64,000 nucleotides of DNA from Solirubrobacter sp. (GTDB taxonomy: Bacteria; Actinomycetota; Thermoleophilia; Solirubrobacterales; Solirubrobacteraceae). The notes beneath the pieces are model-generated. The model ran no database searches. It was not told the origin of the DNA and was given only the letters and a program-made list of their open reading frames with translations. The position numbers and the translations under genes are program-made. Below, one piece after another: positions 1-64,000 of the stretch. The stretch's first letter is position 1; every line of letters begins with the position of its first letter. The stretch lies in assembly GCA_035555675.1 (NCBI GenBank), contig DATMGH010000067.1, forward strand, positions 61,442 through 125,441. Reading direction: 5' to 3'.

Positions 1-1
1 C

Positions 2-1333
2 GACTACGAGATGATCAACGTGCACCCGTCGCTGCTGCCGCGCTGGCGCGGCGCCGCGCCGATCGAGCGCGCGATCATGGCCGGCGACGCCGAGACCGGC
101 GTGGCGATCATGCGCGTGACCGCGGGCTGGGACGCCGGCCCGGTCTACGCGACCGCGACGACTCCGATCGGCCCCGACGACGACTACGGCACGCTCGCCG
201 CTCGCCTGCAGGACATCGGCGCCGACCTGCTGGTCGACGTGCTCGACGAGCACCCGGCCCCGCAGCCGCAGGACGAGGCGCTCGTCACCTACGCCAACAA
301 GATCGGCCCGCGCGAGCGCGCGCTGGACCCGACCGAGACCCCGGAGCAGGTCGAGCGCACGATCCGCGCGCTGCGTCCGCACATCGGCTCCCGCCTCCCG
401 CTCCCGGACGGCACGTTCCTGGGCGTCCTGGCCGCGCGCGTCGACGGCCCGACGCGCGCGCCGGCCGGCGGCCTCGTCCGCACCGAGGGCGACCGGCTCC
501 TGCTCGACTGCCACGGCGGGGCGCTGGAGCTGACCGAGATCCGCCCGCCCGGCGGCACCGCGATGCGGACGGCGGACTGGCTGCGCGGCCGGCCGGACCC
601 GGCGCTCGTCAACTTCCGGCTCGACCCGGCGCTGCCGGACCGCGAGCTCGCCGAGCTGCTCGAGCGCGCCCGCGCCGAGTGGGCCGACCTCCAGGACGAG
701 TGGCAGCCGCACGTGTGCGCGCTCGCGGCCCGGGGCGCAGCGCCCGTGACCGACGCGATGACCGAGCTGGCCGGCGACGCCGACCCGCAGGCCCGCGAGC
801 TGGCGGCCTACGTGCTCGGGCAGCTCGAGCACGGCGACCCAGAAGCGCAGGCCGCGGCGCTCGTGGACCTCGCCGCCGGCGAGTCCGACCCGGCGGTCCT
901 GTGCGCGGTCGCTGCCGCGTTCGGCCACCTGGGGGACCCGCACGGCCGCGCCTGGCTGCTGGCCAACCGCGCGCACCCGGACGCCGACGTCCGCGAGGCG
1001 GTGGCGTTCGCGCTCGGAGGCCGCAGAGGGGCGGACGTGCGCGACGCGCTGATCGCGCTCTCCGCCGATCCCGCGCCCGGCGTGCGCGACTGGGCGACGT
1101 TCGCGCTCGGCACGCTCGCGTCCGAGGACGACCAGGCGCTGCGCGACGCGCTCGCGGCCCGGCTCGACGATCCGGACGAGGACACGCGGTTGGAGGCCGT
1201 GCACGGCCTCGCGCTGCGCGGCGACCGCCGCGCCCAGGAGCCCGCGCGTGAGCTGCTCGAGCAGCACGCGGCGGACGGCGTCTGGACGCGCCACCTGCTG
1301 GCCGAGACGGCGAGCCGTCTCGGCGACGACTGA
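2..1333 (+). CDS. fmt: Methionyl-tRNA formyltransferase (5' end outside window) fused in frame to a C-terminal HEAT-repeat domain
   Basis: INVHPSLLPRWRGAAPIERAIMAGD..TGV and DAGPV Fmt motifs. After the usual Fmt end (LELTEIRPPGG..WLRGR) the ORF continues about 240 aa with HEAT-like repeats (DADVREAVAFALG, DPAPGVRDWATFALG, DPDEDTRLEAVHGL). Confidence 0.9.
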   Translation, partial: DYEMINVHPSLLPRWRGAAPIERAIMAGDAETGVAIMRVTAGWDAGPVYATATTPIGPDDDYGTLAARLQDIGADLLVDVLDEHPAPQPQDEALVTYANKIGPRERALDPTETPEQVERTIRALRPHIGSRLPLPDGTFLGVLAARVDGPTRAPAGGLVRTEGDRLLLDCHGGALELTEIRPPGGTAMRTADWLRGRPDPALVNFRLDPALPDRELAELLERARAEWADLQDEWQPHVCALAARGAAPVTDAMTELAGDADPQARELAAYVLGQLEHGDPEAQAAALVDLAAGESDPAVLCAVAAAFGHLGDPHGRAWLLANRAHPDADVREAVAFALGGRRGADVRDALIALSADPAPGVRDWATFALGTLASEDDQALRDALAARLDDPDEDTRLEAVHGLALRGDRRAQEPARELLEQHAADGVWTRHLLAETASRLGDD

Positions 1334-1334
1334 G

Positions 1335-2672
1335 CTACCAGGCCGGCGTCGCGGCCGGGTCCGCCGTCTCGGCGGGCGCGGGCGGCGGCGTCTGGGTGGG
1401 CGCCGCGGCCTCGGCCGCCGGGGCCGGCGTCTCGACCGGAGCCGGGGCAGGTGTCTCGACCGGAGCCGGAGCGGGCGTCTCGACCGGAGCGGGAGCGGGC
1501 GTCTCGACCGGAGCGGGAGCCGGCGTCTCGACCGGAGCCGGAGCCGGAGTCGGGGCGGGCGTCTCGGCCGGCGCGGGGGTCTCCGTCGGCGTGGGCGTCG
1601 GGGCCGCGGGCGCCTCGGGGACCGGCGCGCTCTGCTCCGGCGCCTCAGGCGTCGGGGTCGGGGTCGGCGCCTCCGGGGCGGGCGTCTCGGTCACCGGCGC
1701 GGGCGCCTCCACGACCGGCGGCTGCTCCTCCGGCGGCGTGGTGGGCTCCTCCGTCTGCACGGGCGGGGCGCTCTCGACGGGCGGCGGCGTCGTCGTGTGC
1801 GACTCCTCCGGCTCGTCGACGGTGATCGGCGTCGTCTGGGTGATCGGCGGGACCGGCTGCCCGTCCGGGTAGCCGTCGCCGTTGTTGTCTTCCAGGCCGT
1901 CGTCGATGCCGTCGCCGTTGGTGTCCCGGTTCAGCGGATCGGTGCCGTTGCGCTCCTCGTCGGCGTTGCTCACGCCGTCGCCGTCGGCGTCGTCGTTGCC
2001 GTCGATCACGCCGTCGCCGTTGGTGTCGATCCAGCCGCCCTTGGAGCGGATGCGGAGCTCGGTCGCCTGCGTCAGCCCGGAGCTGGTCACGACCCCGCGG
2101 TCGCTCGCGTCGTTGGCGTTGCCGCCGCGCGCGGTCTCGAAGCTGTCGCTCAGGCCGTCGTTGTCGGTATCGGGGTTCTTGAACTGGGGCGGCGCGTAGT
2201 CGGCGCTGCCGGACGCGGGCTGCGTCGACGAGCTGCGCCCGGACGTGAGGCTGGCCTGCTCCGGCGTGTCGGCCACGGGGGTGCCCGAGCCGGTCACGTC
2301 GCCGAGCGTCAACGTGGCCAGGCCGCCGGACGTGCCGGGACCGCCGGCCGCGGCCGTCCCGCCGAGCCCGGTCGTGGTCAGCGCGGAGACACCACCGAGG
2401 GCCGGGCCGCTGCCGCCGCCGCGCGAGGACGGGTGGTGCGAGGGGATCCGGGGCGCCTGCGCCTGCGCGAGCACGACCGGCGCGCCCGCGGCCTCGGGCC
2501 GCAGCCCGTCGGGCCAGTTCTTCCAGCCCACGAGCGGCGCGGCGAGCGCGCCCAGGCCAAGCGTGCCCGCGACCAGCCCGGCGGCGATCGTGCCGGCGAA
2601 GCGCAGGTCACCGAGCGCCGTGGGACGGTCCGCGCGCGCGGCCAACGAGTGAGTGCTGTCAGTGTCCGACAT
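1335..2672 (-). CDS. Membrane-anchored or secreted protein with DxDxDG (thrombospondin type 3-like) Ca-binding repeats and a Pro/Thr/Glu/Ala-rich tail
   Basis: N-terminal hydrophobic stretch; DTDNDGLSD, DTNGDGVID, DADGDGVSN, DTNGDGIDD and DNNGDGYPD motifs; ETPAPAPV repeats. Start ATG 2672 chosen from GAAGGGG upstream. Confidence 0.8.
   Translation of the reverse strand: MSDTDSTHSLAARADRPTALGDLRFAGTIAAGLVAGTLGLGALAAPLVGWKNWPDGLRPEAAGAPVVLAQAQAPRIPSHHPSSRGGGSGPALGGVSALTTTGLGGTAAAGGPGTSGGLATLTLGDVTGSGTPVADTPEQASLTSGRSSSTQPASGSADYAPPQFKNPDTDNDGLSDSFETARGGNANDASDRGVVTSSGLTQATELRIRSKGGWIDTNGDGVIDGNDDADGDGVSNADEERNGTDPLNRDTNGDGIDDGLEDNNGDGYPDGQPVPPITQTTPITVDEPEESHTTTPPPVESAPPVQTEEPTTPPEEQPPVVEAPAPVTETPAPEAPTPTPTPEAPEQSAPVPEAPAAPTPTPTETPAPAETPAPTPAPAPVETPAPAPVETPAPAPVETPAPAPVETPAPAPVETPAPAAEAAAPTQTPPPAPAETADPAATPAW
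1425..1544. repeat. Five 24-bp coding tandem repeats (ETPAPAPV on the minus strand)
   Basis: Units of the form cggcgtctcgaccggagccggagc start at 1425, 1449, 1473, 1497 and 1521. Confidence 0.95.
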
Positions 2673-2928
2673 GTGTGGCATCCCCTTCCATGGGGAGGTG
2701 TCGGCAAGTTGTACGCGGTCCATTAGCCCTGTTGGGACAAATTGATCCGGGGAGGCTGGTTTTGGACGAACGTTCGATCACGTCGGAAAAGGCTGCAAAC
2801 AGCGTGTTTTGGTGCTCAAGTATTAGACCGGAAAATGGACTTCTGTACGAGGGTTCGGCGCACCGCCGGTTCCACCGCGGACCGCGCCGCAGAGCCAACC
2901 AGAAGACCAGGCTCTCGTAAAGACTGCC

Positions 2929-4257
2929 GTGCCGAAACTGGACCTTCCATCAGGTCGGGGCTCCATCGCTCCGGCGCGTGCGTGCGCGTACGCCGTGATC
3001 CGGCGCGTGTTCGAGGACGCCGCGTGGGCGGACCGGGCGCTCTACGGCGAGGCACGTCGCTTCGAGCTCGACGCGCGCGACCTCGCCCTGGCCACCCGGC
3101 TGAGCTTCGGGACCGTGCAGCGCGTCGCCACCCTCGACCACGTGATCGAGCGCCTCGCGCGCCGGCCGTCAACTCGGCTGGACGCCCCGGTGCTGGCCGC
3201 CCTGCGGCTGGGCGTCTTCCAGCTCGTGTTCCTGGACCGCGTGCCCGCGCACGCGGCCGTCGGCGAGTCCGTCGAGCTGGCCAAGCGCGACGCGCCGCGC
3301 GGGGCCGGCCTGGTGAACGCCGTGCTGCGCCGGGCCGCGGGCCAGGCGCGAGCGCTGGTCGAGGCGCTCCCGGACGCGACGCCCGAGCAGGCGGCGCTCA
3401 AGCACTCCCACCCGGAGTGGATCGCGCGGCTGTGGTTCGAGACGTTCGGCCGCGAGACCGCGACGGCGCTGATGGCCGCCGGCAACGAGCCGGCCGAGCC
3501 GGCCCTGCGGGCCAACACGCTGCGCACCACGGCGCCGGCGCTGGCCGAGCGGCTGCCCGCGCACGCGCTCGACGACGAGACGCTGATCCTGGACGGGCCG
3601 TTCGACACGTTCTCCTCGCCCGAGTTCGTGCAGGGCCTGCTGATGCCGCAGTCGCGCGCAGCCGCGTCCGTCGCACGCGCGCTGGCGCCGCAGCCGCGCG
3701 AGCGCGTGCTCGACCTGTGCGCCGCGCCCGGCGGCAAGACCACGCACCTGGCCGCGCTGATGCGCAACCGGGGCGAGATCGTCGCCGTCGAGAAGCATCC
3801 CGGCCGCGCGCAGGCGCTCCGGCTGACCGCGGCCCGCATGGGCGCCGCGATCGTCACGGTGCGGACGCAGGACGCCACCGAGCCGCAGGGCGGGCGCTTC
3901 GACCGCGTGCTGGTCGACCCGCCCTGCAGCGACCTCGGCACGCTCGCCTCGCGCCCGGACGCGCGCTGGCGCAAGGCGGGGCGCCCGGAGGCGCTGGCCG
4001 AGCTGCAGGCCCGCATCCTGGCCGCGGGCGCGGCGGCGCTGAAGCCCGGCGGTACCCTCGTCTATTCGACGTGCACGATCTCGCCCGCCGAGAACGAGCG
4101 CGTCGTGGCAGCCTTCCTGGCCGCCCATCCGGACTTCACCGCCGAGAGCCTCGAGCCGGAAGTCTGGAAGCATCCGACCATGCCGCAGTTCCTGCAGACC
4201 CTCCCGCACCGCGACCGCACCGACGGCTTCTTCGTCGCGAGGCTGCGGCGGGCATGA
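2929..4257 (+). CDS. rsmB: 16S rRNA m5C967 methyltransferase RsmB/Sun
   Basis: NusB-like N-terminus, DLCAAPGGKT SAM motif, VLVDPPCS and YSTCT cysteine motifs, DGFF C-terminus; follows fmt as usual. Confidence 0.95.
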   Translation: MPKLDLPSGRGSIAPARACAYAVIRRVFEDAAWADRALYGEARRFELDARDLALATRLSFGTVQRVATLDHVIERLARRPSTRLDAPVLAALRLGVFQLVFLDRVPAHAAVGESVELAKRDAPRGAGLVNAVLRRAAGQARALVEALPDATPEQAALKHSHPEWIARLWFETFGRETATALMAAGNEPAEPALRANTLRTTAPALAERLPAHALDDETLILDGPFDTFSSPEFVQGLLMPQSRAAASVARALAPQPRERVLDLCAAPGGKTTHLAALMRNRGEIVAVEKHPGRAQALRLTAARMGAAIVTVRTQDATEPQGGRFDRVLVDPPCSDLGTLASRPDARWRKAGRPEALAELQARILAAGAAALKPGGTLVYSTCTISPAENERVVAAFLAAHPDFTAESLEPEVWKHPTMPQFLQTLPHRDRTDGFFVARLRRA

Positions 4258-4475
4258 ATGACGTCGACCTCGGCGCGGTCTGCCCGGCGTGCCACGAGCC
4301 GTGGCTGCGCCCGACGAACCTGCCGGGTCGCTACCGCTGCGTGAACTGCCTGCACCGCTTCGAGCTGCGTTCGGTCTGCCCCAACTGCGGGGAGCACTCC
4401 ACGATCGTGCGCATGTCGAGCACCGCGCTGTACGTCTGTGGTCACTGTCAATCCTCGATGCTCGCGCCCATCTAG
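4254..4475 (+). CDS. Small protein with four CxxC motifs (double zinc-ribbon-like), 73 aa
   Basis: ATG overlaps the rsmB stop (ATGA) and its TAG abuts the rpe ATG; contains CPAC, CVNC, CPNC, CGHC. Confidence 0.85.
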   Translation: MNDVDLGAVCPACHEPWLRPTNLPGRYRCVNCLHRFELRSVCPNCGEHSTIVRMSSTALYVCGHCQSSMLAPI

Positions 4476-5141
4476 ATGCTCAAAGGCCTCGCCCCCTCGA
4501 TCCTCGCCGCCGACTTCAGCCGCCTCGCCGAGCAGGTCCAGACCGTGCTCGACGCCGGTGCGCCCGTGATCCACGTCGACGTGATGGACGGTCACTTCGT
4601 CCCGCCGATCACGATGGGCCCGCTGGCGGTGTCGGCGATCGCCGACCAGGTCCACGCGGCCGGCGCCAAGATCGACGTCCACCTGATGATCGAGCGCCCC
4701 GAGCGCCAGGTCGACGCGTTCGCGCAGGCCGGGGCGGACTCGATCACCGTCCACGTCGAAGCGACGCCGCACGCGCACTACGCGCTGCAGGCGATCAAGG
4801 CCGCCGGCTGCCTCTCCGGGCTCGCATTGAACCCGGGCACGCCGGCCGAGGCCGTGCGCGAGCTGGCGCCCGACATGGTCCTCTGCATGACGGTCAACCC
4901 CGGCTGGGGCGGCCAGAGGTTCCTCGAACATTCGCTGAGCAAGCTGGTCCGGCTGCGGGAGCTGATCGGGCCTGACGTCGCGCTCGAAGTGGACGGCGGA
5001 ATCGACGCCGAAACGGCGGCCCGCTGCGCCGCGGCGGGGGCCACGGTGTTCGTCGCCGGCACCGCCGTGTTCGGCGCCCCGGACCCCGCCGAGGCGGCGC
5101 GCGTGATCGCCGCCGCGGCTGGTACGGCCACCCGTATGTGA
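4476..5141 (+). CDS. rpe: Ribulose-phosphate 3-epimerase
   Basis: APSILAADF, HVDVMDGHFVP, DVHLMI, MTVNPGWGGQ, EVDGGI, VAGTAVF motifs. Confidence 0.97.
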   Translation: MLKGLAPSILAADFSRLAEQVQTVLDAGAPVIHVDVMDGHFVPPITMGPLAVSAIADQVHAAGAKIDVHLMIERPERQVDAFAQAGADSITVHVEATPHAHYALQAIKAAGCLSGLALNPGTPAEAVRELAPDMVLCMTVNPGWGGQRFLEHSLSKLVRLRELIGPDVALEVDGGIDAETAARCAAAGATVFVAGTAVFGAPDPAEAARVIAAAAGTATRM

Positions 5142-5154
5142 ACGTGTTCGCGCG

Positions 5155-5526
5155 GTGACGAGAATCGAACCCGTGGACTGCACCGTCCTCATAGTCGACG
5201 ACCACCCGTCCTTCCGGGCCAGCGCGCGCGTGCTGCTCGAGTCGGAGGGGTTCCACGTCGTCGGCGAGGCGGTGGACGGGGCCAGCGCGGTCGAGGAGAC
5301 CTGCCGGCTGCGGCCCCAGCTCGTGCTGCTCGACGTGCAGCTGCCGGACATCGACGGCTTCGACGTCGCGGCCCGCATCACCGGGCATCCGGACGCGCCG
5401 GCCGTGATCCTCGTCTCGAGCCGTGATTCCTCGGACTTCGGACCGCTGGTGAGCCGCTCGGGCGCCCGCGGCTTCGTCCCCAAGGCCGAGCTGTCGGGGG
5501 AGCGCGTGCAGGCGCTGCTGCTGTGA
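5155..5526 (+). CDS. Stand-alone response regulator receiver domain
   Basis: VLIVDDH, LLDVQLPDIDGF, VSS, FVPK receiver motifs; no output domain. Confidence 0.9.
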   Translation: MTRIEPVDCTVLIVDDHPSFRASARVLLESEGFHVVGEAVDGASAVEETCRLRPQLVLLDVQLPDIDGFDVAARITGHPDAPAVILVSSRDSSDFGPLVSRSGARGFVPKAELSGERVQALLL

Positions 5527-5557
5527 CAGTCCGCCCCGCGCAATACTCTCGGACGCG

Positions 5558-6223
5558 ATGAGCGCCGACACCCCACTGAAAGTCGTCGTGGCCGAGGACT
5601 CCGTGCTCCTGCGCGAGGGCCTCGTCCGCCTGCTCGAGGACTCGGGCTTCGAAGTCGCCGGCCAGGCCGGCGACGCCGAGGACCTCCTGCGCAAGGTCGG
5701 CGCGCACAAGCCCGACGTCGCGGTGATCGACGTCCGGATGCCGCCGTCGCACACCGACGAGGGCCTGCGGGCGGCGCGCAAGATCCGCGCCGACCACCCG
5801 GGCACGGGCGTGCTCGTGCTCAGCCAGTACGTCGAGGAGGCCTACGCGCTCGACCTGCTGTCGGAGTCCACGGAGTCGACCGGCTACCTGCTCAAGGACC
5901 GGGTCGCCGACGTGGACACGTTCACGGACGCCGTGCGCCGCGTCGCCGGCGGCGGCTCGGCGCTGGACCCGCAGGTGGTCGCGCTGCTGCTCGGCCGGCG
6001 CCGCCGCGAGGACCCGCTGGACGCGCTCACCGCGCGCGAGCGCGAAGTGCTCGGGCTGATGGCCGAGGGCCGCTCGAACGCCGCGATCGCCGAGGCGCTG
6101 GTCGTGACCGAGCGCGCGGTCGAGAAGCACGTGACGTCGATCTTCTCCAAGCTCGACCTGGCGCCCACGGTCGAGGACCACCGGCGCGTGCTCGCCGTCC
6201 TGGCGTACCTGCGCTCGGGCTAG
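5558..6223 (+). CDS. NarL/LuxR-family response regulator
   Basis: VVAED..DVRMPP receiver and LTAREREVLGLMAEGRSNAAIA HTH. Confidence 0.95.
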   Translation: MSADTPLKVVVAEDSVLLREGLVRLLEDSGFEVAGQAGDAEDLLRKVGAHKPDVAVIDVRMPPSHTDEGLRAARKIRADHPGTGVLVLSQYVEEAYALDLLSESTESTGYLLKDRVADVDTFTDAVRRVAGGGSALDPQVVALLLGRRRREDPLDALTAREREVLGLMAEGRSNAAIAEALVVTERAVEKHVTSIFSKLDLAPTVEDHRRVLAVLAYLRSG

Positions 6224-6232
6224 CCCCACCAC
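6217..6232 (+). promoter_or_regulatory. Putative regulator site GGG-N4-CCCCACCAC upstream of the first ABC exporter
   Basis: GGGCTAGCCC is a perfect palindrome; the same GGG-N4-CCCCACCAC motif recurs at 34392-34407 upstream of the second ABC operon. Confidence 0.4.
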
Positions 6233-6286
6233 GATCCGCGAGTCACCCGAACGCACTCGGGCGGCGAACCGGCCATCCTCCACGGC

Positions 6287-7006
6287 ATGAACATCGTGTC
6301 GACGGCGGACCTGCGCCGCACCTACGGCGAAGGCGAGACCGCAGTGCACGCGCTCGCCGGCGTGACACTCGACTTCCCCGCCGGTCAGTTCACCGCGATC
6401 ATGGGACCCTCCGGCTCGGGCAAGTCCACGCTGATGCACCTGCTGGCCGGGCTCGACAAGCCGACGTCGGGCTCGGTCGTGATCGACGGCCAGGAGCTCG
6501 CCGGCCTCGACGACAAGGCCCTGACGCAGCTGCGCCGCGACCGCCTCGGCTTCGTGTTCCAGGCGTTCAACCTCGTCCCGGTGCTGACCGCGGAGGAGAA
6601 CATCACGCTGCCGCTGCGGCTCGCCGGGCGTGAGCCCGATCAGGCCTGGCTGGACCAGCTGATCGACACGGTGGGGCTGCGGGACCGGCTCACGCACCGG
6701 CCGTCGGAGCTGTCCGGCGGCCAGCAGCAGCGCGTCGCGGTGGCGCGCGCGCTGGTGCACCGGCCCGCCGTCCTGTTCGCGGACGAGCCGACCGGCAACC
6801 TGGACTCGCACTCCTCCGAGGAGGTGCTCGGGCTGCTGCGCCAGGCGGTCGACGAGTTCGACCAGACGGTGATCATGGTCACGCACGAGCCGTCCGCGGC
6901 CGCGGTCGCCGACCGGCTGGTGGTGCTGCGCGACGGGGTCGTCGTCCACGACGGCGACGGCCAGGATGAGGCCGGCGTGCTCGACCTGATGAAGGGCGCC
7001 GCGTGA
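6287..7006 (+). CDS. ABC transporter ATP-binding protein (MacB/LolD-like)
   Basis: GPSGSGKST, LSGGQQQR, ADEPTGNLD. Confidence 0.95.
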   Translation: MNIVSTADLRRTYGEGETAVHALAGVTLDFPAGQFTAIMGPSGSGKSTLMHLLAGLDKPTSGSVVIDGQELAGLDDKALTQLRRDRLGFVFQAFNLVPVLTAEENITLPLRLAGREPDQAWLDQLIDTVGLRDRLTHRPSELSGGQQQRVAVARALVHRPAVLFADEPTGNLDSHSSEEVLGLLRQAVDEFDQTVIMVTHEPSAAAVADRLVVLRDGVVVHDGDGQDEAGVLDLMKGAA

Positions 7007-9558
7007 CGTCCCTCGCACTCCGAGGCCTGCTGACCCGCAAGCTGCGGTCGGTCCTGACCGGGTTCGCGGTCGTGATCGGCGTCGCGTTCGTGGTCGGCAC
7101 GCTCGTATTCACCGACACGATCAACGCGTCGTTCACGAACCTGTTCGAGCGCACCCAGCAGGGCGTCGACGTCGCGATCGAGGCCCACCAGGCGGTCAAG
7201 GCGGACTTCTCGGCGCCGCCGACGATGCCGTCCGCCACGCTCGACAAGGTCAAGGCCACGCCGGGCGTCGACGTCGCCGAGGGCAGCGTCAGCTCCGACG
7301 GCACGCTGCTGGACAAGCAGGGCAAGCCGATCACCTCCACCGGCCCGCCGACGCTGATCGTCTCGGAGTCGACCGAGAAGGTCTTCCAGATCCTCGACTA
7401 CGTCAGCGGCGGGCGTCCGCAGGGCGCCGACCAGGTCGCGATCGACCGCGGCACGGCGAAGAAGTACGGCTTCAAGGTCGGTGACACGGTCACCGTGACC
7501 TCGCACGAGCCGGCCAAGCAGTACAAGGTCTCCGGGATCGCGACGCTCGACGGCAAGGACAACCTGGCCGGCGCGCGGCTGGTCGTGATGACGCTGCCCG
7601 AGGCGCAGCGGATGACCGGGCACGACGGCTACGACTCGATCTCGGTCTCGACCGGCCACAACGACCCGGACCAGGTCAAGGCCGCGCTCAAGAAGGAGCT
7701 CGGTCCGGACTTCCTGGTGCGCACGGGCAAGGAGGCGGCCAAGGAGCAGGCGCAGGACCTGTCGGACGCGCTCGGCTTCATCCGCACGGCGCTGCTGGTC
7801 TTCGCCGGCGTCGCGCTGCTGGTCGGCGGCTTCTTGATCTTCAACACGTTCACGGTCACCGTCGCGCAGCGCACGAAGGAGTTCGCGCTGCTGCGCGTGC
7901 TCGGCGCGTCGCGCCGCCAGGTGCTGCGCTCGGTGCTGCTGGAGACGCTGATCGTCGGCCTGGTGGCGTCGATCCTCGGCGTGCTGGTCGGGATCGCGCT
8001 CGCGCCCGCGCTGGCGGCGATGCTCAAAGCCTTCGGGATCGACCTGGGCACGACCGGCCTGGTGATCGCGCCGGGCACGATCGTGACGGGCATCATCGTC
8101 GGCGTCCTGGCGACGATGATCTCCGGGTTCGTGCCCGCCCGGCGCGCGACCCGCGTCGAGCCGATCACCGCGATGCGCGACAGCGCCACGCCCGGCATCG
8201 GGCACCTGCGGCGGCGGCGCATCATCGGGTCGATCGCGCTCATGGGCTGCGGCCTGCTGGCGCTGTTCTACGGGCTCTTCGGCGGCATCGACTCGACGTC
8301 CGCCGCCGCGTCGCTGCTGGGCCTCGGCGCGCTGCTGATGATGTTCGGCTTCGCGTTCCTGGCGCCGCTGCTGGTGCGCCCGCTGGCGCGGGCGATCGGG
8401 GCGCCGCTGGCCCGCATGCAGGGGCTCACCGGCGTGCTGGCGCGCGAGAACGCGATCCGCCAGCCGCAGCGCACGGCGGTCACCGCCGCGGCGCTGATGG
8501 TCGGGCTCGCGCTGGTCGTGCTCGTCACCGTGTTCGCGGCCGGCATCCGGGCCTCGGTCGACAACGCGATCGACAAGCAGGTCACGGCGTCGGTGATGGT
8601 GATGGCGCAGGACGGCTTCTCGCCGGTGCCGGTCGGCGCGGCGGAGACCGTCGCGAAGGTCGACGGCGTGCGCGACGTGTCGCCGGTGCGCTTCTCGACC
8701 GGCATCCTCAAGGGCGACGGGGACGCGACGACGCCGGTCACGGGCGTCGACCCGGCGACCGTCGGCTCGGTCCTCAAGCTCGACTGGGAGAAGGGCGACG
8801 CGCAGACGCTGCGCTCGCTGACCGACCAGCAGGCGCTGGTCGACGGCAACTGGGCGAAGTCCAAGAAGGTCGGCGTGGGCGACACGCTGGACTTCACCAC
8901 GCCCGCGGGCAAGCACGTCAGCTACGAGATCGCGGGGGTCTTCAAGAACCAGGCGGGGCTGACCTCGTCGGTGATCCTGACGGGCGCGTCGCTCGCGGCC
9001 TCGTGGAACTCGACCGACCTGGCGTTCGTCGCCGCCGCCGGCGATCCCGGCGTCAAGCCGGCGGAGCTGGCCAAGCGCGCGGACGTGGCGCTGAAGGCGT
9101 TCCCGCAGACCGACGCGCTCACGATCAAGGAGTTCAAGGACAAGCAGAACCAGTCGATCAACGGCCTGCTCGGGCTCGTGTTCGCGCTGCTGTCGCTGTC
9201 GGTGATCGTGGCGCTGCTCGGGATCGTGAACACGCTGGCGCTGTCGGTGCACGAGCGCACGCGTGAGCTCGGGATGCTGCGGGCGGTCGGCATGAGCCGG
9301 CGTCAGGTGCGGCGCATGGTGCGCTCGGAGTCGGTGATCACGGCCGGGATCGGGGCGGTGCTCGGCACCGTGCTCGGGCTCGTGTTCTCGGTCATCGTCT
9401 CGCGCCCGCTGGCCGACGAGGGCTTCGTCTTCGTGCTCCCGTACGGGTGGCTGATCGTGTTCTTCATCCTGGCGGGGATCGCGGGCGTCGTGGCCGCGAT
9501 CCCGCCCGCGCGGCGGGCCGCGAAGGTCGACGTGCTGAGGGCGGTGACGACGGAGTAG
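7003..9558 (+). CDS. FtsX/MacB-family ABC permease (duplicated permease domains)
   Basis: Two FtsX-like C-terminal units (QRTKEFALLRVLGA; ERTRELGMLRAVGM); GTGA overlap with the ATPase. Confidence 0.93.
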   Translation: MTSLALRGLLTRKLRSVLTGFAVVIGVAFVVGTLVFTDTINASFTNLFERTQQGVDVAIEAHQAVKADFSAPPTMPSATLDKVKATPGVDVAEGSVSSDGTLLDKQGKPITSTGPPTLIVSESTEKVFQILDYVSGGRPQGADQVAIDRGTAKKYGFKVGDTVTVTSHEPAKQYKVSGIATLDGKDNLAGARLVVMTLPEAQRMTGHDGYDSISVSTGHNDPDQVKAALKKELGPDFLVRTGKEAAKEQAQDLSDALGFIRTALLVFAGVALLVGGFLIFNTFTVTVAQRTKEFALLRVLGASRRQVLRSVLLETLIVGLVASILGVLVGIALAPALAAMLKAFGIDLGTTGLVIAPGTIVTGIIVGVLATMISGFVPARRATRVEPITAMRDSATPGIGHLRRRRIIGSIALMGCGLLALFYGLFGGIDSTSAAASLLGLGALLMMFGFAFLAPLLVRPLARAIGAPLARMQGLTGVLARENAIRQPQRTAVTAAALMVGLALVVLVTVFAAGIRASVDNAIDKQVTASVMVMAQDGFSPVPVGAAETVAKVDGVRDVSPVRFSTGILKGDGDATTPVTGVDPATVGSVLKLDWEKGDAQTLRSLTDQQALVDGNWAKSKKVGVGDTLDFTTPAGKHVSYEIAGVFKNQAGLTSSVILTGASLAASWNSTDLAFVAAAGDPGVKPAELAKRADVALKAFPQTDALTIKEFKDKQNQSINGLLGLVFALLSLSVIVALLGIVNTLALSVHERTRELGMLRAVGMSRRQVRRMVRSESVITAGIGAVLGTVLGLVFSVIVSRPLADEGFVFVLPYGWLIVFFILAGIAGVVAAIPPARRAAKVDVLRAVTTE

Positions 9559-9630
9559 CCGCGCGTGACCCGCGTTGACGTCGCGGCGCGCGCGAACCCG
9601 AACACCGCCGTCCGCTGATCGCCCGCACCG

Positions 9631-9655
9631 CCCGGGAGCCGCATGGGCTCCCGGG
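9631..9655. terminator. Perfect 10-bp stem hairpin after the ABC permease (possible terminator or REP)
   Basis: CCCGGGAGCC-GCATG-GGCTCCCGGG; no U-tract. Confidence 0.5.
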
Positions 9656-9677
9656 CCGGCGCGGTCGCTAGCCTCGG

Positions 9678-11084
9678 GTGGCGAAAGTGCGGCGCCGCCT
9701 CCCGTTCATCCTGCTCGCGCTCGTGGTGCTCACGTCGTTCGGGCTCAACGCCCGTGTCGCGGCGAACCCGCGTTCGGCGTACGAGTCCGAGGACGAGCGC
9801 GCCTACGGCAAGCTCGCGGTCAACATCGCCGACCAGCACGCGTACGGCGGGTACTCGACGCACATGAAGGAGCCCCGGCGCTGGCCGCCGGGCGCGCCGC
9901 TGCTGTTCGCGGCGGGGTACAAGCTGTTCGGCTCGCCGGACGAGGCGAAGTCCTTCGACATCCGCGCCGTCTACTGGGAGCAGGCGATCCTGACCACGGG
10001 GACGACGGCGCTGGCGGGGGTGCTGGTGTGGCTGCTCGCGGGGCCGTGGGCGGCCGTGCTGGCGGCCGCGCTGGTCGGCACGTACCCGCCGCTGATCGGG
10101 GCGACCGGCGACCAGCTCTCCGAGCCGTTGGGCGCGTTCCTGGTGATCGCCGCGTTCACGGTGCTGGCGTTCGCGGTGCGGCGAAGGGCCGTGTGGTGGT
10201 GGGCGGGGGCGGGCGCGGTGTTCGGGCTCGCGGTGCTGACGCGCGCGGACCTGCTGCCGGTGCCGTTCGCGGTCGCCGGCCTCGGCGCGCTGATCGTGCT
10301 GGTCCGGGAGCGGGCGTGGCGGCGGGCGCTGCTGACGTGGGGGACGGTCGCCGCGGCGACGGTGGTCGTGCTGGCGCCGTGGACGATCTACGCGTCGCGC
10401 GCCGAGCACCAGTTCATCCCGGTCACCAAGGGCAGCCCGGCCGCGCTGTTCGTCGGCACGTACCTGCCGGGCGGCGGGACGACCGTGGGCATGAAGCGCG
10501 CGCTGGAGCCCGAGCTGCGGGCCAAGCACCCCGGGTTCCGGGACACCAAGGTGTCGATGATCCCGGCGACGTTCGCGCTGAAGATCATCGCCGACCGCCA
10601 TCCGGGGATGCCGCGCGACGAGGCGCTGCAGCGCGAGGCCCGCCACAACCTGTTCCACTACCCGCGCACGCAGCCGCTGGCGTTCGCGAAGATGCAGTGG
10701 GCGAAGGCGAAGCGGATGTGGCTGTTCTACTACCGCGGCGGCGGCGTCCACTACATCTCGACGGCGATGCGGATCTGGCAGGTCGTGCTCGTGCTCGGCT
10801 GCGGTGCCGGGCTGCTGTTCGGGCTGATCCGGCGGCGCGACCCGGTGCTCGGCGCGATCCTGCTGACGATCGCGCTCTCGACCGCCGTGCACACGATCGT
10901 CGTGTCCCAGGCGCGGTACAACCTGCCGCTGATGCCGGCGCTGATCGCGGGCGGCGTCGCGGGGTGGTGGCTGGGGCTGCGCCGTGCGCCGGGCCCCTCG
11001 CCCTCGCCTGCGACGATCCATGAATGGAGCTCGGACAGATCGGCATCTGGCACAGCGCCCGCCGGGGCGGCGTCGACGTCGTAG
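9678..11084 (+). CDS. GT-C-fold (ArnT/PMT-like) polytopic membrane glycosyltransferase
   Basis: DE motif in the first loop (SEDERAY), WPPGAP, many TM helices, QARYNLP C-terminal motif. Confidence 0.75.
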   Translation: MAKVRRRLPFILLALVVLTSFGLNARVAANPRSAYESEDERAYGKLAVNIADQHAYGGYSTHMKEPRRWPPGAPLLFAAGYKLFGSPDEAKSFDIRAVYWEQAILTTGTTALAGVLVWLLAGPWAAVLAAALVGTYPPLIGATGDQLSEPLGAFLVIAAFTVLAFAVRRRAVWWWAGAGAVFGLAVLTRADLLPVPFAVAGLGALIVLVRERAWRRALLTWGTVAAATVVVLAPWTIYASRAEHQFIPVTKGSPAALFVGTYLPGGGTTVGMKRALEPELRAKHPGFRDTKVSMIPATFALKIIADRHPGMPRDEALQREARHNLFHYPRTQPLAFAKMQWAKAKRMWLFYYRGGGVHYISTAMRIWQVVLVLGCGAGLLFGLIRRRDPVLGAILLTIALSTAVHTIVVSQARYNLPLMPALIAGGVAGWWLGLRRAPGPSPSPATIHEWSSDRSASGTAPAGAASTS

Positions 11085-11833
11085 CGGAGGTCGAGGCCCT
11101 CGGGTACGGGGCGTTCTGGCTCGGCGGGAGCCCGTCCGTCGAGCAGGCCCGGGCGTACGTCGAGGCGAGCTCGACGATCCCGGTGGCCACGGGGATCCTG
11201 AACGTGTGGCAGCACGACCCGGCGGACGTCGCCCGCGCCCACGCGGCGCTGACCCGCGACCATCCGGACCGCTTCCTGCTCGGCATCGGCATCGGGCATC
11301 CGGAGGCGACCAGCGACTACACACGGCCGCTGGCGACGATGCGGGAGTTCCTCGACGGGCTCGCGGGCGTTCCACGCGAGCAGCTGGCGATCGCCGCGCT
11401 CGGGCCCAAGATGCTCGACCTGGCCGGTGAGCGCACGCGCGGTACGCACCCGTACTTCGTCGACGTTCAGCACACGCGCTTCGCCCGTGAGCGGCTCGGG
11501 CCCGGTCCGCTTGTCGCGCCCGAGGTCGCGGTGGTGCTGGAGGCGGACGTCTCGACCGCGCGCCGGATCGCGCGCGAGTACGCGGTCACGTACCTGCGGA
11601 TGAGCAACTACACGCGCAACCTGGAGCGGTTCGGCTACACCGAGCGCGATTTCGCCGACGGCGGCAGCGACCGGCTGATCGACGCGGTCATCCCGCACGG
11701 CTCGCCGGAGCGCGTCGCGGACGCGATCCGCGCCCATCTGGCCGCGGGCGCCGACCACGTCTGCGTCCAGCCGCTCGGCCACGGAGACGTCCCGCTCGAG
11801 GATTTCCGGACGCTCGCGGGCGTGCTGCTGTAG
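11024..11833 (+). CDS. LLM-class (probably F420-dependent) oxidoreductase
   Basis: VATGILNVW, RFLLGIGIGH, AALGPKML, HPYF, GADHVCVQ motifs. Confidence 0.88.
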   Translation: MELGQIGIWHSARRGGVDVVAEVEALGYGAFWLGGSPSVEQARAYVEASSTIPVATGILNVWQHDPADVARAHAALTRDHPDRFLLGIGIGHPEATSDYTRPLATMREFLDGLAGVPREQLAIAALGPKMLDLAGERTRGTHPYFVDVQHTRFARERLGPGPLVAPEVAVVLEADVSTARRIAREYAVTYLRMSNYTRNLERFGYTERDFADGGSDRLIDAVIPHGSPERVADAIRAHLAAGADHVCVQPLGHGDVPLEDFRTLAGVLL

Positions 11834-11848
11834 CCGACGTGGCCCCCC

Positions 11849-11905
11849 GCCACGCGAGCGTTGAGTTATCCACCGTCGAGGTAAACAAGTCGACGCTCGC
11901 GTGGC
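11849..11905. repeat. Imperfect inverted repeat between convergent genes (REP-like, possible bidirectional terminator)
   Basis: GCCACGCGAGCGTTGA ... TCGACGCTCGCGTGGC, 15 of 16 complementary; partially paired inner segment GTTATCCACC-GTCGA-GGTAAAC. Confidence 0.8.
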
Positions 11906-11934
11906 GCGCGAACGAGGAAGCCCCTTGCCGGCGG

Positions 11935-13251
11935 TCAGCAGTTCGAAGCGGAGGTCTTCGCGGCGGGCTGCTTGACCGCGCCGGAACGCCGGTAGACGAC
12001 GGTCAGCAACAGGCACAGCAGCGACGCCGCGCCCAGGTAGCCGACCTCGGCGCGCAGCAGCTCGTCGGAGACCACGCCGACCAGCATCCAGACGACGAAC
12101 GCGACCGCGCTGACCAGCCAGGCGACCGCGGCCGAGCTCGCGTGGTCGCGGGCCAGCGCCGCCTGGTTGAGCGTCCCGGCCACGAGGTGCGCGCCCATCC
12201 CGATCGCGACCGCGGCCAGGCCGAAGCGCCCGTACGTCGCGCTGTCGTGGAACAGGATGCTCATCGCGAACGGGCCGAGCAGCAGCAGCCCGAGCGCGAC
12301 GGCGCCGGCGAAACCCGCGATTGCCAGGACCGTGATCCGGATCGCCTTGGTGAACTGTGCACGGCCCTCGGTCGCCTCCAGCCCGGAGAGGTGGGGGAGG
12401 AGCGAGCCCTGGACGGCCTGGAAGAGCTGCAGCGGCGCGCGCGCGATCAGCAGCGCGTTGAAGACGTAGCCGGCGACCGCGGCGTTGGTGGCCGTCAGGT
12501 CCGCGGCCAGGACGCCGCCGTTGAGCAGCGTCTGCTCGGCGATCATGATGCAGAGCACGGCGACCGCGAAGCGCCCGCCGCGGGCGAGGCCGAGCGCCTC
12601 CTCGTCCTCCTCCTGCTTGCGGGCGCTCACGCGCGGCCGGCGCGAGAACGCCCACGGGACGACCACGAGCGAGACGAACGGCGCCGCCGCCATCCCCATC
12701 GCGACGACGGTCTGCCCGGACGCGATCCCGATCGCCACCGCGACCGCGAACAGCAGCCGCGAGGTGGCCTCCATGAACACCAGCGCGCCGTAGAGCGCGA
12801 ACCACTGGTGCCCGGCGAGCCAGCCGCGCGCGAAGTAGCTGGCGGCGTACGCCAGCACCGCGACCACGAGCACCCAGTACAGGGCGGCCGAGCCGTCGAA
12901 CAGGTCGTTCTCGATCGGCCCCTTGAGCGCCAGCGCGACGACCAGGAACGCGAGCGCGAACGCCGCCTGGATCAGCATCGGCGTACGCAGCGGGTGGCCC
13001 TCGTGCAGCCCGCGCGCGCGGCGGTCGGCGATCGTGCGCGAGAGCAGCTGCTCGATCGGCCGGTAGATCACCGAGACGATCACGAACAGGACCGACCACA
13101 GCAGCGAGATCGCCTTGTAGTCGATGTCGTTCAGCGCGTACGAGGCGACGCTGAAGTACGCGAAGGTGACGACCCCGGTCGAGGCGATCCCGACCGAGAG
13201 GATCTTCGCGCCCGTGCCGTATCCAGAAGAGCGCTTGGCGGCGGCGCCCAC
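11935..13251 (-). CDS. Polysaccharide/oligosaccharide flippase (Wzx/MOP-like)
   Basis: About 12 TM helices, RPIEQLLSR and ARAPLQLFQAV..LLP segments; lies within a glycosyltransferase cluster. Confidence 0.75.
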   Translation of the reverse strand: MGAAAKRSSGYGTGAKILSVGIASTGVVTFAYFSVASYALNDIDYKAISLLWSVLFVIVSVIYRPIEQLLSRTIADRRARGLHEGHPLRTPMLIQAAFALAFLVVALALKGPIENDLFDGSAALYWVLVVAVLAYAASYFARGWLAGHQWFALYGALVFMEATSRLLFAVAVAIGIASGQTVVAMGMAAAPFVSLVVVPWAFSRRPRVSARKQEEDEEALGLARGGRFAVAVLCIMIAEQTLLNGGVLAADLTATNAAVAGYVFNALLIARAPLQLFQAVQGSLLPHLSGLEATEGRAQFTKAIRITVLAIAGFAGAVALGLLLLGPFAMSILFHDSATYGRFGLAAVAIGMGAHLVAGTLNQAALARDHASSAAVAWLVSAVAFVVWMLVGVVSDELLRAEVGYLGAASLLCLLLTVVYRRSGAVKQPAAKTSASNC

Positions 13252-13299
13252 GCCTTAGCGCCTAGAAGGTCGGATGATCGGGGCGGGGCGGAGGGGACG

Positions 13300-13929
13300 T
13301 CATACCTTCACCAAAAGCATCGTCCACGGGAACGGCGAGCGAGTCTCTTCGACCGTGCCGTACTGCGACAGCAGCTCCACGAACGACTTCCGGGACCAGT
13401 GGTTGAGGTGCCCCGGCGTATTGCCGAGATCCTTCAGGTACGCGCCGCGCGCCATGTTCAGTCCGCGCCACAGCGGCTCGCGCGGGACGCTCACCAGCAC
13501 GTGCCCGCCGCGCGCCACGCGCGCCATCTCGGCCACCGTGTGCGACGGCTCCGGCACGTGCTCGAGCACCTCGATCGCCGACGCCAGCTCGAACTCGCCG
13601 TCGCCGAACGGCAGGTTCTCGGCCTTCATGATCCGGTACTCGAGGTTCGGCGCCTGGCGCTTGGCCCACTCGGCCTGGATCGACGGGTCCTCGAGGTCCA
13701 CGCCGACGATCCGCCCGTCGCGCAGCCGCTGCGCCCACTTGTGGGTCAGCACGCCCTCGCCGCAGCCGACGTCCAGCACGGTGCGCGGCGACGCCTTCGC
13801 CCACAGCTCGTCGAGCGTGCGCTCGAAGCCGGCCATCAGCTTCTTGACCACCGGGTTGGTGGAGCCGTACTTGTCGTAGGTGTTGCCGGTGACGGTGCCC
13901 TCGGCGTCACGGGTGACGGTCGCGCTCAT
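13300..13929 (-). CDS. Class I SAM-dependent methyltransferase
   Basis: VLDVGCGEG, IEVLEHVPEP, VSVP motifs; ATG overlaps the GT2 stop. Confidence 0.9.
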   Translation of the reverse strand: MSATVTRDAEGTVTGNTYDKYGSTNPVVKKLMAGFERTLDELWAKASPRTVLDVGCGEGVLTHKWAQRLRDGRIVGVDLEDPSIQAEWAKRQAPNLEYRIMKAENLPFGDGEFELASAIEVLEHVPEPSHTVAEMARVARGGHVLVSVPREPLWRGLNMARGAYLKDLGNTPGHLNHWSRKSFVELLSQYGTVEETRSPFPWTMLLVKV

Positions 13930-14972
13930 AGCTTCACGGCCTCGCGGTCTTCGGTCTTGCCGGCGTTCGCGCCGGTCGTCGGGGGCTGGCCCGTCTCGGA
14001 CGCACCGGGCTCGTAGTGCGACGGCGGGATGCCGCTGTGCAGCTCGAGGCGGCGCACGCGCTCGAAGATCCGCTGCAGCATCGTCCGCTGCCCGCTCAAG
14101 AGGTCGCCGATGATCCCGAGCATCGCCAGCACGACCGCGGCGTTGAACAGCACCGCGCCGAGGATCAGCGACTGCACGTGGCCGGCGCCGGAGCCGTCGA
14201 ACCAGCTCACCAGGAAGCGCACCCACACGCCCAGCGCGACGATGCCGAGCACGGCCGCCAGGGTCATGAACACCTTCAGCGGCTCGTACATCGTGTAGAT
14301 GCGGAAGATCGAGACCGTGTTGCGGCGCACGTACTGCCACATCGACTTGAACAGCCGCGACTCGCGCGTCTTGGCGTTCGTCCGGATCGGGACGTGGTCG
14401 ACCGCGACGGTCATCTTGCCCGCCTGGATGATCGTCTCCAGCGTGTACGTGTACTTCGAGACGACCTGGAGCTGGAGCGCGGCTTCGCGGTTGTAGGCGC
14501 GGAAGCCCGACGTCGTGTCCGGCACCGTGGTCTCCGACGCCTGGCGCACGACCCAGGACCCGAACCGCTGCAGGGTCTTCTTGAGCGGCGAGAAGTGCTC
14601 GATCGTCATCACCTGGCGGTCGCCGACCACCATGTCGGCGGTCCCGGCCACGATCGGCTCGACCAGCTTCACGATGTCCGGCCCGTAGTACTGGTTGTCG
14701 GCGTCGGTGTTGACGATCACGTCGGCGCCGAGCTTGAGCGCCGCGTCCAGGCCCGCCTGGAACCCGTTCGCGAGGCCCTTGTTGTTCGTCAGCCGGACGA
14801 TGTGGTCGACGCCGTTGGCGCGCGCGACCTCGACGGTCCGGTCCGTGGAGCCGTCGTCGATGACGAGCCATTCGACGCTGTCGAACCCGGGCACCTCGCG
14901 CGGCAGGTCGGCCAACGTCTCGGGGAGCGTCTGCTCCTCATTCAGGCAGGGGATCTGGATGATCAACTTCAT
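13926..14972 (-). CDS. GT2 glycosyltransferase (polyprenol-phosphate sugar synthase-like, with C-terminal TM helices)
   Basis: IPCLNEE, VIDDGSTDRT, NTDADNQY, DTTSGFRAY; two C-terminal hydrophobic helices. Confidence 0.92.
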   Translation of the reverse strand: MKLIIQIPCLNEEQTLPETLADLPREVPGFDSVEWLVIDDGSTDRTVEVARANGVDHIVRLTNNKGLANGFQAGLDAALKLGADVIVNTDADNQYYGPDIVKLVEPIVAGTADMVVGDRQVMTIEHFSPLKKTLQRFGSWVVRQASETTVPDTTSGFRAYNREAALQLQVVSKYTYTLETIIQAGKMTVAVDHVPIRTNAKTRESRLFKSMWQYVRRNTVSIFRIYTMYEPLKVFMTLAAVLGIVALGVWVRFLVSWFDGSGAGHVQSLILGAVLFNAAVVLAMLGIIGDLLSGQRTMLQRIFERVRRLELHSGIPPSHYEPGASETGQPPTTGANAGKTEDREAVKL

Positions 14973-15010
14973 GCGGACGGGGAAAGACGGTACCGCGCGC
15001 GTCAGACTTC

Positions 15011-16522
15011 ATGGCTTCGATGCAGGGCTCGACGCTCACCCGGCCGCACCCGGGAACCGATTCCGCACGCGTGCCGCCGAGCCCCGGCGAGCGCGGCGGC
15101 CGCCTGTTCAAGATCGTTTTCCTGGTGCTCTGCATCGGGTTCGCGATCGGGTTCTTCGTGTTCCCGACCTACCCGGTCTACGACTCCTACTACTCGCTGC
15201 TGTGGGGCCGCGACCTGCTGCACGGCCACGCGCTCGTGTTCGACGGGTTCCGCTACCCGACCGAGCATCCGCTGGCGATCTTCGCGGGCGCGATCCTGTC
15301 CCTGTTCGGCGGCGTCGGGGACCGCATGTGGGTGGCGCTGATCCTGGCGTCGTTCCTGGTGCTGGTGGCGGGCGTCTACCGGCTCGGGCGGATCGCCGCG
15401 ACGCCGCTGGTCGGCGCGGTCGCCGCGGCGCTGCTGCTGACCCGGTTCGACTACCCGTTCCTGGCCGCGCGCGGCTACATCGACATCCCCTACATGGCGT
15501 TGGTGGTGTGGGCGGCGACGCTGGAGGCGGCGCGCCCGCGGCGCGGGACCTCGGTGCTCGTGCTGCTCTCGCTGGCCGGGATGCTGCGGCCCGAAGCGTG
15601 GTTCTTGAGCGCCATGTACTGGGTCTGGGTGGCCTGGAAAGCGACGTGGCGCCAGCGATTCTTGTACGCGGCGCTGGCCGCGTCCGGGCCGCTGGTCTGG
15701 TTCGCGGTCGACTACCTCGTGACCGGCGATCCGCTGTTCTCGCTGCACTACACCGCGGGCTCGGCCGAGGACCTCGGGCGTCAGCGCCCGCTGTCGCAGC
15801 TCCCGTCCGCGATTCCCCAGTTCCTCGAGAACCTGGTCAAGCTGCCCGTGCTGGCGGCGGCCGTGGTCGGCGGCGCGCTGGGCGTGATCCTGTCGCCGCG
15901 CCGGATGGTCATGCCGCTCGCGCTGCTGGGCGCGGGAATCGCCACGTTCGTCGCGATCGGCGTCGCCGGCGCGTCCGTGATCGAGCGCTACCTGGCCGTG
16001 CCGGCGCTGGCCCTGATGGTGCTGGCGGCGGTCGCGCTCGCGGGCTGGACGATGCTGCTGCGCTCCTGGGTGCGCACGGCGTGGCTGGTCGCCGCGGTGC
16101 TCGTGGTGATCGGCGGCGCGGCCTACACGGGGACGCACCTGAACCTCTCGCGCTTCGACAACGAGCTGCGCTTCCGCGGGCAGGCGCACAACGACCTGAC
16201 CGCGGTGCTGCGCGACCCGAAGGTGCAGGCCGGCCTGCGCTGCGGGCCCCTAACAGGCCCTAACCACAAGATCGTCCCGGACGCGCGCTGGATCGCCGGC
16301 CTCAACGACGGCCAGGTCTGGGCCCGCGCCCAGAGCTACCGCGACGACAAGCGCGCCATGCCGCTGCAGTCGCGCGGCGTCGCGATCGTGGTGACGTCGC
16401 GCTTCGCGATCTTCAAGCACGCCTGGACGGACTCCGCCGACGACGCCCGCATCCAGGTCCCGCCGCCCGGGTTCGAGCGGGTGAAGACAACCCGCTTCTA
16501 CGCCGCCTATGTCCGCTGCTAA
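15011..16522 (+). CDS. Polytopic membrane protein, probable GT-C glycosyltransferase
   Basis: TYPVYDSYYSLLWG, PTEHPL, GMLRPEAW, ERYL motifs; many TM helices. Confidence 0.65.
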   Translation: MASMQGSTLTRPHPGTDSARVPPSPGERGGRLFKIVFLVLCIGFAIGFFVFPTYPVYDSYYSLLWGRDLLHGHALVFDGFRYPTEHPLAIFAGAILSLFGGVGDRMWVALILASFLVLVAGVYRLGRIAATPLVGAVAAALLLTRFDYPFLAARGYIDIPYMALVVWAATLEAARPRRGTSVLVLLSLAGMLRPEAWFLSAMYWVWVAWKATWRQRFLYAALAASGPLVWFAVDYLVTGDPLFSLHYTAGSAEDLGRQRPLSQLPSAIPQFLENLVKLPVLAAAVVGGALGVILSPRRMVMPLALLGAGIATFVAIGVAGASVIERYLAVPALALMVLAAVALAGWTMLLRSWVRTAWLVAAVLVVIGGAAYTGTHLNLSRFDNELRFRGQAHNDLTAVLRDPKVQAGLRCGPLTGPNHKIVPDARWIAGLNDGQVWARAQSYRDDKRAMPLQSRGVAIVVTSRFAIFKHAWTDSADDARIQVPPPGFERVKTTRFYAAYVRC

Positions 16523-18383
16523 CTCGGACGACCGGGCCACGGACGATGTCGCGCAGGCCGGCCGGGCGACACCCCCCGGGCGCGAAACGTCCTCCTCTTC
16601 GGGCGAAGCCCGGTTTCGCGACCGGGGGGTGGCGCTCGGCCGGCCGGGGAGTGAAGTTCCCGGGGGCGTGGCGGCGTCGGGCGAGGTGCCCGGGGGCGTG
16701 GCGGCGTCGGGCGACGACGCGCGTCGCTGGCCGCGGCTCGCGTGGCCGGCACTCCTCGCCGCCCTCTTCGCCGCCGCCCTGATCCTGCGCCTCGTCGGCC
16801 TCAAGACCGGCCTCCCGTACGTCTACAACGCCGACGAGAACAGCCACTTCGTCCCGCGCGCGATCGGCATGTTCGGGCACAACCTGAACCCGGACTACTT
16901 CGTCAACCCGCCCGCGTTCACGTACCTCGTCCACGCGCTCTTCGCGCTCCGCTGGGGCACCGATCCGGCGACCGTCGGCGGCGCGTTCGCGGCCGACCCG
17001 ACCAGCGCGTTCGCACTAGCCCGCGCCGCCTCCGCCGTACTCGGCGCGCTCGCCGTCGTCTTCACCGCGATCGCCGGCGCGCGGCTCTTCGACGACAAGC
17101 GCGCCGGCGCGCTCGCCGGCGCCCTGCTGGCGGTGGCGTTCCTGCCCGTCCACTACAGCCACTTCGCGCTCAACGACGCGCCCACGCTGGCGCCGCTGGC
17201 CGCCGCGCTGATCGGGATCGCCGGCATCTACCGCACCGGGCGCACGCGCGAGTACGTGCTCGCGGGCCTCGCGCTGGGCGTCGCGATCGCGACCAAGTAC
17301 ACGGCGGGGATCGTGCTCGTGACGCTGATCGCGGCGGCGCTCGTCTCGCCCGTCGCGCAAGCGCGCGTGCGCAACCTGGCGCTGGCGATCGGCCTGATGT
17401 GCGCGGGCTTCATCGCCGCGAACCCGTACGCGGTGCTGGACGCGAGCGCGTTCCGTGACGGCCTGCAGCACCAGACCGACGCGGCGGGGGACGAGACCGG
17501 CAAGCTCGGCCTCGCGGACTCCTCCGGCTGGCGCTACTACCTCGGCACGTTCACCTGGGGCCTCGGCTGGCTGCCGTCGCTGTTCGCGCTCGGCGGCGCG
17601 GCGGCGCTGATCGCGCGGCACCGCCGGCTCGCGCTCCTGCTCGCGCCCGCGCCGATCCTGCTGTTCCTCTACCTCGGCCAGCAGTCGCGCTTCTTCGCCC
17701 GCTGGCTGCTGCCGATCTACCCGATCCTCTGCCTGCTGGCCGCCTGGGCGGTGTTCGCGCTCGCCGACCGCGTGCGCTGGCGCGTGCTCGCCCCGGCGCT
17801 GGCGGTGCTGCTGCTCGCGCAGGGCATCGTCTACAGCGCGCACAACGACGTCGTGCTGGCCCGCGCGGACACGCGCTGGGTCGCGCGCGAGTGGATGAAG
17901 GCGAACATCCCGGCGGGCACGAAGATCGTGATGGAGCCGATCGCGCCCGACCAGTGGGCGATGGACACCGGGCACCCGCTGTTCGACGCGACCGGCAGCG
18001 GCAACCGCTGGAACAAGTACCGGACGTCGCGGTCGTGCTTCTTCAACGGCGAGACGCTCCAGTCCCCGTGCCCGGTGGTCAAGCTCGAGGACTACGAACG
18101 GACGCTGCGGCCCGAGCTGGTCGAGGGCTACAAGCACGCCGGCTTCTGCTGGATCGTGACCGGCTCGACGCAGTACGGCCGCGCCTACGCGGACCCGAAG
18201 GCGGTGCCGGACGCGATCCGCTACTACGACGAGCTGCGCCGCCGCGCCGACGTCGTCTACCGCATCAGCCCGGCGAGCTCGCCGCAGCGGTTCTCCTTCG
18301 ACGACTCGTTCAACTACTACCCGCTCGCCTACGACCGGCCGGGCCCGGCGATCACCATCTACCGGCTGCCAGACTGCTCATGA
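16509..18383 (+). CDS. GT39/ArnT-like GT-C glycosyltransferase (start uncertain; N-terminus carries a repeat-derived segment)
   Basis: YNADENSHF DE motif, YFVNPP, HYSHFALND, ATKY, RWLLP; C-terminal soluble domain. Confidence 0.8.
   Translation: MSAANSDDRATDDVAQAGRATPPGRETSSSSGEARFRDRGVALGRPGSEVPGGVAASGEVPGGVAASGDDARRWPRLAWPALLAALFAAALILRLVGLKTGLPYVYNADENSHFVPRAIGMFGHNLNPDYFVNPPAFTYLVHALFALRWGTDPATVGGAFAADPTSAFALARAASAVLGALAVVFTAIAGARLFDDKRAGALAGALLAVAFLPVHYSHFALNDAPTLAPLAAALIGIAGIYRTGRTREYVLAGLALGVAIATKYTAGIVLVTLIAAALVSPVAQARVRNLALAIGLMCAGFIAANPYAVLDASAFRDGLQHQTDAAGDETGKLGLADSSGWRYYLGTFTWGLGWLPSLFALGGAAALIARHRRLALLLAPAPILLFLYLGQQSRFFARWLLPIYPILCLLAAWAVFALADRVRWRVLAPALAVLLLAQGIVYSAHNDVVLARADTRWVAREWMKANIPAGTKIVMEPIAPDQWAMDTGHPLFDATGSGNRWNKYRTSRSCFFNGETLQSPCPVVKLEDYERTLRPELVEGYKHAGFCWIVTGSTQYGRAYADPKAVPDAIRYYDELRRRADVVYRISPASSPQRFSFDDSFNYYPLAYDRPGPAITIYRLPDCS
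16556..16645. repeat. 33-bp imperfect inverted repeat with inner CGGGC-GAA-GCCCG hairpin, inside the coding frame
   Basis: Arms 16556-16588 and 16613-16645 match at 30 of 33 positions; followed by two near-identical 30-bp tandem units (16653-16712). Confidence 0.9.
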
Positions 18384-19030
18384 TGAAGCGCCTGGTCGTC
18401 GCCGGCTTCTTCTGCGGCCTGATCGCGCTGGGGCTACCGAACCTGGTCGTGTGGCTCGGCGGCCGCGGAGCGACGACCGACGTCGACCGCGTCCCGCACG
18501 CGCAGGCGGCGCTGGTGCTGGGCGCGCAGGTGATGCCCAACGGCTCGCCGAGCTCGATGCTGTCGGACCGGATCACGGCCGCCGAGGAGCTGTACAAGGC
18601 CGGCCGCGTCGACAAGCTGCTGCTGTCGGGCGACCACGGGACGGTCGGCTACGACGAGGTCGGCACGATGCGGCGGATCCTGCTCGAGCACGGCATCCCA
18701 CCGCGCGACATCTTCACCGACCACGCCGGCTTCGACACGTGGGACAGCGCCCAGCGGGCTCGCCGCGTGTTCGACGTCAAGTCGGCGGTGGTGGTCACGC
18801 AGCGCTTCCACATGGCGCGCGCCCTGTTCGACGCGCGCCGCGCCGGCCTGCAGGTCAGCGGCTTCGACGCCGACCGGCGCTCCTACGGCCGCGTCATGCG
18901 CCGCCTGCAGGTGCGCGAGGCGGCCGCACGGGTCAAGACGCTCGGCGACGCGGTGACCGGCGCGGACCCGCGCTTCCTCGGCCCGGTGATCCCGATCACG
19001 GGCGACGGACGGAAGTCCTGGGGCGACTGA
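18380..19030 (+). CDS. sanA: SanA/YdcF (ElyC-like, DUF218) protein
   Basis: LVLGA, LSDR, LLSGDH, YDEV..M, DHAGFDT..S, TQRFH..RA, REAAARVK motifs. Confidence 0.85.
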   Translation: MMKRLVVAGFFCGLIALGLPNLVVWLGGRGATTDVDRVPHAQAALVLGAQVMPNGSPSSMLSDRITAAEELYKAGRVDKLLLSGDHGTVGYDEVGTMRRILLEHGIPPRDIFTDHAGFDTWDSAQRARRVFDVKSAVVVTQRFHMARALFDARRAGLQVSGFDADRRSYGRVMRRLQVREAAARVKTLGDAVTGADPRFLGPVIPITGDGRKSWGD

Positions 19031-19047
19031 ATATCGTCTGTGGTGAC

Positions 19048-20169
19048 GTGAGCACACTCCAGGCCACCGACCGCGAGCATCTCGCGCGGGCGATCGAGCT
19101 CGCCGAGGGCGGACGCGGACGGACCAGTCCCAACCCGCTCGTCGGCGCCGTGATCGTGCGCGACGGGCAGGTGCTCGGCGAAGGCTTCCACACGGCGCTG
19201 GGCGCGCCGCACGCCGAGCGCGAGGCGATCGCGGCCTGCGGCGACGCGGACCTCGGCGGCGCGACGCTGTACGTCTCGCTCGAGCCGTGCTGCCACACCG
19301 GCCGCACGCCGCCGTGCACGGACGCGATCATCGAGGCCGGGATCGCCCGCGTCGTGGTCGCCTCCGACGACCCGACCGAGAAGGCCGCCGGCCGCGGGCT
19401 CGGGATCCTGCGCGACGAGGGAATCGAAGTGGTGGTCGCGGACGCCGAGCTGGCGGTCCGCGCGCGGCTGCTCAACCAGCCGTTCCGCAAGCACGCGCGC
19501 ACGGGGCGGCCGTTCGTGCTGTTCAAGTCGGCGATGACGCTCGACGGGAAGGTCGCCACCCGCACCGGGGACTCGAAGTGGATCTCGGGCGAGGACTCGC
19601 GGCGGCTCTCGCACCACTGGCGGGCGGAGGTCGACGCGGTGGTCGTGGGGATCGGCACGGCGCTGACCGACGACCCGCAGCTGACCGCCCGGATCGAGGG
19701 CGTGACGCGCCAGCCGCGGCGGATCGTGTTCGACTCCGAGGCGCGGCTGCCGCTGGACTCCCAGCTGGTGCGCGGGGCGGGCGAGGTGCCGCTCACCGTC
19801 GTGGTGACCCGCGCGGCGCCGCGGACCGCGGTCGACGCGCTGGAGATCGCCGGCGTGGACGTGATCGTCGCCACCGGCGCCAACGAGCCCGACCGCGTGC
19901 GCAACGCGCTGGTGCAGCTCGGGGCGTTCGGCGTCACCTCCCTGCTGCTGGAGGGCGGGCCGCACCTGGCGGGCGCGTTCCTGGACGCGGGCGAGGTGGA
20001 CGAGATCCGGCTGTTCGTCGCGCCGGTCGTGCTCGGCGGCTCCTCGGCCCGGGACCCGCTCGAAGGCGAGGGCGCGGAGCGGATCGCGTCCGCGGTGCGC
20101 GCGCTGTCGCTGGACTGCTCACGGGTGGCGCAGGACGTCCTGATCACGGCCCGGATGCGGGAGTGGTAG
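19048..20169 (+). CDS. ribD: Bifunctional riboflavin deaminase/reductase RibD
   Basis: [35 protein letters not shown]. Confidence 0.96.
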
Positions 20170-20171
20170 GC

Positions 20172-20753
20172 GTGTTCACGGGGCTCGTGGCCGATCTCGG
20201 GACGGTGGTGTCGGTGGACGCCACGGACGACGGCGCGCGGCTGCGCGTGGCGTCCCCGCTGGCGTCGTCGCTGGCGCTCGGCGACTCGGTGGCGGTCAAC
20301 GGCGTCTGCCTGACGGCGACCGACGTGTCCGGCGAGGGGTTCGCGGCGGACGTCATGCACGAGTCGCTGCGGCGGTCCTCGCTGGGCGCGGTCGAATCCG
20401 GCTCGCGGGTCAACCTGGAGCTGCCGCTGCGGGCGGCGGACCGGCTCGGCGGGCACTTCGTGCAGGGGCACGTGGACGGGGTCGGGCGGGTGGAGTCGGC
20501 GGTCGAGGACGGGTTCGCCCGCGTGGTGACGATCTCCGCCGATCCTGCGCTGCTCCGGTACGTGGTCTCGAAGGGCTCGATCGCGGTCGACGGCGTGTCG
20601 CTGACCGTGACCGAGGTCGATGCGTCGTCGTTCTCGGTGTCCTTGATCCCGGAGACGCTCGAGCGCACGACGCTGGGGGCGGCCGCTGCCGGCCGTCCGG
20701 TGAACCTGGAGGTGGACGTGCTCGCGAAGTACGTGGAGAAGCTGGCTCGATGA
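20172..20753 (+). CDS. ribE: Riboflavin synthase (alpha chain)
   Basis: MFTGLV start, [40 protein letters not shown]. Confidence 0.96.
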
Positions 20754-22021
20754 CGTTCGCGACGATCGAGGAGGCACTGGACGAGATCCGCGCGGGGCGG
20801 ATGGTCGTCGTCTGCGACGACGAGGACCGCGAGAACGAGGGCGACCTGACGCTGGCGGCGCAGTTCGCCACGCCCGAGGCGATCAACTTCATGGCCAAGG
20901 AGGGGCGTGGGCTGATCTGCCTCGCCCTGACGCCGGAGCGCTGCGACGAGCTCGGGCTGGACCTGATGGCGGCCAAGAACGAGTCCCCGTACGAGACCGC
21001 GTTCACCGTCTCGATCGAAGCGCGCGACGGGATCACGACCGGGATCTCCGCGGCCGACCGGGCGCGCACCGTCCAGGTCGCGATCGACCCGGAGTCCGCG
21101 CCGCGCGACCTGGTCCAGCCGGGCCACGTCTTTCCCCTGAAGGCCAAGCCCGGTGGTGTCCTGGAGCGGACCGGGCAGACCGAGGCCGCGGTCGACCTGG
21201 CGCGGCTGGCGGGCTTGAACCCGGCGGGCGTGATCTGCGAGATCATGAACGACGACGGGACGATGGCCCGCGTCGACGACCTGCGCCTGTACTGCGCGCG
21301 GCACGGGCTGAAGATGATCACCGTCGCCGACCTGATCGCCTACCGGCGCAAGCACGACAAGCTGGTCGAGCGGGTCGTGGAGACGCGGCTGCCGACCGGG
21401 TTCGGGGAGTTCACCGCGGTCGGCTACCGGTCGCTGGTCGACGGCAAGCACCACGTGGCGCTGGTCAAGGGCGACGTGCGGGACGCGTCCGACGTGCTGG
21501 TGCGGGTGCACTCGGAGTGCCTGACCGGGGACGTCTTCCACTCGCTGCGCTGCGACTGCGGCGAGCAGCTCGAGAGCGCGCTGGCGATGATCGAGCGCGA
21601 GGGCGCGGGCGTGCTGCTGTACCTGGCGCAGGAGGGGCGCGGGATCGGGCTGCTGAACAAGCTGCGCGCGTACAACCTGCAGGACCAGGGGCTCGACACG
21701 GTCGACGCGAACCTGGAGCTCGGCCTGCCCGTCGACCTGCGCGACTACGGCATCGGGGCGCAGATCCTGGTCGACCTCGGATTGAGCTCGATCCGGATCC
21801 TCACCAACAACCCGAAGAAGATCCGGGGGCTGGAGGGGTACGGGCTCTCGGTGACGGCGCAGGTGCCGATCGAGCACGCGCCGAACCCGCACAACGAGGC
21901 GTACCTGCGGGCCAAGCGCGACCGGCTGGGGCACACGCTGCACCACCAGGGGCTCGCGCTGGACGAGCAGATGGTGCACGACGAGGCGGTCCGCGACCAG
22001 TCGCGGCGGGAGGGCACGTGA
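20750..22021 (+). CDS. ribBA: Bifunctional DHBP synthase / GTP cyclohydrolase II
   Basis: [51 protein letters not shown]. Confidence 0.97.
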
Positions 22022-22440
22022 ACTTCGCGATCGTCGTCGGACGGTTCTATGAGGAGCTCGCGACCCGCCTGATCGCGGGGGCGCAGGACGCGTTCGCCGC
22101 GGCCGGCGTGGGGGAGGCGGACGTGTACGACGTGCCGGGCGCGTTCGAGCTGGCGCCGGCGGCGTCGTACCTGGCCGCGACCGGGCGGTACGCCGGGGTC
22201 GCCTGCCTGGGCGCGGTGATCCGCGGCGAGACCGACCACTACGACTACGTCTGCGCCGAGACCGCGCGCGGGATCATGGACGTGCAGCTGCGGACCGGCG
22301 TCCCGTGCGCGTTCGGCGTGCTCACGGTCGAGAACCTCGACCAGGCCCTCGCGCGCACGGGGGGCGGCAAGCGCGACCAGGGCGCGCACGCCGCGGAGGC
22401 GGTCATCACCCTGGCGCGCCTGCGGCGCTCGCTGGCGTAG
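22018..22440 (+). CDS. ribH: 6,7-dimethyl-8-ribityllumazine synthase
   Basis: [28 protein letters not shown] motifs. Confidence 0.95.
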
Positions 22441-22655
22441 CGCGCGGCGTCCGCCGCTCGGGCCGCGCCGCGCTCGCCGGGCAGCGCGGCGCCGCTCTAC
22501 CGCGCCTCGTCGTGCCGCGCCGCCGTGCCGCGCTTCACCGTGCCGCGGCGTCGGTTCGCGCGCGGCGTCGCCCTGCCGCGCCTCGTCGTGCTGCGCCGCC
22601 GTGCCGCGGTCATCGCGCCGCCCTGCCGCGCCTCACCGCGCCGCGCGCGGCCGGC
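22441..22655. repeat. Low-complexity GC-rich intergenic repeats (gccgcgcc variants)
   Basis: Recurrent ccgcgcctcgtcgtgc and gccgtgccgcg units, similar to 59613-59910. Confidence 0.6.
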
Positions 22656-24644
22656 TCACTGGCCGTGGCCGGGCCCAGCTGGTCCGTTGCCGCGCGGGCC
22701 CGGACCGTCCGGACCGCGGTGCGCTCCGCCCTTCGGCCCGCCTCCCTGGAGCGCCTTCTTGAGCAGGTCGCGGACGGTGGCGTTCTGGTCGTCGAAGCGG
22801 GCCAGGCGCTGCTCGAGCACCTGGGCGGCTTCCTCTGCGCGGCCGGCCGCCAGCAGCGCGGCGGCGTAGTCGTACATGGCGTAGGCGCAGGGGTCGACCT
22901 GGGCGCTGCCGCCGCAGGCGTCGATCGCGGCCTTGAGGTCGGTCAGCGCGGTTTCGACGTCGCCGTTCAGGAGCGCCGTGTGGCCGGCCGCCTGGAGCTT
23001 GGACGGGTCGCCGGACGGCGGCTCGCCGGCGCCTGGAGTCTCCGGCTCAGGCGTCGCGGTCTCGGTGGGCGCCGGCGTCGGCGTGTCCGTGGGCGAGGGC
23101 GTGGCGGTCGGCGTCGCCTCGGGCGTCGGCGTGCTCGTCGCCCGCGGGCTCGGCGTGGCGGTCGGCGTCGTCTCCGCCCGCGGCGGCGACTCGGCGTCAT
23201 CGCGGGTCGCGTACGCGTAGCCCCCGGCCGCCGCCAGCACCGCCAGCGCGCCCAGGACGAAGAGCAGCGGCCCGACGACGGACCGGCGCCGCCGCTCGGC
23301 GCTCCGCCGCCCGCCGTCGCGCGTCGGGACGTCCCGACGCGGGCCCGGCTCGCCGCGGCCGAAGTCGCGGCGCGAGGGGGCGTCGTCGCGCCGCGGCGCC
23401 TCGCCGCGGGTGCGGCGCCGCGTGTCGCGGTGCGAGAGGTCGGTGTCGCGACGCCGGGCGTCGCCGGCGAGGTCGCGGCCTGGCGAATCGGCGCCGAGCT
23501 CGCGCGGCGAACGCGCCTCGCCGCCGCGCGCCTCGCGGCCGAAGCGGCGCGCCGCGTCGTCGGCCGCCGCGTCGCCGTCCCCCCACAGGGAGTGCGGCGC
23601 GGTCGCGTCATCGTTCCGCGCGGCGCCGCCGCCCGGCGAGCGGCCATGGCCGGCGCTCGCCGGCCCGCCAAGGGGGTCCGTGGGGCGGCCGCTCGCCCCT
23701 TCCGCGTCGCCGGGTCCCGCCGCGCCCGCCGCGCCGCCGAGCCCTGCCGCGCCGCCGCCCGCCGCGGCCTGGCGCCGCCAGCGCCCGCGGCGGCGCGTCG
23801 TGGGCACCGACGTCGAGGAGCTCGCCAGCGCGTCCACCAACGCCGCGCACGACGCCCAGCGGTCCCGCGGCTCCTTCGCCAACCCGCGCTCGAGCACCCC
23901 GTCAACCGCGCGTGGCAGCGTGACGCCCCGGTCCGCCGCGCGCACGGACGCCCGCGGCGGCGTGTCCTCGACGTGCGCCCGCGCGGTCGCCGCGAAGTGC
24001 GCGGACTCGAACGGCCGCGCGCCCGCGAGCAGCTCGTACGCGACGACGGCCAGCGCGTAGCGGTCCGACGCCGCCGTGGCCTTCTCGCCCAGCGCCTGCT
24101 CCGGCGACAGATACGCGGCCGTGCCGAGCACCTGCCCGGTCACGGTCAGCTGGTCCTCCCAGGCGAGCCGGGCGATGCCGAAGTCCGCCACGGCGAGCCG
24201 GTCGCGCGCGTCCAGCAGCAGGTTCCCCGGCTTGACGTCGCGGTGCACGATCCCCGCCGCGTGCGCGGTGTCCAGCGCCGCGCCCGCCTGCCGCAGCCAC
24301 TCCAAGGCGACGTCGCGCGACACGCGCCCGGTCCGGTCCGCCACCGTCCCGCCGCGCATGATCTCCATCACCATGAAAACGCGCTCATCGAAGGATCCGA
24401 AGTCGTAGACGGTCACGACGTTCGGATGCGATGAGAGCCCCGCCGCCGCCCGCGCCTCACGCCCGAACCGCCGCCGCGCGCGCTCGTCCGAAACCAGGTG
24501 CGAAGCCAGTACCTTGACCGCTACGTCGCGGCCCAGCAGCGAGTCGTGCGCCTCCCACACCGTGGCCATTCCACCGCTGGCCAGGAACCGGACCACGCGG
24601 TAGCGATCCGGCAGGGAGATGCGATCCGGACTGACCGGGGGCAT
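22656..24644 (-). CDS. Hanks-type Ser/Thr protein kinase with one TM helix and an extracellular TPR-like helical domain
   Basis: GGMATV, VAVK, HRDVKPGN, DFG, GTAAYLSPEQ; TM VVGPLLFVLG..; Pro/Thr linker. TAGGGT -10 lies 7 nt before ATG 24644. Confidence 0.92.
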   Translation of the reverse strand: MPPVSPDRISLPDRYRVVRFLASGGMATVWEAHDSLLGRDVAVKVLASHLVSDERARRRFGREARAAAGLSSHPNVVTVYDFGSFDERVFMVMEIMRGGTVADRTGRVSRDVALEWLRQAGAALDTAHAAGIVHRDVKPGNLLLDARDRLAVADFGIARLAWEDQLTVTGQVLGTAAYLSPEQALGEKATAASDRYALAVVAYELLAGARPFESAHFAATARAHVEDTPPRASVRAADRGVTLPRAVDGVLERGLAKEPRDRWASCAALVDALASSSTSVPTTRRRGRWRRQAAAGGGAAGLGGAAGAAGPGDAEGASGRPTDPLGGPASAGHGRSPGGGAARNDDATAPHSLWGDGDAAADDAARRFGREARGGEARSPRELGADSPGRDLAGDARRRDTDLSHRDTRRRTRGEAPRRDDAPSRRDFGRGEPGPRRDVPTRDGGRRSAERRRRSVVGPLLFVLGALAVLAAAGGYAYATRDDAESPPRAETTPTATPSPRATSTPTPEATPTATPSPTDTPTPAPTETATPEPETPGAGEPPSGDPSKLQAAGHTALLNGDVETALTDLKAAIDACGGSAQVDPCAYAMYDYAAALLAAGRAEEAAQVLEQRLARFDDQNATVRDLLKKALQGGGPKGGAHRGPDGPGPRGNGPAGPGHGQ

Positions 24645-24690
24645 CGCACACACCCTAGCCGCCGAACCACCTCCTATACTCATCGCCCCG

Positions 24691-24879
24691 ATGGCTCGAA
24701 TCTGTCACTCCTGCGGCAAGCGCCCGGCCTTTGGCCAGAGCCGCTCACACTCGATGGTCGCGACCAAGCGTCGTTTCGACGTCAATGTCCAGAAGGTCCG
24801 CATCGTCGAGGCGGGAGCGCCGAAGCGCGTCTATGTCTGCACGCGCTGCCTGAAGGCGGGCAAGGTCACCAAGGCCTAA
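24691..24879 (+). CDS. rpmB: 50S ribosomal protein L28 (zinc-binding type)
   Basis: MARICHSCGK..SHSMVATKRRFDVNVQ..VCTRCLKAGKV. Confidence 0.97.
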   Translation: MARICHSCGKRPAFGQSRSHSMVATKRRFDVNVQKVRIVEAGAPKRVYVCTRCLKAGKVTKA

Positions 24880-24899
24880 GCGGCGGCCGCGGGGCACCG

Positions 24900-26528
24900 T
24901 TGGCCGACCCGAGCCTTCTCCGATTCCGCCTCGTCATCGAGGCGGCTCTCGCACAGCTGGAATCGCGACGCCAGGAGGTCAACGACCTCAACGTCTTCCC
25001 GGTCGCCGACGGCGACACGGGCGACAACATGGCGCTCACGCTCCGCGCCGTGCTCACCGAGCTCGACAACCTGTCCGCGCAGGGCGAGATCGATGAGATC
25101 GGCCGCGAGCAGATCGTCGACTCCGTCGCCCGGGCCGCGCTGCTCGGCGCGCGCGGGAACTCCGGCGTCATCCTCTCCCAGCTGATCCGCGGCGCGGCCG
25201 AGGAGCTGATCAGCCGCCCCGGCGAGCTGGTCGACCCCGTGCTGGTCGCCGCCGCGATGGCGCGCGCCGCCGACCGCGCGTACGGCAGCGTCCGCGACCC
25301 CGCCGAGGGCACGATCCTCACGGTCGTGCGCGAGATGGCCGCCCGCGCGTCGAGTGAGATCGCGCACATGGCCGAGCCGCGCCTGCACCAGCGCGTCGAC
25401 GACGCGACCCAGAACGAGATGCTGGCCTACGTGCTCGAGCACGCGCTCGACGCCGGCATGGCCTCGGTCAAGCGCGGCCCCGAGCTGCTGCCGATCCTGC
25501 GCGAGACCGGCGTGGTGGACGCCGGCGGCTACGGCCTGACGATCATCTTCGCGGGCGTGATCGCCGCACTGCGCGGCAACGAGCCGCCCCCGCTGGAGCA
25601 CTACTCGCCGGCGCGTGTCACGCAGCCCGAGCACAGCTCCTCCACCTACCGGTACTGCACGAACTTCGCGGTCACCGGCACCGACCTGGAAGCCGGCCCG
25701 TGGATCGCCGAGCTCGAGCGCATCGGCGACAGCGTGCTCGTGGTCGGCGATGCGCACACGCTCAAGGTCCACGTGCACACCGACGAGCCCGAGCGCGCGA
25801 CCGCGCTGTTCGCCGACGCCGGCGCGGTCAGCCGCCTCGACGTCGCCGACATGCTCGAGCAGGTCGAGCAGCGCAGCACCCGCATCCGCGAAGGCATCGC
25901 GCACACCGGCGTGCTCGCGGTGGTCAACGGCGACGGCATGCGCGCGCTGTTCGAGGGCCTCGGCGCCCACGTGCTCGACGGCGGCGCGACGCTCAACCCG
26001 AGCACGTACGAGCTGCTGGCCGGCATCCACGACGTCCCCGCCGAGGAGGTCGTGGTGCTGCCGAACTCCCCGAACGTCCGCATGGCCGCCGAGCGGGCCG
26101 CGGAGCTGTCCGAGAAGCCGGTGCGCGTGGTCCCGACGCGCTCGATGGCCGCCGGCCTCGCCGCCGCCGTCGCGCTGGAGCCCAACGGCGACGCGGGCGC
26201 GAACGCCGACGCCATGGAGGAGACGCTGCAGCGCGTCCGCACCGGCGGCGTGACCGAGGCCGCCCGCGACGACACCCGCGGCCGCTTCCGGCGCGGGGAC
26301 ACCGTCGGGTTCGTCGACGAGCAGCTGGTCGCCTGGGGCGAGCCGAGCGAGACGCTCGAGGTCGTGCTGTCCGAGCTCGGCCGCGAAGCCGAGCTGCTGA
26401 CCGTGATCGAGGGCGAAGGCGCGCCGCTGGAGCGCGACGCGGTCGCCGCCCTGGCGCCGAAGCGCATCGAGGTCGAGCTCGAGCGCGGCGGTCAGCCCGC
26501 CTGGTGGTGGCTGCTCTCCGCGGAGTGA
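24900..26528 (+). CDS. DAK2-domain protein (FakA-like fatty acid kinase subunit)
   Basis: NDLNVFPVADGDTGDNM, GARGNSGVILSQ, EGTILTV, VVDAGG, KVHVHT, GGQP; TTG start. Confidence 0.93.
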   Translation: MADPSLLRFRLVIEAALAQLESRRQEVNDLNVFPVADGDTGDNMALTLRAVLTELDNLSAQGEIDEIGREQIVDSVARAALLGARGNSGVILSQLIRGAAEELISRPGELVDPVLVAAAMARAADRAYGSVRDPAEGTILTVVREMAARASSEIAHMAEPRLHQRVDDATQNEMLAYVLEHALDAGMASVKRGPELLPILRETGVVDAGGYGLTIIFAGVIAALRGNEPPPLEHYSPARVTQPEHSSSTYRYCTNFAVTGTDLEAGPWIAELERIGDSVLVVGDAHTLKVHVHTDEPERATALFADAGAVSRLDVADMLEQVEQRSTRIREGIAHTGVLAVVNGDGMRALFEGLGAHVLDGGATLNPSTYELLAGIHDVPAEEVVVLPNSPNVRMAAERAAELSEKPVRVVPTRSMAAGLAAAVALEPNGDAGANADAMEETLQRVRTGGVTEAARDDTRGRFRRGDTVGFVDEQLVAWGEPSETLEVVLSELGREAELLTVIEGEGAPLERDAVAALAPKRIEVELERGGQPAWWWLLSAE

Positions 26529-27382
26529 CGCGGGACGACCACCACGGGGCACGCCGCGCGCCGGATCAGGTGCCGTAGGACGCCGCCCAGCAGCACCCGC
26601 CGCAGCGGCCCGTAGCCGCGCGAGCCGCAGACCAGCAGGTCGACCTCGCGCTCGTCGAGCGCCGCCAGCGCGTCGATCGCCTCGCCCTCCAGCAGCTCGC
26701 AGGACACCGGGACGGTCAACGTGTCCGCCATCCGCGCCTGCGCGTCCCGCGCGTCCTCGCGCACCGTCGCCAGGAACGCCTGCTCGGCGTCCCAGCCGAT
26801 GATCGGGGAGAACACCTCCGCGCGCGGCGCGATCACGGTGTACAGGATCACGGCCGCGCCCATCCGCTCGGCCAGGGAGCCGGCGACCCGCGCCGCCTCA
26901 CGACCTTCCGTCGTGTCCAGGAACCCGACGCCGATGCGTTCGAGCGACGCCCCGGAGCGGTCCCGGTGCCCGCGCGGGGCGACCGCGACCGGGCAGCTCG
27001 CGCCGTGCAGCAGCCGCTCGCCGGTCGAGCCGGGGGAGATCCGCCGCCGCGCGCCCCGCCGCGAGGAGCCGACCGCGATCAGCGACGCGCCCTCGGCCTC
27101 GGCGACGTCGTCGAGCCCGTGCGCCGCCGACTCGGACCCGACGGCGCGGTACGCGACGCCGTCGTCCCCGAACGTCCGCCGCACCCCCGCCAGCCCCTCC
27201 TCGGCCTGCTCGCGCATGTAGGCGACCCACTCGGCGTCCACGCGCCCCGGCCCGATCGGGTTCTCCTGCGGATACACGCTCACCACCAGCAGGTCCTCGC
27301 CCGTCGCGCGCGCCAGCTGCGCCCCGAGCGCGACCGCGTCGTCGCCGCAGTCGGACCCGTCGTGCCCCGCGACGACGGTCAT
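26492..27382 (-). CDS. Tandem-domain universal stress protein
   Basis: Two USP domains (IAVGSS..GSTGERLLH.ASCPVAV; VCGSRGYG..LLGGV..AACPVVVVP). Confidence 0.92.
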   Translation of the reverse strand: MTVVAGHDGSDCGDDAVALGAQLARATGEDLLVVSVYPQENPIGPGRVDAEWVAYMREQAEEGLAGVRRTFGDDGVAYRAVGSESAAHGLDDVAEAEGASLIAVGSSRRGARRRISPGSTGERLLHGASCPVAVAPRGHRDRSGASLERIGVGFLDTTEGREAARVAGSLAERMGAAVILYTVIAPRAEVFSPIIGWDAEQAFLATVREDARDAQARMADTLTVPVSCELLEGEAIDALAALDEREVDLLVCGSRGYGPLRRVLLGGVLRHLIRRAACPVVVVPRHSAESSHHQAG

Positions 27383-28809
27383 GACCGCTCACCCGTCGCC
27401 CGCTGCAGCCGCGAGTGCTTGCGCCCGTAGAAGAAGTAGATCGCGAGCCCGGCCACCAGCCAGATCACGAACCGCCACCACGTCTCGCTCGGCAGCCGCG
27501 TCATCAGGTAGATGACCAGGATGATCCCGATGATCGGGAACAGCGGCACGAGCGGCACCCGGAACGGGCGCTCCATCTCCGGCTCAGTGTGCCGCAGGAT
27601 CCAGACGCCGATGTTGACCAGCAGGAACGCGAACAGCGTCCCGATGTTGACCAGCTTGACGATCTCGTTCAGCGGCGCGACCGCGGCCAGCACGGCGATC
27701 AGCGTCCCCATGATCACCGTCAGCCGGATCGGCGTGCCGGTGCGCGGGTTCACCCGCGCGACGCGGCGCGTGATCAGCCCGTCACGGGCCATCGCGAAGA
27801 AGATCCGGGTCTGCCCGTAGAACAGCGTGATCAGCACGCTGGTGATCGCGACCAGTGCGCCGAACGCGACCACGCTCGCGGCCCAGCTGATCCCGGCGCC
27901 CTCGTCGAGCGCGGCCGCCAGCGGCGCGTCGGACTTGCCCAGCGCGGCGGCGTTGAGCGACCCGACCGCGGCGAGCGCGACCAGGATGTAGATGATCGTG
28001 CAGATCACGAGCGAGCCGATGATCGCCAGCGGCAGGTCGCGTTTGGGCTCGCGCGCCTCCTCGGCGCCGGTCGAGACCGCGTCGAAGCCGATGTAGGCGA
28101 AGAAGATCACCGCCGCGGCGTTGACGACGCCGTCGGCCCCGTTGGCCGCGAACGGCGTCAGATTGTCCCCGTTGAACGCGGCGCTGAACGCGACGACGAT
28201 GAAGAACGCGAGCACCGCGAGCTTGATGAAGACGATGATCAGGTTCGTCCGCGCGGTCTCGCGCACGCCGCGGGAGAGCAGGAACATCACCGCGATCACG
28301 ATCACCACGGCCGGCAGGTTCAGGACGCCGCCGTCTTCGCGCGCGGTCGAGATCGACGTGGGCAGCGTGAAGCTGAACGTGTTCTCCAGGAACTCGTTGA
28401 GGTTGCCGCCCCAGCCGACGGCGACGGCGGCGACCGCCACCCCGTACTCGAGGATCAGGTCCCACCCGATCACCCAGGCCACCAGCTCCCCGAGCGTGGC
28501 GTACGCGTACGTGTAGGCGCTGCCGGAGACGGGGATCGACGACGCCAGCTCGGCGTAGGAGAGCGCGGAGAACATGCACGTGACCGCGGCCAGGACGAAC
28601 GAGAGGATCACGGCCGGGCCCGCGTCGCCGATCCCCGTGCCGATGACCACGAAGATGCCGGTGCCGATGACCGCCCCGACGCCCAGGGCGGTGAGGTCGA
28701 GCGCACCGACCGCGCGCTTGAGCGAGCCCTCCTCGGCGCCCGCTTCCGTGTCGGCGATCAGCCGCCGGTGGTCCTTGACCGCCCACGGCCCCGTCGTCCT
28801 GCTCGCCAT
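27379..28809 (-). CDS. APC-family amino acid permease
   Basis: GVGAVIGTGIF, YAEL.S.IP.SGSAYTY, FFAYIGFD, GQTRIFFAMARDG; GGAGGTG RBS before ATG 28809. Confidence 0.95.
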   Translation of the reverse strand: MASRTTGPWAVKDHRRLIADTEAGAEEGSLKRAVGALDLTALGVGAVIGTGIFVVIGTGIGDAGPAVILSFVLAAVTCMFSALSYAELASSIPVSGSAYTYAYATLGELVAWVIGWDLILEYGVAVAAVAVGWGGNLNEFLENTFSFTLPTSISTAREDGGVLNLPAVVIVIAVMFLLSRGVRETARTNLIIVFIKLAVLAFFIVVAFSAAFNGDNLTPFAANGADGVVNAAAVIFFAYIGFDAVSTGAEEAREPKRDLPLAIIGSLVICTIIYILVALAAVGSLNAAALGKSDAPLAAALDEGAGISWAASVVAFGALVAITSVLITLFYGQTRIFFAMARDGLITRRVARVNPRTGTPIRLTVIMGTLIAVLAAVAPLNEIVKLVNIGTLFAFLLVNIGVWILRHTEPEMERPFRVPLVPLFPIIGIILVIYLMTRLPSETWWRFVIWLVAGLAIYFFYGRKHSRLQRATGERS

Positions 28810-28875
28810 GCGCACCTCCCTTGGGTCTCGCGAGCGGGACGTTACACGTCTGGAGCGCCGGTCAGAATCACCGGC

Positions 28876-30948
28876 GTGCGCTTCGCGAGCCGTGACCCGC
28901 TTCCGGACGAGGCGGCGTTCGCGCCGCGCTATCCCCGACCCTCGCGTCTGGACGCGCCGCTGACGCTGCCGGGGGAGAAGGCGGAGAAGGCCGCGGAGCG
29001 GCTCGGGCTGCGCACGGTCGCCGATCTGCTCGACCACATTCCGCGCGACCGCCGGGCCGCGCGCACGATCGCCGAGCTGGGGATCGACGAGGTCGCGACC
29101 GTGGTGGTCGAGGTGCGCTCGATCACGAGCCGCCCGGTGCGCCGGCGCGGCATGAAGCCGCTGGTGTCGGCGCGGGTGGCGGACGAGACCGGGACGATGA
29201 CGGTCACGTTCTTCAACCAGCCGTGGCTGGAGCGCCGCTACCGGCCCGGCACGCGCCTGCTGCTGACCGGCAAGTACCAGGGGCACCGCGGGTTCCGCGT
29301 CAACGAGCACGCGGAGACGGGCGAGCTGGTCGCGGCCGGGGAGGACATGGCGACCTACCCGGCCTCCGAGGGGCTGACGTCGGTGCAGATCGCGGCGCTG
29401 GTGCACGAGCACCGGGCGGCGATGCGCGACGTGCCGGAGCCGCTGCCGGCGCACATTCGCGTCAGCGAGCGGCTGCCGGACCGCTGGGCGGCGCTCGACG
29501 CCGCGCACTTCGGCGACCAGGAAGGCGGTCGCCGGCGGCTCGCGTTCGACGAGCTCTTGCTGCTGCAGATCGCGCTGCTGGCGCGCCGGACGCGGCGCCG
29601 CGAGGGGGCGCGGGCGGCGGCGCTGGCGCCGCCGGGCGCGCTGACCGCGCGCTGGCTGGCCGACTCGCTGCCGTTCACGCCCACCGGCGACCAGCGGTCC
29701 GCGATGGCCGCGATCGACGCCGACGTCGCCGCCGAGCGCCCGATGCAGCGCCTGCTGATGGGCGAGGTCGGCTCCGGCAAGACGGTCGTCGCGCTCTACG
29801 CGATGCTGCGCGCGGTCGAGTCCGGCGCCCAGGCGGCGCTGATGGCGCCGACCGAGACGCTGGCCGAGCAGCACTTCGCGACGCTCCAGAAGCTGATGCC
29901 GGGAGAGCTGGTGCAGGCCGCGCTGCTGACCGGCTCGACGCCGCCCGGCCGGCGCGCGGACCTGCTGGGCAAGCTCGCGACCGGCGAGCTGAAGCTGCTG
30001 GTCGGCACGCACGCGCTGATCGAGGAGGCGGTCGCCTTCGACCGGCTGGCGGTGGCGGTGGTCGACGAGCAGCACCGGTTCGGCGTCAACCAGCGCCGCG
30101 CGCTGGACCGCAAGGCGCCGGCCGGCCTCGCCCCGCACGTCCTGCACATGACGGCCACGCCGATCCCGCGCACGCTGGCGCTGACCGCGTACGGGGACCT
30201 CGACGTGACCGTCCTGCGCGAGCTGCCCGCGGGCCGGCGGCCGATCGAGACGTTCGTCGCCGCCACCGACGCCGAGCGCGCCCGCGCGTACGAGCGCATC
30301 CGCGAGGAGCTCGACGCCGGCCGCCAGGCGTTCGTCGTCTGCCCGCTGGTCGAGGAGTCCGAGGCGCTGCAGGCGCGCGCGGCGACCGCCGAGTTCGAGC
30401 GCCTGCGCGGCGGCGAGCTCAAGGACTACGACGTGGTCCTGATGCACGGCCAGATGCGCCCGAAGGCCAAGCAGGAGGCGATGCTGGCGTTCGCCGCCGG
30501 CGGCGCGGACGTGCTCGTGGCCACGACCGTGATCGAGGTCGGCATCGACGTCCCGAACGCGACGGTGATGCTGGTCGAGGACGCCGACCGCTACGGGATC
30601 TCCCAGCTGCACCAGCTGCGCGGGCGGATCGGGCGCGGCGCGCACGCGTCGCTGTGCCTGCTGTTCGGCTCCAAGGACTCGCGCCGGCTGCGCGCGCTGG
30701 CCGACCACAGCGACGGGTTCCGGCTGGCCGAGATCGACCTCGAGCTGCGCGGGGAGGGGGAGATGCTCGGCGTCCGGCAGTCCGGCCTGCAGGCGTTCAA
30801 GTTCGCCCGGCTGCCGGAGGACGTGGAGCTGCTCGAGCGCGCCCGGCGGTGGGCGCGCGAGCTGCTCGACGCGCCGCTGGACCCCCTGATCGAGGACGCG
30901 CTGGTGCGCGCGTTCGGCGCCGACGCGCTGGAACCGATCCCGGCCTGA
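28876..30948 (+). CDS. recG: ATP-dependent DNA helicase RecG
   Basis: GEVGSGKT, DEQHRFG, MTATPIPRTL, TTVIEVGIDVPNA, LHQLRGRIGRG; start approximate (CAGAAT lies 7 nt upstream of the GTG). Confidence 0.96.
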   Translation: MRFASRDPLPDEAAFAPRYPRPSRLDAPLTLPGEKAEKAAERLGLRTVADLLDHIPRDRRAARTIAELGIDEVATVVVEVRSITSRPVRRRGMKPLVSARVADETGTMTVTFFNQPWLERRYRPGTRLLLTGKYQGHRGFRVNEHAETGELVAAGEDMATYPASEGLTSVQIAALVHEHRAAMRDVPEPLPAHIRVSERLPDRWAALDAAHFGDQEGGRRRLAFDELLLLQIALLARRTRRREGARAAALAPPGALTARWLADSLPFTPTGDQRSAMAAIDADVAAERPMQRLLMGEVGSGKTVVALYAMLRAVESGAQAALMAPTETLAEQHFATLQKLMPGELVQAALLTGSTPPGRRADLLGKLATGELKLLVGTHALIEEAVAFDRLAVAVVDEQHRFGVNQRRALDRKAPAGLAPHVLHMTATPIPRTLALTAYGDLDVTVLRELPAGRRPIETFVAATDAERARAYERIREELDAGRQAFVVCPLVEESEALQARAATAEFERLRGGELKDYDVVLMHGQMRPKAKQEAMLAFAAGGADVLVATTVIEVGIDVPNATVMLVEDADRYGISQLHQLRGRIGRGAHASLCLLFGSKDSRRLRALADHSDGFRLAEIDLELRGEGEMLGVRQSGLQAFKFARLPEDVELLERARRWARELLDAPLDPLIEDALVRAFGADALEPIPA

Positions 30949-30949
30949 G

Positions 30950-30998
30950 GGGGTGTGGCCGCCAGGTCGCCTGACAGGCGACCCAGCGGCCACACCCC
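30950..30998. terminator. Long near-perfect hairpin between convergent recG and ltrA
   Basis: GGGGTGTGGCCGC-CA-GGTCGCCT-GAC-AGGCGACC-CA-GCGGCCACACCCC. Confidence 0.8.
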
Positions 30999-31033
30999 TA
31001 CGGCAGTACGCACGCCCGGGCGCCGGAAGTCCG

Positions 31034-32197
31034 CTACGGCACGGCCACGCGCCGCCGCGACGCGGTCTCGGCCGCGACCACGACGACCAGGATCGCGAGC
31101 ACCAGCGCGGCCAGCGCGAGCGCCGGGATCGTGGTCCCGAGCAGGCCGGCGAGCACGCACGCGGCCGCGCCGGCGAGCCGCTTGCGGCTCACCGTCCCCG
31201 CCATCCGCAGCCGGAAGAGCACGAGCGCCAGCAGGTAGATCGCGGGCCCGGCCACGACCGTCCAGGCGTCCGCGGCCTCGTGCAGCACGGCGTCCGCGTG
31301 GGCGATCACGAGCTCGTCGCCGACCGCGGCCACGATCACGCCCGCGACCAGGACCACGTGCAGGTAGGTGTAGGCGTCGCGGGCCGTGTTCGTGCGATTT
31401 GGGGCGAGCTCCAGCCGCCGCTGCGCCACCGCCGCGGACGCGTTGAAGTACAGCCACCACATCGCGGCGCTGCCGAGGAACGCGACCGCGAACGCGCCCA
31501 GCTGGGCGGCGCCGAGCTCCTCGCCGGACGTGGTCGCGCCCGTGACGACGATCGACTCGCCGAGCGCGAGGATGACGAACAGCTGGAAGCGCTCGGCGAA
31601 GTGCGCCACCTCGAGCTCCCACGCCGACGGCGCGACCCGCGGCAGCCCCGGCACCCAGTAGGTGCACAGCGGGCCGCCGTAGTCGATCGCCAGCGCCAGC
31701 AGCCACAGCAGCGTGCGGGCCGGGCCGCCGGCCAGCGCACCCGCGATCCAGAGCGCCCCCGCGACCAGGAACCAGATCAGGATCCGGCTGGCGCGCGTCC
31801 GCTCGATCGTCCCCCGCCGGCCGGCCACGAACGTCAGGAAGCCGTGACGGCCGACCTGGATCGCGACGTAGGCGCCCGCGAACAGCAGCGCGCGGTCGCC
31901 GAACGCCTCCGGGATCGCCACCGCCATCAGGAAGCTGGCCAGCATCAGCGCGATCAGCAGCAGCCGGACCGTGATCGAGTCCGGGTCGAGCTCGTTCGTC
32001 ACCCAGGTCGTGTAGTTCCAGGACCACCACACGACCAGCAGCACCAGCGCGGCCTGGCCGACGCCCTCCCACGTGAGGTGGCCGAGCAGGAAGTGCGAGA
32101 CCTGCGTGATCGCGAAGACGAAGACGAGGTCGTAGAACAGCTCGAGCGTCGTGACCTTCTGCTCGTGCGCGCCGCGGGCGCGCTGGAACCGGCTCAC
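31034..32197 (-). CDS. ltrA: Low temperature requirement protein A family membrane protein
   Basis: VTTLELFYDLVFVFA, WWSW..TTW, HFAERF.LF.I.ALGES, WWLYF, YTYLH. Confidence 0.92.
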   Translation of the reverse strand: MSRFQRARGAHEQKVTTLELFYDLVFVFAITQVSHFLLGHLTWEGVGQAALVLLVVWWSWNYTTWVTNELDPDSITVRLLLIALMLASFLMAVAIPEAFGDRALLFAGAYVAIQVGRHGFLTFVAGRRGTIERTRASRILIWFLVAGALWIAGALAGGPARTLLWLLALAIDYGGPLCTYWVPGLPRVAPSAWELEVAHFAERFQLFVILALGESIVVTGATTSGEELGAAQLGAFAVAFLGSAAMWWLYFNASAAVAQRRLELAPNRTNTARDAYTYLHVVLVAGVIVAAVGDELVIAHADAVLHEAADAWTVVAGPAIYLLALVLFRLRMAGTVSRKRLAGAAACVLAGLLGTTIPALALAALVLAILVVVVAAETASRRRVAVP

Positions 32198-32832
32198 GGC
32201 GGCGTGATCGCCAGCGCGCTCGCTTCGCCGGCGCGCAGGGCGGCGACGTGTTCGGTCAGGTTGGTCATGTCGATCAGCGACGCGCCGCCGCGGACCGCGG
32301 CCAGCACGGCGGCCTCCGTGCGCTCGATCTCGGCCGCCCGCTCCAGACACGCGTCCAGCTGGGCGCGCGGCGCGATCACGATGCCGTCGTCGTCGGCCAG
32401 GACCACGTCGCCGGGCGTCACCCGGAGGCCGCCGAACGCGATCGGCCCGCCGGTCCGGGGCGCGATGTCCGAGCGTCCCGCCACCGGCACGGTCCCGCGC
32501 GCCCACAGCGGGAAGTCGGCCGGCAGCCCGGTGCGGTCGCGCACGTAGCCGTCGACCACGATCCCGCCGAGCCCCTTGCGCGCCGCCTCGGTCGCCAGCA
32601 GCTCGCCGAGCGCCGCCAGCGGCGCGCCGCCGGCCTGGACGACCAGCACATCGCCCGGCTGGGCTTCGGCGATCGCGTGCAGCACGGAGAGGAACTCGCC
32701 GGCGGCCACGACCGTGAACGCGGGTCCGCACACCCGCGCCCGGGTGAGCGGCCGGATCGCGGGGTCGGCGACCGGAAGCGACTTGTCGACGTCACAGAGC
32801 GTGCTGACCGGCACGGCGGCGAGCGGATCCAT
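32194..32832 (-). CDS. RraA-family protein (HMG aldolase / RNase E regulator-like)
   Basis: GPAFTV, PGDVLVV, GELLA, GIVVDGYVRD, PGDVVLADDDGIV. Confidence 0.88.
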   Translation of the reverse strand: MDPLAAVPVSTLCDVDKSLPVADPAIRPLTRARVCGPAFTVVAAGEFLSVLHAIAEAQPGDVLVVQAGGAPLAALGELLATEAARKGLGGIVVDGYVRDRTGLPADFPLWARGTVPVAGRSDIAPRTGGPIAFGGLRVTPGDVVLADDDGIVIAPRAQLDACLERAAEIERTEAAVLAAVRGGASLIDMTNLTEHVAALRAGEASALAITPP

Positions 32833-32838
32833 GGCGCG

Positions 32839-32868
32839 AACCTTAAAGGTGCCAGGCCCCTTTAGGTT
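32839..32868. promoter_or_regulatory. Palindromic element AAAGGTGCCAGGCCCCTTT supplying -10-like hexamers in both directions
   Basis: AACCTTAAAGG..CCTTTAGGTT arms. Minus-strand TAAGGT is 7 nt before the rraA ATG; plus-strand TAGGTT is 9 nt before the rsmD ATG. Confidence 0.55.
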
Positions 32869-32877
32869 TGGAGGTCC

Positions 32878-33411
32878 ATGCGAATCATCGCCGGCAGGTA
32901 CGGAGGGCGCACGCTGACGGCGCCACGCGGCGCATCGACGCGTCCGACCTCGGATCGCGTCCGCGAGGCGCTGTTCAGCATCCTCGGCTCGGCGGTGCCA
33001 GGTGCGCACGTCCTGGACCTGTTCGCCGGCAGCGGCGCGCTCGGCCTGGAGGCGCGCTCGCGCGGGGCCGCCGCGGTCACGTTCGTCGACGACGACCGGG
33101 CCGCGATCGCCGCGATCCGGGCCAACCTGGACGCCCTCGGGGAGGCCGCCGACGTGCGCCGGATCGACGCGCTGCGGTTCCTGAGCGCCGCAGCCGGGAA
33201 CGACGCCCAATACGATCTTGTGTTCCTCGATCCTCCATACCGGCTCGCGGAGCGCCTGGCGCCGCCGCTGTCGACGGCCCTTCCTGCCGTGCTGGCGCCC
33301 GGTGCGATGGTCGTCGCGGAGTGCGACCGGCGGGCGCCGCTGGACCTCGCCTTGCCCTTGACCGACGAACGCCGTTACGGCGACACACTGATCCGCATTC
33401 ATGGCTCCTGA
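32878..33411 (+). CDS. rsmD: 16S rRNA m2G966 methyltransferase RsmD
   Basis: MRIIAG, RPTSDRVREALF, LDLFAGSGALGLEA.SRGA, DPPY. Confidence 0.96.
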   Translation: MRIIAGRYGGRTLTAPRGASTRPTSDRVREALFSILGSAVPGAHVLDLFAGSGALGLEARSRGAAAVTFVDDDRAAIAAIRANLDALGEAADVRRIDALRFLSAAAGNDAQYDLVFLDPPYRLAERLAPPLSTALPAVLAPGAMVVAECDRRAPLDLALPLTDERRYGDTLIRIHGS

Positions 33412-33898
33412 TCCCCGCATCGCCGTCTGTCCCGGGTCCTACGACCCGGTCACGAACGGCCACATAGACATCCTCTCCCGCGCCTCGACCATGTTCGACG
33501 AGATCATCGTCGCGGTCGTCAACGCGTCCGTGCGCAAGAACCGGGCGCTGTTCGACGCCGAGGAGCGGATCGCGTTCATCGAACACGCGACGGCGCACCT
33601 GGACAATGTCCGAGCGGTCCCATTCGACAAGCTCGTCGTCGACTTCGCGCGCGAACGGGGAGCCAAAGCGATCGTCAAGGGACTGCGCGCCATCTCGGAC
33701 TTCGAGTACGAGCTGGAGATGAATCAGCTCAACCGCTCATTGGCATCAGATGTGGAGTCCATCTACCTGATGGCCTCACCGCAGTACAGTTTTCTGTCCT
33801 CCAGCGGAGTCAAGGAGATCGCCACCTTCGGGGGCGATGTCTCGGGCCTCGTACCGGAGGAGGTCGCCCGCCGCTTGCAGGAAGCGCTCGGGCGGTAG
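33401..33898 (+). CDS. coaD: Phosphopantetheine adenylyltransferase
   Basis: PGSYDPVTNGH, KGLRAISDFEYE, SSSGVKE. Confidence 0.97.
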   Translation: MAPDPRIAVCPGSYDPVTNGHIDILSRASTMFDEIIVAVVNASVRKNRALFDAEERIAFIEHATAHLDNVRAVPFDKLVVDFARERGAKAIVKGLRAISDFEYELEMNQLNRSLASDVESIYLMASPQYSFLSSSGVKEIATFGGDVSGLVPEEVARRLQEALGR

Positions 33899-33914
33899 CG
33901 AAACGGGGAGCACC

Positions 33915-34379
33915 ATGGACGTCCTGGTACTGATCGACAAGCTGGACGACCTCGTCCACAACGCCAAAGCGGTGCCGCTCACGGACACCGTGCGCGTGGA
34001 CAAAGAGGAGATCTACGACATCCTCGACCAGATGCGCGCCACGATTCCCGAGGAGATCAAGCAGGCGCGCTGGATCGTCAAGGAGCGCCAGGAGATGCTC
34101 GCGGAGGCCAAGCGCGAGGCCGAGCGCATCGTCAAGGAGGCGCGCGAGCGCCAGGAGCAGCTGGTCTCCCAGCAGGAGGTCACCCGCCAGGCGGAACGCG
34201 CGGCGGAGGACATCATCGAGGACGCCCGCGCCCGCGAGCGTGAGATCCGGCTCGGCGCGGAGGACTACGCCGACGAGATCCTGAACACGCTCGAGGTCAA
34301 CCTGTCGAAGTTCATCGCCGCCGTGCAACGTGGCCGGGAGCGGTTGCAGGGCCGCGACGAGCCGGCTGAAGTTTCATAG
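33915..34379 (+). CDS. DivIVA-like coiled-coil protein (SepIVA-like)
   Basis: LPEE-like IPEEIKQARWI followed by heptad coiled coil; sits directly after coaD, as SepIVA-type genes do in actinomycetes. Confidence 0.7.
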   Translation: MDVLVLIDKLDDLVHNAKAVPLTDTVRVDKEEIYDILDQMRATIPEEIKQARWIVKERQEMLAEAKREAERIVKEARERQEQLVSQQEVTRQAERAAEDIIEDARAREREIRLGAEDYADEILNTLEVNLSKFIAAVQRGRERLQGRDEPAEVS

Positions 34380-34435
34380 AGATTCAAGGGCGGGACATCC
34401 CCACCACCCCACCCCGATCATCCGGCCTTGAACTG

Positions 34436-35221
34436 GTGGGTCTGACCCGGCGCTTCGGCGACCGGGTCGCGCTGGACGGCGTGTCGTTCGCGGTGGAGCC
34501 GCGCCAGATGTTCGGCTTCGTCGGCCCGAACGGCGCCGGCAAGACGACCACGATGCGGATCATCCTGGGCGTGCTCGGGGCGGACGCCGGGTCGGTGCTG
34601 TGGAACGGCGTGCCGGTCGACATGGCGACCCGCTCGCGGTTCGGCTACATGCCCGAGGAGCGCGGGCTGTACCCGAAGATGCGCGTGCGCGCGCAGCTCG
34701 TCTACTTCGCCGCGCTGCACGGGGTCGCGGCGCCGGAGGAGGCGGCGGACCGCTGGATCTCCCGGCTGGGGCTGTCCTCGCGGGCCTCCGATCGCGTCGA
34801 GCAGCTGTCGCTCGGCAACCAGCAGCGCGTGCAGCTCGCCGCGGCGCTGGTCCACGAGCCGTCGCTGCTGGTCCTCGACGAACCGTTCTCCGGGCTGGAC
34901 CCGGTCGGCGTCGACGTGCTCTCCGGGGTGCTGGCCGAGTACGCCGCGACCGGCGTGCCGGTGCTGTTCTCCAGCCACCAGCTCGAGCTGGTCGAGCGGC
35001 TGTGCGAGGCGGTGGCGATCATCAAGGACGGGCGGCTGGTCGCGTCCGGCTCCGTGGAGTCGCTGCGCGGCAGCGCCGGGTCGGACGCGGTGCGGGTCGT
35101 GGTCGAGGGCGCCTCCCTGGAGGAGGTGCGCGCGGCGGCCGGGTCCGTCGGGCGTGTCGTCTCGGCCGGTTACGCGGGGCCGTCGCTGGCCGAGCTGTTC
35201 CGGGAGGTCGTCCGTGATTAG
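34436..35221 (+). CDS. ABC-2-type transporter ATP-binding protein (start uncertain)
   Basis: GPNGAGKTT, LSLGNQQR, LDEPFSGLDP. Confidence 0.93.
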   Translation: MGLTRRFGDRVALDGVSFAVEPRQMFGFVGPNGAGKTTTMRIILGVLGADAGSVLWNGVPVDMATRSRFGYMPEERGLYPKMRVRAQLVYFAALHGVAAPEEAADRWISRLGLSSRASDRVEQLSLGNQQRVQLAAALVHEPSLLVLDEPFSGLDPVGVDVLSGVLAEYAATGVPVLFSSHQLELVERLCEAVAIIKDGRLVASGSVESLRGSAGSDAVRVVVEGASLEEVRAAAGSVGRVVSAGYAGPSLAELFREVVRD

Positions 35222-36293
35222 GCTCGTCGCACGGCGGGAGCTGACCGAGCGCGTGCGCGAGCGATCGTTCCTGGTCTCGACCGGGATCACGCTCGGGATC
35301 ATCGTCCTGGCCGTCCTGCTGCCGCTCATCTTCGGGTTCGGCGGGCCGAAGCACTACGTGGTCGCGGGCGGGGACGCCGCGGGCCGCGCGGTCGCCGAGC
35401 AGGCCGTGCGGGTGGCCGACTCCTTCGACGCGACGGTCGTCGTGTCCGACCGCGATCCGGACGCCACGGTCGAGGGCGGGGAGATCCGCTCCACCGACGA
35501 GCCGGACGACACGCTCGTGAACATCCTGCAGGTCGCCAACCAGCAGGTGCAGTCCGCGCCGCCGCCGGCGCTGCGGGTCGTCACCAGCTCGCCGGTCGAC
35601 CCGGACCGGGACGCCAAGGCGGGCCTCGCGTTCTTCGCGATCCTGATCCTGTACGGGCAGCTGCTGACCTACGGCATGTGGGTGGCGACCGGCGTGGTCG
35701 AGGAGAAGTCCTCGCGGGTGGTCGAGATCCTGCTGTCCACGATCCGGCCGCGCGACCTGCTGGCGGGCAAGGCGATCGGGCTGGGGCTGCTCGGGCTCGG
35801 GCAGCTGCTGGTGATCTCCACGGTCGGGCTGATCGTCGCCGCGGTCTCGGGTGCGCTGCACGTCGACGGCAACCTGGTCGGCGCGGTCGCGCTGTCGCTG
35901 GTGTGGTTCGTGCTCGGCTACGCGTTCTACGCGTCGGCGTTCGCGGTCGCGGGGGCGCTGGTGCCGCGCCAGGAGGAGCTCCAGGGGGCGCTGATGCCGC
36001 TCACGATGGTGATCCTGATCTCGCTGTTCGCCGGGTTCGCGGTCAACGAGAACCCGGACGGGACGTTCGCGCACGTGACCGCGTTCATCCCGCCGATGGC
36101 GCCGGTGACGATGCCGTCGCGGATCATCCTCGGTGCGGCGCCGGCGTGGGAGGTGGCCGCGTCGGTCGCGCTGATGCTGGGGTCGACGCTGCTGCTGGTG
36201 CCGTTCGCGGCCCGGATCTACGCGGCGGTGGTGCTGCGGACGGGCTCGGCCGTGAAGCTGCGCGAGGCGATCCGGCTCGCGCGCGCCGAGTAG
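35214..36293 (+). CDS. ABC-2-type permease
   Basis: GVVEEKSSRVVEILL, GK..G, PRQEELQ; six TM pattern. Confidence 0.92.
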   Translation: MIRLVARRELTERVRERSFLVSTGITLGIIVLAVLLPLIFGFGGPKHYVVAGGDAAGRAVAEQAVRVADSFDATVVVSDRDPDATVEGGEIRSTDEPDDTLVNILQVANQQVQSAPPPALRVVTSSPVDPDRDAKAGLAFFAILILYGQLLTYGMWVATGVVEEKSSRVVEILLSTIRPRDLLAGKAIGLGLLGLGQLLVISTVGLIVAAVSGALHVDGNLVGAVALSLVWFVLGYAFYASAFAVAGALVPRQEELQGALMPLTMVILISLFAGFAVNENPDGTFAHVTAFIPPMAPVTMPSRIILGAAPAWEVAASVALMLGSTLLLVPFAARIYAAVVLRTGSAVKLREAIRLARAE

Positions 36294-36304
36294 CATCGAC
36301 GCGC

Positions 36305-37093
36305 GTGATCTCAGCGCTGCTCGCCCGGATCGGGCTGGACGAGATGCCGGCGGCGGACGTGCGCGGGCTGTTCACGCTGCACCGGGCGTTCCTGGAGCGC
36401 GTCCCGTACGAGGATCTCGCGGTGCAGCTGGGGGAGAGCTCGCCGCTGTCGGAGCCGTCGTTGTTCGCGCGGCTGCTGGCCGACGGGCGGGGCGGCTACT
36501 GCTTCGAGCTCAACACGGTGCTGGCGGCGCTGCTGCGCGCGTGCGGGTTCTCGGTGACGATGCACCAGGCCGTGGTCGACGGGCCGGGGCCGACGAACCA
36601 CATGGCGCTGGTCGTCGACGGTGCGTGGCTGGCGGACGCCGGGCTGGGGGAGGGGTTCCTCGACCCGCTGCCGCTGGTCGACGGTGCGCACGCGGTCGGG
36701 CCGTTCACGTACCGGGTCGCGCGGGTGCCCGGCGGCTGGCGGGTGGAGCAGCACGAGTGGGGCTCGTTGCGGTCCTTCACGTTCTCGGAGACGGTGGCGG
36801 TGGTCGAGGACTTCGCGGCGCACCACCGGCGCCTGTCGTCCGATCCGGCGTCGAGCTTCGTCCGCACGCTGGTTGTCCAGCGGCCGCTGGAGGACCGCAT
36901 CGTCACGCTGCGGTCCCGGACGCTGACGGCGCGCGGGCCGGACGTGAACACGCGACGGCTGCTGACGTCCAGCGACGAGCTCGCGTCCGCGCTCGAGTCC
37001 TCGTTCGGCATCACCGTCGGTGGCCCGCGCCTGGCCCGGCTCTGGGAGCTGGCGGCCGAGCAGCACGCGGCGTTCGAGGCGCGCGCCGCATGA
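36305..37093 (+). CDS. Arylamine N-acetyltransferase family protein
   Basis: VPYEDL, RGGYCFELN, NHMAL, ADAGLG (Cys-His-Asp triad). Confidence 0.92.
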   Translation: MISALLARIGLDEMPAADVRGLFTLHRAFLERVPYEDLAVQLGESSPLSEPSLFARLLADGRGGYCFELNTVLAALLRACGFSVTMHQAVVDGPGPTNHMALVVDGAWLADAGLGEGFLDPLPLVDGAHAVGPFTYRVARVPGGWRVEQHEWGSLRSFTFSETVAVVEDFAAHHRRLSSDPASSFVRTLVVQRPLEDRIVTLRSRTLTARGPDVNTRRLLTSSDELASALESSFGITVGGPRLARLWELAAEQHAAFEARAA

Positions 37094-37965
37094 CGCGCGT
37101 CGCCACCCATCCCGGCGGCTTCCACGCCGACGACGTGTTCGCGGTCGCCGTGCTCGGCCTCGCGCACGGGGCGCTGGAGGTCGTGCGGACGCGCGAGGAG
37201 GCGCGGCTCGCCGAGGCCGCGTTCCGCGTCGACGTCGGCGGGCGGTTCGACGCGGCGAGCGGCGACTTCGACCATCACCAGCGCGGCGGCGCGGGCGAGC
37301 GGGCGAACGGCGTCCGCTACGCGAGCTTCGGGCTCGTCTGGCGTGAGTACGGCGCGGCGCTGGCCGGGTCCGAGGACGCTGCGCGGGCGATCGACGAGCG
37401 GCTCGTCCAGGGCGTCGACGCGAACGACACCGGCCAGACGATCTCCACCGCGCTCGTCGAGGGCATCCGCCCGCTGTCGGTCAGCGGCGCGATCGCCGCC
37501 ATGAACGTGCTCTGGGACGAGCAGGCGGACGAGGACGCGCGCTTTCTCGAGGCCGTGGATTGGGCGACCGGCGTCCTCGAGCGCGAGCTGGCGGGCGCCC
37601 GGGCGTTCCAGCGTGCCCAGACCCTCGTGCGCGAGGCGATCGCCCGCGCCGAGGACCCGCGCGTGATCGAGCTCGACCGCAAGCTCCCCTGGCACGAGGC
37701 CGTCGTCACCGCCGCGCCGGCGGCGTTGTACGTCGTGTATCCGAAGAGCGACGGCTGGGCGCTGATGGCGGTGCCGCGCGCGCTCGGCGAGTTCGAGAAC
37801 CGCCGCGACCTCCCGGCCGCCTGGGCGGGCCTCTCCGGCCCGCAGCTCGTCGCGACCACCGGCGTCCCCGACGCCCTGTTCGCGCACGCGAAGCGCTTCT
37901 ACGCCTCCGCCGCCTCGCGCGACGGCGTCCTGGCGCTCGCGCGGTTGGCCGTGGCGGGCGAGTAG
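37090..37965 (+). CDS. MYG1-family exonuclease
   Basis: THPGGFHADD, VDVGG, FDHHQ, YASFGLVW, VDAND, FAHAKRF. Confidence 0.92.
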   Translation: MTRVATHPGGFHADDVFAVAVLGLAHGALEVVRTREEARLAEAAFRVDVGGRFDAASGDFDHHQRGGAGERANGVRYASFGLVWREYGAALAGSEDAARAIDERLVQGVDANDTGQTISTALVEGIRPLSVSGAIAAMNVLWDEQADEDARFLEAVDWATGVLERELAGARAFQRAQTLVREAIARAEDPRVIELDRKLPWHEAVVTAAPAALYVVYPKSDGWALMAVPRALGEFENRRDLPAAWAGLSGPQLVATTGVPDALFAHAKRFYASAASRDGVLALARLAVAGE

Positions 37966-37996
37966 CCGGCCGTCCGTCACTCACGCCGCGCCGGGG

Positions 37997-38027
37997 CGCC
38001 AGCGAACGGCGCAGGTGAGGGGGAGCG
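37997..38027 (-). repeat. Single inverted partial copy of the 71-bp array unit
   Basis: Reverse complement cgctccccctcacctgcgccgttcgctggcg matches the array junction cgcttcccttacctgcgccgttcgccggcg. Confidence 0.8.
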
Positions 38028-38077
38028 TCAGCCCTCGCCGCGCCGGATCTCTGCGTCGCGCGGGGGCGCCGGCGGGC

Positions 38078-38130
38078 GGGGGGTGCTGCGATCTACTTGC
38101 CTGAGGCGACAGGAGATTGGTGCACCCCCC
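38078..38130 (+). repeat. REP-like palindrome, degenerate copy (G6-TGCTGCGATCT-N19-AGATTGGTGCA-C6)
   Basis: The 19-nt loop matches the reverse complement of the 60101-60119 loop at 16 of 19 positions. Confidence 0.88.
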
Positions 38131-38184
38131 CGAAATGGGGGAGAGCCGGGCGACGTCCGCGCGGCCGACACGCGCGGCTCGTCG

Positions 38185-39426
38185 CTACTCGTTCGCCCCC
38201 GCCGCCACGAGCTCGTCGAGCGCGGCCAAATGCCCCCGGACCCGCTCGACCATCGACTCGAGCACCGCCCGCGCCTGCTCGATCCCTCCGGCCGCGTTGG
38301 TCAGATGCAGCTTGATCCGGCGCACGTCGTCCATCGCGCCCAGCGCCCGCTCGACCTCGGCGCGCAGCGCCGCCGAGTCCAGCCCCTCGACGCCCCCGCG
38401 CGCCATCAGGACGCGCGCCCGGGCCAGGGAGTACGCGACCTGGAGCGAGAGCGCGGAGCCCTCGTCCGGGTCGAAGACCACGAACAGCTTGTCCCCGCCC
38501 ACTTCCCGCAGCTCGACCGCCCGCGCCGGCAGCAGCGACGCCGAGGGCACGACCCAGACGCCGTAGTCCGCGCCCCGCTGCTCCATCGCCGCGCCCAGCT
38601 CGACCAGCGCCTCCGACCGCGAGCGGCGGGAGTGCTTGGCCTCGAAGACGATCCGCCCCCGCGGGGCGCCCGAGGCGCCTTCGATGTCCACGACCACGTC
38701 GCCCTTGCGCCCACCGGCGCCGCGCACGTCCCCGACCGCGTCGCAATCGTCGCCCATGCCGTGCGCGATCGCGTCGACCGCCTCCGCGACCGCCTCCTCG
38801 TACGGCCGCCCCTTAGCCGTCCCGCGCGCCGCCTCGGCCGCCACCGACGCCGCCTTCTCCCGCTCGGACCGCAGCGACGCCAGCTCCAGCTTCAAGGCGA
38901 CCATCTCCGACCGCATGCTCTCCAGCTGCGTCTCCTGCCGCGCCGCGGCCTCCCGCGCCGCGCGCAGGTGCGCCGCCTTGAAGTCCGCCAGCGGGTTCGA
39001 CCCGTCCGCGGACGAGAACTGCCGCAGCAGGTCCTCCCGCATCCGCGCCGACTGCTCGGTCATGACCGACCGCAGCTGGTGCTGCACGGCGGCTGAGGAC
39101 TCGTCCCCGAACAGCCGTGCGAGCTCGCGCGCCAGCACTCCGTTCTCGGCCCCGAAGACCTCGTCGACCTTCGACCCGAAGAACTCGGCCACCACGCGGG
39201 CACGGTCCGTGAACGCCCCCTCGACCTCCCGCGAGACCTTCTCGAACTCGTTGCGCACGAAGGACGCGTCCACCGCGTGCTGCTCGCGCTCGAGCACCCG
39301 CGCCCCGATCTCGATCGCGTCCGAGACCACCCGGACCGGGTCCTCGCCCGCCTCCAGCCGCGCGTCGACGAACGACGCCGTCGCCGGGTCGTCGACGACG
39401 ACGTTCTCGACGATCACACGCCCCAT
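38185..39426 (-). CDS. Coiled-coil protein with a putative PD-(D/E)XK nuclease core (RmuC/DUF2130-like architecture)
   Basis: Long helical N-terminal half, then KGRPYEE..KGDVVV..IVFEAK, then a C-terminal coiled coil. Confidence 0.65.
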   Translation of the reverse strand: MGRVIVENVVVDDPATASFVDARLEAGEDPVRVVSDAIEIGARVLEREQHAVDASFVRNEFEKVSREVEGAFTDRARVVAEFFGSKVDEVFGAENGVLARELARLFGDESSAAVQHQLRSVMTEQSARMREDLLRQFSSADGSNPLADFKAAHLRAAREAAARQETQLESMRSEMVALKLELASLRSEREKAASVAAEAARGTAKGRPYEEAVAEAVDAIAHGMGDDCDAVGDVRGAGGRKGDVVVDIEGASGAPRGRIVFEAKHSRRSRSEALVELGAAMEQRGADYGVWVVPSASLLPARAVELREVGGDKLFVVFDPDEGSALSLQVAYSLARARVLMARGGVEGLDSAALRAEVERALGAMDDVRRIKLHLTNAAGGIEQARAVLESMVERVRGHLAALDELVAAGANE

Positions 39427-39503
39427 CAGGACGTGGACCCGGGGATGGCGAAGCGGTGTGGCGGCCTCCACGCACACCACGGTACGCCCGCCACCCGACG
39501 GAA

Positions 39504-39776
39504 TCAGCGGACCGAGAACCCCGAGAGCCCCGCGACCGGCTCGGCCTCCACGACAACCGACGTCACACGAGCCTGCCCCGGCCCCTCCCGCACGAACGCC
39601 TCCAGCGCGGCGACAGCCTCAGCCGCGCCCTCGAAGACGCACTCGACCGTCCCGTCCGCACGATTCTCCGCCCACCCCGACACCCCGCGCCGCGACGCCT
39701 CCCGCCGCGTCGACTCCCGGAAGAAGACGCCCTGCACACGCCCCGAAGCGACCACGCGGATGCGACGAAGACCCAT
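39504..39776 (-). CDS. acyP: Acylphosphatase
   Basis: SGRVQGVFFR, GWAEN..DGTVE, GP..ARV. Confidence 0.95.
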   Translation of the reverse strand: MGLRRIRVVASGRVQGVFFRESTRREASRRGVSGWAENRADGTVECVFEGAAEAVAALEAFVREGPGQARVTSVVVEAEPVAGLSGFSVR

Positions 39777-39794
39777 GCCGGTACGGTAGATCGG
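39777..39794. promoter_or_regulatory. 18-bp bidirectional leaderless promoter (overlapping -10 hexamers)
   Basis: Plus-strand TACGGT is 7 nt before ATG 39795; minus-strand TACCGT is 6 nt before ATG 39776. Confidence 0.6.
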
Positions 39795-40721
39795 ATGACG
39801 GCCCTCGAGGTCGAGCTCGACGCCTGCGGCGGCGCCCAAGCGCCCGCCAGCGCCGCCGCACGGCTCAAGGAGGTGCTCACCGAAGCGCTCAAGCTCGGCC
39901 GCGCCGAGCTCGCCAAGCCGCGCTCGGGCAAGGAGACCCCGGTCGAGGTCGCGATCGCCACCCAGCACGACCATCTGCTCGCCGCGACCCCCGCGTCGGC
40001 CGCCCTGCGCGCCGACCCGGACACCGTCAGCGAGCGCGAATGGTTGCTGGTCGCCGCCGTCGCCGGCACGCTCGTCGAGCTCGCCGAGCCGGGCCCGCCG
40101 TTCAGCGCCGACGACCTCCAGCTGACCGCCGGCGAGCTCCCCGGCGGCTTCCTCGTCCTCGCCTACCCGGCCACCGCGCTCGACCCCGATTTGGTCGAGC
40201 TCGCCTTCGAGGAGCAGGCCCACCAGATCGACCGGCTGCGCGCCCAGGCCTGCGCGCTCCCGCCCGGCGTGATCGACGAGATCGCGCTCAAGCCCCCGAT
40301 CGGCGCGCGCCACCCGCTGCGGATCGCCGAGGCGGTCGCGCGCCTGGGCGGCCATCCGGCGAGCGCGTTCGACGAGCTCGAGGACGCCGTCCTGGCCCTG
40401 CTCGACCCGAGCGACGCGATCCCGACGCCCCACAACGACCCGGACCCCTCGCTGCGCGTCGCCCGCCGGATCCTCCAGCGCCTCGACGGCATGGGCAAGT
40501 GGGGCGGCTATCACACCGAGTTCACCCACCTCGCGCGCGGATTCAAGGGCAACGACCGCGCCCGCGCGCAGGACGTTGGCGAGGCACTGCTGCAGGCCGG
40601 CCTGCTGGAGGAGAAGCCGAGCGTCGGCCAGCGTCACGTCTACCTGAACCCGCGCCGCGCCGGCGAGATCCGCCGCCTGATCGAGAACGGCGAGCTCCCG
40701 GCGGGTATGAAGCTGCCGTGA
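39795..40721 (+). CDS. Hypothetical protein, possible C-terminal winged helix
   Basis: GC3-biased ORF with a -10-like hexamer upstream and GTGA coupling to the next gene; C-terminus ARRILQRLDGMGKWGGYH..LLEEKPSVGQRHVYLNP. Confidence 0.75.
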   Translation: MTALEVELDACGGAQAPASAAARLKEVLTEALKLGRAELAKPRSGKETPVEVAIATQHDHLLAATPASAALRADPDTVSEREWLLVAAVAGTLVELAEPGPPFSADDLQLTAGELPGGFLVLAYPATALDPDLVELAFEEQAHQIDRLRAQACALPPGVIDEIALKPPIGARHPLRIAEAVARLGGHPASAFDELEDAVLALLDPSDAIPTPHNDPDPSLRVARRILQRLDGMGKWGGYHTEFTHLARGFKGNDRARAQDVGEALLQAGLLEEKPSVGQRHVYLNPRRAGEIRRLIENGELPAGMKLP

Positions 40722-42301
40722 TCGGCAAGCTGCAGACGCTCGTGACGCTCACGCGCGCGGGCGTCGTGCACCCTGAGCGCCCGGACCGCGTCCTGCACAC
40801 CGCGCTCGCGCTGCTGCGCTTCGGCACCACCCCCGCCGCCGGCTACGCGGCCGCCGCCCGCAACTTCCCGCGCGAGCCGGCCGTGATCGACGAGCTCGGC
40901 ACGCTCAGCTTCTCCGAGCTCGACGCCCGCGCCAACGCGCTCGCCCGCGCCTGGGCGGCGGACGGCATCGCGCCCGGCGACGGCGTCGCGATCATGTGCC
41001 GCAACCACCGCGGCTGGATCGACGCGACGCTGGCGTGCTCGAAGCTCGGCGCGCACGCGCTCTTCCTCAACACCGCGTTCTCGGGCCCGCAGCTGGCCGA
41101 CGTCGCCAAGCGCGAGAAGCCCAAGGCGGTCGTCTTCGACGAGGAGTTCACGGACGTCCTCAAGGACGCCGCGTTCCGCCGCAAGCGCTACGTCGCCTGG
41201 CACGACGACAGGACCAGGGACCCGACGCTCGAGGCCAAGATCGAGGGCAGCAGCCCCGCGTCCCTGCCACCGCCGGAGCAGCAGGGCCGCGCGATCATCC
41301 TCACCTCCGGCACGACCGGCACCCCGAAGGGCGCGGCGCGGTCGATGCCGAAGTCGATCGACCCGATCGCCGCCCTGCTGTCCGTGATCCCGCTCCGAGC
41401 GCGCGAGAAGACGATGCTGGCCGCGCCGCTCTTCCACGCCTGGGGCTTCGCGCAGTGGGCGCTCGGGATCAGCCTCGCGAGCACGATCGTGCTCAAGCGC
41501 AAGTTCGACGAGGAGGCGACGCTCAGCCTCACCGCCCAGCACGAGTGCACGGCGCTGGTGGTCGTGCCGGTGATGATCCAGCGCATCCTCGAGCTCGACG
41601 ACGCGGTGCTCGACCGCTACGACCTGTCCCGCGTGCGCGCCGTGCCGGTCAGCGGCTCCGCGCTGCCGGGCGCGATCAGCTCCCGCTGGATGGACCACTT
41701 CGGCGAGAACCTCTACAACCTCTACGGCTCGACCGAGGTCGCCTGGGCGACGATCGCCACGCCGCGCGACCTGCGCGAGACGCCCGGGACCGTCGGCCGC
41801 CCGCCGCGCGGCAGCGTCGTGAAGATCTTCGACACGTACGGCTTCCCGGTGCCGCCGGGGGAGACGGGGCGGATCTACGTGGGCAACGACGTCCGCTTCG
41901 AGGGCTACACGGGCGGCGGCGGCAAGGACGAGCTCGAGGGCCTGCTGTCGTCCGGCGACGTCGGGCACTTCGACCGAGCGGGCCGCCTGTTCATCGACGG
42001 CCGCGACGACGACATGATCGTCTCCGGCGGCGAGAACGTCTTCCCGTCGGAGATCGAGGACCTGCTGCACGCGCACCCCGCGGTGGCCGACGTCGCGGTC
42101 TTCGGCGTCGACGACGAGCGCTTCGGCCAGCGCCTGAAGGCGGTGGTCGTCAAGCGCGGCGAGCTGACCGCGGCCGAGGTGCGGGCGTACGTCAAGGAGA
42201 ACCTCGCGGGCTACAAGGCGCCGCGTGACGTGGAGTTCGTCGCCGAGCTCCCGAGAACGGCCACGGGGAAGGTCCTTAAACGTGAGCTAAAGGCGATGTA
42301 G
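40718..42301 (+). CDS. Acyl-CoA synthetase (AMP-binding, FadD-like)
   Basis: TSGTTGTPKG, YGSTE, GD.G..D, GRDDDMIVSGGENVFP, RTATGKVLK. Confidence 0.95.
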   Translation: MIGKLQTLVTLTRAGVVHPERPDRVLHTALALLRFGTTPAAGYAAAARNFPREPAVIDELGTLSFSELDARANALARAWAADGIAPGDGVAIMCRNHRGWIDATLACSKLGAHALFLNTAFSGPQLADVAKREKPKAVVFDEEFTDVLKDAAFRRKRYVAWHDDRTRDPTLEAKIEGSSPASLPPPEQQGRAIILTSGTTGTPKGAARSMPKSIDPIAALLSVIPLRAREKTMLAAPLFHAWGFAQWALGISLASTIVLKRKFDEEATLSLTAQHECTALVVVPVMIQRILELDDAVLDRYDLSRVRAVPVSGSALPGAISSRWMDHFGENLYNLYGSTEVAWATIATPRDLRETPGTVGRPPRGSVVKIFDTYGFPVPPGETGRIYVGNDVRFEGYTGGGGKDELEGLLSSGDVGHFDRAGRLFIDGRDDDMIVSGGENVFPSEIEDLLHAHPAVADVAVFGVDDERFGQRLKAVVVKRGELTAAEVRAYVKENLAGYKAPRDVEFVAELPRTATGKVLKRELKAM

Positions 42302-42354
42302 CGTCGTCCGAGGTCCGAGCTTGCGAGGACGGAGGGCGAAATAGACTCTCTTGC

Positions 42355-42867
42355 ATGCCTACGCGCACGGACACCTACGATCTGGCGCGCCTCGGGCTCA
42401 CCTCCGGAGAGGGCCGGCGTCTCGACCTCCACGTCCACGTCGCCCCGTTCGATTACGGCGGCCAGCGCTACGCCGTCGAGCCGGAGCTGATCCCGGTGCG
42501 CCTCGACGTCTCCCGCACGACCGGGAACGGCTACGCCCTGCGCCTGCGCTTCAGCGCGACACTCGACGGTCCCTGCATGCGCTGCCTGGAGGCCGCGGGG
42601 CCGACGTTCGAGGTCGATGCCTACGAGGTCCACCAGCCCGGGGGCGGGGAGGAGCTGACCTCGCCCTACCTGACCGACGAGCTCGACCTGTCCGGCTGGG
42701 CGCGCGACGCGCTGGCGCTCGCGCTGCCGGCGCAGATCACCTGCCGCCCGGACTGCGCGGGCCTGTGCCCGCAGTGCGGCGCGAACCTCAACGCGGACCC
42801 TGACCACGCCCACGAGGCCGAGCCGGACGCGCGCTGGGCGAAGCTGTCCCAGCTCAAGTTCGACTAG
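42355..42867 (+). CDS. yceD: YceD/DUF177 family protein
   Basis: GPCMRCL and CRPDCAGLCPQCGANLN, D.RWAKL; directly upstream of rpmF. Confidence 0.93.
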   Translation: MPTRTDTYDLARLGLTSGEGRRLDLHVHVAPFDYGGQRYAVEPELIPVRLDVSRTTGNGYALRLRFSATLDGPCMRCLEAAGPTFEVDAYEVHQPGGGEELTSPYLTDELDLSGWARDALALALPAQITCRPDCAGLCPQCGANLNADPDHAHEAEPDARWAKLSQLKFD

Positions 42868-42889
42868 TCGCTATCCTTCCGCGCCGACT

Positions 42890-43090
42890 ATGGCCGTCCC
42901 CAAGCAGAAGCAGTCGCACGCGCGTACCTCGCAGCGACGGGCGCAGCACAAGATCACCGCGCCGTCGGTGAACAGCTGCCCGCAGTGCCGCCGGCCGCGA
43001 CGTCCCCACCGCGTGTGCCCGCACTGCGGGTTCTACGGCGGTCGCGAGGTCGTGCACGTGCACGACCACGATCACGATCACGACCACTGA
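42890..43090 (+). CDS. rpmF: 50S ribosomal protein L32 (zinc type) with a His-Asp repeat tail
   Basis: MAVPKQKQSHART..CPQC..PHRVCPHCGFYGGREV then HVHDHDHDHDH. Confidence 0.97.
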   Translation: MAVPKQKQSHARTSQRRAQHKITAPSVNSCPQCRRPRRPHRVCPHCGFYGGREVVHVHDHDHDHDH

Positions 43091-44111
43091 TCGCATCACT
43101 GTCGCGGTAGACGTCAACGGGGCCGATCTCGGCCCCGCTGAGGTCGCTCGCGGTGCCGCCCGCGCAGCCGCGGGTGGCGTCCGCGTGGTCCTGTACGGGC
43201 CCGCCGCCGAGATCGGCGACGTCGGCGACGGCGTCACCGTCGTCGACGCGCCCGTCTCGATCGCCAAGGACCCCGATCCGGCGCGCGCCGTCCGGCGCAC
43301 GCCGGAGTCCTCGATCGTGCGCGCGGTCGCCGCCGTCGCCGCGGGGGAGGCGGACGCGCTGGTCAGCGGCGGGTCGACCGGCGCCGCGCTGGCCGCCTCG
43401 CTGTTCACGTTCAAGCGCGCGCGGGGCGTGCACCGGCCCGCGCTGGCGCTGATGATCCCGGTGCCGGGCAAGCCGTTCCTGCTGCTCGACGCGGGCGCGA
43501 ACGTCGAGGTGCGGCCCGAGCACCTGGTCCAGTTCGCCCACATGGGCGCGGCGTTCATGGAGGCCGTCGCGGGCGTGGAGTCCCCGCGCGTGGCGCTGCT
43601 CTCCAACGGCACCGAGGCGACCAAGGGGCCGCCGACCGTGGTCGAGGCGCACGGGCTGCTGGCCGGGTCCGCAGGCCTGAACTTCGTCGGGAACGTCGAG
43701 GGGTTCGCGATCGGGACCGGGGATGCGGACGTGATCGTCGCCGACGGCTTCACCGGCAACGTCGCCCTGAAGGTCATGGAGGGCGCGTCGGCGGCGCTGC
43801 TGGGCGCGGTCCGGACGGCGGCGCTGTCGTCGTGGCGCTCGAAGCTCGGCGGCGTGCTGCTGCGGCCGTCGCTGCGCGGGCTGCGGTCGGAGATCTCGCC
43901 CGAGGAGCAGGGCGGCGCGGTGCTGCTCGGGCTGCGGCGGCTGGCGGTCGTCCCGCACGGCTCGTTCGGCGCGCGCGGGTTCCAGCGCGCGATCGAGGTC
44001 GCCGCCCGCGGCGTGCGCGAGGACGTGGCCGGGCGGACCCACGAGCGGCTCGCGGCGGCGGGCGCGCTGCGAAAGGCGTCCGAGCCGGCCAGTAGCGTGC
44101 CGGAGGAGTGA
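43080..44111 (+). CDS. plsX: Phosphate acyltransferase PlsX (start codon non-canonical or uncertain)
   Basis: ITVAVDVNGAD begins at 43095; SGGSTGA, RPALA, LLDAGAN, NVEG, DVIVADGFTGNV.LK. No ATG/GTG/TTG in frame between the stop at 42969 and 43185. Confidence 0.9.
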   Translation, partial: TTTDRITVAVDVNGADLGPAEVARGAARAAAGGVRVVLYGPAAEIGDVGDGVTVVDAPVSIAKDPDPARAVRRTPESSIVRAVAAVAAGEADALVSGGSTGAALAASLFTFKRARGVHRPALALMIPVPGKPFLLLDAGANVEVRPEHLVQFAHMGAAFMEAVAGVESPRVALLSNGTEATKGPPTVVEAHGLLAGSAGLNFVGNVEGFAIGTGDADVIVADGFTGNVALKVMEGASAALLGAVRTAALSSWRSKLGGVLLRPSLRGLRSEISPEEQGGAVLLGLRRLAVVPHGSFGARGFQRAIEVAARGVREDVAGRTHERLAAAGALRKASEPASSVPEE

Positions 44112-44362
44112 TGACCCGCGACGAAGTCCTCGAGCTGATCCGCGCGCACCTGGCCGACGAGCTGGCGCTCGATCCTGAGCGGATCCAGGAATCCACCCAC
44201 TTTCGCGACGACCTGTCCGCGGACTCGCTGGACCTCTACACGCTCGTGCAGGAGCTGGAGGACCAGTACGGCGTCAAGATGTCCGACGAGCAGGCGGCGC
44301 AGATCCAGACGGTCGCCCAGGCGATCGACTTCGTTCTCGCCAACGTCCCGACGAGGCCCTGA
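44108..44362 (+). CDS. acpP: Acyl carrier protein
   Basis: DL.ADSLD phosphopantetheine motif; located between plsX and rnc. Confidence 0.95.
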   Translation: MMTRDEVLELIRAHLADELALDPERIQESTHFRDDLSADSLDLYTLVQELEDQYGVKMSDEQAAQIQTVAQAIDFVLANVPTRP

Positions 44363-44365
44363 CCG

Positions 44366-45037
44366 CTGCGCAAGCTCCACGATCTGCTCGAACGGCTGCC
44401 CGACGACCTCGCCCGGCAGGCGGTCACCCATTCGTCCTGGACCGAACGGCGGGCGGACTCCTACGAGCGCCTGGCCTTCCTGGGGGACTCGGTGCTGTCG
44501 CTCGCGGTCACGACGCACCTGTACCCGCGGCTGCAGCCGGAGTCCCACGGCGCCGGGCGGCTGACGAAGATCCGCGCGCAGGCGGTCTCGGGGCGGTCGT
44601 GCCGGGAGGTGGCCGAGCGGCTCGGGATCCCGGAGCGCCTGCGGGCCGCGGCGCCCGAGTCGGTCGCCGGCCCGGCGACGGAGCAGCTGGCGCGCACGGA
44701 GCGCGTGCTGGCCTCGGTGATCGAGGCGGTGATCGGGGCGTGCTACCTCGAGTTCGGGTACCTGGAGGTGGCGGACGCGGTCGTCGAGGCGTTCACGCCG
44801 GAGATCGAGCGCGCGCTGGCCTACCCGGCGGACTTCAAGTCCGCGCTGCAGGAGCGGCTGGCGCGGCGCGGGGCGACCGTCGCCTACGAGATCGAGGCCG
44901 AGGAGGGCCCGCCGCACGAGCGGACGTTCGAGGTGGTGGCGATGGTCGAGGGGAAGGCCTTGGCGCACGGGTCCGGACGCTCGAAGAAGGACGCGGAGCA
45001 GGCGGCCGCGGAAGCCGCCCTGGAAACGCTGGGCTGA
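44366..45037 (+). CDS. rnc: Ribonuclease III (probable CTG start; degenerate catalytic signature)
   Basis: [28 protein letters not shown], dsRBD ([29 protein letters not shown]). Confidence 0.92.
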
Positions 45038-45041
45038 CGCC

Positions 45042-48000
45042 GTGCACCTGAGCTCGATCAGCCTCAAGGGCTTCAAGTCCTTCCCGGACCGGACGCGGCT
45101 GACGTTCTCTCCCGGGGTGTCGGTGATCGTGGGGCCCAACGGCTCGGGCAAGTCCAACATCACGGACGCGGTGCTGTGGGCGCTCGGGGAGCAGTCGCCG
45201 GTCGCGGTCCGCGGGCAGTCGATGCAGGACGTGATCTTCGCCGGCGGGCACGGCGTGCAGGCGCGCGCCGACGCCGAGGTGGAGGTGGTGCTCGACAACG
45301 GGTCGGGCCGGCTGGACCTCCCGGTCGGCGAGATCTCGATCGTGCGCCGGCTCAACCGCGCGGGGGAGGGCGAGTACCGGATCAACGGCGCGCGCTGCCG
45401 GCTCGCGGACGTGATCGAGATCCTGTCGGACACGGGGCTCGGCAAGGAGATGCACTCGGTCGTCTCGCAGGGGCGCGTGGAGGCGATCGTGACCTCCAAG
45501 CCGCGCGACCGGCGGATGCTGATCGAGGAGGCGGCCGGGCTCGGCAAGCACCGCAAGCGCCGCCGCCGCGCCCAGCTCAAGCTCGAGCGCACGCAGGACA
45601 ACCTGGACCGCGCGCTCGACGTCGAGCGCGAGGCGCGCACGCGCCTGAAGCCGTTGAAGCGCCAGGCCGAGGCCGCGGAGCTGCACGAGCGGCTGGAGCG
45701 CCAGCTCGACGAGGCGCGCTGGACGCTGGCGCGCGACGCTGCGCGCGGCGCCCGTGCGGCGCTGGCCGCCGCGGAGGCCGCCGTCGCGGCGGCGCGCGCG
45801 GCGGCGGCGGACACCGAGGCGGAGCTGGGGGCGGTGCGCACGCGCCGCGAGGCCGCGGAGGAAGCGCTGGCGTCGCGCTCGTCGTCGCGCGAGGGGCTGT
45901 CCTCCCGGTTCTACTCGGCGCGGTCGTCCGGCGAGCGGATCGGCATGCGGCTGGACGCCGCCCAGCGCCTGGCGGCGGAGCTGACCGAGCGCGCGGCGCG
46001 CCGTCGCGGCGCGATCGCGCGGCTGGAGGAGGACGCGGCGGCGGACAGCGGCGACGACGGCGCGGCGGAGCGGATCGCCGCGCTGCGGGCCGAACTGGAG
46101 GAGCTGGCGCAGGACTACCGGGTGCGGCTCGAGCGCGAGCTGGCCGAGCTGGAGGAGCGCCGTTCGGCGGCGAGCGCGCTGGTCGCGGAGCGCACCGCGG
46201 CGGCCCGCGCGGCCGACGGGCGCCGCGCGGAGGGCGAAGCCGCGGCCGACGCGGCCCGCCGCGCGCGCCGGGAGCTCGACAAGGCCGCCGACCTGGCCCG
46301 CCGGGAGTCCGCCCGCGCCGGCGCCGAGCTGGCCAAGGTCAACCAGTTCCTGCGCGCGAACGCCGGCGCCCCGGGCGGCGCCGCCGCGCTGGCGGACACG
46401 CTGTCCGCGGCCCCCGGCTTCGAGCTGGCGCTGACCGCCGCCCTCGGTCCACGCCTGCGCGCCGCCGTCGCCCCGGACCTCGCGTCGGGCACGACCCTGC
46501 TCGCGCGGGCGGGCAAGGACGGCGGCGCGGCCGTGATCGTGCCCGCGCCGGGCGACCCGGTGCCGCCGGCCGCCGCGCCATCGTCGCCGGCGGGCCCGTC
46601 GGCCGCCGTGTCGCCGGCCGCCGCGCCTTCTTCGCCGGCGTCCCCGTCGGCCGCCGTGTCGCCGGCCGCCGCGCCATCGTCGCCGACCGCCGACCCCACG
46701 CCGCCCGCGCCCGGCGCCGAGCCCCTCTCGGCGCACGTCAAGGCGACCGGGGACGAGGGGGCGCAGCGGCTCGCGGCCGCCGTCCTGCGCGACGTCTGGG
46801 TTGTCGCGGACGTCGACGGGCTCGCGCCCGGCTTCGCGGGCGTCGCGGTCACGAAGGACGGGCGCGTGTGGTCACCCGCGACGCGCGAGCTGCGCCAGGT
46901 CGCGCCCGGCGGCGCCGATCGCGTGCTCGCCGAGCGCAACCGCCGCGACGCGCTGGTCGAGCAGGTCGAGGTGGCCGCGCAGCGGGAGCGCGCGGCGCTC
47001 GCCGACGTCGAGAGCGCGCAGGCCGAGGTGGCCGAGGCGGACACGCAGCGCGACGCGCTCGACCGCGACGCCCGCGCCGCCGCCCGCGCTCGCGACGAGG
47101 CCGCCGAGGCCGAGCGGCACGCGCGCTGGCTGATCCAGCAGCGCCGCGCGGCGCCCGACGAGGGCCCGAGCGCGGAGCGCAAGGCCCAGGTGGAGTCGGC
47201 GATCAAGACCGAGCAGCGGCTCGCCGAGCGCGCCGAGCGCGAGCGCCAGGAGCGCGCCCGCCGGCTCGAGCACGAGCGCCGCCGCCTGCAGCGCGACGAG
47301 CAGCTGCTGCCGGCCGCCAACCGCCTCGCCGCCGCGCTCGAGGGCGCGGCCCAGGCCGTCGCCACGCGCGTCGAGGTCCTCGAAGCGGAGCTGTCCGCCG
47401 ACCGCGCCGCGGGCGACAAGCTCGCCGCCGAGCTGCGCGACTGCTCAGCCGAGGAGTCCCGCGTCCACGCGCGCCTCAAGCAGCGCGGGGAGGAGGTCAC
47501 GCGCGGCGAGGTCAAGGCCCAGCAGGCGCGCGACCAGGCCACGGACGCCGAGCGCGAGCTCACCCGCCTGGCCGACAAGCTCGGCCTCGCGCCCGATCCC
47601 GCCGACGAACCGCTCCCCGACGCCGAGCGCGCCGGCCTGGACACCCGCATCGAGCGCCTGCGCCGCCGCCGCGAGCAGCTCGGCCCGGTCAACCCGCTCG
47701 CGCAGGAGGAGTACAAGGAGGCGCTCGAGCACGTCGAGGAGCTCGAGCGGCAGCGCCAGGACCTGGAGACCGCGCTGCGCGAGCTGCAGACGCTGATCCG
47801 CGACACCGACCGCCGCATCAAGGAGGCGTTCGAGGAGACGTTCGCCGCCGCCGCCAAGAACTTCGAGGAGGTCGTGGCGCAGATGTTCCCGGGCGGCCGC
47901 GGCCAGCTGCGGCTCGTGCGCGAGGACGCCGGCCCGCGCCCGGTGCTGGGCGGCGCGCAGGCCGAGGAGGCCGCGGCCGCGGAGCCCGACGAGGACGAGG

Positions 48001-48374
48001 ACGAGCGTCCCGACGACAAGCTCGGCGTCGAGATCGAGATCACGCCCGCCGGCAAGTCGACCAAGCGCCTGACGCTGCTGTCCGGCGGCGAGAAGTCGAT
48101 GACCGCGCTGGCGTTCCTGTTCGCGGTCTTCCTCGCCCGGCCGTGCCCGTTCTACATCCTCGACGAGGTCGAGGCCGCGCTCGACGACCTCAACATCGAC
48201 CGTTTTCTGACCGTGCTGCGGTCGTTCGCCGGCCGTGCCCAGTTCATCGTCGTGACGCACCAGAAGCGCACGATGGAGGCCGCCGACTCGCTGTACGGCG
48301 TCTCGATGGCGGGCAACGGCGTGTCGAAGGTGATCTCGCGCAAGCTCCCGCGGCAGATGGAGACGGCGGCGTGA
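45042..48374 (+). CDS. smc: Chromosome segregation protein SMC
   Basis: GFKSF, GPNGSGKSNI, LSGGEK, LDEVEAALD, THQK; long coiled coils. Confidence 0.96.
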   Translation: MHLSSISLKGFKSFPDRTRLTFSPGVSVIVGPNGSGKSNITDAVLWALGEQSPVAVRGQSMQDVIFAGGHGVQARADAEVEVVLDNGSGRLDLPVGEISIVRRLNRAGEGEYRINGARCRLADVIEILSDTGLGKEMHSVVSQGRVEAIVTSKPRDRRMLIEEAAGLGKHRKRRRRAQLKLERTQDNLDRALDVEREARTRLKPLKRQAEAAELHERLERQLDEARWTLARDAARGARAALAAAEAAVAAARAAAADTEAELGAVRTRREAAEEALASRSSSREGLSSRFYSARSSGERIGMRLDAAQRLAAELTERAARRRGAIARLEEDAAADSGDDGAAERIAALRAELEELAQDYRVRLERELAELEERRSAASALVAERTAAARAADGRRAEGEAAADAARRARRELDKAADLARRESARAGAELAKVNQFLRANAGAPGGAAALADTLSAAPGFELALTAALGPRLRAAVAPDLASGTTLLARAGKDGGAAVIVPAPGDPVPPAAAPSSPAGPSAAVSPAAAPSSPASPSAAVSPAAAPSSPTADPTPPAPGAEPLSAHVKATGDEGAQRLAAAVLRDVWVVADVDGLAPGFAGVAVTKDGRVWSPATRELRQVAPGGADRVLAERNRRDALVEQVEVAAQRERAALADVESAQAEVAEADTQRDALDRDARAAARARDEAAEAERHARWLIQQRRAAPDEGPSAERKAQVESAIKTEQRLAERAERERQERARRLEHERRRLQRDEQLLPAANRLAAALEGAAQAVATRVEVLEAELSADRAAGDKLAAELRDCSAEESRVHARLKQRGEEVTRGEVKAQQARDQATDAERELTRLADKLGLAPDPADEPLPDAERAGLDTRIERLRRRREQLGPVNPLAQEEYKEALEHVEELERQRQDLETALRELQTLIRDTDRRIKEAFEETFAAAAKNFEEVVAQMFPGGRGQLRLVREDAGPRPVLGGAQAEEAAAAEPDEDEDERPDDKLGVEIEITPAGKSTKRLTLLSGGEKSMTALAFLFAVFLARPCPFYILDEVEAALDDLNIDRFLTVLRSFAGRAQFIVVTHQKRTMEAADSLYGVSMAGNGVSKVISRKLPRQMETAA
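46566..46685 (+). repeat. About 2.5 copies of a 48-bp in-frame repeat (PAAAPSSPAxPSAAVS) in the SMC hinge region
   Basis: Units start at 46566, 46614 and 46662. Confidence 0.9.
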
Positions 48375-48389
48375 CCGCACCCGTCGCGC

Positions 48390-49568
48390 CTACGGCGTTG
48401 TCGTCGGCAGGGTCCTGACGCGCGCGATCTCGGCGCGCTCGTGCTGCACGCCGGGGCTGTCGTGGCCGTGGGCGAGCGCGATCTCGTGGGCGAGGTCGAA
48501 GGCGACGTGCAGGACGTGCTTGGCGTTGTGGTGGGCGCGGTGGCCCTTGCCGGAGCGGATGAAGCGCTTGCGTTGCCGGCGTGAGCTGCAGACGGCGTCG
48601 AGCTCGGCTTCGGTGAGGGTGCCGTTGGCGACTTCGGGTGCGAGGACGGCGCGGAGGAAGTCGCGTTCCTGCCGGCCGGTTCTGCGCATGACGACGAACA
48701 GGAGCACGAGGACGAGGACGGCGAAGGCGATCACGCCGAGCAGGCCGACGAGCGTGCCGGCGCCGATCGCGGCGATCCCGTCCCAGGTGCCGTGCGCGAG
48801 CATGCCGAGGAGCATCAGGCCGAGGCGCCGGGGTTGGATGGCCGTGCCGATCGCGTAGATCAGGCCGCAGCAGAAGAGTGCGCTGTAGAGCGTGTGGGAG
48901 AAGATCCCGGAGGCGGCGCGCAGGCCGAAGGTGCCGAGTGACGCGGTGAGCTGATCGGCGCCGAATCCGGCGATCGCGCTGTTGAAGTCGTAGAGCACGT
49001 CCTCGAAGAGCTGGAATCCGAGGCCGATGAAGGCGCCGAGGAAGACGCCGTCATAGGGGGTGCGGATCAGCCGGGGTGCGAGGCCGAGCAGCAGGATGAA
49101 CCCGGCGGCCTTGGACGTTTCCTCGGTGAAGGGCGCGGTCAGGGCGGGCGCCCAGTCGGTCGCGAACGCCTGACCGAACAGCTTGGGGTAGATGGCCAGC
49201 ATCGCGGTGTTGGCCGTCAGCGCGAACAGAAAGGTCGCGGGGATCGCGCCCCAGACGAAGGCGGTCAGCACGAGGTTGCGCGGTTGGCGCTCGTAGTGGT
49301 CGCCCAGCCGCAGCAGCGCCAGGAAGATCAGGCCGTACAGCGCGGTCGCCGTCGCGCCGGCGCCGAGGCCCACACCGACGACGCTCGCGCCGCGGTCGAA
49401 GTAGTCGATGAAGTGGATCGCCCCCAGCACCACGAACACGACGTAGAGCCAGAAGCACAGGTTGTGCGGCTGCCGGAGGCGAAACGGCAGGCCCCAGCCG
49501 GTGAGCTCGAGCACCTCGCGCCGGCGCTCCAGAGCGCCGGTGTCCGCGGTGGTCTCAGCGGCGCTCAT
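48390..49568 (-). CDS. prsW: PrsW-family intramembrane metalloprotease
   Basis: APFTEETSK, GLGFQLFEDVLY, H..YSA, HGTWD motifs. Confidence 0.88.
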   Translation of the reverse strand: MSAAETTADTGALERRREVLELTGWGLPFRLRQPHNLCFWLYVVFVVLGAIHFIDYFDRGASVVGVGLGAGATATALYGLIFLALLRLGDHYERQPRNLVLTAFVWGAIPATFLFALTANTAMLAIYPKLFGQAFATDWAPALTAPFTEETSKAAGFILLLGLAPRLIRTPYDGVFLGAFIGLGFQLFEDVLYDFNSAIAGFGADQLTASLGTFGLRAASGIFSHTLYSALFCCGLIYAIGTAIQPRRLGLMLLGMLAHGTWDGIAAIGAGTLVGLLGVIAFAVLVLVLLFVVMRRTGRQERDFLRAVLAPEVANGTLTEAELDAVCSSRRQRKRFIRSGKGHRAHHNAKHVLHVAFDLAHEIALAHGHDSPGVQHERAEIARVRTLPTTTP

Positions 49569-50215
49569 CGGGACGTCTGCGGGGCGTAGCGGATGCTGTC
49601 GATCATGTCGCCGACCTGCCTGCCGGTGGCGGCCATCGCGGCCGTCGAGCCGGTGAACGTGATCTTGACTCCGGTGTTGCCGTAGACCAGCGCGCTGACC
49701 ACGCCGGCGCCGTCGACCGTCGTGTAGGCCTGGGCGACGCCGCGGTCGCCCTGGTCGGTGTGGAAGGGGACGACGTCACTGGAGATATGAAAGGCCTTGT
49801 CGCCCGCGAGGGCGTGATCGACCTTGTCGATCTGGCGGAGCAACGCCGAGGCGTCGCCACGGAACGGGCCGGTCGACACGACGAACGACACCCCGCCCTT
49901 GGTCAGCGCGACGTCCTCGCCGGGTGCCCGGCTCCTGGTCAGATCGGTCGTCAGCAGGCCTGAGTCGACACCCCATCCTGGCTGCGCGTCCATCGTCAGG
50001 CCCTTTGCCAGCACGAACACGTCGCCGGCCTTCGTCTGCTGGCCGTAGCGCAGCCCGTCGTTGACGGCGGGAACGACCACCGTCCACAGCACGAACAAGC
50101 CGATCACCACCAGCCCCGGCAACAACGACCGCCGGTCCAAACCAAAGAACCGATGCTCGACGGGCACCCGCCCCGTGAGCGTCAGGCCGTCACCCCGGCG
50201 CCCCTCGCCAGTCAT
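49565..50215 (-). CDS. Single-TM membrane protein with an extracellular domain, coupled to prsW
   Basis: Hydrophobic LLPGLVVIGLFVLWTVVVP; ATGA overlap with prsW; TAGCGT lies 7 nt before ATG 50215. Confidence 0.75.
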   Translation of the reverse strand: MTGEGRRGDGLTLTGRVPVEHRFFGLDRRSLLPGLVVIGLFVLWTVVVPAVNDGLRYGQQTKAGDVFVLAKGLTMDAQPGWGVDSGLLTTDLTRSRAPGEDVALTKGGVSFVVSTGPFRGDASALLRQIDKVDHALAGDKAFHISSDVVPFHTDQGDRGVAQAYTTVDGAGVVSALVYGNTGVKITFTGSTAAMAATGRQVGDMIDSIRYAPQTSR

Positions 50216-50307
50216 GTGCCGAACGCTACTGACGCACGGGTGCCGGCGCTCCGGCACGATGGAGGCCACGGCATGACCCGGCCAGAGCCTTCGCATCCCG
50301 TACGAAC

Positions 50308-51132
50308 GTGACGCCGGCCGAGAACCCCGTCGGCGAGACCGCGCTCTGGACGCTCTACCACCGCGCGCTCGCCGCCCGCCGCGGCATCCTCGACGACCCG
50401 AAGGCGATCGCGCTGGTCGAAGCGATCGACTACCCCTTCGAGCAGCGCTTCGGCCGGCGCCGCTTCGCGACCTGGCAGGGCCTGCGCGTCCGCGCCTTCG
50501 ACACGCAGATCAAGCGCTTCCTGCAGGCCAAGCCGGACGCCACCGTCGTCGCGCTCGGCGAAGGCCTGGAGACCCAGTTCTGGCGCGTCGGCAACGGCCG
50601 CGTCACCTGGGTCACGGTCGACCTGCCCGAGATGATCGCGTTCCGCGAGCGCCACCTCCCGCCGACCACCCGCACGATCGCCGCGTCCGCGCTCGACGTC
50701 AACGCCTGGCGCGACGCGCGACCTGACCTGATCACCGCCCAGGGCCTGCTGATGTACCTCGACCGCGACGCGGTCCACACCCTGTTCGCGATCGCGCCAC
50801 CGGCGGCGGTCCTGTTCGACGTCGTCGCCCCCTGGCTGGCCGGCGCGAGCGCGAAAGCGCGCAGCGAGACCGACGACTTCCAGCCGCCCCCGTGGACCTA
50901 CACGGCCGACCCGCGGGAGCTCGCGTCGCTCCCGCTCGACGACCTCCGCCGCGTCCCGCTCCCGCACGCGGGCCACGTGCTCGTCCCGCTGGTCACCCGC
51001 CTGGTGCGCGCGATCGACGTCTACAGCGCGCGCACGAGCACGACGAACGCGAGCACCACCAGCACCGCGAGCACGACGAACGTCGCCACCGCCGCCCGCG
51101 CCGCCACGCGCGCGACCCGCCGCGACGCGTAG
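50308..51132 (+). CDS. Leucine-carboxyl-methyltransferase-like (LCM) SAM-dependent methyltransferase
   Basis: TALWTLYHRA, VVALGEGLETQFWRV, VDLPEM, TAQGLLMYL; its 3' tail overlaps an antisense gene. Confidence 0.85.
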   Translation: MTPAENPVGETALWTLYHRALAARRGILDDPKAIALVEAIDYPFEQRFGRRRFATWQGLRVRAFDTQIKRFLQAKPDATVVALGEGLETQFWRVGNGRVTWVTVDLPEMIAFRERHLPPTTRTIAASALDVNAWRDARPDLITAQGLLMYLDRDAVHTLFAIAPPAAVLFDVVAPWLAGASAKARSETDDFQPPPWTYTADPRELASLPLDDLRRVPLPHAGHVLVPLVTRLVRAIDVYSARTSTTNASTTSTASTTNVATAARAATRATRRDA

Positions 51133-51350
51133 CTCGCGTCCGTCGGCAGCCGCCGCTCCGCGAGCAGCATCAGCACGGCGCCCAACCAGCCCGCGCCGTA
51201 GTGCACCCGCTCGGCCTCGATCACCCGCTCGCGCCAGCGCGCCACCATCACCCGCGCCTCGCGCCGCTTGCGCACCGCCCGCCGCGGCAGCCGCTCCAAC
51301 CGGGCCTCCCAATAGGAGAGCGATTCACGAGCTTCAGGCAGAACGGACAC
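51021..51350 (-). CDS. Small basic membrane protein (hypothetical, not listed separately in the ORF track)
   Basis: ARESLSYWEARL..ARWRERV plus a C-terminal hydrophobic helix; TATCCT lies 8 nt before GTG 51350. Confidence 0.65.
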   Translation of the reverse strand: MSVLPEARESLSYWEARLERLPRRAVRKRREARVMVARWRERVIEAERVHYGAGWLGAVLMLLAERRLPTDASYASRRVARVAARAAVATFVVLAVLVVLAFVVLVRAL

Positions 51351-51357
51351 CGGCTCC

Positions 51358-51369
51358 GAGGATATCCTC
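51358..51369. promoter_or_regulatory. Perfect palindrome GAGGATATCCTC forming back-to-back TATCCT -10 boxes
   Basis: Lies between the divergent starts at 51350 and 51381. Confidence 0.6.
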
Positions 51370-51380
51370 CGCGCGACCTC

Positions 51381-52379
51381 ATGGCACGCGACTGGTACGA
51401 CCTCTTCCTGACCGACCACGGCGCCCCCGTGGACACCCCGGCCGAGCCCGAGCGCGAGGAGAAGCGCCGCGGCTTCTTCCGCCGCATGCGCGACAACATG
51501 CGCAAGACGCGCGAAGCGCTGCAGGCCGAGGTCCAGGCGACCCTGTTCGAGGGCGACCTGAGCGCCGACACCTGGGAGCGGCTCGAGGAGGCGCTGATCT
51601 ACGCCGACGTCGGCGCGCGCACGACCGCCCAGGTCGTCGAGGAGCTCGAGCGCGAGGCCGAGGAGGGCGGCCTCCAGGGCGGCGAGGCGCTCACGAACCG
51701 GCTGGCCGAGCTGCTGGCCCAGCTCGCCCGCACCGGCGACGACAAGATCGACCTGCGGGCGGACCCGACCGTGATCCTGGTCGTCGGCGTCAACGGCACC
51801 GGCAAGACGACCACGATCGGCAAGCTCGCCTGGCACCTGCGCAACACGCTCGACCGCAAGGTCGTCATCGGCGCCGCGGACACGTTCCGCGCCGCGGCCG
51901 TCGAGCAGCTCGAGCGCTGGGGCGAGCGCGCCGGCGTGGACGTCGTCAAGGGCCCGGAGGGCTCGGATCCCGGCGCGGTGGCGTTCGACGCGATCGCCCG
52001 CGGTCGGGAAAAGAACGCCGACGTGATCATCATCGACACCGCCGGCCGCCTGCACACGCAGACGAACCTGATGGAGGAGCTGGCCAAGGTCCGCCGCGTG
52101 ATCACCAAGCAGATGCCGGACGCGCCGCACGAGACGCTGATGACCGTCGACGCCACGACCGGTCAGAACGGCGTCCGCCAGGCGAAGCTGTTCGGCGAGG
52201 CGGTCGGCGTCACCGGGATCATCCTCACCAAGCTCGACGGGACGGCGAAGGGCGGCATCGCGCTCGCGATCGCCAACGAGCTGAAGATCCCGGTCAAGCT
52301 GATCGGCATCGGGGAGCAGCTGGAGGATCTGCGCCCGTTCGACGCCGACGACTTCGCCAAGGCGCTGCTGGCCGCGTAG
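51381..52379 (+). CDS. ftsY: SRP receptor FtsY
   Basis: GVNGTGKTTT, DTFRAAA, DTAGRL, TKLDGTAKGG, GIGE. Confidence 0.97.
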   Translation: MARDWYDLFLTDHGAPVDTPAEPEREEKRRGFFRRMRDNMRKTREALQAEVQATLFEGDLSADTWERLEEALIYADVGARTTAQVVEELEREAEEGGLQGGEALTNRLAELLAQLARTGDDKIDLRADPTVILVVGVNGTGKTTTIGKLAWHLRNTLDRKVVIGAADTFRAAAVEQLERWGERAGVDVVKGPEGSDPGAVAFDAIARGREKNADVIIIDTAGRLHTQTNLMEELAKVRRVITKQMPDAPHETLMTVDATTGQNGVRQAKLFGEAVGVTGIILTKLDGTAKGGIALAIANELKIPVKLIGIGEQLEDLRPFDADDFAKALLAA

Positions 52380-52416
52380 CGGCTCGCGCTCGAGTGGATA
52401 CGATCGGCAGAGAGAC

Positions 52417-52848
52417 ATGGATTCCTGGGTGCTCTGGGTGATCGTGGCGGTGGTGTTCGCGCTCGGCGAGCTGGCGAGCCTGAGCTTCTTCCTGGCGCCG
52501 TTCGCGGGCGGCGCGGCGGTGGCCGCCCTGCTCGCGGCGTTCGGCGCCGGCGCGACGATCGAGTGGGCGGCGTTCCTCGTCGTCTCGGTCGTGCTGCTGG
52601 CCGCCCTGCGGCCGATCGCGCGCGACCATCAGCGCAACCGGGGCACGATCAGGACAGGGACCGCGAGGCTGGTGGGGCAGACGGCGACGGTCGTCGAGCG
52701 CATCGAGAACGCCGAAGGCGTCGGCTGCGTGCGGCTCGACGGCGAGATCTGGACCGCGCGCGCGTACGACGACGACCATGTCATCGAGCCGGGGACCAGG
52801 GTCCACGTGCTCGAGATCCGGGGCGCCACGGCGCTCGTCAGCGAGTGA
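52417..52848 (+). CDS. NfeD-like partner of SPFH protein
   Basis: Three TM helices plus an OB-fold C-terminus (LVGQTA.V..G.VRLDGEIWTAR). Confidence 0.9.
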   Translation: MDSWVLWVIVAVVFALGELASLSFFLAPFAGGAAVAALLAAFGAGATIEWAAFLVVSVVLLAALRPIARDHQRNRGTIRTGTARLVGQTATVVERIENAEGVGCVRLDGEIWTARAYDDDHVIEPGTRVHVLEIRGATALVSE

Positions 52849-52858
52849 GGGAGAACCC

Positions 52859-53899
52859 ATGACCGCAGGCCTGATCATCCTGATCGTGTTGGCCCTGTTC
52901 GTATTCATCACGGCCGCCGCGGGCGTGCGGATCGTGCCCCAGGCGCGGGCCGGGATCGTCGAACGGCTCGGGCGCTACTCGCGCACGCTTGATCCGGGGT
53001 TGACGCTGATCGTTCCGTACGTCGACCGCGTCAAGCCGCTGATCGATCTGCGCGAGCAGGTCGTCTCCTTCCCGCCGCAGCCGGTGATCACCGAGGACAA
53101 CCTCGTGGTCGGCATCGACACGGTCATCTACTTCACGGTCACCGACGCCCGTGCGGCGACCTACGAGGTCGCCAACCCGCTGCAGGCGATCGAGCAGCTC
53201 ACGGTCACCACGCTGCGCAACGTGATCGGCGGCATGACGCTCGAGGACACGCTGACCAGCCGCGACTCGATCAACTCGGCGCTGCGCGCCGTGCTCGACG
53301 AGGCGACGGGCCGCTGGGGCATCCGGGTCAACCGCGTCGAGCTGAAGTCGGTCGAGCCGCCGCGCACCGTCCAGGAGGCGATGGAGAAGCAGATGCGCGC
53401 CGAGCGCGACCGCCGCGCCACGATCCTGACCGCGGAGGGCGTCAAGCAGTCGCAGATCCTGACCGCCGAGGGTGAGAAGCAGTCCGCGGTCCTGCGAGCC
53501 GAGGGCGAGCGGACCGCCGCGATCCTCAAGGCCGAGGGCGAGGCGAAGGCGATCGAGACCGTGTTCGGCGCCATCCACGACGGCGCGCCCGACCAGGCGC
53601 TGCTGTCCTACCAGTACCTGCAGATGCTGCCGCAGCTGGCGCAGGGCGAGGCGAACAAGATCTTCGTGATCCCGTCCGAGTTCTCCCAGGCGCTGTCGAA
53701 CGTCGCCAGCCGCTTCGCCGAGGGCATTCCGCAGCAGGCCACGCCGCGGCCGAAGCGCGTGAACACGGACGAGATCGAGGCGAAGGCCGCCGCGGACGCC
53801 GAGGAGGCGGCCCGGTCGGCTCGCGAGGCGACCGAGCTCGCCCACGACGCGACGAACCCGGCGGCGACGCCCGAGGTCCCGCCGCCGCCTAGCGAGTAG
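52859..53899 (+). CDS. SPFH/band 7 (stomatin-like) protein
   Basis: IVERLGRY, QPVITEDN, TTLRNVIG, QMRAERDRRA.I..AEG. Confidence 0.95.
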   Translation: MTAGLIILIVLALFVFITAAAGVRIVPQARAGIVERLGRYSRTLDPGLTLIVPYVDRVKPLIDLREQVVSFPPQPVITEDNLVVGIDTVIYFTVTDARAATYEVANPLQAIEQLTVTTLRNVIGGMTLEDTLTSRDSINSALRAVLDEATGRWGIRVNRVELKSVEPPRTVQEAMEKQMRAERDRRATILTAEGVKQSQILTAEGEKQSAVLRAEGERTAAILKAEGEAKAIETVFGAIHDGAPDQALLSYQYLQMLPQLAQGEANKIFVIPSEFSQALSNVASRFAEGIPQQATPRPKRVNTDEIEAKAAADAEEAARSAREATELAHDATNPAATPEVPPPPSE

Positions 53900-54464
53900 C
53901 CCGCAGCCCGTCGAGCGCGATCGCGAGCACGCGGTCGCGCTGCTCGTCGGACACGTAGCTGGCGGCGACGATCCCGGAGATCATCCGCAGCACGTCGTCG
54001 AAGTCGATGTCGCCGCGGATCGCGCCCGCGTCCTGCGCGCGCTTGAACAGCGGCTCGGAGGCCGCGACCATCGCGCGCCGGCAGGTGCGGAACATCTCGG
54101 AGTCCTTGCCGAGCGCTTCCTTCATCGCCAGCTTCGTGGCGACGTAGTCGGTGAAGCGCACGACCCAGGCCGCGAACGCCTCCCACGGCTCCAGCGTCTC
54201 GACCTCGAGGCCGTGCGCCGCCTGGCAGAGCTCCTCGACGCCGCCGATGTAGACGGACATGAACAGGTCCTGGCGCGTGGGGAAGTTCCGGTACAGCGTG
54301 CCGATGCCGACGTTCGCGCGGCGCGCGATGTCCTCCAGTGACGCGTCCGTCCCCTGCTCGGCGAACGCGTCGCGCGCCGCGGCCAGCAGCGCGTCGAAGT
54401 TCCGGCGCGCGTCGGCGCGCTGCGGACGGCGGACGGTGAGGGGGAGCTCGAAAGCGGCAGTCAT
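53889..54464 (-). CDS. TetR-family transcriptional regulator
   Basis: RADARRN..LL.AA, SLEDIARRANVGIGTLYRNFPTR HTH. Confidence 0.95.
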   Translation of the reverse strand: MTAAFELPLTVRRPQRADARRNFDALLAAARDAFAEQGTDASLEDIARRANVGIGTLYRNFPTRQDLFMSVYIGGVEELCQAAHGLEVETLEPWEAFAAWVVRFTDYVATKLAMKEALGKDSEMFRTCRRAMVAASEPLFKRAQDAGAIRGDIDFDDVLRMISGIVAASYVSDEQRDRVLAIALDGLRATR

Positions 54465-54525
54465 GTGGAGGGTTCCCTCCGCTATAGTGGAGGACCGCCT
54501 CCGGATTTGTGGAGGCGCACCTCCA
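54465..54525. promoter_or_regulatory. Three palindromic operators GTGGAGG-N4-CCTCC at a 22-bp period, with CTATAG -10 between boxes 1 and 2
   Basis: GGAGG starts at 54467, 54489 and 54511 with spacers GTTC, ACCG and CGCA. Confidence 0.85.
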
Positions 54526-54554
54526 GTTTATCCCCCCGGACCGAAAGGAACGCC

Positions 54555-54734
54555 ATTCCTACGCGTGAGATCTCTCCGAGCGTCCGGCGCCGTGTCAAGA
54601 CCACCATGGCCGAGCGTCGCCGTCCCCGTGACGGCCGGACCACGGACCGCCGCACCGCCCGTGCGGAGGCGGCCGTGATCAACCAGTGGCTGCAGGAGCA
54701 GGCCGTCAAGCCCCGCACTCCCGCAACGCCGTAA
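54555..54734 (+). CDS. Micro-protein (59 aa from ATT 54555 or 42 aa from ATG 54606), Arg-rich, ending AEAAVINQWLQEQAVKPRTPATP
   Basis: GAAAGGAA RBS lies 4 nt before an in-frame ATT; divergent from TetR. Confidence 0.5.
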   Translation: MPTREISPSVRRRVKTTMAERRRPRDGRTTDRRTARAEAAVINQWLQEQAVKPRTPATP

Positions 54735-54768
54735 CCGGGCGTCGGCGCCGATAGAGTCTTCGGCACCG

Positions 54769-56100
54769 ATGTTCGACTCGCTGTCCGAGAAGCTGCAGGG
54801 GACCCTCGCGGGGGTGCGCCAGCGCGGCGCGCTCACCGAGGACGACATCAACAAGGCGATGCGCGAGATCCGGCTCGCGCTGCTCGAAGCCGACGTCAAC
54901 TTCAAGGTCGTCAAGCAGTTCACGACGTCGGTCAAGGAGCGCGCGCTCGGGATCGAGGTCACCAAGCAGCTCAACCCGGGCCAGCAGGTCATCAAGATCG
55001 TCAATGAGGAGCTGACCGCGCTCATGGGCGGGCAGTCGGCGGGGATCACGTTCTCGCCGCGCCCGCCGACGGTCATCCTGATGGCCGGCCTGCAGGGCTC
55101 CGGCAAGACGACCGCGACCGCCAAGCTGGCGAAGCTCCTCAAGGAGCAGAACCAGTCCTCGGTCGCCGTCGCCGCGTGCGACGTCTACCGCCCCGCGGCG
55201 GTCGAGCAGCTGGTCAAGGTCGGCGCCCAGGCGGGCGCGACCGTCTACGAGCAGGGCACCGACCGCGACCCGGTGGACATCGCCGGCTGGGCGCTCGACC
55301 AGGCCAAGCGCGACGGCAAGGACGTCCTGATCGTCGACACGTCGGGCCGCCTGCACGTCGACCAGGACCTGATGGCCGAGCTGGCCAACATCAAGAAGCG
55401 CGTCAAGCCGCACGTCGTCCTGCTCGTCGTGGACGCGATGACCGGCCAGGACGCGGTCAACGTCGCCGAGCAGTTCGCCGAGGTCGCGCAGTTCGACGGC
55501 GTGATCCTCTCCAAGCTCGACGGCGACGCCCGCGGCGGCGCCGCGCTGAGCGTCAAGGCGGTCACCGGCAAGCCGATCCTGTTCGCCTCCACGGGCGAGA
55601 AGCTGGGGGACTTCGAGCGCTTCCACCCGGACCGGATGGCGCAGCGCATCCTGGGGATGGGCGACGTCCTGTCGTTCATCGAGCGCGCCGAGCAGCAGGT
55701 CGACTCCGACGAGGCCAAGGAGCTGGAGCGCAAGCTGCGCAAGAACCAGTTCACGCTCGACGACTTCCTCGACCAGCTCAAGAAGATCCGCAAGATGGGG
55801 CCGCTGACGTCCCTGCTCGGGATGATCCCCGGGCTGGCCGGCCACCAGCTGTCGAAGATGAACGTCGACGAGAAGGAGATGGACCGGGTCGAGGCGATCA
55901 TCCTCTCGATGACGCCCCACGAGCGGCGCCACCCGGACCTGATCAAGGGCTCGCGGCGCCTGCGAATCGCCAAGGGCTCGGGGACGACGGTCCAGCAGGT
56001 CAACCAGCTCGTCAAGCAGTTCGAGCAGATGCGCAAGCTGATGCGCGGCATCCAGCAGGGCAAGATGCCCGACCTGGGCGCGATGATGCGGCAGCGGTGA
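54769..56100 (+). CDS. ffh: Signal recognition particle protein Ffh
   Basis: MFDSLSEKL, GLQGSGKTT, DTSGR, SKLDGDARGG, RILGMGDV, SMTP.ER. Confidence 0.98.
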   Translation: MFDSLSEKLQGTLAGVRQRGALTEDDINKAMREIRLALLEADVNFKVVKQFTTSVKERALGIEVTKQLNPGQQVIKIVNEELTALMGGQSAGITFSPRPPTVILMAGLQGSGKTTATAKLAKLLKEQNQSSVAVAACDVYRPAAVEQLVKVGAQAGATVYEQGTDRDPVDIAGWALDQAKRDGKDVLIVDTSGRLHVDQDLMAELANIKKRVKPHVVLLVVDAMTGQDAVNVAEQFAEVAQFDGVILSKLDGDARGGAALSVKAVTGKPILFASTGEKLGDFERFHPDRMAQRILGMGDVLSFIERAEQQVDSDEAKELERKLRKNQFTLDDFLDQLKKIRKMGPLTSLLGMIPGLAGHQLSKMNVDEKEMDRVEAIILSMTPHERRHPDLIKGSRRLRIAKGSGTTVQQVNQLVKQFEQMRKLMRGIQQGKMPDLGAMMRQR

Positions 56101-56145
56101 GGCGGGCCGCCCGGCCGCATCGATCCGCTATCCTGCCGCGCCGAT

Positions 56146-56394
56146 ATGGCAGTCAGCATGCGACTCACCCGCGTCGGCGGGAAGAAGGACCCCCAGTGGC
56201 GGGTGGTCGTCGCCGACCGCCGTTCCCCGCGGGACGGCCGGTTCATCGAGACCCTCGGGCGGTACAACCCGCAGACCGACCCGTCGACGATCGTCCTCAA
56301 CGAGGAACGGATCCAGTACTGGCTCTCCAAGGGCGCCCAGGCGTCGGAGCCGGTCCAGAAGCTCCTCAAGACCCAAGGCATCAAGGCGGCGTAG
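56146..56394 (+). CDS. rpsP: 30S ribosomal protein S16
   Basis: [35 protein letters not shown]. Confidence 0.98.
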
Positions 56395-56403
56395 GGCACT
56401 CCC

Positions 56404-56637
56404 GTGCGCGAGCTGCTCGAGTATCTCGCGCGGCTCCTCGTCGATCACCCCGAGCGGGTGCAGGTCGAGGAGTACGAAGAGGACGACGGCACGCTCGTTC
56501 TGGAGCTCTCGGTCGACGATGATGACTACGGACAGGTCATCGGACGGGGCGGACGTACCGCCCAAGCCCTCCGCACGGTCGTCAAGGCCGCCGCGGTCAA
56601 GGACAACCGCCGCGTCCTCGTCGACATCGTCGAGTGA
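56404..56637 (+). CDS. khpA: KH-domain RNA-binding protein KhpA
   Basis: D.GQVIGRGGRTAQALRTVV; located between rpsP and rimM. Confidence 0.93.
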   Translation: MRELLEYLARLLVDHPERVQVEEYEEDDGTLVLELSVDDDDYGQVIGRGGRTAQALRTVVKAAAVKDNRRVLVDIVE

Positions 56638-56638
56638 C

Positions 56639-57103
56639 CTGCTGGTGGTCGGCCACGTCGGCCGGCCGCACGGGCTCGACGGTTCGTTCTATGTGGCCAC
56701 GCCCGCCCCGGAGCTTCCCGGGGCCGGAGGCGTGGTGTCCGGGCGGCGGATCGTCCGCCGCGCCGGCACCGCCGCGCGCCCGATCCTGCGGTTGGAGGGC
56801 TGCGCCTCGCGCGAGCAGGCCAACGCTCTGCGCGGCCTCGAGCTGACGATCTCGCGCGCCCCCGAGATGCTGGGGGAGGACGAGTACTGGGCGTCGGACC
56901 TCGAGGGCTGCGTCGTCGTGGACGGCGACCTGGTCGTCGGCTACGTGCGCCGGATGAGCGCGCTGCCGAGCGTCGAGGTGCTCGAGGTCGACCGTCCGGA
57001 CGGCTCGGAGCTGCTGGTCCCGCTGGTGCGCGACTGCGTCCGTTCGATCGACGTCGCGGAGCGGCGGATCGAGATCGATCTGGGCTTCCTCGGTGAACGC
57101 TGA
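56639..57103 (+). CDS. rimM: Ribosome maturation factor RimM (start CTG 56639 or GTG 56645)
   Basis: VGHVGRPHGLDG, GEDEYWASDLEGC, LLVPLV..V..ID. Confidence 0.92.
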   Translation: MLVVGHVGRPHGLDGSFYVATPAPELPGAGGVVSGRRIVRRAGTAARPILRLEGCASREQANALRGLELTISRAPEMLGEDEYWASDLEGCVVVDGDLVVGYVRRMSALPSVEVLEVDRPDGSELLVPLVRDCVRSIDVAERRIEIDLGFLGER

Positions 57104-57776
57104 CGTCTTCACGCTGTTCCCGCAGTGGTTCGACTGGTTTCGGACGCAGCGGCACGTCGAGAACGCGCTGGCGCTCGGGCACGCGGTCGAGACCGTGGAC
57201 TTCCGCGAGACGACGCCCCTGAAGTGGGGGCAGGTCGACGACACGCCGTTCGGCGGCGGCGCGGGGATGGTCCTGCGCGTGGACGTGATGGAGGCGGCGC
57301 TGCGGGCGCGCTACGGCGAGGATCCGGTGCTGGTGAAGGAGCGGCGCCGGGTCGTCGCCCTCACGCCGGCCGGCCGGGTGCTCGACGACGCGCTCGCCTC
57401 CGAGCTGGCCTCGGAGCCCGCGTTGACGCTGCTGTGTGGCCGCTACGAGGGGTTCGACGAGCGGATCCTGGAGCACTTCGTGACCGAGCAGGTCTCGATC
57501 GGCCGCTACGTGCTCGCCGGCGGCGAGCTGGCGGCGATGGTCGTGCTCGACGCGGTGCTGCGCAAGCTCCCCGGCGTGCTCGGGGACGACGCGTCCGCGG
57601 TCGAGGAGTCGTTCTCGCCGGCACTCGGTGGTGCGCCGGAGTACCCGCACTACACGCGGCCCGCCGAGTGGCGCGGCTGGGCGGTTCCCGACGTGCTGCT
57701 GTCCGGCCACCACGCTCGCGTCGACGCGTGGCGGCACGAGCAATCACGGAAGCGCGGAGACGGTCCGCTACCATGA
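57093..57776 (+). CDS. trmD: tRNA (guanine-N1)-methyltransferase TrmD
   Basis: [49 protein letters not shown]. Confidence 0.97.
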
Positions 57777-57819
57777 TCGACCGCCCGCGAGGCGGATCCT
57801 CGCGCGTCTTTCCTACGTT

Positions 57820-58347
57820 ATGAGCACCGTAATCGACTCCCTCGAGCGCACACAGCTGCGCCGCGTCCCCCGCTTTCAGGCCGGGGACCGCGTCAAGGTC
57901 CACTTCCAGGTCATCGAGGGCACGCGGCGCCGCACGCAGGTCTTCGAGGGCGTGGTCATCAAGCGTCAGGGCGAGGGGGTGCGCGAGACCTTCACGGTCC
58001 GCAAGCAGTCCTTCGGTGTCGGCGTGGAACGCACGTTCCCGCTGCACTCGCCCAAGATCGAAAAGATCGAGGTCGCCGCTCGCGGCGACGTCCGGCGCGC
58101 CAAGCTGTACTACCTGCGCGGCCGCGTGGGCAAGCGTGCCCGCGTCCGCGAGCGCCGCTACACGGGTCCGGAGGAGGTCGTCGAACGCGGCCTGCTGTAC
58201 GACCCCGCGGCCGAGGCGGCTGCGGCGGCCGACGCCGAAGTCCCCGGTGACGCCGTCGACGAGCAGGCGCTCGCCGAGGCGGAGGGCGCCGAGACGACGT
58301 CGGTAGACGTCGAAGCGGCGGCCACCGGTGACGAGCAAGCCGGCTAG
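57820..58347 (+). CDS. rplS: 50S ribosomal protein L19 with an acidic C-terminal extension
   Basis: [44 protein letters not shown]. Confidence 0.97.
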
Positions 58348-58975
58348 GGAGTACAAGGGCGTGGCGACCAAGAAGGGGTCGTCCTCTGCGTCGGGCTCGC
58401 TGCTCGAGCTGGTCCTGATCGTCGTCGTCGCGCTCGGCCTTGCGCTCGGGATCCAGGCCTTCTTGGTCAAGCCGTACCGGATCCCGAGCGAGTCGATGGT
58501 GCCCACGCTGCAGATCGGGCAGCGCGTGCTGGTCAACCGGATCGGTATGCGCTTCTCGACGCCGGGCGTGGGCGACATCGTCGTGTTCCACCCGCCCGCG
58601 GGGTCGGACACGAACACGTGCGGTTCCGGCCCGCCGCCGCAGGGGCAGCCCTGCGACCAGCCGACGGCCGACCGCGCGAACGTGAACTTCATCAAGCGGA
58701 TCGTGGCCGGTCCCGGCGACAAGCTGCGGATCGACAACGGGCGCGTCGTGCTCAACGGCAAGCTGCAGAAGGAGCCGTTCGCGGAGCCCTGCGGCGGGGG
58801 CGAGGGGTGCGACTTCCCGACCGAGATCACGATTCCGGCCGGTATGTACTTCATGATGGGCGACAACCGTGGCTCCTCTGACGACAGCCGCTTCTGGGGA
58901 CCAGTCCCCAAGAAGTGGATCATCGGCAAAGCCTTCGCGACCTACTGGCCGCCGAAGCGCATCGGCCTCCTCTAA
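58328..58975 (+). CDS. lepB: Signal peptidase I
   Basis: [29 protein letters not shown]. Confidence 0.96.
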
Positions 58976-58994
58976 GCGCAACGCGGGCTCGCGC

Positions 58995-59612
58995 CTGTTC
59001 CGCTTCGACCGGGAGCTCGGCTTCCGGTTCGTCGCGGGCGCGGACGAGGCGGGGCGCGGATGCCTGGCGGGGCCGCTGGTCGCGGCCGCTGTGCTGTTCG
59101 ACTACGAGACGCTCTCGCTCTCGGACCGGCGCGCGCTGAGCGCGTTGAACGACTCCAAGCAGCACACGCTGGAGATGCGGGAGCTCTTGTATCCCCGCGT
59201 CCTGCGGGCGGCGGTGCGCGTCTCGGTCACGTCGCGCTGCGTGCGCGGGATCGACGAGCGGGGGCTGCACAAGACCAACCTGGCCGCGCTGTCGGACGTG
59301 CTGCGGCGCGTGGGGGAGGTCGGCGGCATCCACCTCTCCGACGGGTTCGCGGTGCCGGACTGCGGGTTCGAGCAGCGCCACGTCGTCGGCGGCGACGCGC
59401 GCTCGGCCGCGATCGCCGCCGCGTCCGTGATCGCCAAGGTGACGCGGGACCGGTTCATGCAGCGGATGGAAGCCCGCTATCCGGGGTGGGAGTTCGGCGC
59501 GCACGTCGGCTACTCGACGCCGGAGCACCGCGCCGCGATCCAGCGCCTCGGCGTCTCCCCACTGCACCGCCTCTCGTTCCAGTCCGCGGCGTACCAGCAA
59601 CTCGCGCTCTGA
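58995..59612 (+). CDS. rnhB: Ribonuclease HII (start uncertain: CTG 58995, or GTG 58869 deep inside lepB)
   Basis: GADEAGRG.LAGP, LNDSK, SDG, GDA.SAAIAAASVIAKVTRD, GYSTPEH. Confidence 0.93.
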   Translation: MFRFDRELGFRFVAGADEAGRGCLAGPLVAAAVLFDYETLSLSDRRALSALNDSKQHTLEMRELLYPRVLRAAVRVSVTSRCVRGIDERGLHKTNLAALSDVLRRVGEVGGIHLSDGFAVPDCGFEQRHVVGGDARSAAIAAASVIAKVTRDRFMQRMEARYPGWEFGAHVGYSTPEHRAAIQRLGVSPLHRLSFQSAAYQQLAL

Positions 59613-59913
59613 GGCGCGGCGCGTCGCCGCGCGGCCCTTGCGCGCCGCGCGCCCGCGCGTGTCACCGCGCCGCGTGTCGCGCCGTGCCGCCGTGCCGCGC
59701 CGCGCCGCTGGTGCCTTGCCCCGGCGCGCCGCCCCGCGGCTTTTGCGCACCGCTCGCCGCGCGGCGGTGACGCGCCGGGCCGCCGCGCCACGTGGCGCGC
59801 CGCCGGTGCCTGCCCCGTCGCACGGTCCCGCGGCCGTTGCGCACCGTTCGCCGCGCGGCTGCGCGTGTCACCGCGCCGCGTCGCGCCGGCCGCCGCGCCT
59901 CACTCCGCGCGGC

Positions 59914-59942
59914 GAGCGGTCACTTTCTGGCGCATAGCGCCA
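59914..59942 (+). repeat. Motif GAGCGGTCACTTTC-TGGCGC-N3-GCGCCA, copy 1
   Basis: Direct repeat of 60658-60686; both copies end in a small hairpin. Confidence 0.85.
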
Positions 59943-60083
59943 AGACGTCGCTCCTCGCGACGCCACGCGCCGCTCCGCCGCACTTTGCGGCCACGGCGCA
60001 TCTCTCGCCGCCGCGGCGTCTTCTCCGTCCGCCCCTCTTCACCGCGACACGGTTACGGCGGCGGTAAGGGAGGCGCCCGACAG

Positions 60084-60136
60084 GGGGGGTGCTGCGATCT
60101 ACTGTCGGCTCAGGCAAGCAGATCGCAGCACCCCCC
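60084..60136. repeat. REP-like perfect 17-bp inverted repeat with a 19-nt loop
   Basis: GGGGGGTGCTGCGATCT-ACTGTCGGCTCAGGCAAGC-AGATCGCAGCACCCCCC. Confidence 0.95.
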
Positions 60137-60201
60137 TGCAAACCCGCCGCACCGCCGAGCCGCGCGCGGCGACCGCCACCGCCGGTGCTCCCTTCGCCCG
60201 C

Positions 60202-60591
60202 GCCGTTCGCCGGCGCAACGGAGCGCTCGCGTGGAGATCGCCGCTGCCCGTGCCCGCGTTTCCCTTACCTGTGCCGTTCGCCGGCGCAGCGGAGCGCTCG
60301 CGTGGAGGTCGTCGCTGCCCGTGCCCGCGTTTCCCTTACCTGTGCCGTTCGCCGGCGCAGCGGAGCGCTTGCGCGGAGGTCGCCGCCGCCCGTACCCGCG
60401 CTTCCCTTACCTGCGCCGTTCGCCGGCGCAACGGAACGCTTGCGCGGAGGTCGCCGCCGCCCGTGCCCGTGCTTCCCTTACTTGCGTCGTTCGCCGGCGC
60501 AACGGAGCGCTTGCGCGGAGGTCGCCGCCGCCCGTGCTCGCGCTTCCCTTACTTGCGTCGTTCGCCGGCGCAACGGAGCGCTCGCGCGGAG
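60202..60591 (+). repeat. Non-coding tandem array of about 5.5 x 71-bp units, each opening with a CCGTT-CGCCGGCGC-AACGG hairpin
   Basis: Units start at 60202, 60273, 60344, 60415, 60486 and 60557; there are no unique spacers. Confidence 0.95.
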
Positions 60592-60657
60592 AGCGCCACC
60601 GCCTCGCCGGCCGCTCCGCCTCGCACCCTGTACGCCTCACGCACGGCTCGCCGCGTC

Positions 60658-60686
60658 GAGCGGTCACTTTCTGGCGCCATGCGCCG
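60658..60686 (+). repeat. Motif GAGCGGTCACTTTC-TGGCGC-N3-GCGCCG, copy 2
   Basis: Direct repeat of 59914-59942. Confidence 0.85.
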
Positions 60687-60719
60687 ATAACCGACCCCTC
60701 GCGACCGCCTCGCGAACCA

Positions 60720-60752
60720 CGGCACACTCTCGGCACAAAGTTGGCACGAACT
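60720..60752 (+). promoter_or_regulatory. Three YGGCAC direct repeats at an 11-bp period upstream of yraN-comM-dprA
   Basis: CGGCACACTCT / CGGCACAAAGT / TGGCACGAACT; TAGCGT -10 at 60792, 7 nt before the yraN ATG. Confidence 0.45.
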
Positions 60753-60804
60753 TGTAACCGCCGCGTCTAGATCCCCCGCAGTACCCCGCCATAGCGTCGC
60801 GCCC

Positions 60805-61170
60805 ATGACAGACGCCCGGCATACCGCGGGCCGGCGGGGCGAGGACCTCGCCGCCGCTCACTTCGAGCGCCTCGGGTTCGAGATCCTCGCGCGCAACCAC
60901 CGGACCCGTTTCGGTGAGCTCGACCTCGTCGCCTTCGACGGCGCGACGCTCGTCTTCGTCGAGGTCAAAACGCGTCGGTCCGGAGCCCGCGAGCCTTGGG
61001 AGAACCTCCACGACCGCAAGCAATCCAAGGTCCGGCGGATGGCGCTCTCCTGGCTCACCGAGGACACCTCGCGGCCGTTCGTCTCCCAGCTGCGGTTCGA
61101 CGGCGTCGCGATCCTCCTCGACGCCCACGGCGAGCTGGTCCGCCTCGACCACCTGGAGGCCGCGTTCTGA
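60805..61170 (+). CDS. yraN: YraN-family nuclease
   Basis: GRRGEDLA, ARNHRTRFGELDLVA, LVFVEVKTR, RFD.V.I. Confidence 0.95.
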   Translation: MTDARHTAGRRGEDLAAAHFERLGFEILARNHRTRFGELDLVAFDGATLVFVEVKTRRSGAREPWENLHDRKQSKVRRMALSWLTEDTSRPFVSQLRFDGVAILLDAHGELVRLDHLEAAF

Positions 61171-61364
61171 TGCCCATCCGGCTCCGCGCCACCTCGCCGC
61201 GCCCGTCCACCCCGTCGCGCCCGTCCGCGCCGCCGCGCCCACCCGCGCCCCCGCGCCGGCCCGCGCCCCCGCGCCGGCCCGCGCCCCCGCCGCGCCCGGC
61301 CAACTCGCCGCACCCGCCCACCGCACGGTCGTCCCGCATCACCCCCAACCGGAGCAACCGCTGA
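61170..61364 (+). other. Pro/Arg-rich 64-codon bridge ORF / 194-bp insert flanked by CTGATGC direct repeats
   Basis: TGATG overlaps with both the yraN stop and the comM start; internal CCCGCGCC-type repeats. Confidence 0.55.
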
Positions 61365-62878
61365 TGCTCGCGCGCATCACCACCTTCACCGTCGACGGCG
61401 TCGACGCTCGCCGCGTCTGGGTCGAGGCCGACATCCGCCAAGGCCTGCCCGCGTTCACCGTCGTCGGCCTCGCCGACAAAGCCGTGCGCGAAGCCCGCGA
61501 GCGCGTCCGCGCGGCGATGGTGAACTCGGGGTACGAGTTCCCGCTGCGCCGGATCACGGTCAACCTCGCGCCGGCCTACCTGCGCAAAGTCGGTCCGGCG
61601 TTCGACCTCCCGCTCGCGGTCTCGCTGCTCGTCGCGTCCTACCAGCTCGACCCGGACCTGGTGGAGCAGTGCGCGTTCGTGGGCGAGCTGTCGCTGACCG
61701 GCGAGATCCGCCCGGTCCGGGGCGCGCTCGCGGTCGCGGAGGGCACGCACCGGGCGGAGCTCAAGCGCCTCGTGCTGCCGCGCTCACGGGCCCGCGAGGC
61801 CGCGCTGGTGACCGACCTCGAGATCATCGGCGTCGACTCGCTGCAGCAGCTCGTCGCCACGCTGCGCGGCAACGCCGAGCCTCCGCCGGTGCCGGCGGGC
61901 GAAGAGGACGCCGCCGAGCACGAGGCCGAGCTGTCGGACGTCCGCGGCCACAACGGGCTGATCCCAGGACTCGAGGTCGCCGCCGCCGGCGGGCACAACC
62001 TGTTCCTGCAGGGCCCGCCGGGCACCGGCAAGACGATGATCGCGCGCCGGCTGCCGTCGATCCTGCCGCCGCTCGCGCGCGACGAAGCGCTCGAAGTGAC
62101 CCGCATCCAGTCGATCGCCGGCCTCAAAGGCGCCGCCGGCCTCATCACCGCCCGCCCGTTCCGTGCGCCGCACCACACGATCTCCGCGGCCGGCCTGGTG
62201 GGCGGTTCCAACCCGCCGCAGCCGGGCGAAGCGACCCTGGCACACCGCGGCGTGCTCTTCCTCGACGAGCTGTCCGAGTTCGCGCGCCCCAGCCTGGAAG
62301 CGCTGCGCCAGCCGCTCGAGGACGGCCACGTCACGATCGTCCGCGGCCAGCAGGTCATGAGCTTCCCGACGCGCTTCATGCTCGTCGCCGCCTCGAACCC
62401 GTGTCCCTGCGGCCTCGGCGGCAACGCCTGCCAGTGCTCCCAGGCCGACCTGATGCGCCACCGCCGCCGTCTCTCCGGTCCGCTGCTGGACCGGATCGAC
62501 ATCCTGATGCGCGTCGAGCGCCCGCCCGCGGAGGCGCTGCGCCAGCAGGCTGCGCCCTCCTCGGCGAGCGTCCGCCAGCGCGTCATCGGCGCGCGCGAGC
62601 GCCAGTTGCACCGCCTCGCGGGCCAGCTGGAGGCCAGCAACGCCCAGCTGACCGCGCGCCAGATCCGCGAGGTCGGCCGCATCACGCCCAGCGCCCTGCG
62701 CCTGTTGGGCGAGCTCTACGACCGCCACACGCTCTCCGCCCGCGGCCATACGCGCACCCTGCGCGTCGCCCGCACCGTCGCCGACCTCGACGAGTCCGAG
62801 GTCGTCGGCCCGGAGCACGTGAGCGTCGCGGCGAGCCTGCGCTTCGACGACTCCCAGCGCCTCGCGGAGGCGGCATGA
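61364..62878 (+). CDS. comM: ComM/YifB-family AAA+ ATPase (Mg-chelatase-like)
   Basis: EARERVRAA..NSG, ITVNLAPA, GPPGTGKT, RPFRAPHH, GVLFLDEL, ASNPCPCG, SGPLLDRID. Confidence 0.95.
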   Translation: MLARITTFTVDGVDARRVWVEADIRQGLPAFTVVGLADKAVREARERVRAAMVNSGYEFPLRRITVNLAPAYLRKVGPAFDLPLAVSLLVASYQLDPDLVEQCAFVGELSLTGEIRPVRGALAVAEGTHRAELKRLVLPRSRAREAALVTDLEIIGVDSLQQLVATLRGNAEPPPVPAGEEDAAEHEAELSDVRGHNGLIPGLEVAAAGGHNLFLQGPPGTGKTMIARRLPSILPPLARDEALEVTRIQSIAGLKGAAGLITARPFRAPHHTISAAGLVGGSNPPQPGEATLAHRGVLFLDELSEFARPSLEALRQPLEDGHVTIVRGQQVMSFPTRFMLVAASNPCPCGLGGNACQCSQADLMRHRRRLSGPLLDRIDILMRVERPPAEALRQQAAPSSASVRQRVIGARERQLHRLAGQLEASNAQLTARQIREVGRITPSALRLLGELYDRHTLSARGHTRTLRVARTVADLDESEVVGPEHVSVAASLRFDDSQRLAEAA

Positions 62879-63945
62879 CCGCGTGCGACGACTGCCTGCG
62901 CCGGACGGACCTGATCGTCGCCCTCTCCGGCCGCCTCCAGATCGAGTTCAAGCGGCGCGACGCGCCCGGCCGCGTGCTCGCGCTCGCCGACCACGAGCTG
63001 CTGGAGCTCGGCACGGGCGACATCGTCCGCCGATTCGGCGCGTTCGACCCGTCGGCCGCCCGCGCTCGCGCCGCCGCCGCGCGGCTGGAGGCGATCTGCC
63101 GCTGCGACGCCGCCTACCCCGACCGCCTGCGTGACCTCGCCGACCCACCGGCGGTCCTGCACGTCCTCGGGGACCCGCGCGCGCTGACGGACGAGGACGC
63201 GGTCGCCGTGGTCGGCGCTCGCCGCGCGTCCTCCTACGGGCTCGAAGTCGCACGGGCGCTCGGCCGCGGCCTGTCGGCCGCGGGTGTCCCGGTCGTGTCC
63301 GGCCTCGCGCTGGGGATCGACTCCGCGGCTCACGCCGGAGCGCTCCAGGCGCCCGGCCGCACCGTCGCCGTGCTCGCCGGCAGCGCCCACGTCGCCTACC
63401 CCGCCCGCGGCCGCCTGCTGCACCGCGCCGTGGCCGAACAGGGCGCGGTGGTCTCCGAGTTCCCGCCTGGCGCGCCCGTGCAGCGCTGGTGCTTCGTCGC
63501 CCGCAACCGGATCATCGCCGCCCTCGGCGCCGCGACGATCGTCGTCTAGGCCACGGAGCGCTCAGGCTCGTTGACGACGGCGGACTTCGCGGCGGAGCTC
63601 GGTCGTGCCGTCGGCGCCGTTCCCGGCCCGGTGACGACTCGCCTGTCGGACGGCACGCACGAGCTGATCCACGCAGGTGCGCCGCTGATCCGCGACGCCG
63701 GCGACGCGCTCGAGCTGCTGGCCGGCGCCACCGGCCATGTGCGGGAGCCGGCGCCGGCCGTCCCGATCGCGCTCGCGCCACCGCTGCGCCGCCTGCTGGA
63801 CGCGGTCGAGGACGGCTGCGGATCGATCACGGAGCTGGCCGAGACCGCGGACGACGCACGCGTCGCACTCGCGGGGCTGGGGGAGCTGGAGCGGCGCGGG
63901 TTGATTCGCCGCGGGTTCGCCGGCCGCTGGGAGCGGACGGCGTGA
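62875..63945 (+). pseudogene. dprA: DNA-processing protein DprA interrupted by an in-frame TAG at 63547-63549
   Basis: VAVVGAR.AS.YG, VVSGLALGID.AAH, SEFPPG, RNRII, then IVV*ATERSGSLTTA where the family has VVEA..SGSL.TA; the frame continues to TGA 63943-63945. Confidence 0.9.
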
Positions 63946-63947
63946 CC

Positions 63948-64000
63948 CTACGGCAGCACCCAGGTGTCCTTCGCACCGCCGTTCTGCGACGAGTTGACGA
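63948..64000 (-). CDS. C-terminal fragment of a circularly permuted type 2 ATP-grasp protein (runs off the window)
   Basis: Minus strand reads VNSSQNGGAKDTWVLP*, matching the VNSSQGGGSKDTWV terminal motif of that family. Confidence 0.8.
   Translation of the reverse strand, partial: VNSSQNGGAKDTWVLP

Follow-up and report, generated by a model that had tools for sequence, protein, structure and literature searches.

A methionyl-tRNA formyltransferase fused to a YibA-family HEAT solenoid in Solirubrobacter and three sister genera

Methionyl-tRNA formyltransferase (Fmt) is a near-universal two-domain enzyme that normally acts alone. In a 64,000-nt stretch of DNA from Solirubrobacter sp., referred to here as the window, an earlier note based on the sequence described an Fmt reading frame that continues past its usual end, WLRGR, into a HEAT-like extension. 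Either the enzyme had gained a scaffold domain, it was suggested, or two adjacent genes had been fused after loss of a stop codon. Is this one genuine gene, how old is it, and what may the extension do?

The reading frame was confirmed. Frame 2 of the window contains no stop from base 2 to the TGA listed in Table 1, and the ORF begins on the same contig with a TTG 290 nt upstream of the window (L001:1211), which overlaps the def stop as cTTGA. The product of 540 aa consists of a complete Fmt (about residues 1-295), a 17-aa linker and a HEAT solenoid of 14 helices. The Pfam domains Formyl_trans_N and Formyl_trans_C end at the R of WLRGR (window aa 197, nt 592), beyond which three HEAT_2 stretches and one HEAT repeat were matched, and the motifs on which the description had been based (WLRGR, VRDWATFALG and DTRLEAVHGL) are all present. 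The normal GC3 bias noted for the extension also held: third codon positions have a GC fraction of 0.98 in Fmt and 0.96 in the extension, which indicates a coding frame throughout. The scan of window positions 1-3000 for promoters and terminators found none. Fused proteins are already held in public databases, where they are named only "methionyl-tRNA formyltransferase" or "formyltransferase family protein", so that automatic annotation hides the architecture; the literature search returned no paper joining methionyl-tRNA formyltransferase with a HEAT repeat and none on the architecture.

Table 1. Features of the fusion locus (positions are those of the window).
Feature	Position	Strand	Residues or product	Description or basis
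First 97 codons of the fusion gene	upstream of the window, G000:C67:61152-61442			
Fmt part in the window	2..592	+	98-294 of 540	end of the catalytic N-domain with INVHPSLLPRWRG and the whole C-terminal tRNA-binding domain
Fusion-specific linker PDPALVNFRLDPALPDR	593..643	+	295-311	orthologue alignments, full-length model
YibA-family HEAT solenoid	644..1330	+	312-540	Pfam HEAT_2/HEAT, NCBIfam, PDB profile match, fold match
RDWATF patch	1085..1102	+	459-464	alignments, BLASTP to YibA, register analysis
TGA stop of the fusion gene	1331..1333	+		separated by 1 nt from the end of the convergent gene
Convergent membrane-anchored protein gene	1335..2723	-	462 aa	ORF, Pfam TSP3_bac, synteny
rsmB (16S rRNA m5C967 methyltransferase)	2929..4257	+		ancestral immediate neighbour of fmt

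The Fmt half shares 40% identity with E. coli Fmt over residues 1-294, and INVHPSLLPRWRG and D141 line up with the catalytic Asn, His and Asp of that enzyme. The catalytic residues (INVH and D141) and the SLLP motif are intact; among 98 fused proteins H105 and D141 never vary and N103 hardly does. PF00551 was matched in the N-terminal domain and PF02911 at 1-99 of its 100 positions in the C-terminal domain. The tRNA-recognition loop TRPDARQGRGRKL is present, and the loop TRPDARQGRGRKLAPPPV, which corresponds to the initiator-tRNA acceptor-end loop, aligns with TQPDRPAGRGKKLMPSPV of E. coli. In Foldseek the Fmt part matched 2FMT, 1FMT, 5UAI and others with TM 0.84-0.88 (0.85 for the 2FMT chain). 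The gene is single-copy in the genome and follows def, and this, together with the def-fmt(-rsmB) synteny, supports orthology with Fmt. The TIGR00460 cut-off (201.5 bits) was missed by the whole protein (193.8 bits) and by the Fmt part alone (195.7 bits); unfused Fmt proteins of the same family and order score likewise (182.5-199.7 bits), so the shortfall is a trait of the lineage and not an effect of the fusion. Because the Fmt half retains everything needed for Met-tRNAfMet formylation, we propose that it works as usual. The difference from canonical Fmt lies at the C-terminus, where the canonical enzyme stops about 10 residues past the position equivalent to WLRGR and the fusion adds 245 residues.

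Could the two parts have been joined merely by a sequencing or assembly error, or by a recent loss of a stop codon? The gene does lie in pieces in four assemblies of the genus (G002, G005, G008 and G013), but these are 50-87% complete with few contigs, and their breaks fall also inside the essential Fmt domain (residues 57, 150, 171 and 190), which marks them as frameshifts of the error type. Thirteen other species of the genus (70-78% identity) and three further genera have a continuous frame with no internal stop. The junction WLRGRPDPxLTxF[RW]LDPxLPDR is the same in the 20 genomes checked, which cover four genera of Solirubrobacteraceae, and recurs in more than 110 database clusters (90% identity) from independent projects; in no relative is the junction interrupted by a stop. 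In the tree of Fmt domains all fused genes fall into a single clade (support 100/100), which arises from among unfused members of the family. An artefact or a recent stop loss is thus refuted and has a vanishingly small probability. The fusion is a single, old, vertically inherited event common to four genera of soil actinobacteria. Fusion of a HEAT gene to fmt, as the earlier note had supposed, therefore stands, and its notion of stop-codon loss fails as a recent event in this genome.

Based on a search of 1.84 billion representatives, independent Fmt-HEAT fusions elsewhere were rejected: one more true full-length cluster was obtained (P0234, 578 aa), and it comes from the sister genera. Other long matches (P0240, P0289, P0242, P0276, P0290 and P0303) are covered by Pfam in patches and resemble long-read gene calls broken by frameshifts. 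One genome, G020, contributed a single partial unfused Fmt row and enters no claim.

The surroundings of the gene bear on its origin. The gene order in E. coli is def-fmt-rsmB, and in nine unfused genera of Solirubrobacteraceae examined by tblastn rsmB directly follows fmt, starting 6-316 nt past the fmt stop. In the fused loci, the HEAT module and the gene of the 462-aa protein stand together between fmt and rsmB. The 462-aa protein is membrane-anchored and rich in Pro and Ala, and carries tandem PAPVETPA units as well as TSP3 calcium-binding repeats of the bacterial type; a homologue of its gene comes next after the fusion in eight of the nine loci examined (L010 to L050), in all four genera. 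No stand-alone HEAT gene beside fmt, as an intermediate would require, was found in relatives: outside the clade no HEAT gene lies at fmt, and inside it all are fused. Stand-alone HEAT homologues do exist, in agreement with the view that such proteins are usually independent and of the interaction or immunity type. They are about 270 aa long and homologous to the extension along its whole length, their N-termini align exactly at the end of the linker, and the gain of the domain by fusion with a HEAT gene is thereby borne out. The 578-aa forms of the sister genera keep the C-terminal tail of the stand-alone family, which Solirubrobacter lacks. Within the family, the closest stand-alone homologue (G041, 47% identity) is encoded on another contig than fmt. 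Homologues of the stand-alone kind occur also in Dactylosporangium, Myxococcus stipitatus and Actinoplanes. The neighbours of stand-alone homologues vary by locus (Zn_peptidase, Peptidase_S15, PPK2, LysR, aminotransferase, ychF), and guilt by association was rejected, as there is no shared gene context.

The HEAT half begins with a pair of capping helices (ELLERARAEW..DEWQPHVCALAARG), behind which come five to six PBS/alphaRep-type helix-turn-helix repeats, and its separate model is confident (pLDDT 93, pTM 0.90). The HEAT-family profile matched E. coli YibA (PDB 1OYZ) in one stretch (15-269 vs 26-276, E 3.4e-35), and BLASTP of the HEAT part to YibA gave E 3e-16 with a common VR[DN]WAxFA motif. 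The same structure was the top match of the model both in Foldseek (TM 0.73) and in VIA (Z 20.7, rmsd 3.5, 232 residues aligned), and the sole tblastn match of YibA in the genome is the HEAT domain of the fusion. The two proteins are thus alike in fold, length, collinear alignment and acidic helical solenoid, and in the repeat that follows the common motif (D..E.R.EA..GL..R.D.R). They differ in that identity is 26%, the fusion has no adjoining Rhs or other toxin gene, and its solenoid is covalently joined to a housekeeping enzyme. The score against NCBIfam PRK09687 (YibA) is 108 bits, far under the equivalog cut-off of 275 (117-118 bits for other fused orthologues); by this measure the HEAT part is a family relative of YibA, not its equivalog.

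Other HEAT families were also compared. After YibA, the best PDB sequence matches are alphaRep designs, and the 31-residue repeat with the consensus D..VR..AA.ALG is shared with alphaRep and with the PBS-lyase (E/Z) HEAT proteins (CpcE/F, NblB, MTH187). An identity as phycobilin lyase was rejected (NblB, 26 bits vs a cut-off of 300; CpcE, 13.8 vs 330); unlike those lyases, the fusion has no phycobiliprotein context, and its host is not a cyanobacterium. Deoxyhypusine hydroxylase, which carries four His-Glu metal motifs, gave a weak, partial profile match (PDB 4D4Z, E 6.7e-10) and was rejected, the extension being without any His-Glu dipeptide. PADLOC defence-system models yielded weak generic HEAT matches only. 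The HEAT half is not catalytic.

YibA was reported to neutralise the toxin at the C-terminus of RhsA, and Ntox34 has Imm-HEAT as its listed immunity partner (PMC3150448, PMC3482391); the family's one tested member is accordingly a protein binder. The HEAT part could then still be an Imm-HEAT antitoxin against incoming Ntox34-like or other polymorphic toxins of competitors, whose fusion into the constitutive def-fmt operon only secures its expression or protects formylation because the toxin acts there. The whole-length match to YibA, the common RDWATF-type patch and these two reports fit this reading, as does the rare and patchy occurrence of stand-alone homologues (found in 3 genomes when 400 others from across the phylum were sampled), which resembles that of accessory immunity genes; in one Streptomyces-like genome, an Ank+YibA-like protein is encoded tail to tail with a secreted RNase. 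The lack of any significant tblastn match of the E. coli RhsA C-terminal 150 aa in the fusion's own genome would suit an orphan. Orphan immunity genes are usually volatile, but the fusion is fixed in all genomes of the four genera, and its linker is conserved and modelled with confidence. The PRK09687 score also counts against it, no polymorphic toxin gene adjoins the fusion (its neighbours are def upstream and the TSP3/Pro-rich membrane protein downstream), and a search of 41 relatives for PF15606 (Ntox34) was empty, with the control genomes silent as well. We consider an orphan immunity module unlikely.

The motif RDWATF is invariant in the 98 fused proteins and kept in stand-alone homologues, and reads RNWAAF in E. 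coli YibA. According to register analysis its D, W and F sit at variable positions of the alphaRep type, that is, on the concave face; together with E495, H498 and Q371 the motif is a candidate ligand-contact patch, and its Trp and Phe could have a structural role instead. The idea that the concave face is better conserved overall was rejected (mean conservation 0.72 in its register vs 0.74 in the rest of the domain), with the RDWATF/E495/H498 patch in repeats 4-5 as the one conspicuous exception. Compared with Fmt, the extension has evolved faster, with a mean identity of 65% vs 80% and dN/dS of 0.52 vs 0.35 (NG86; absolute values are unreliable at 96-98% GC3), and by these comparisons it is under purifying selection. 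Was the solenoid, then, a neutral passenger, fixed by chance and kept, with no ligand, since its removal would harm the folding or expression of Fmt? Its faster evolution, the tail kept in the sister genera and lost in Solirubrobacter, and the small number of co-adapted positions in Fmt would agree with this. Fixation specific to the fused clade is seen at only five positions of Fmt (four in its C-terminal domain), a weak hint of co-adaptation to the HEAT domain; an interface map from so few positions was rejected. Set against a passenger are the absence from the clade of any genome with the solenoid lost or truncated, the fixed length and junction, and an invariant patch in surface register that is common to distant stand-alone homologues and would be unexpected without a ligand. 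The probability of a passenger is accordingly put very low.

Every fused orthologue keeps the linker, in which D305 and P309 never vary; unfused Fmt and stand-alone HEAT homologues alike lack it. Structure prediction, which had been proposed as a check, gave a full-length AlphaFold model of high confidence (pLDDT 93.2, pTM 0.84), in which the linker is also above 90 and forms a short beta bridge at 301-302. The model suggests that the linker is confidently placed and that the solenoid takes a defined position against the Fmt C-terminal domain; from the confidence of the model, a rigid docking on Fmt may be proposed.

That C-terminal domain binds tRNA, and a solenoid placed directly after it, in a confidently modelled orientation, may provide an additional tRNA-binding surface. 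The precedent is the tRNA-modifying epoxyqueuosine reductase QueG, whose C-terminal HEAT-like helical domain serves to bind the anticodon stem-loop (PMC5175355). The QueG domain is, however, a six-helix bundle contacting RNA phosphates, and that of the fusion is a strongly acidic YibA-family domain of 14 helices; the two showed no relationship in sequence, and QueG is absent from the PDB matches of the family profile. In the window the HEAT domain has pI 4.5 and a net charge of -25, and it is acidic in every one of 20 orthologues (pI 4.1-4.7, net charge -18 to -35), which makes protein binding more likely than tRNA binding. The invariant arginines occupy the structural VR position of each repeat, and the closest relatives are stand-alone proteins without a tRNA link. 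A tRNA platform is, on balance, improbable. Among the fold matches of the fusion are also chains of the sugar N-formyltransferases QdtF and FdtF (PDB 4XCZ, 5UIJ), in which a formyltransferase core of the same superfamily likewise carries C-terminal helical repeats. Their repeats are ankyrin and their substrates nucleotide sugars instead of tRNA, and the fusions are independent. The ankyrin domain of QdtF/FdtF reportedly binds a second dTDP-sugar, according to work of the Holden laboratory.

The explanation we prefer, and regard as reasonably probable, combines an inherited fusion, a working Fmt and a protein-binding HEAT surface. In the ancestor of Solirubrobacter and its three sister genera, a stand-alone YibA-family HEAT gene would have been inserted between fmt and rsmB, and the convergent gene of the Pro-rich membrane protein would have arrived along with it. 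Next, a new linker of 17 residues would have connected the HEAT gene in frame with the 3' end of fmt; this order of events is our inference. The Fmt half would function as usual as the only methionyl-tRNA formyltransferase of the cell. The acidic solenoid would offer a conserved patch (D460, W461, F464, E495 and H498) as the putative ligand site of the family. Judged from family membership, charge and this patch, the HEAT half most likely binds protein and would serve as a docking or shielding surface, which recruits a partner to the formyltransferase or fends one off; direct binding of tRNA would be less likely.

A bolder, Rosetta-stone interpretation links the two halves by function: YibA/Imm-HEAT proteins would act on the step served by Fmt, and the solenoid would bind either an attacker of Met-tRNAfMet formylation, for instance a toxin of the Ntox34 type, or an endogenous regulator of it. 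We hold this at low probability. If it is true, these bacteria would have in the fused domain a built-in guard or regulator for translation initiation, and the fusion would also give a clue to what toxins of the Ntox34 family target in the cell.

For the taxonomy of Solirubrobacteraceae, the fusion is a clean marker of the four-genus clade. We know of no mechanism for YibA, a toxin-immunity protein with a solved structure, and the fusion provides a testable functional link for its family. Since the clade has long run its only Fmt with a complete solenoid attached, formylation in these bacteria is probably physically coupled to something else.

The reading frame that the earlier note had followed from Fmt into HEAT repeats was confirmed: frame 2 is open from base 2 of the window to a TGA at 1331-1333. 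The gene is cut by the window edge (the window is G000:C67:61442-125441, C67 being the contig of the source genome G000); its ORF starts on the same contig with a TTG 290 nt upstream, and the product is 540 aa. Pfam assigned Formyl_trans_N and Formyl_trans_C up to WLRGR and, beyond it, three HEAT_2 stretches and a HEAT match; the NCBIfam matches were fmt (TIGR00460) and the E. coli YibA model PRK09687, the latter on the extension. The normal GC3 bias described earlier for the extension was also found (0.96, vs 0.98 in the Fmt part), and based on these values the entire frame is coding. Long stop-free ORFs also occur in non-coding frames over window 1-1300, owing to a GC content of ~75%, and GC3 is near 0.97 in frame 2 only; ORF length by itself is no evidence for a gene in this Solirubrobacter genome. 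The local order is priA, def, fmt::HEAT, a convergent Pro-rich gene and rsmB. The TTG overlaps the stop codon of the peptide deformylase gene as cTTGA, an arrangement that would imply translational coupling of def and fmt. The def gene itself encodes a ~25-residue N-terminal extension (MADEGHTEAHGEVAEPHDRLDPAARARREAA...) ahead of the usual Def start.

Coordinates of features at the fusion locus and of stand-alone homologues of its HEAT part
Feature	Location	Strand	Remark
Stop-free non-coding ORF	window 1-1251	+	416 aa
Stop-free non-coding ORF	window 2-1294	-	431 aa
Convergent Pro/Ala-rich membrane-anchored protein	window 1335-2723	-	462 aa; N-terminal membrane anchor, TSP3 repeats
rsmB	window 2929-4257	+	next after the convergent TSP3/Pro-rich gene
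def	L001:624-1214		upstream of the window, G000:C67
Stand-alone paralogue	L052:4051-4953		S. phytolaccae (G014)
Stand-alone paralogue	L053:4159-5055		Solirubrobacter species G010
Stand-alone homologue	L051:4179-5075	-	G041; 298 aa
Ankyrin-repeat + YibA-like HEAT protein	L059:775-2244	+	G266
Secreted ribonuclease	L059:2270-2737	-	G266

A six-frame search of 41 related genomes matched the 540-aa query end to end and stop-free in 13 other Solirubrobacter species (70-78% identity). The extracted fused ORFs encode 541-555 aa with the pattern WLRG(R/Q)(P/R)D..L..FR(L/F)DP(A/T)LP(D/E)R and no indel at the junction. The gene was in pieces in four assemblies of that search, which are 50-87% complete with few contigs and in which breaks also fall within the essential Fmt domain; these are error-type frameshifts, not separate genes. 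Genome G020, flagged as unpublished, gave a single partial row of unfused Fmt in that search and underlies none of the claims. In the public protein collection, proteins of 538-590 aa that share the four Pfam domains of the query make up more than 110 clusters at 90% identity. Their sources are Solirubrobacter soli, S. deserti (CPCC 204708), S. phytolaccae, Ca. S. pratensis and numerous soil metagenomes, and their names say no more than "methionyl-tRNA formyltransferase" or "formyltransferase family protein". That the fusion is an artefact has practically no chance of being right, being refuted by the agreement among many independent assemblies and by the error-type frameshifts of the four broken copies; with this agreement, the raw-read check suggested in the earlier note becomes unnecessary.

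The Fmt half shares 40% identity with E. coli Fmt over residues 1-294, its model matches Fmt crystal structures with TM 0.84-0.88, and the INVH motif, D141, SLLPRWRG and the acceptor-recognition loop all align with the E. coli enzyme and show little or no variation among 98 fused proteins. No second Fmt-like gene was found in the genome, and the fusion gene is the only one. The TIGR00460 score (194 bits) is slightly below the curated cut-off of 201.5, and unfused relatives in the family and order score 182-200 bits; the narrow miss is a lineage property common to fused and unfused Fmt, and it accounts for the cautious name 'formyltransferase family protein' that some of them have in RefSeq.

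The HEAT half belongs to the YibA family. When fused and stand-alone members were combined into a profile, it aligned collinearly with YibA of E. coli (1OYZ), in a single stretch over both proteins (E 3.4e-35), BLASTP of the HEAT half gave 26% identity (E 3e-16), and the motifs VR[DN]WAxFA and D..E.R.EA..GL..R.D.R are common to both. The HEAT-only model (pLDDT 93, pTM 0.90) had 1OYZ as its top match in Foldseek (TM 0.73) and in the Foldseek-independent VIA (Z 20.7, rmsd 3.5 over 232 residues); the other top matches were designed alphaRep proteins, which have the same 31-residue repeat type. The PRK09687 equivalog cut-off was missed (108 vs 275 bits). A deoxyhypusine-hydroxylase-type enzyme was rejected, as the extension is without the His-Glu motifs, and so was a phycobilin lyase, with negligible scores. 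[quoted passage not shown] The sole function-tested member of the family is therefore a toxin-binding immunity protein.

Stand-alone homologues are patchy: of a sample of 400 additional genomes from across the phylum, 3 carry one. In G266, a 7.5-Mb actinobacterial genome, 25 nt separate the ankyrin/YibA-like gene (VRDWATLAL) from a tail-to-tail gene for a secreted microbial ribonuclease of the barnase/RNase Sa type (PF00545), which suggests an inhibitor or immunity pair. This locus, the patchy distribution and the YibA membership favor a retained orphan-immunity function of the HEAT half, which is nevertheless unlikely, as the fusion is strictly fixed. No toxin gene was found adjacent to the fusion gene, and the source genome had no detectable Ntox34-like sequence. 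Two Solirubrobacter species hold, besides the fusion, a ~300-aa stand-alone paralogue (41% identity) adjoining a putative neutral zinc metallopeptidase gene (PF04228), and a more distant homologue in genus g52 adjoins an S15 X-Pro dipeptidyl-peptidase gene; these recurrent peptidase neighbors may be due to chance. The nearest stand-alone homologue within the family (47% identity), in G041, is on a different contig from fmt, fails the GC3/GC2 filter applied to surrounding genes, and may have been acquired horizontally.

A search across 51 genera of the GTDB family (201 genomes) found the HEAT part at full length in four: Solirubrobacter (6/6) and the sister genera g34 (6/6), g59 and g63. Four other genera had distant stand-alone homologues only (37-47% identity). 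Each of the six loci retrieved from these sister genera has the fusion, with the same junction. A maximum-likelihood tree was built from Fmt domains only (20 fused and 13 unfused sequences). A branch with 100/100 support sets all fused genes apart in it, and their clade is nested among unfused Fmt sequences of that family, which indicates a single fusion event. In an exhaustive representative search, no independent Fmt-HEAT fusion was found outside the four genera; one further true fusion cluster, P0234, came from the sister genera, and several other long matches, which look like frameshifted gene calls, were rejected.

Where fmt is unfused, in nine genera of the family, the distance from its stop to the start of rsmB is 6-316 nt, and rsmB likewise follows fmt in E. 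coli. In the window rsmB comes only after the convergent gene, whose end is 1 nt from the fusion-gene stop. The anchor of the convergent protein is followed by a spacer rich in Ser and Gly, by TSP3 calcium-binding repeats of the bacterial type (DTDNDGLSD, DTNGDGVIDGNDDADGDG) and by a Pro-rich C-terminal region with roughly five PAPVETPA units in tandem; the protein ends in ATPAW. A homologous gene was present at the corresponding position in 8 of 9 examined fused loci, with all four genera represented, and it seems to have come in with the HEAT module. Two genes therefore appear to have been inserted between fmt and rsmB, one of which would then have joined fmt. The N-termini of stand-alone homologues coincide exactly with the end of the 17-residue fusion linker, and the sister-genus fusions (578 aa) retain the stand-alone family's C-terminal tail, trimmed in Solirubrobacter; this fits a gene having been captured whole.

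Identity to the window protein averages 80% in Fmt and 65% in the extension, and NG86 dN/dS is 0.35 and 0.52, respectively. The absolute dN/dS values are unreliable at this GC3, but both point to purifying selection. That the HEAT half is a neutral passenger is considered very unlikely. Among the invariant residues of the extension are D305 and P309 of the linker, W324, W331 and P333 of the cap, and the run R459-D-W-A-T-F464. D460, W461 and F464, together with E495, H498 and Q371, occupy concave-binding-face positions in the alphaRep register. Over all five repeats, however, the mean conservation of register positions is not above that of the remaining positions, and conservation supports one patch, not a whole concave face. 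This patch is also retained in stand-alone homologues of other phyla and in YibA. The full-length AlphaFold model (pLDDT 93.2, pTM 0.84) shows the linker with pLDDT >90 and a short beta bridge, which suggests that the solenoid may be held in a fixed orientation on the Fmt C-terminal domain. An extra tRNA platform, as in QueG (PMC5175355), is decidedly unlikely given the strongly acidic extension (pI 4.1-4.7, net charge -18 to -35 in 20/20 orthologues).

An intact, sole Fmt and a complete YibA-family solenoid were thus fused once and kept in four genera. We infer that the solenoid would be a protein-binding module that sits on Fmt's tRNA-binding domain and exposes the ligand patch of the YibA family, and its most likely role is a docking or shielding surface for a protein partner. 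Domain accretion as such is common, and formyltransferase cores joined to other modules are already known in ArnA, FDH and HypX. The sugar formyltransferases QdtF/FdtF, among the fold matches of the model, bear ankyrin repeats instead of HEAT repeats. The literature yielded no account of a HEAT-bearing Fmt, and the fused sequences are already public, annotated as plain Fmt. The case for the fusion is clean and well supported, and its functional reading is what we infer. The fusion gives a universal enzyme a lineage-specific architecture.

Follow-up and report, generated by a model that had tools for sequence, protein, structure and literature searches.

What is the palindrome-headed array of 71-bp units that lies between rnhB and yraN in a Solirubrobacter genome, and does it serve a function there? 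The window, as we call the whole stretch of DNA that was analysed, comprises 64,000 nucleotides (C67:61442-125441) of a draft genome of 5.65 Mb with 73% G+C in 216 contigs. A first-pass annotation, made from the letters of the window, had read the locus either as a non-autonomous mobile element that grows arrays from a palindromic head or as a multivalent RNA sponge of the CsrB/Rsm type. The results described below make it likely that the locus is a non-coding mosaic of small dispersed palindromic elements of a REP/BIME-like kind, one flank module of which has been amplified into a MIRU-like minisatellite. The locus is ordinary in kind, and the array and hairpin mosaic probably has no selected function.

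The rnhB-yraN spacer is a variable mosaic of repeats

The locus is embedded in a conserved row of genes, rplS-lepB-rnhB-yraN-yifB/comM-dprA, recognized from open reading frames and family matches. The YraN product is 82% identical to its homologue in Solirubrobacter taibaiensis, and all close loci belong to Solirubrobacteraceae. The rnhB gene ends at 59612 and yraN starts at 60805; the 1192-bp gap between them holds the array and the hairpin together with the other repeat modules listed in Table 1.

Table 1. Features of the rnhB-yraN spacer and related elements elsewhere in the window (window coordinates).
Feature	Position	Strand	Basis
rnhB-yraN spacer, mosaic of repeat modules, non-coding	59613..60804	.	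76% G+C; flanking ORFs and families; flat codon-position G+C
Tandem repeat of 94 bp in 2.1 copies, containing nested short repeats rich in CGCCG	59665..59859	.	TRF
REP-A copy 1, right arm degenerate	59903..59961	+	direct repeat D5
Module T (ACGGCGGCGGTAAGGGAGGCGC), a half-unit in inverted orientation, complementary to GCGCTTCCCTTACCTGCGCCGT in the units	60055..60076	-	inverted repeats I3, I7, I8
G-run hairpin, subfamily A: G7-TG, 37-nt interior, CA-C6, loop TGTCGGCTCAGGCAAG	60084..60136	+	
Stretch ending in a degenerate first unit (…GCGCGCGGCGACCGCCACCGCCGGTGCTCCCTTCGCCC)	60137..60199	+	register of family D1; alignment with the priA-upstream copy
71-bp minisatellite, 5.7 units	60200..60603	+	TRF and repeat analysis
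REP-A copy 2	60647..60705	+	repeat analysis
Ancestral yraN upstream region, sole part of the spacer alignable with congeners	60752..60804	+	spacer BLAST
Subfamily-B hairpin wedged between the stops of convergent genes, TGA/hairpin/TA	30949..30998	.	pattern search and gene context
Second composite of the window, flanked by convergent genes: hairpin at 38078-38131 and one unit core at 37997-38028	37997..38131	-	

Across the genus, the ends of rnhB and yraN are about 85% identical and the rest of the spacer between them is unalignable. A BLAST search for homology of the spacer in 13 congeners found none except in a terminal stretch, the alignments starting 17-75 nt ahead of the yraN ATG. The spacer of these 13 congeners ranges from 76 bp to 2.2 kb and measures 76-83 bp in three genomes. 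The rnhB-yraN spacer is highly variable across the genus and has been repeatedly filled by repeats; the ancestral spacer was probably short, and different lineages probably filled it independently. The spacer of one congener, G002 (G002:C1:443600-445500), carries an unrelated array with 19 copies of a 31-bp unit.

The array consists of non-coding 71-bp units

Tandem Repeats Finder (TRF) assigns to the array a period of 71, 5.7 copies, 92% matches, 0% indels and a score of 626, which agrees with the first-pass count of about 5.5 units of exactly 71 bp. Two GGAG motifs, a CCCTTAC motif and the small hairpin GCGCCG-TTCGC-CGGCGC are present in each unit, the last overlapping the CCGTT/AACGG stem that had been read there before. 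The earlier observation that adjacent units differ by transitions shared between neighbours was confirmed in all 14 variable columns, 10 of them C-to-T changes when the plus strand is read. The variants form a gradient along the array (33T/46T/60T in units 0-1, 29T in units 2-4, 4T in units 4-5). Transitions and other changes stand at 14:0 within the array vs 35:12 between two paralogous loci; the somewhat more extreme ratio in the array (p ~0.015) is a point against the mosaic reading. The transition-only pattern fits young, neutral mutation of the GC-to-AT type in a very G+C-rich genome.

Three long open reading frames cross the array. Their G+C content is flat by codon position (0.74/0.72/0.74 vs 0.74/0.45/0.91 in yraN) and they match no NCBIfam family, and we therefore consider them spurious. 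A protein-coding repeat was ruled out for these two reasons and because the period is not a multiple of 3, so that the array is non-coding, as initially proposed. It is not a CRISPR array either, again in accord with the first reading, because the units abut without spacers.

The genome contains 335 tandem-repeat loci with a period of at least 30, together making up 1% of its DNA. The present array, with a unit copy number taken from one short-read-type assembly in 216 contigs, adds a further minisatellite to a genome already rich in repeats and is of little importance by itself, though it might serve as a strain-typing marker. The largest minisatellite of the genome (G000 C184:91646-93738) has 27.5 copies of a 74-bp unit with 64% match.

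The palindrome belongs to a family of hairpins of fixed length

The arms of the palindrome (60084-60103 and 60117-60136) are 20 nt long, 95% complementary with one mismatch, and separated by 13 nt; the perfect 17-bp inverted repeat described earlier corresponds to the outer 17 bp of these arms. The predicted stability of the hairpin is -44 kcal/mol. BLAST, fuzzy search and a covariance model recovered 12 copies of it in the genome, which constitute subfamily A and have a conserved loop, TGTCGSCTCAGGCAAG, and variable stems. Subfamily A is part of a superfamily of G-run hairpins, GGGGTG-N37-CACCCC, with 69 copies in the genome. The length is fixed: other spacings from 27 to 49 occur in only 0-7 copies each, and a reversed-pattern control gave ~0. 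At least five subfamilies can be told apart by their interiors, which share no sequence relationship but are all self-complementary. GTAG/CTAC is present only within subfamily A, and the invariant part of the superfamily is GGGGTG…CACCCC at the foot.

The interiors covary. In 60 distinct copies of the superfamily, 83.7% of cells are paired vs 67.8% in shuffles, both partners change in 16 of the 22 pairs, and covariation scores 0.408 vs 0.155 with none of 500 shuffles as high, all these figures being inflated by kinship within subfamilies; slid controls are only 36-48% paired. Within subfamily A, 88% of cells pair, a level reached by 36 of 500 shuffles. Covariation is thus strong across the superfamily but weak for subfamily A alone. 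Comparison of G-U with A-C mismatches revealed no strand bias of the subfamily-A hairpin either way.

When the pattern was tightened to GGGGGTG-N37-CACCCCC, 33 of 101 genomes of Solirubrobacteraceae, representing 20 of 51 genera, still contained it, and the interiors differ between genomes. Counts per genome reach 47, 28 and 17, and the reversed-pattern control in the same 101 genomes yielded 0-1. As judged by eye, copies from different genomes are built alike: the foot is rich in G+C, an A/T-rich triplet stands about 7 nt in, and beyond it come an inner stem and a loop of ~5 nt.

The genome- and genus-wide BLASTn search suggested earlier produced further copies in the genome itself, but the particular hairpin and units studied here were absent from the 40 relatives searched. 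The covariance model returned weak generic matches only in 120 genomes of the family, and the loop 17-mer had ~117 matches in 596 Gb of genomes, all without flanking arms and at chance level. There was no match in plasmid and phage collections and none for the unit core in the JGI metagenomes, where the hairpin pattern had 4 matches, all from another assembly of the same organism. A second public assembly of this organism (JGI Ga0182736, L194-L197) is more contiguous, is 100% identical over 3-10 kb, and joins C59 and C72. A search of the literature on repeats in Solirubrobacter and Thermoleophilia found nothing relevant. The hairpin family keeps strictly to one length and preserves its ends in many related genera, and it seems not to have been described so far.

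Hairpin and units recur together at four loci

A unit profile search of the genome identified the present locus (C67:121.6 kb), a locus at C67:58.1 kb, and only a weak match on C3. The C67:58 kb locus lies upstream of priA and comprises an array of 2.7 units of 65/71 bp that stops 30 nt short of the GTG. Over ~400 aligned bases this locus and the present one are 88% identical, and the two share the order REP-A, spacer, inverted module T, hairpin, ~60 nt, units. The composite on C3 (C3:7214-7606) contains a hairpin at 7214-7266 with an inverted unit upstream and, downstream, a repeat with a period of 122 bp in 2.5 copies, that is, five alternating 68-/54-bp units representing a diverged form of the unit. 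The inverted module T occupies the matching place at C67:58021-58042 and on C21. The inverted one-unit copy that had been reported at 38.0 kb of the window exists as well (Table 1).

Palindrome and homologous units therefore co-occur at four of the 12 subfamily-A copies (the present locus, C67:58.0 kb, C3 and 38.0 kb of the window), so that the search for further copies linking the two, proposed at the outset, was successful. The composite has a recurring layout, with the inverted module T 7 nt upstream of the hairpin and a direct module T plus the GCGCCG/CGGCGC hairpin ~60 nt downstream. Counting any tandem repeat with a period of at least 30 within 300 bp, an array accompanies six of the 12 subfamily-A copies vs two of the 57 copies of other subfamilies (Fisher p = 2e-4). 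The two array-bearing copies upstream of priA and of yraN-comM-dprA are co-oriented with these genes.

Hairpins are concentrated near stop codons, and two of them are missing from orthologous sites

Gene contexts were assigned with a crude gene caller of our own, which uses G+C by codon position and covers 74% of the genome. By this measure, the neighbouring genes are convergent at 28 of the 69 copies, tandem at 23 and divergent at 3; a further 8 copies lie inside gene calls, 6 of them at over-extended 5' ends, and 7 at contig edges. Compared with a background of 439 convergent, 1540 tandem and 520 divergent spacers, hairpins are enriched between convergent genes (p = 1e-8 by count, 9e-5 by length). 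Many copies are 1-20 nt from stop codons, and some touch stops on one or both sides, e.g., TGA/GGGGG…CCCC/TA.

At the site corresponding to the hairpin at C120:2424, the convergent genes of seven congeners abut or overlap at their stops and no hairpin of the family is present. The subfamily-B hairpin of Table 1 is missing from the orthologous site in three congeners (G002, G004 and G008). Because hairpins are missing at both compared orthologous sites, we consider them lineage-specific insertions, not conserved terminators; their distribution and the empty sites point to mobility. No consistent target-site duplication was seen at the two compared loci or, by eye, at ~10 copies, and no parent insertion sequence, in the form of a matching pair of ends from these subfamilies 120-6000 bp apart, was found in the genome. 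For these two reasons a MITE was ruled out; the element itself is the inverted repeat. At the C120 orthologous site, congener G004 (L180, G004:C8:108610-108840) carries a different small hairpin (CCGGGGGG…CCCCCGG), and the other six congeners have none.

Other modules of the mosaic and candidate mobilizers

REP-A, with the consensus GCGAGTGGTCACTTTCTGGCGC-nnn-GCGCCGGAACGTGACCACTCGC, is a 55-nt palindrome with ~170 strand-hits genome-wide and is far more abundant than the G-run hairpin. It is often clustered with 140-330-bp spacing and located at contig ends (e.g., G000 C4:53401/53544/53694 and C93:18-578), and it probably breaks the assembly. Module T (CCTCCCTCACC.GCGCCGTTCGCCGGC), the start of the 71-bp unit, is dispersed at no fewer than 25 further sites. 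The spread of module T, the REP-A copies on either side of the block and the large number of minisatellites in the genome all make the array less exceptional. Another module of the mosaic, the motif GTGGCGCGTTGCCGCTC, has 72 sites genome-wide (≤2 mismatches), often just upstream of REP-A.

Two RAYT-like genes are encoded in the genome (PF01797 above the cut-off; NF047646 at 68 bits, below its 80-bit cut-off). Neither G-run hairpins nor REP-A were found on the contigs of these two genes. Among 101 genomes, a RAYT-like gene is present in 21 and at least three hairpins in ~24, with an overlap of 6 vs ~5 expected. This lack of adjacency and co-occurrence led us to reject RAYT as the mobilizer of the G-run hairpins. 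A separate palindrome, CCTAAAGGGGCC-W-GGCCCCTTTAGG, has 31 copies in the genome, usually with outer TAAA/TTTAGG repeats, and one of them (C104:3204; L143:1262-1300) is 67 nt from a RAYT-like gene. This palindrome is probably the REP of the adjacent gene, and the two would form a true REP-RAYT pair in an actinobacterium.

A more far-reaching proposal, which we consider unlikely but worth stating, is that the G-run hairpins constitute an undescribed mobile palindromic class of Solirubrobacteraceae. Such elements would have a length set by a molecular ruler, would be moved by a non-RAYT enzyme and would land at or next to the stops of convergent genes, with the arrays beside subfamily A arising as a by-product of element replication or fork stalling. 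If that were true, the hairpin "head" really would seed the array.

Alternative explanations

We weighed the mosaic reading against four others, two of which ascribe a function to the locus. It could be a co-opted cis-regulatory composite, an attenuator, insulator or leader controlling read-through from rnhB into yraN-comM-dprA and, in the paralogue, likewise priA, such that replication and recombination genes share a control region. REP/BIME elements attenuate transcription and stabilize upstream mRNA, the hairpin is predicted to be very stable, and two of the four composites are positioned suitably. However, the remaining two have convergent genes on either side or sit at a 3' end, a consensus scan restricted to sigma-70-type and U-tailed sites detected nothing resembling a promoter or terminator, and congeners run the same gene pair with 76-83-bp spacers or unrelated fillers. 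Co-option of REPs for attenuation has been mentioned (PMC3337134), yet for the present locus we regard it as quite unlikely. A structured non-coding RNA with repeated binding sites, either a CsrA/Rsm-type sponge acting through GGA or an RNA with six single-stranded CCCUUAC(C/U)U tracts resembling anti-Shine-Dalgarno sequences, is most unlikely. CsrA would be expected to be uncommon in Actinomycetota. A check for its presence found two CsrA-family genes in the genome (PF02599, 89.8 and 71.1 bits; G000 C176:9189-9347 and C65:11398-11553), a point in favour of such an RNA. The fold of the plus strand has a z-score of -3.9 vs shuffles, but this comes largely from the big hairpin. Changes in the unit stems all result in G-U on the plus strand, as a structured plus-strand RNA would predict, but this outcome is expected without selection because most changes (10/14) are C to T on that strand. 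CCCUUAC(C/U)U is the only regularly unpaired tract and is predicted to be so in every unit. Against this, all 12 GGA motifs have their GG in predicted stems, not loops (unpaired probability ~0), and the GGA density is only 1.8 times the background, owing to two motifs per unit. Rfam gave 0 matches in the whole window at the gathering threshold and, in E-value mode over 59550-60850, generic miRNA-like hairpins only (E > 0.3); the scan revealed neither promoter nor terminator of the types covered at the array, and the units are confined to the present genome. The sponge suggested in the first-pass annotation is not borne out by these results.

The other two alternatives deny any link between the components or the reality of the array. 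Were the array a plain VNTR unrelated to the hairpin family, its adjacency to the palindrome would be coincidental. The abundance of minisatellites in this genome, the near-absence of arrays beside the 57 hairpins of other subfamilies and the occurrence of module T, the core of the unit, at many sites without a hairpin are all compatible with this. The order and spacing of inverted module T, hairpin, ~60 nt and units nevertheless recur at four loci, and arrays are significantly associated with subfamily A, which makes coincidence very unlikely. An assembly artefact, in which copy number or regularity of the array would stem from the repeat-rich draft, could be suspected from the 216 contigs, the many contig ends bearing repeat elements and the length of the array (404 bp), which exceeds a typical short read. 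The 14 differences between units are, however, arranged in an ordered gradient, unlike what a collapsed or misjoined assembly would give, and four other hairpin loci match the assembly Ga0182736 at 100% identity. The chance of an artefact is therefore close to negligible.

A model for the origin of the locus

According to the mosaic reading, the hairpin elements enter gaps poor in genes, in most cases immediately after a stop codon, and spread as subfamilies within the genome. Subfamily A travels with flanking sequence, comprising the inverted module T upstream and the direct module T plus the small hairpin downstream. In the rnhB-yraN spacer, the downstream piece of ~71 bp would then have been duplicated head to tail in a stepwise manner, with replication slippage or unequal exchange as the probable route; stalling of the replication fork at the stable hairpin next to it may have helped. 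The units would afterwards have gained GC-to-AT-type transitions. If the locus influenced rnhB read-through into yraN-comM-dprA or the stability of mRNA, this would be a side effect.

Of the mobile element initially envisaged, the dispersed, insertion-type family and the link between palindrome and units at four loci have stood up. Most hairpins, on the other hand, have no units, the unit core is dispersed separately, and there is no sign that the head grows the array; active growth by the head is not needed, since ordinary slippage or unequal exchange explains the array.

The hairpin family is a more useful result than the array, as it offers dozens of copies per genome, an exact length, and conserved ends around freely covarying interiors, in at least 20 genera of a little-studied family of soil actinobacteria, with copies set close against stop codons. 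It provides a clean system for studying what moves REP-like elements without a linked RAYT, and it is also suited to testing hairpins as terminators or mRNA stabilizers in very G+C-rich bacteria that lack U-tailed terminators. In practical terms, such elements interrupt assemblies made from short reads and add to the number of false ORFs called in these genomes.

Comparison with known systems

The array resembles the regulatory RNAs CsrB, RsmY and RsmZ in having a repeated unit with GGA motifs in a genome with CsrA genes. It differs from them in that its GGA motifs are predicted to be paired, sigma-70-type and U-tailed signals were not found in the scan, the array is not conserved, and it is very G+C-rich. 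SMAG elements of Stenotrophomonas and MITEs such as Correia/NEMIS are small palindromic repeats with species-specific insertions. The G-run hairpins share with them this species specificity and their location a few bases from stop codons and between convergent genes. Unlike these elements, the G-run hairpin is only ~55 bp long, with no target-site duplication seen and no parent insertion sequence with matching ends.

The MIRU-VNTR loci of Mycobacterium, reportedly described by Supply et al., are said to be 46-101-bp intergenic tandem repeats. Their defining trait is a copy number that varies from strain to strain, often together with small ORFs coupled to the flanking genes. The present array is likewise actinobacterial and intergenic in an operon-like row, with a unit of ~50-100 bp in a few head-to-tail copies that occurs at several loci, but it has no sequence similarity to MIRUs and no small coupled ORFs were seen in it.

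Closest in character are the REP/BIME elements of Enterobacteria and the REPINs of Pseudomonas (Bertels & Rainey; PMC3116915, PMC3337134), which are, like the G-run hairpins, short extragenic hairpin palindromes present in tens to hundreds per genome. In both cases there are subfamilies within a genome, the interior varies while the hairpin stays, and the 3' ends of genes are preferred. The G-run hairpins differ in having a conserved G-run plus TG at the foot in place of a GT[AG]G/GTAG-type head, in their strictly fixed length (N37), and in that they neither flank RAYT-like genes nor correlate with them across 101 genomes. As in BIMEs, they form ordered mosaics with other short motifs and tandem amplification, the single spacer studied here combining two REP-A copies, the inverted module T, the hairpin, 5.7 units of 71 bp and 2.1 copies of the 94-bp repeat. 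Tandem arrangements of REP type reach about five units, without an accepted explanation (PMC3337134); in the rnhB-yraN spacer, it is the flank that is tandemly repeated, not the hairpin itself.
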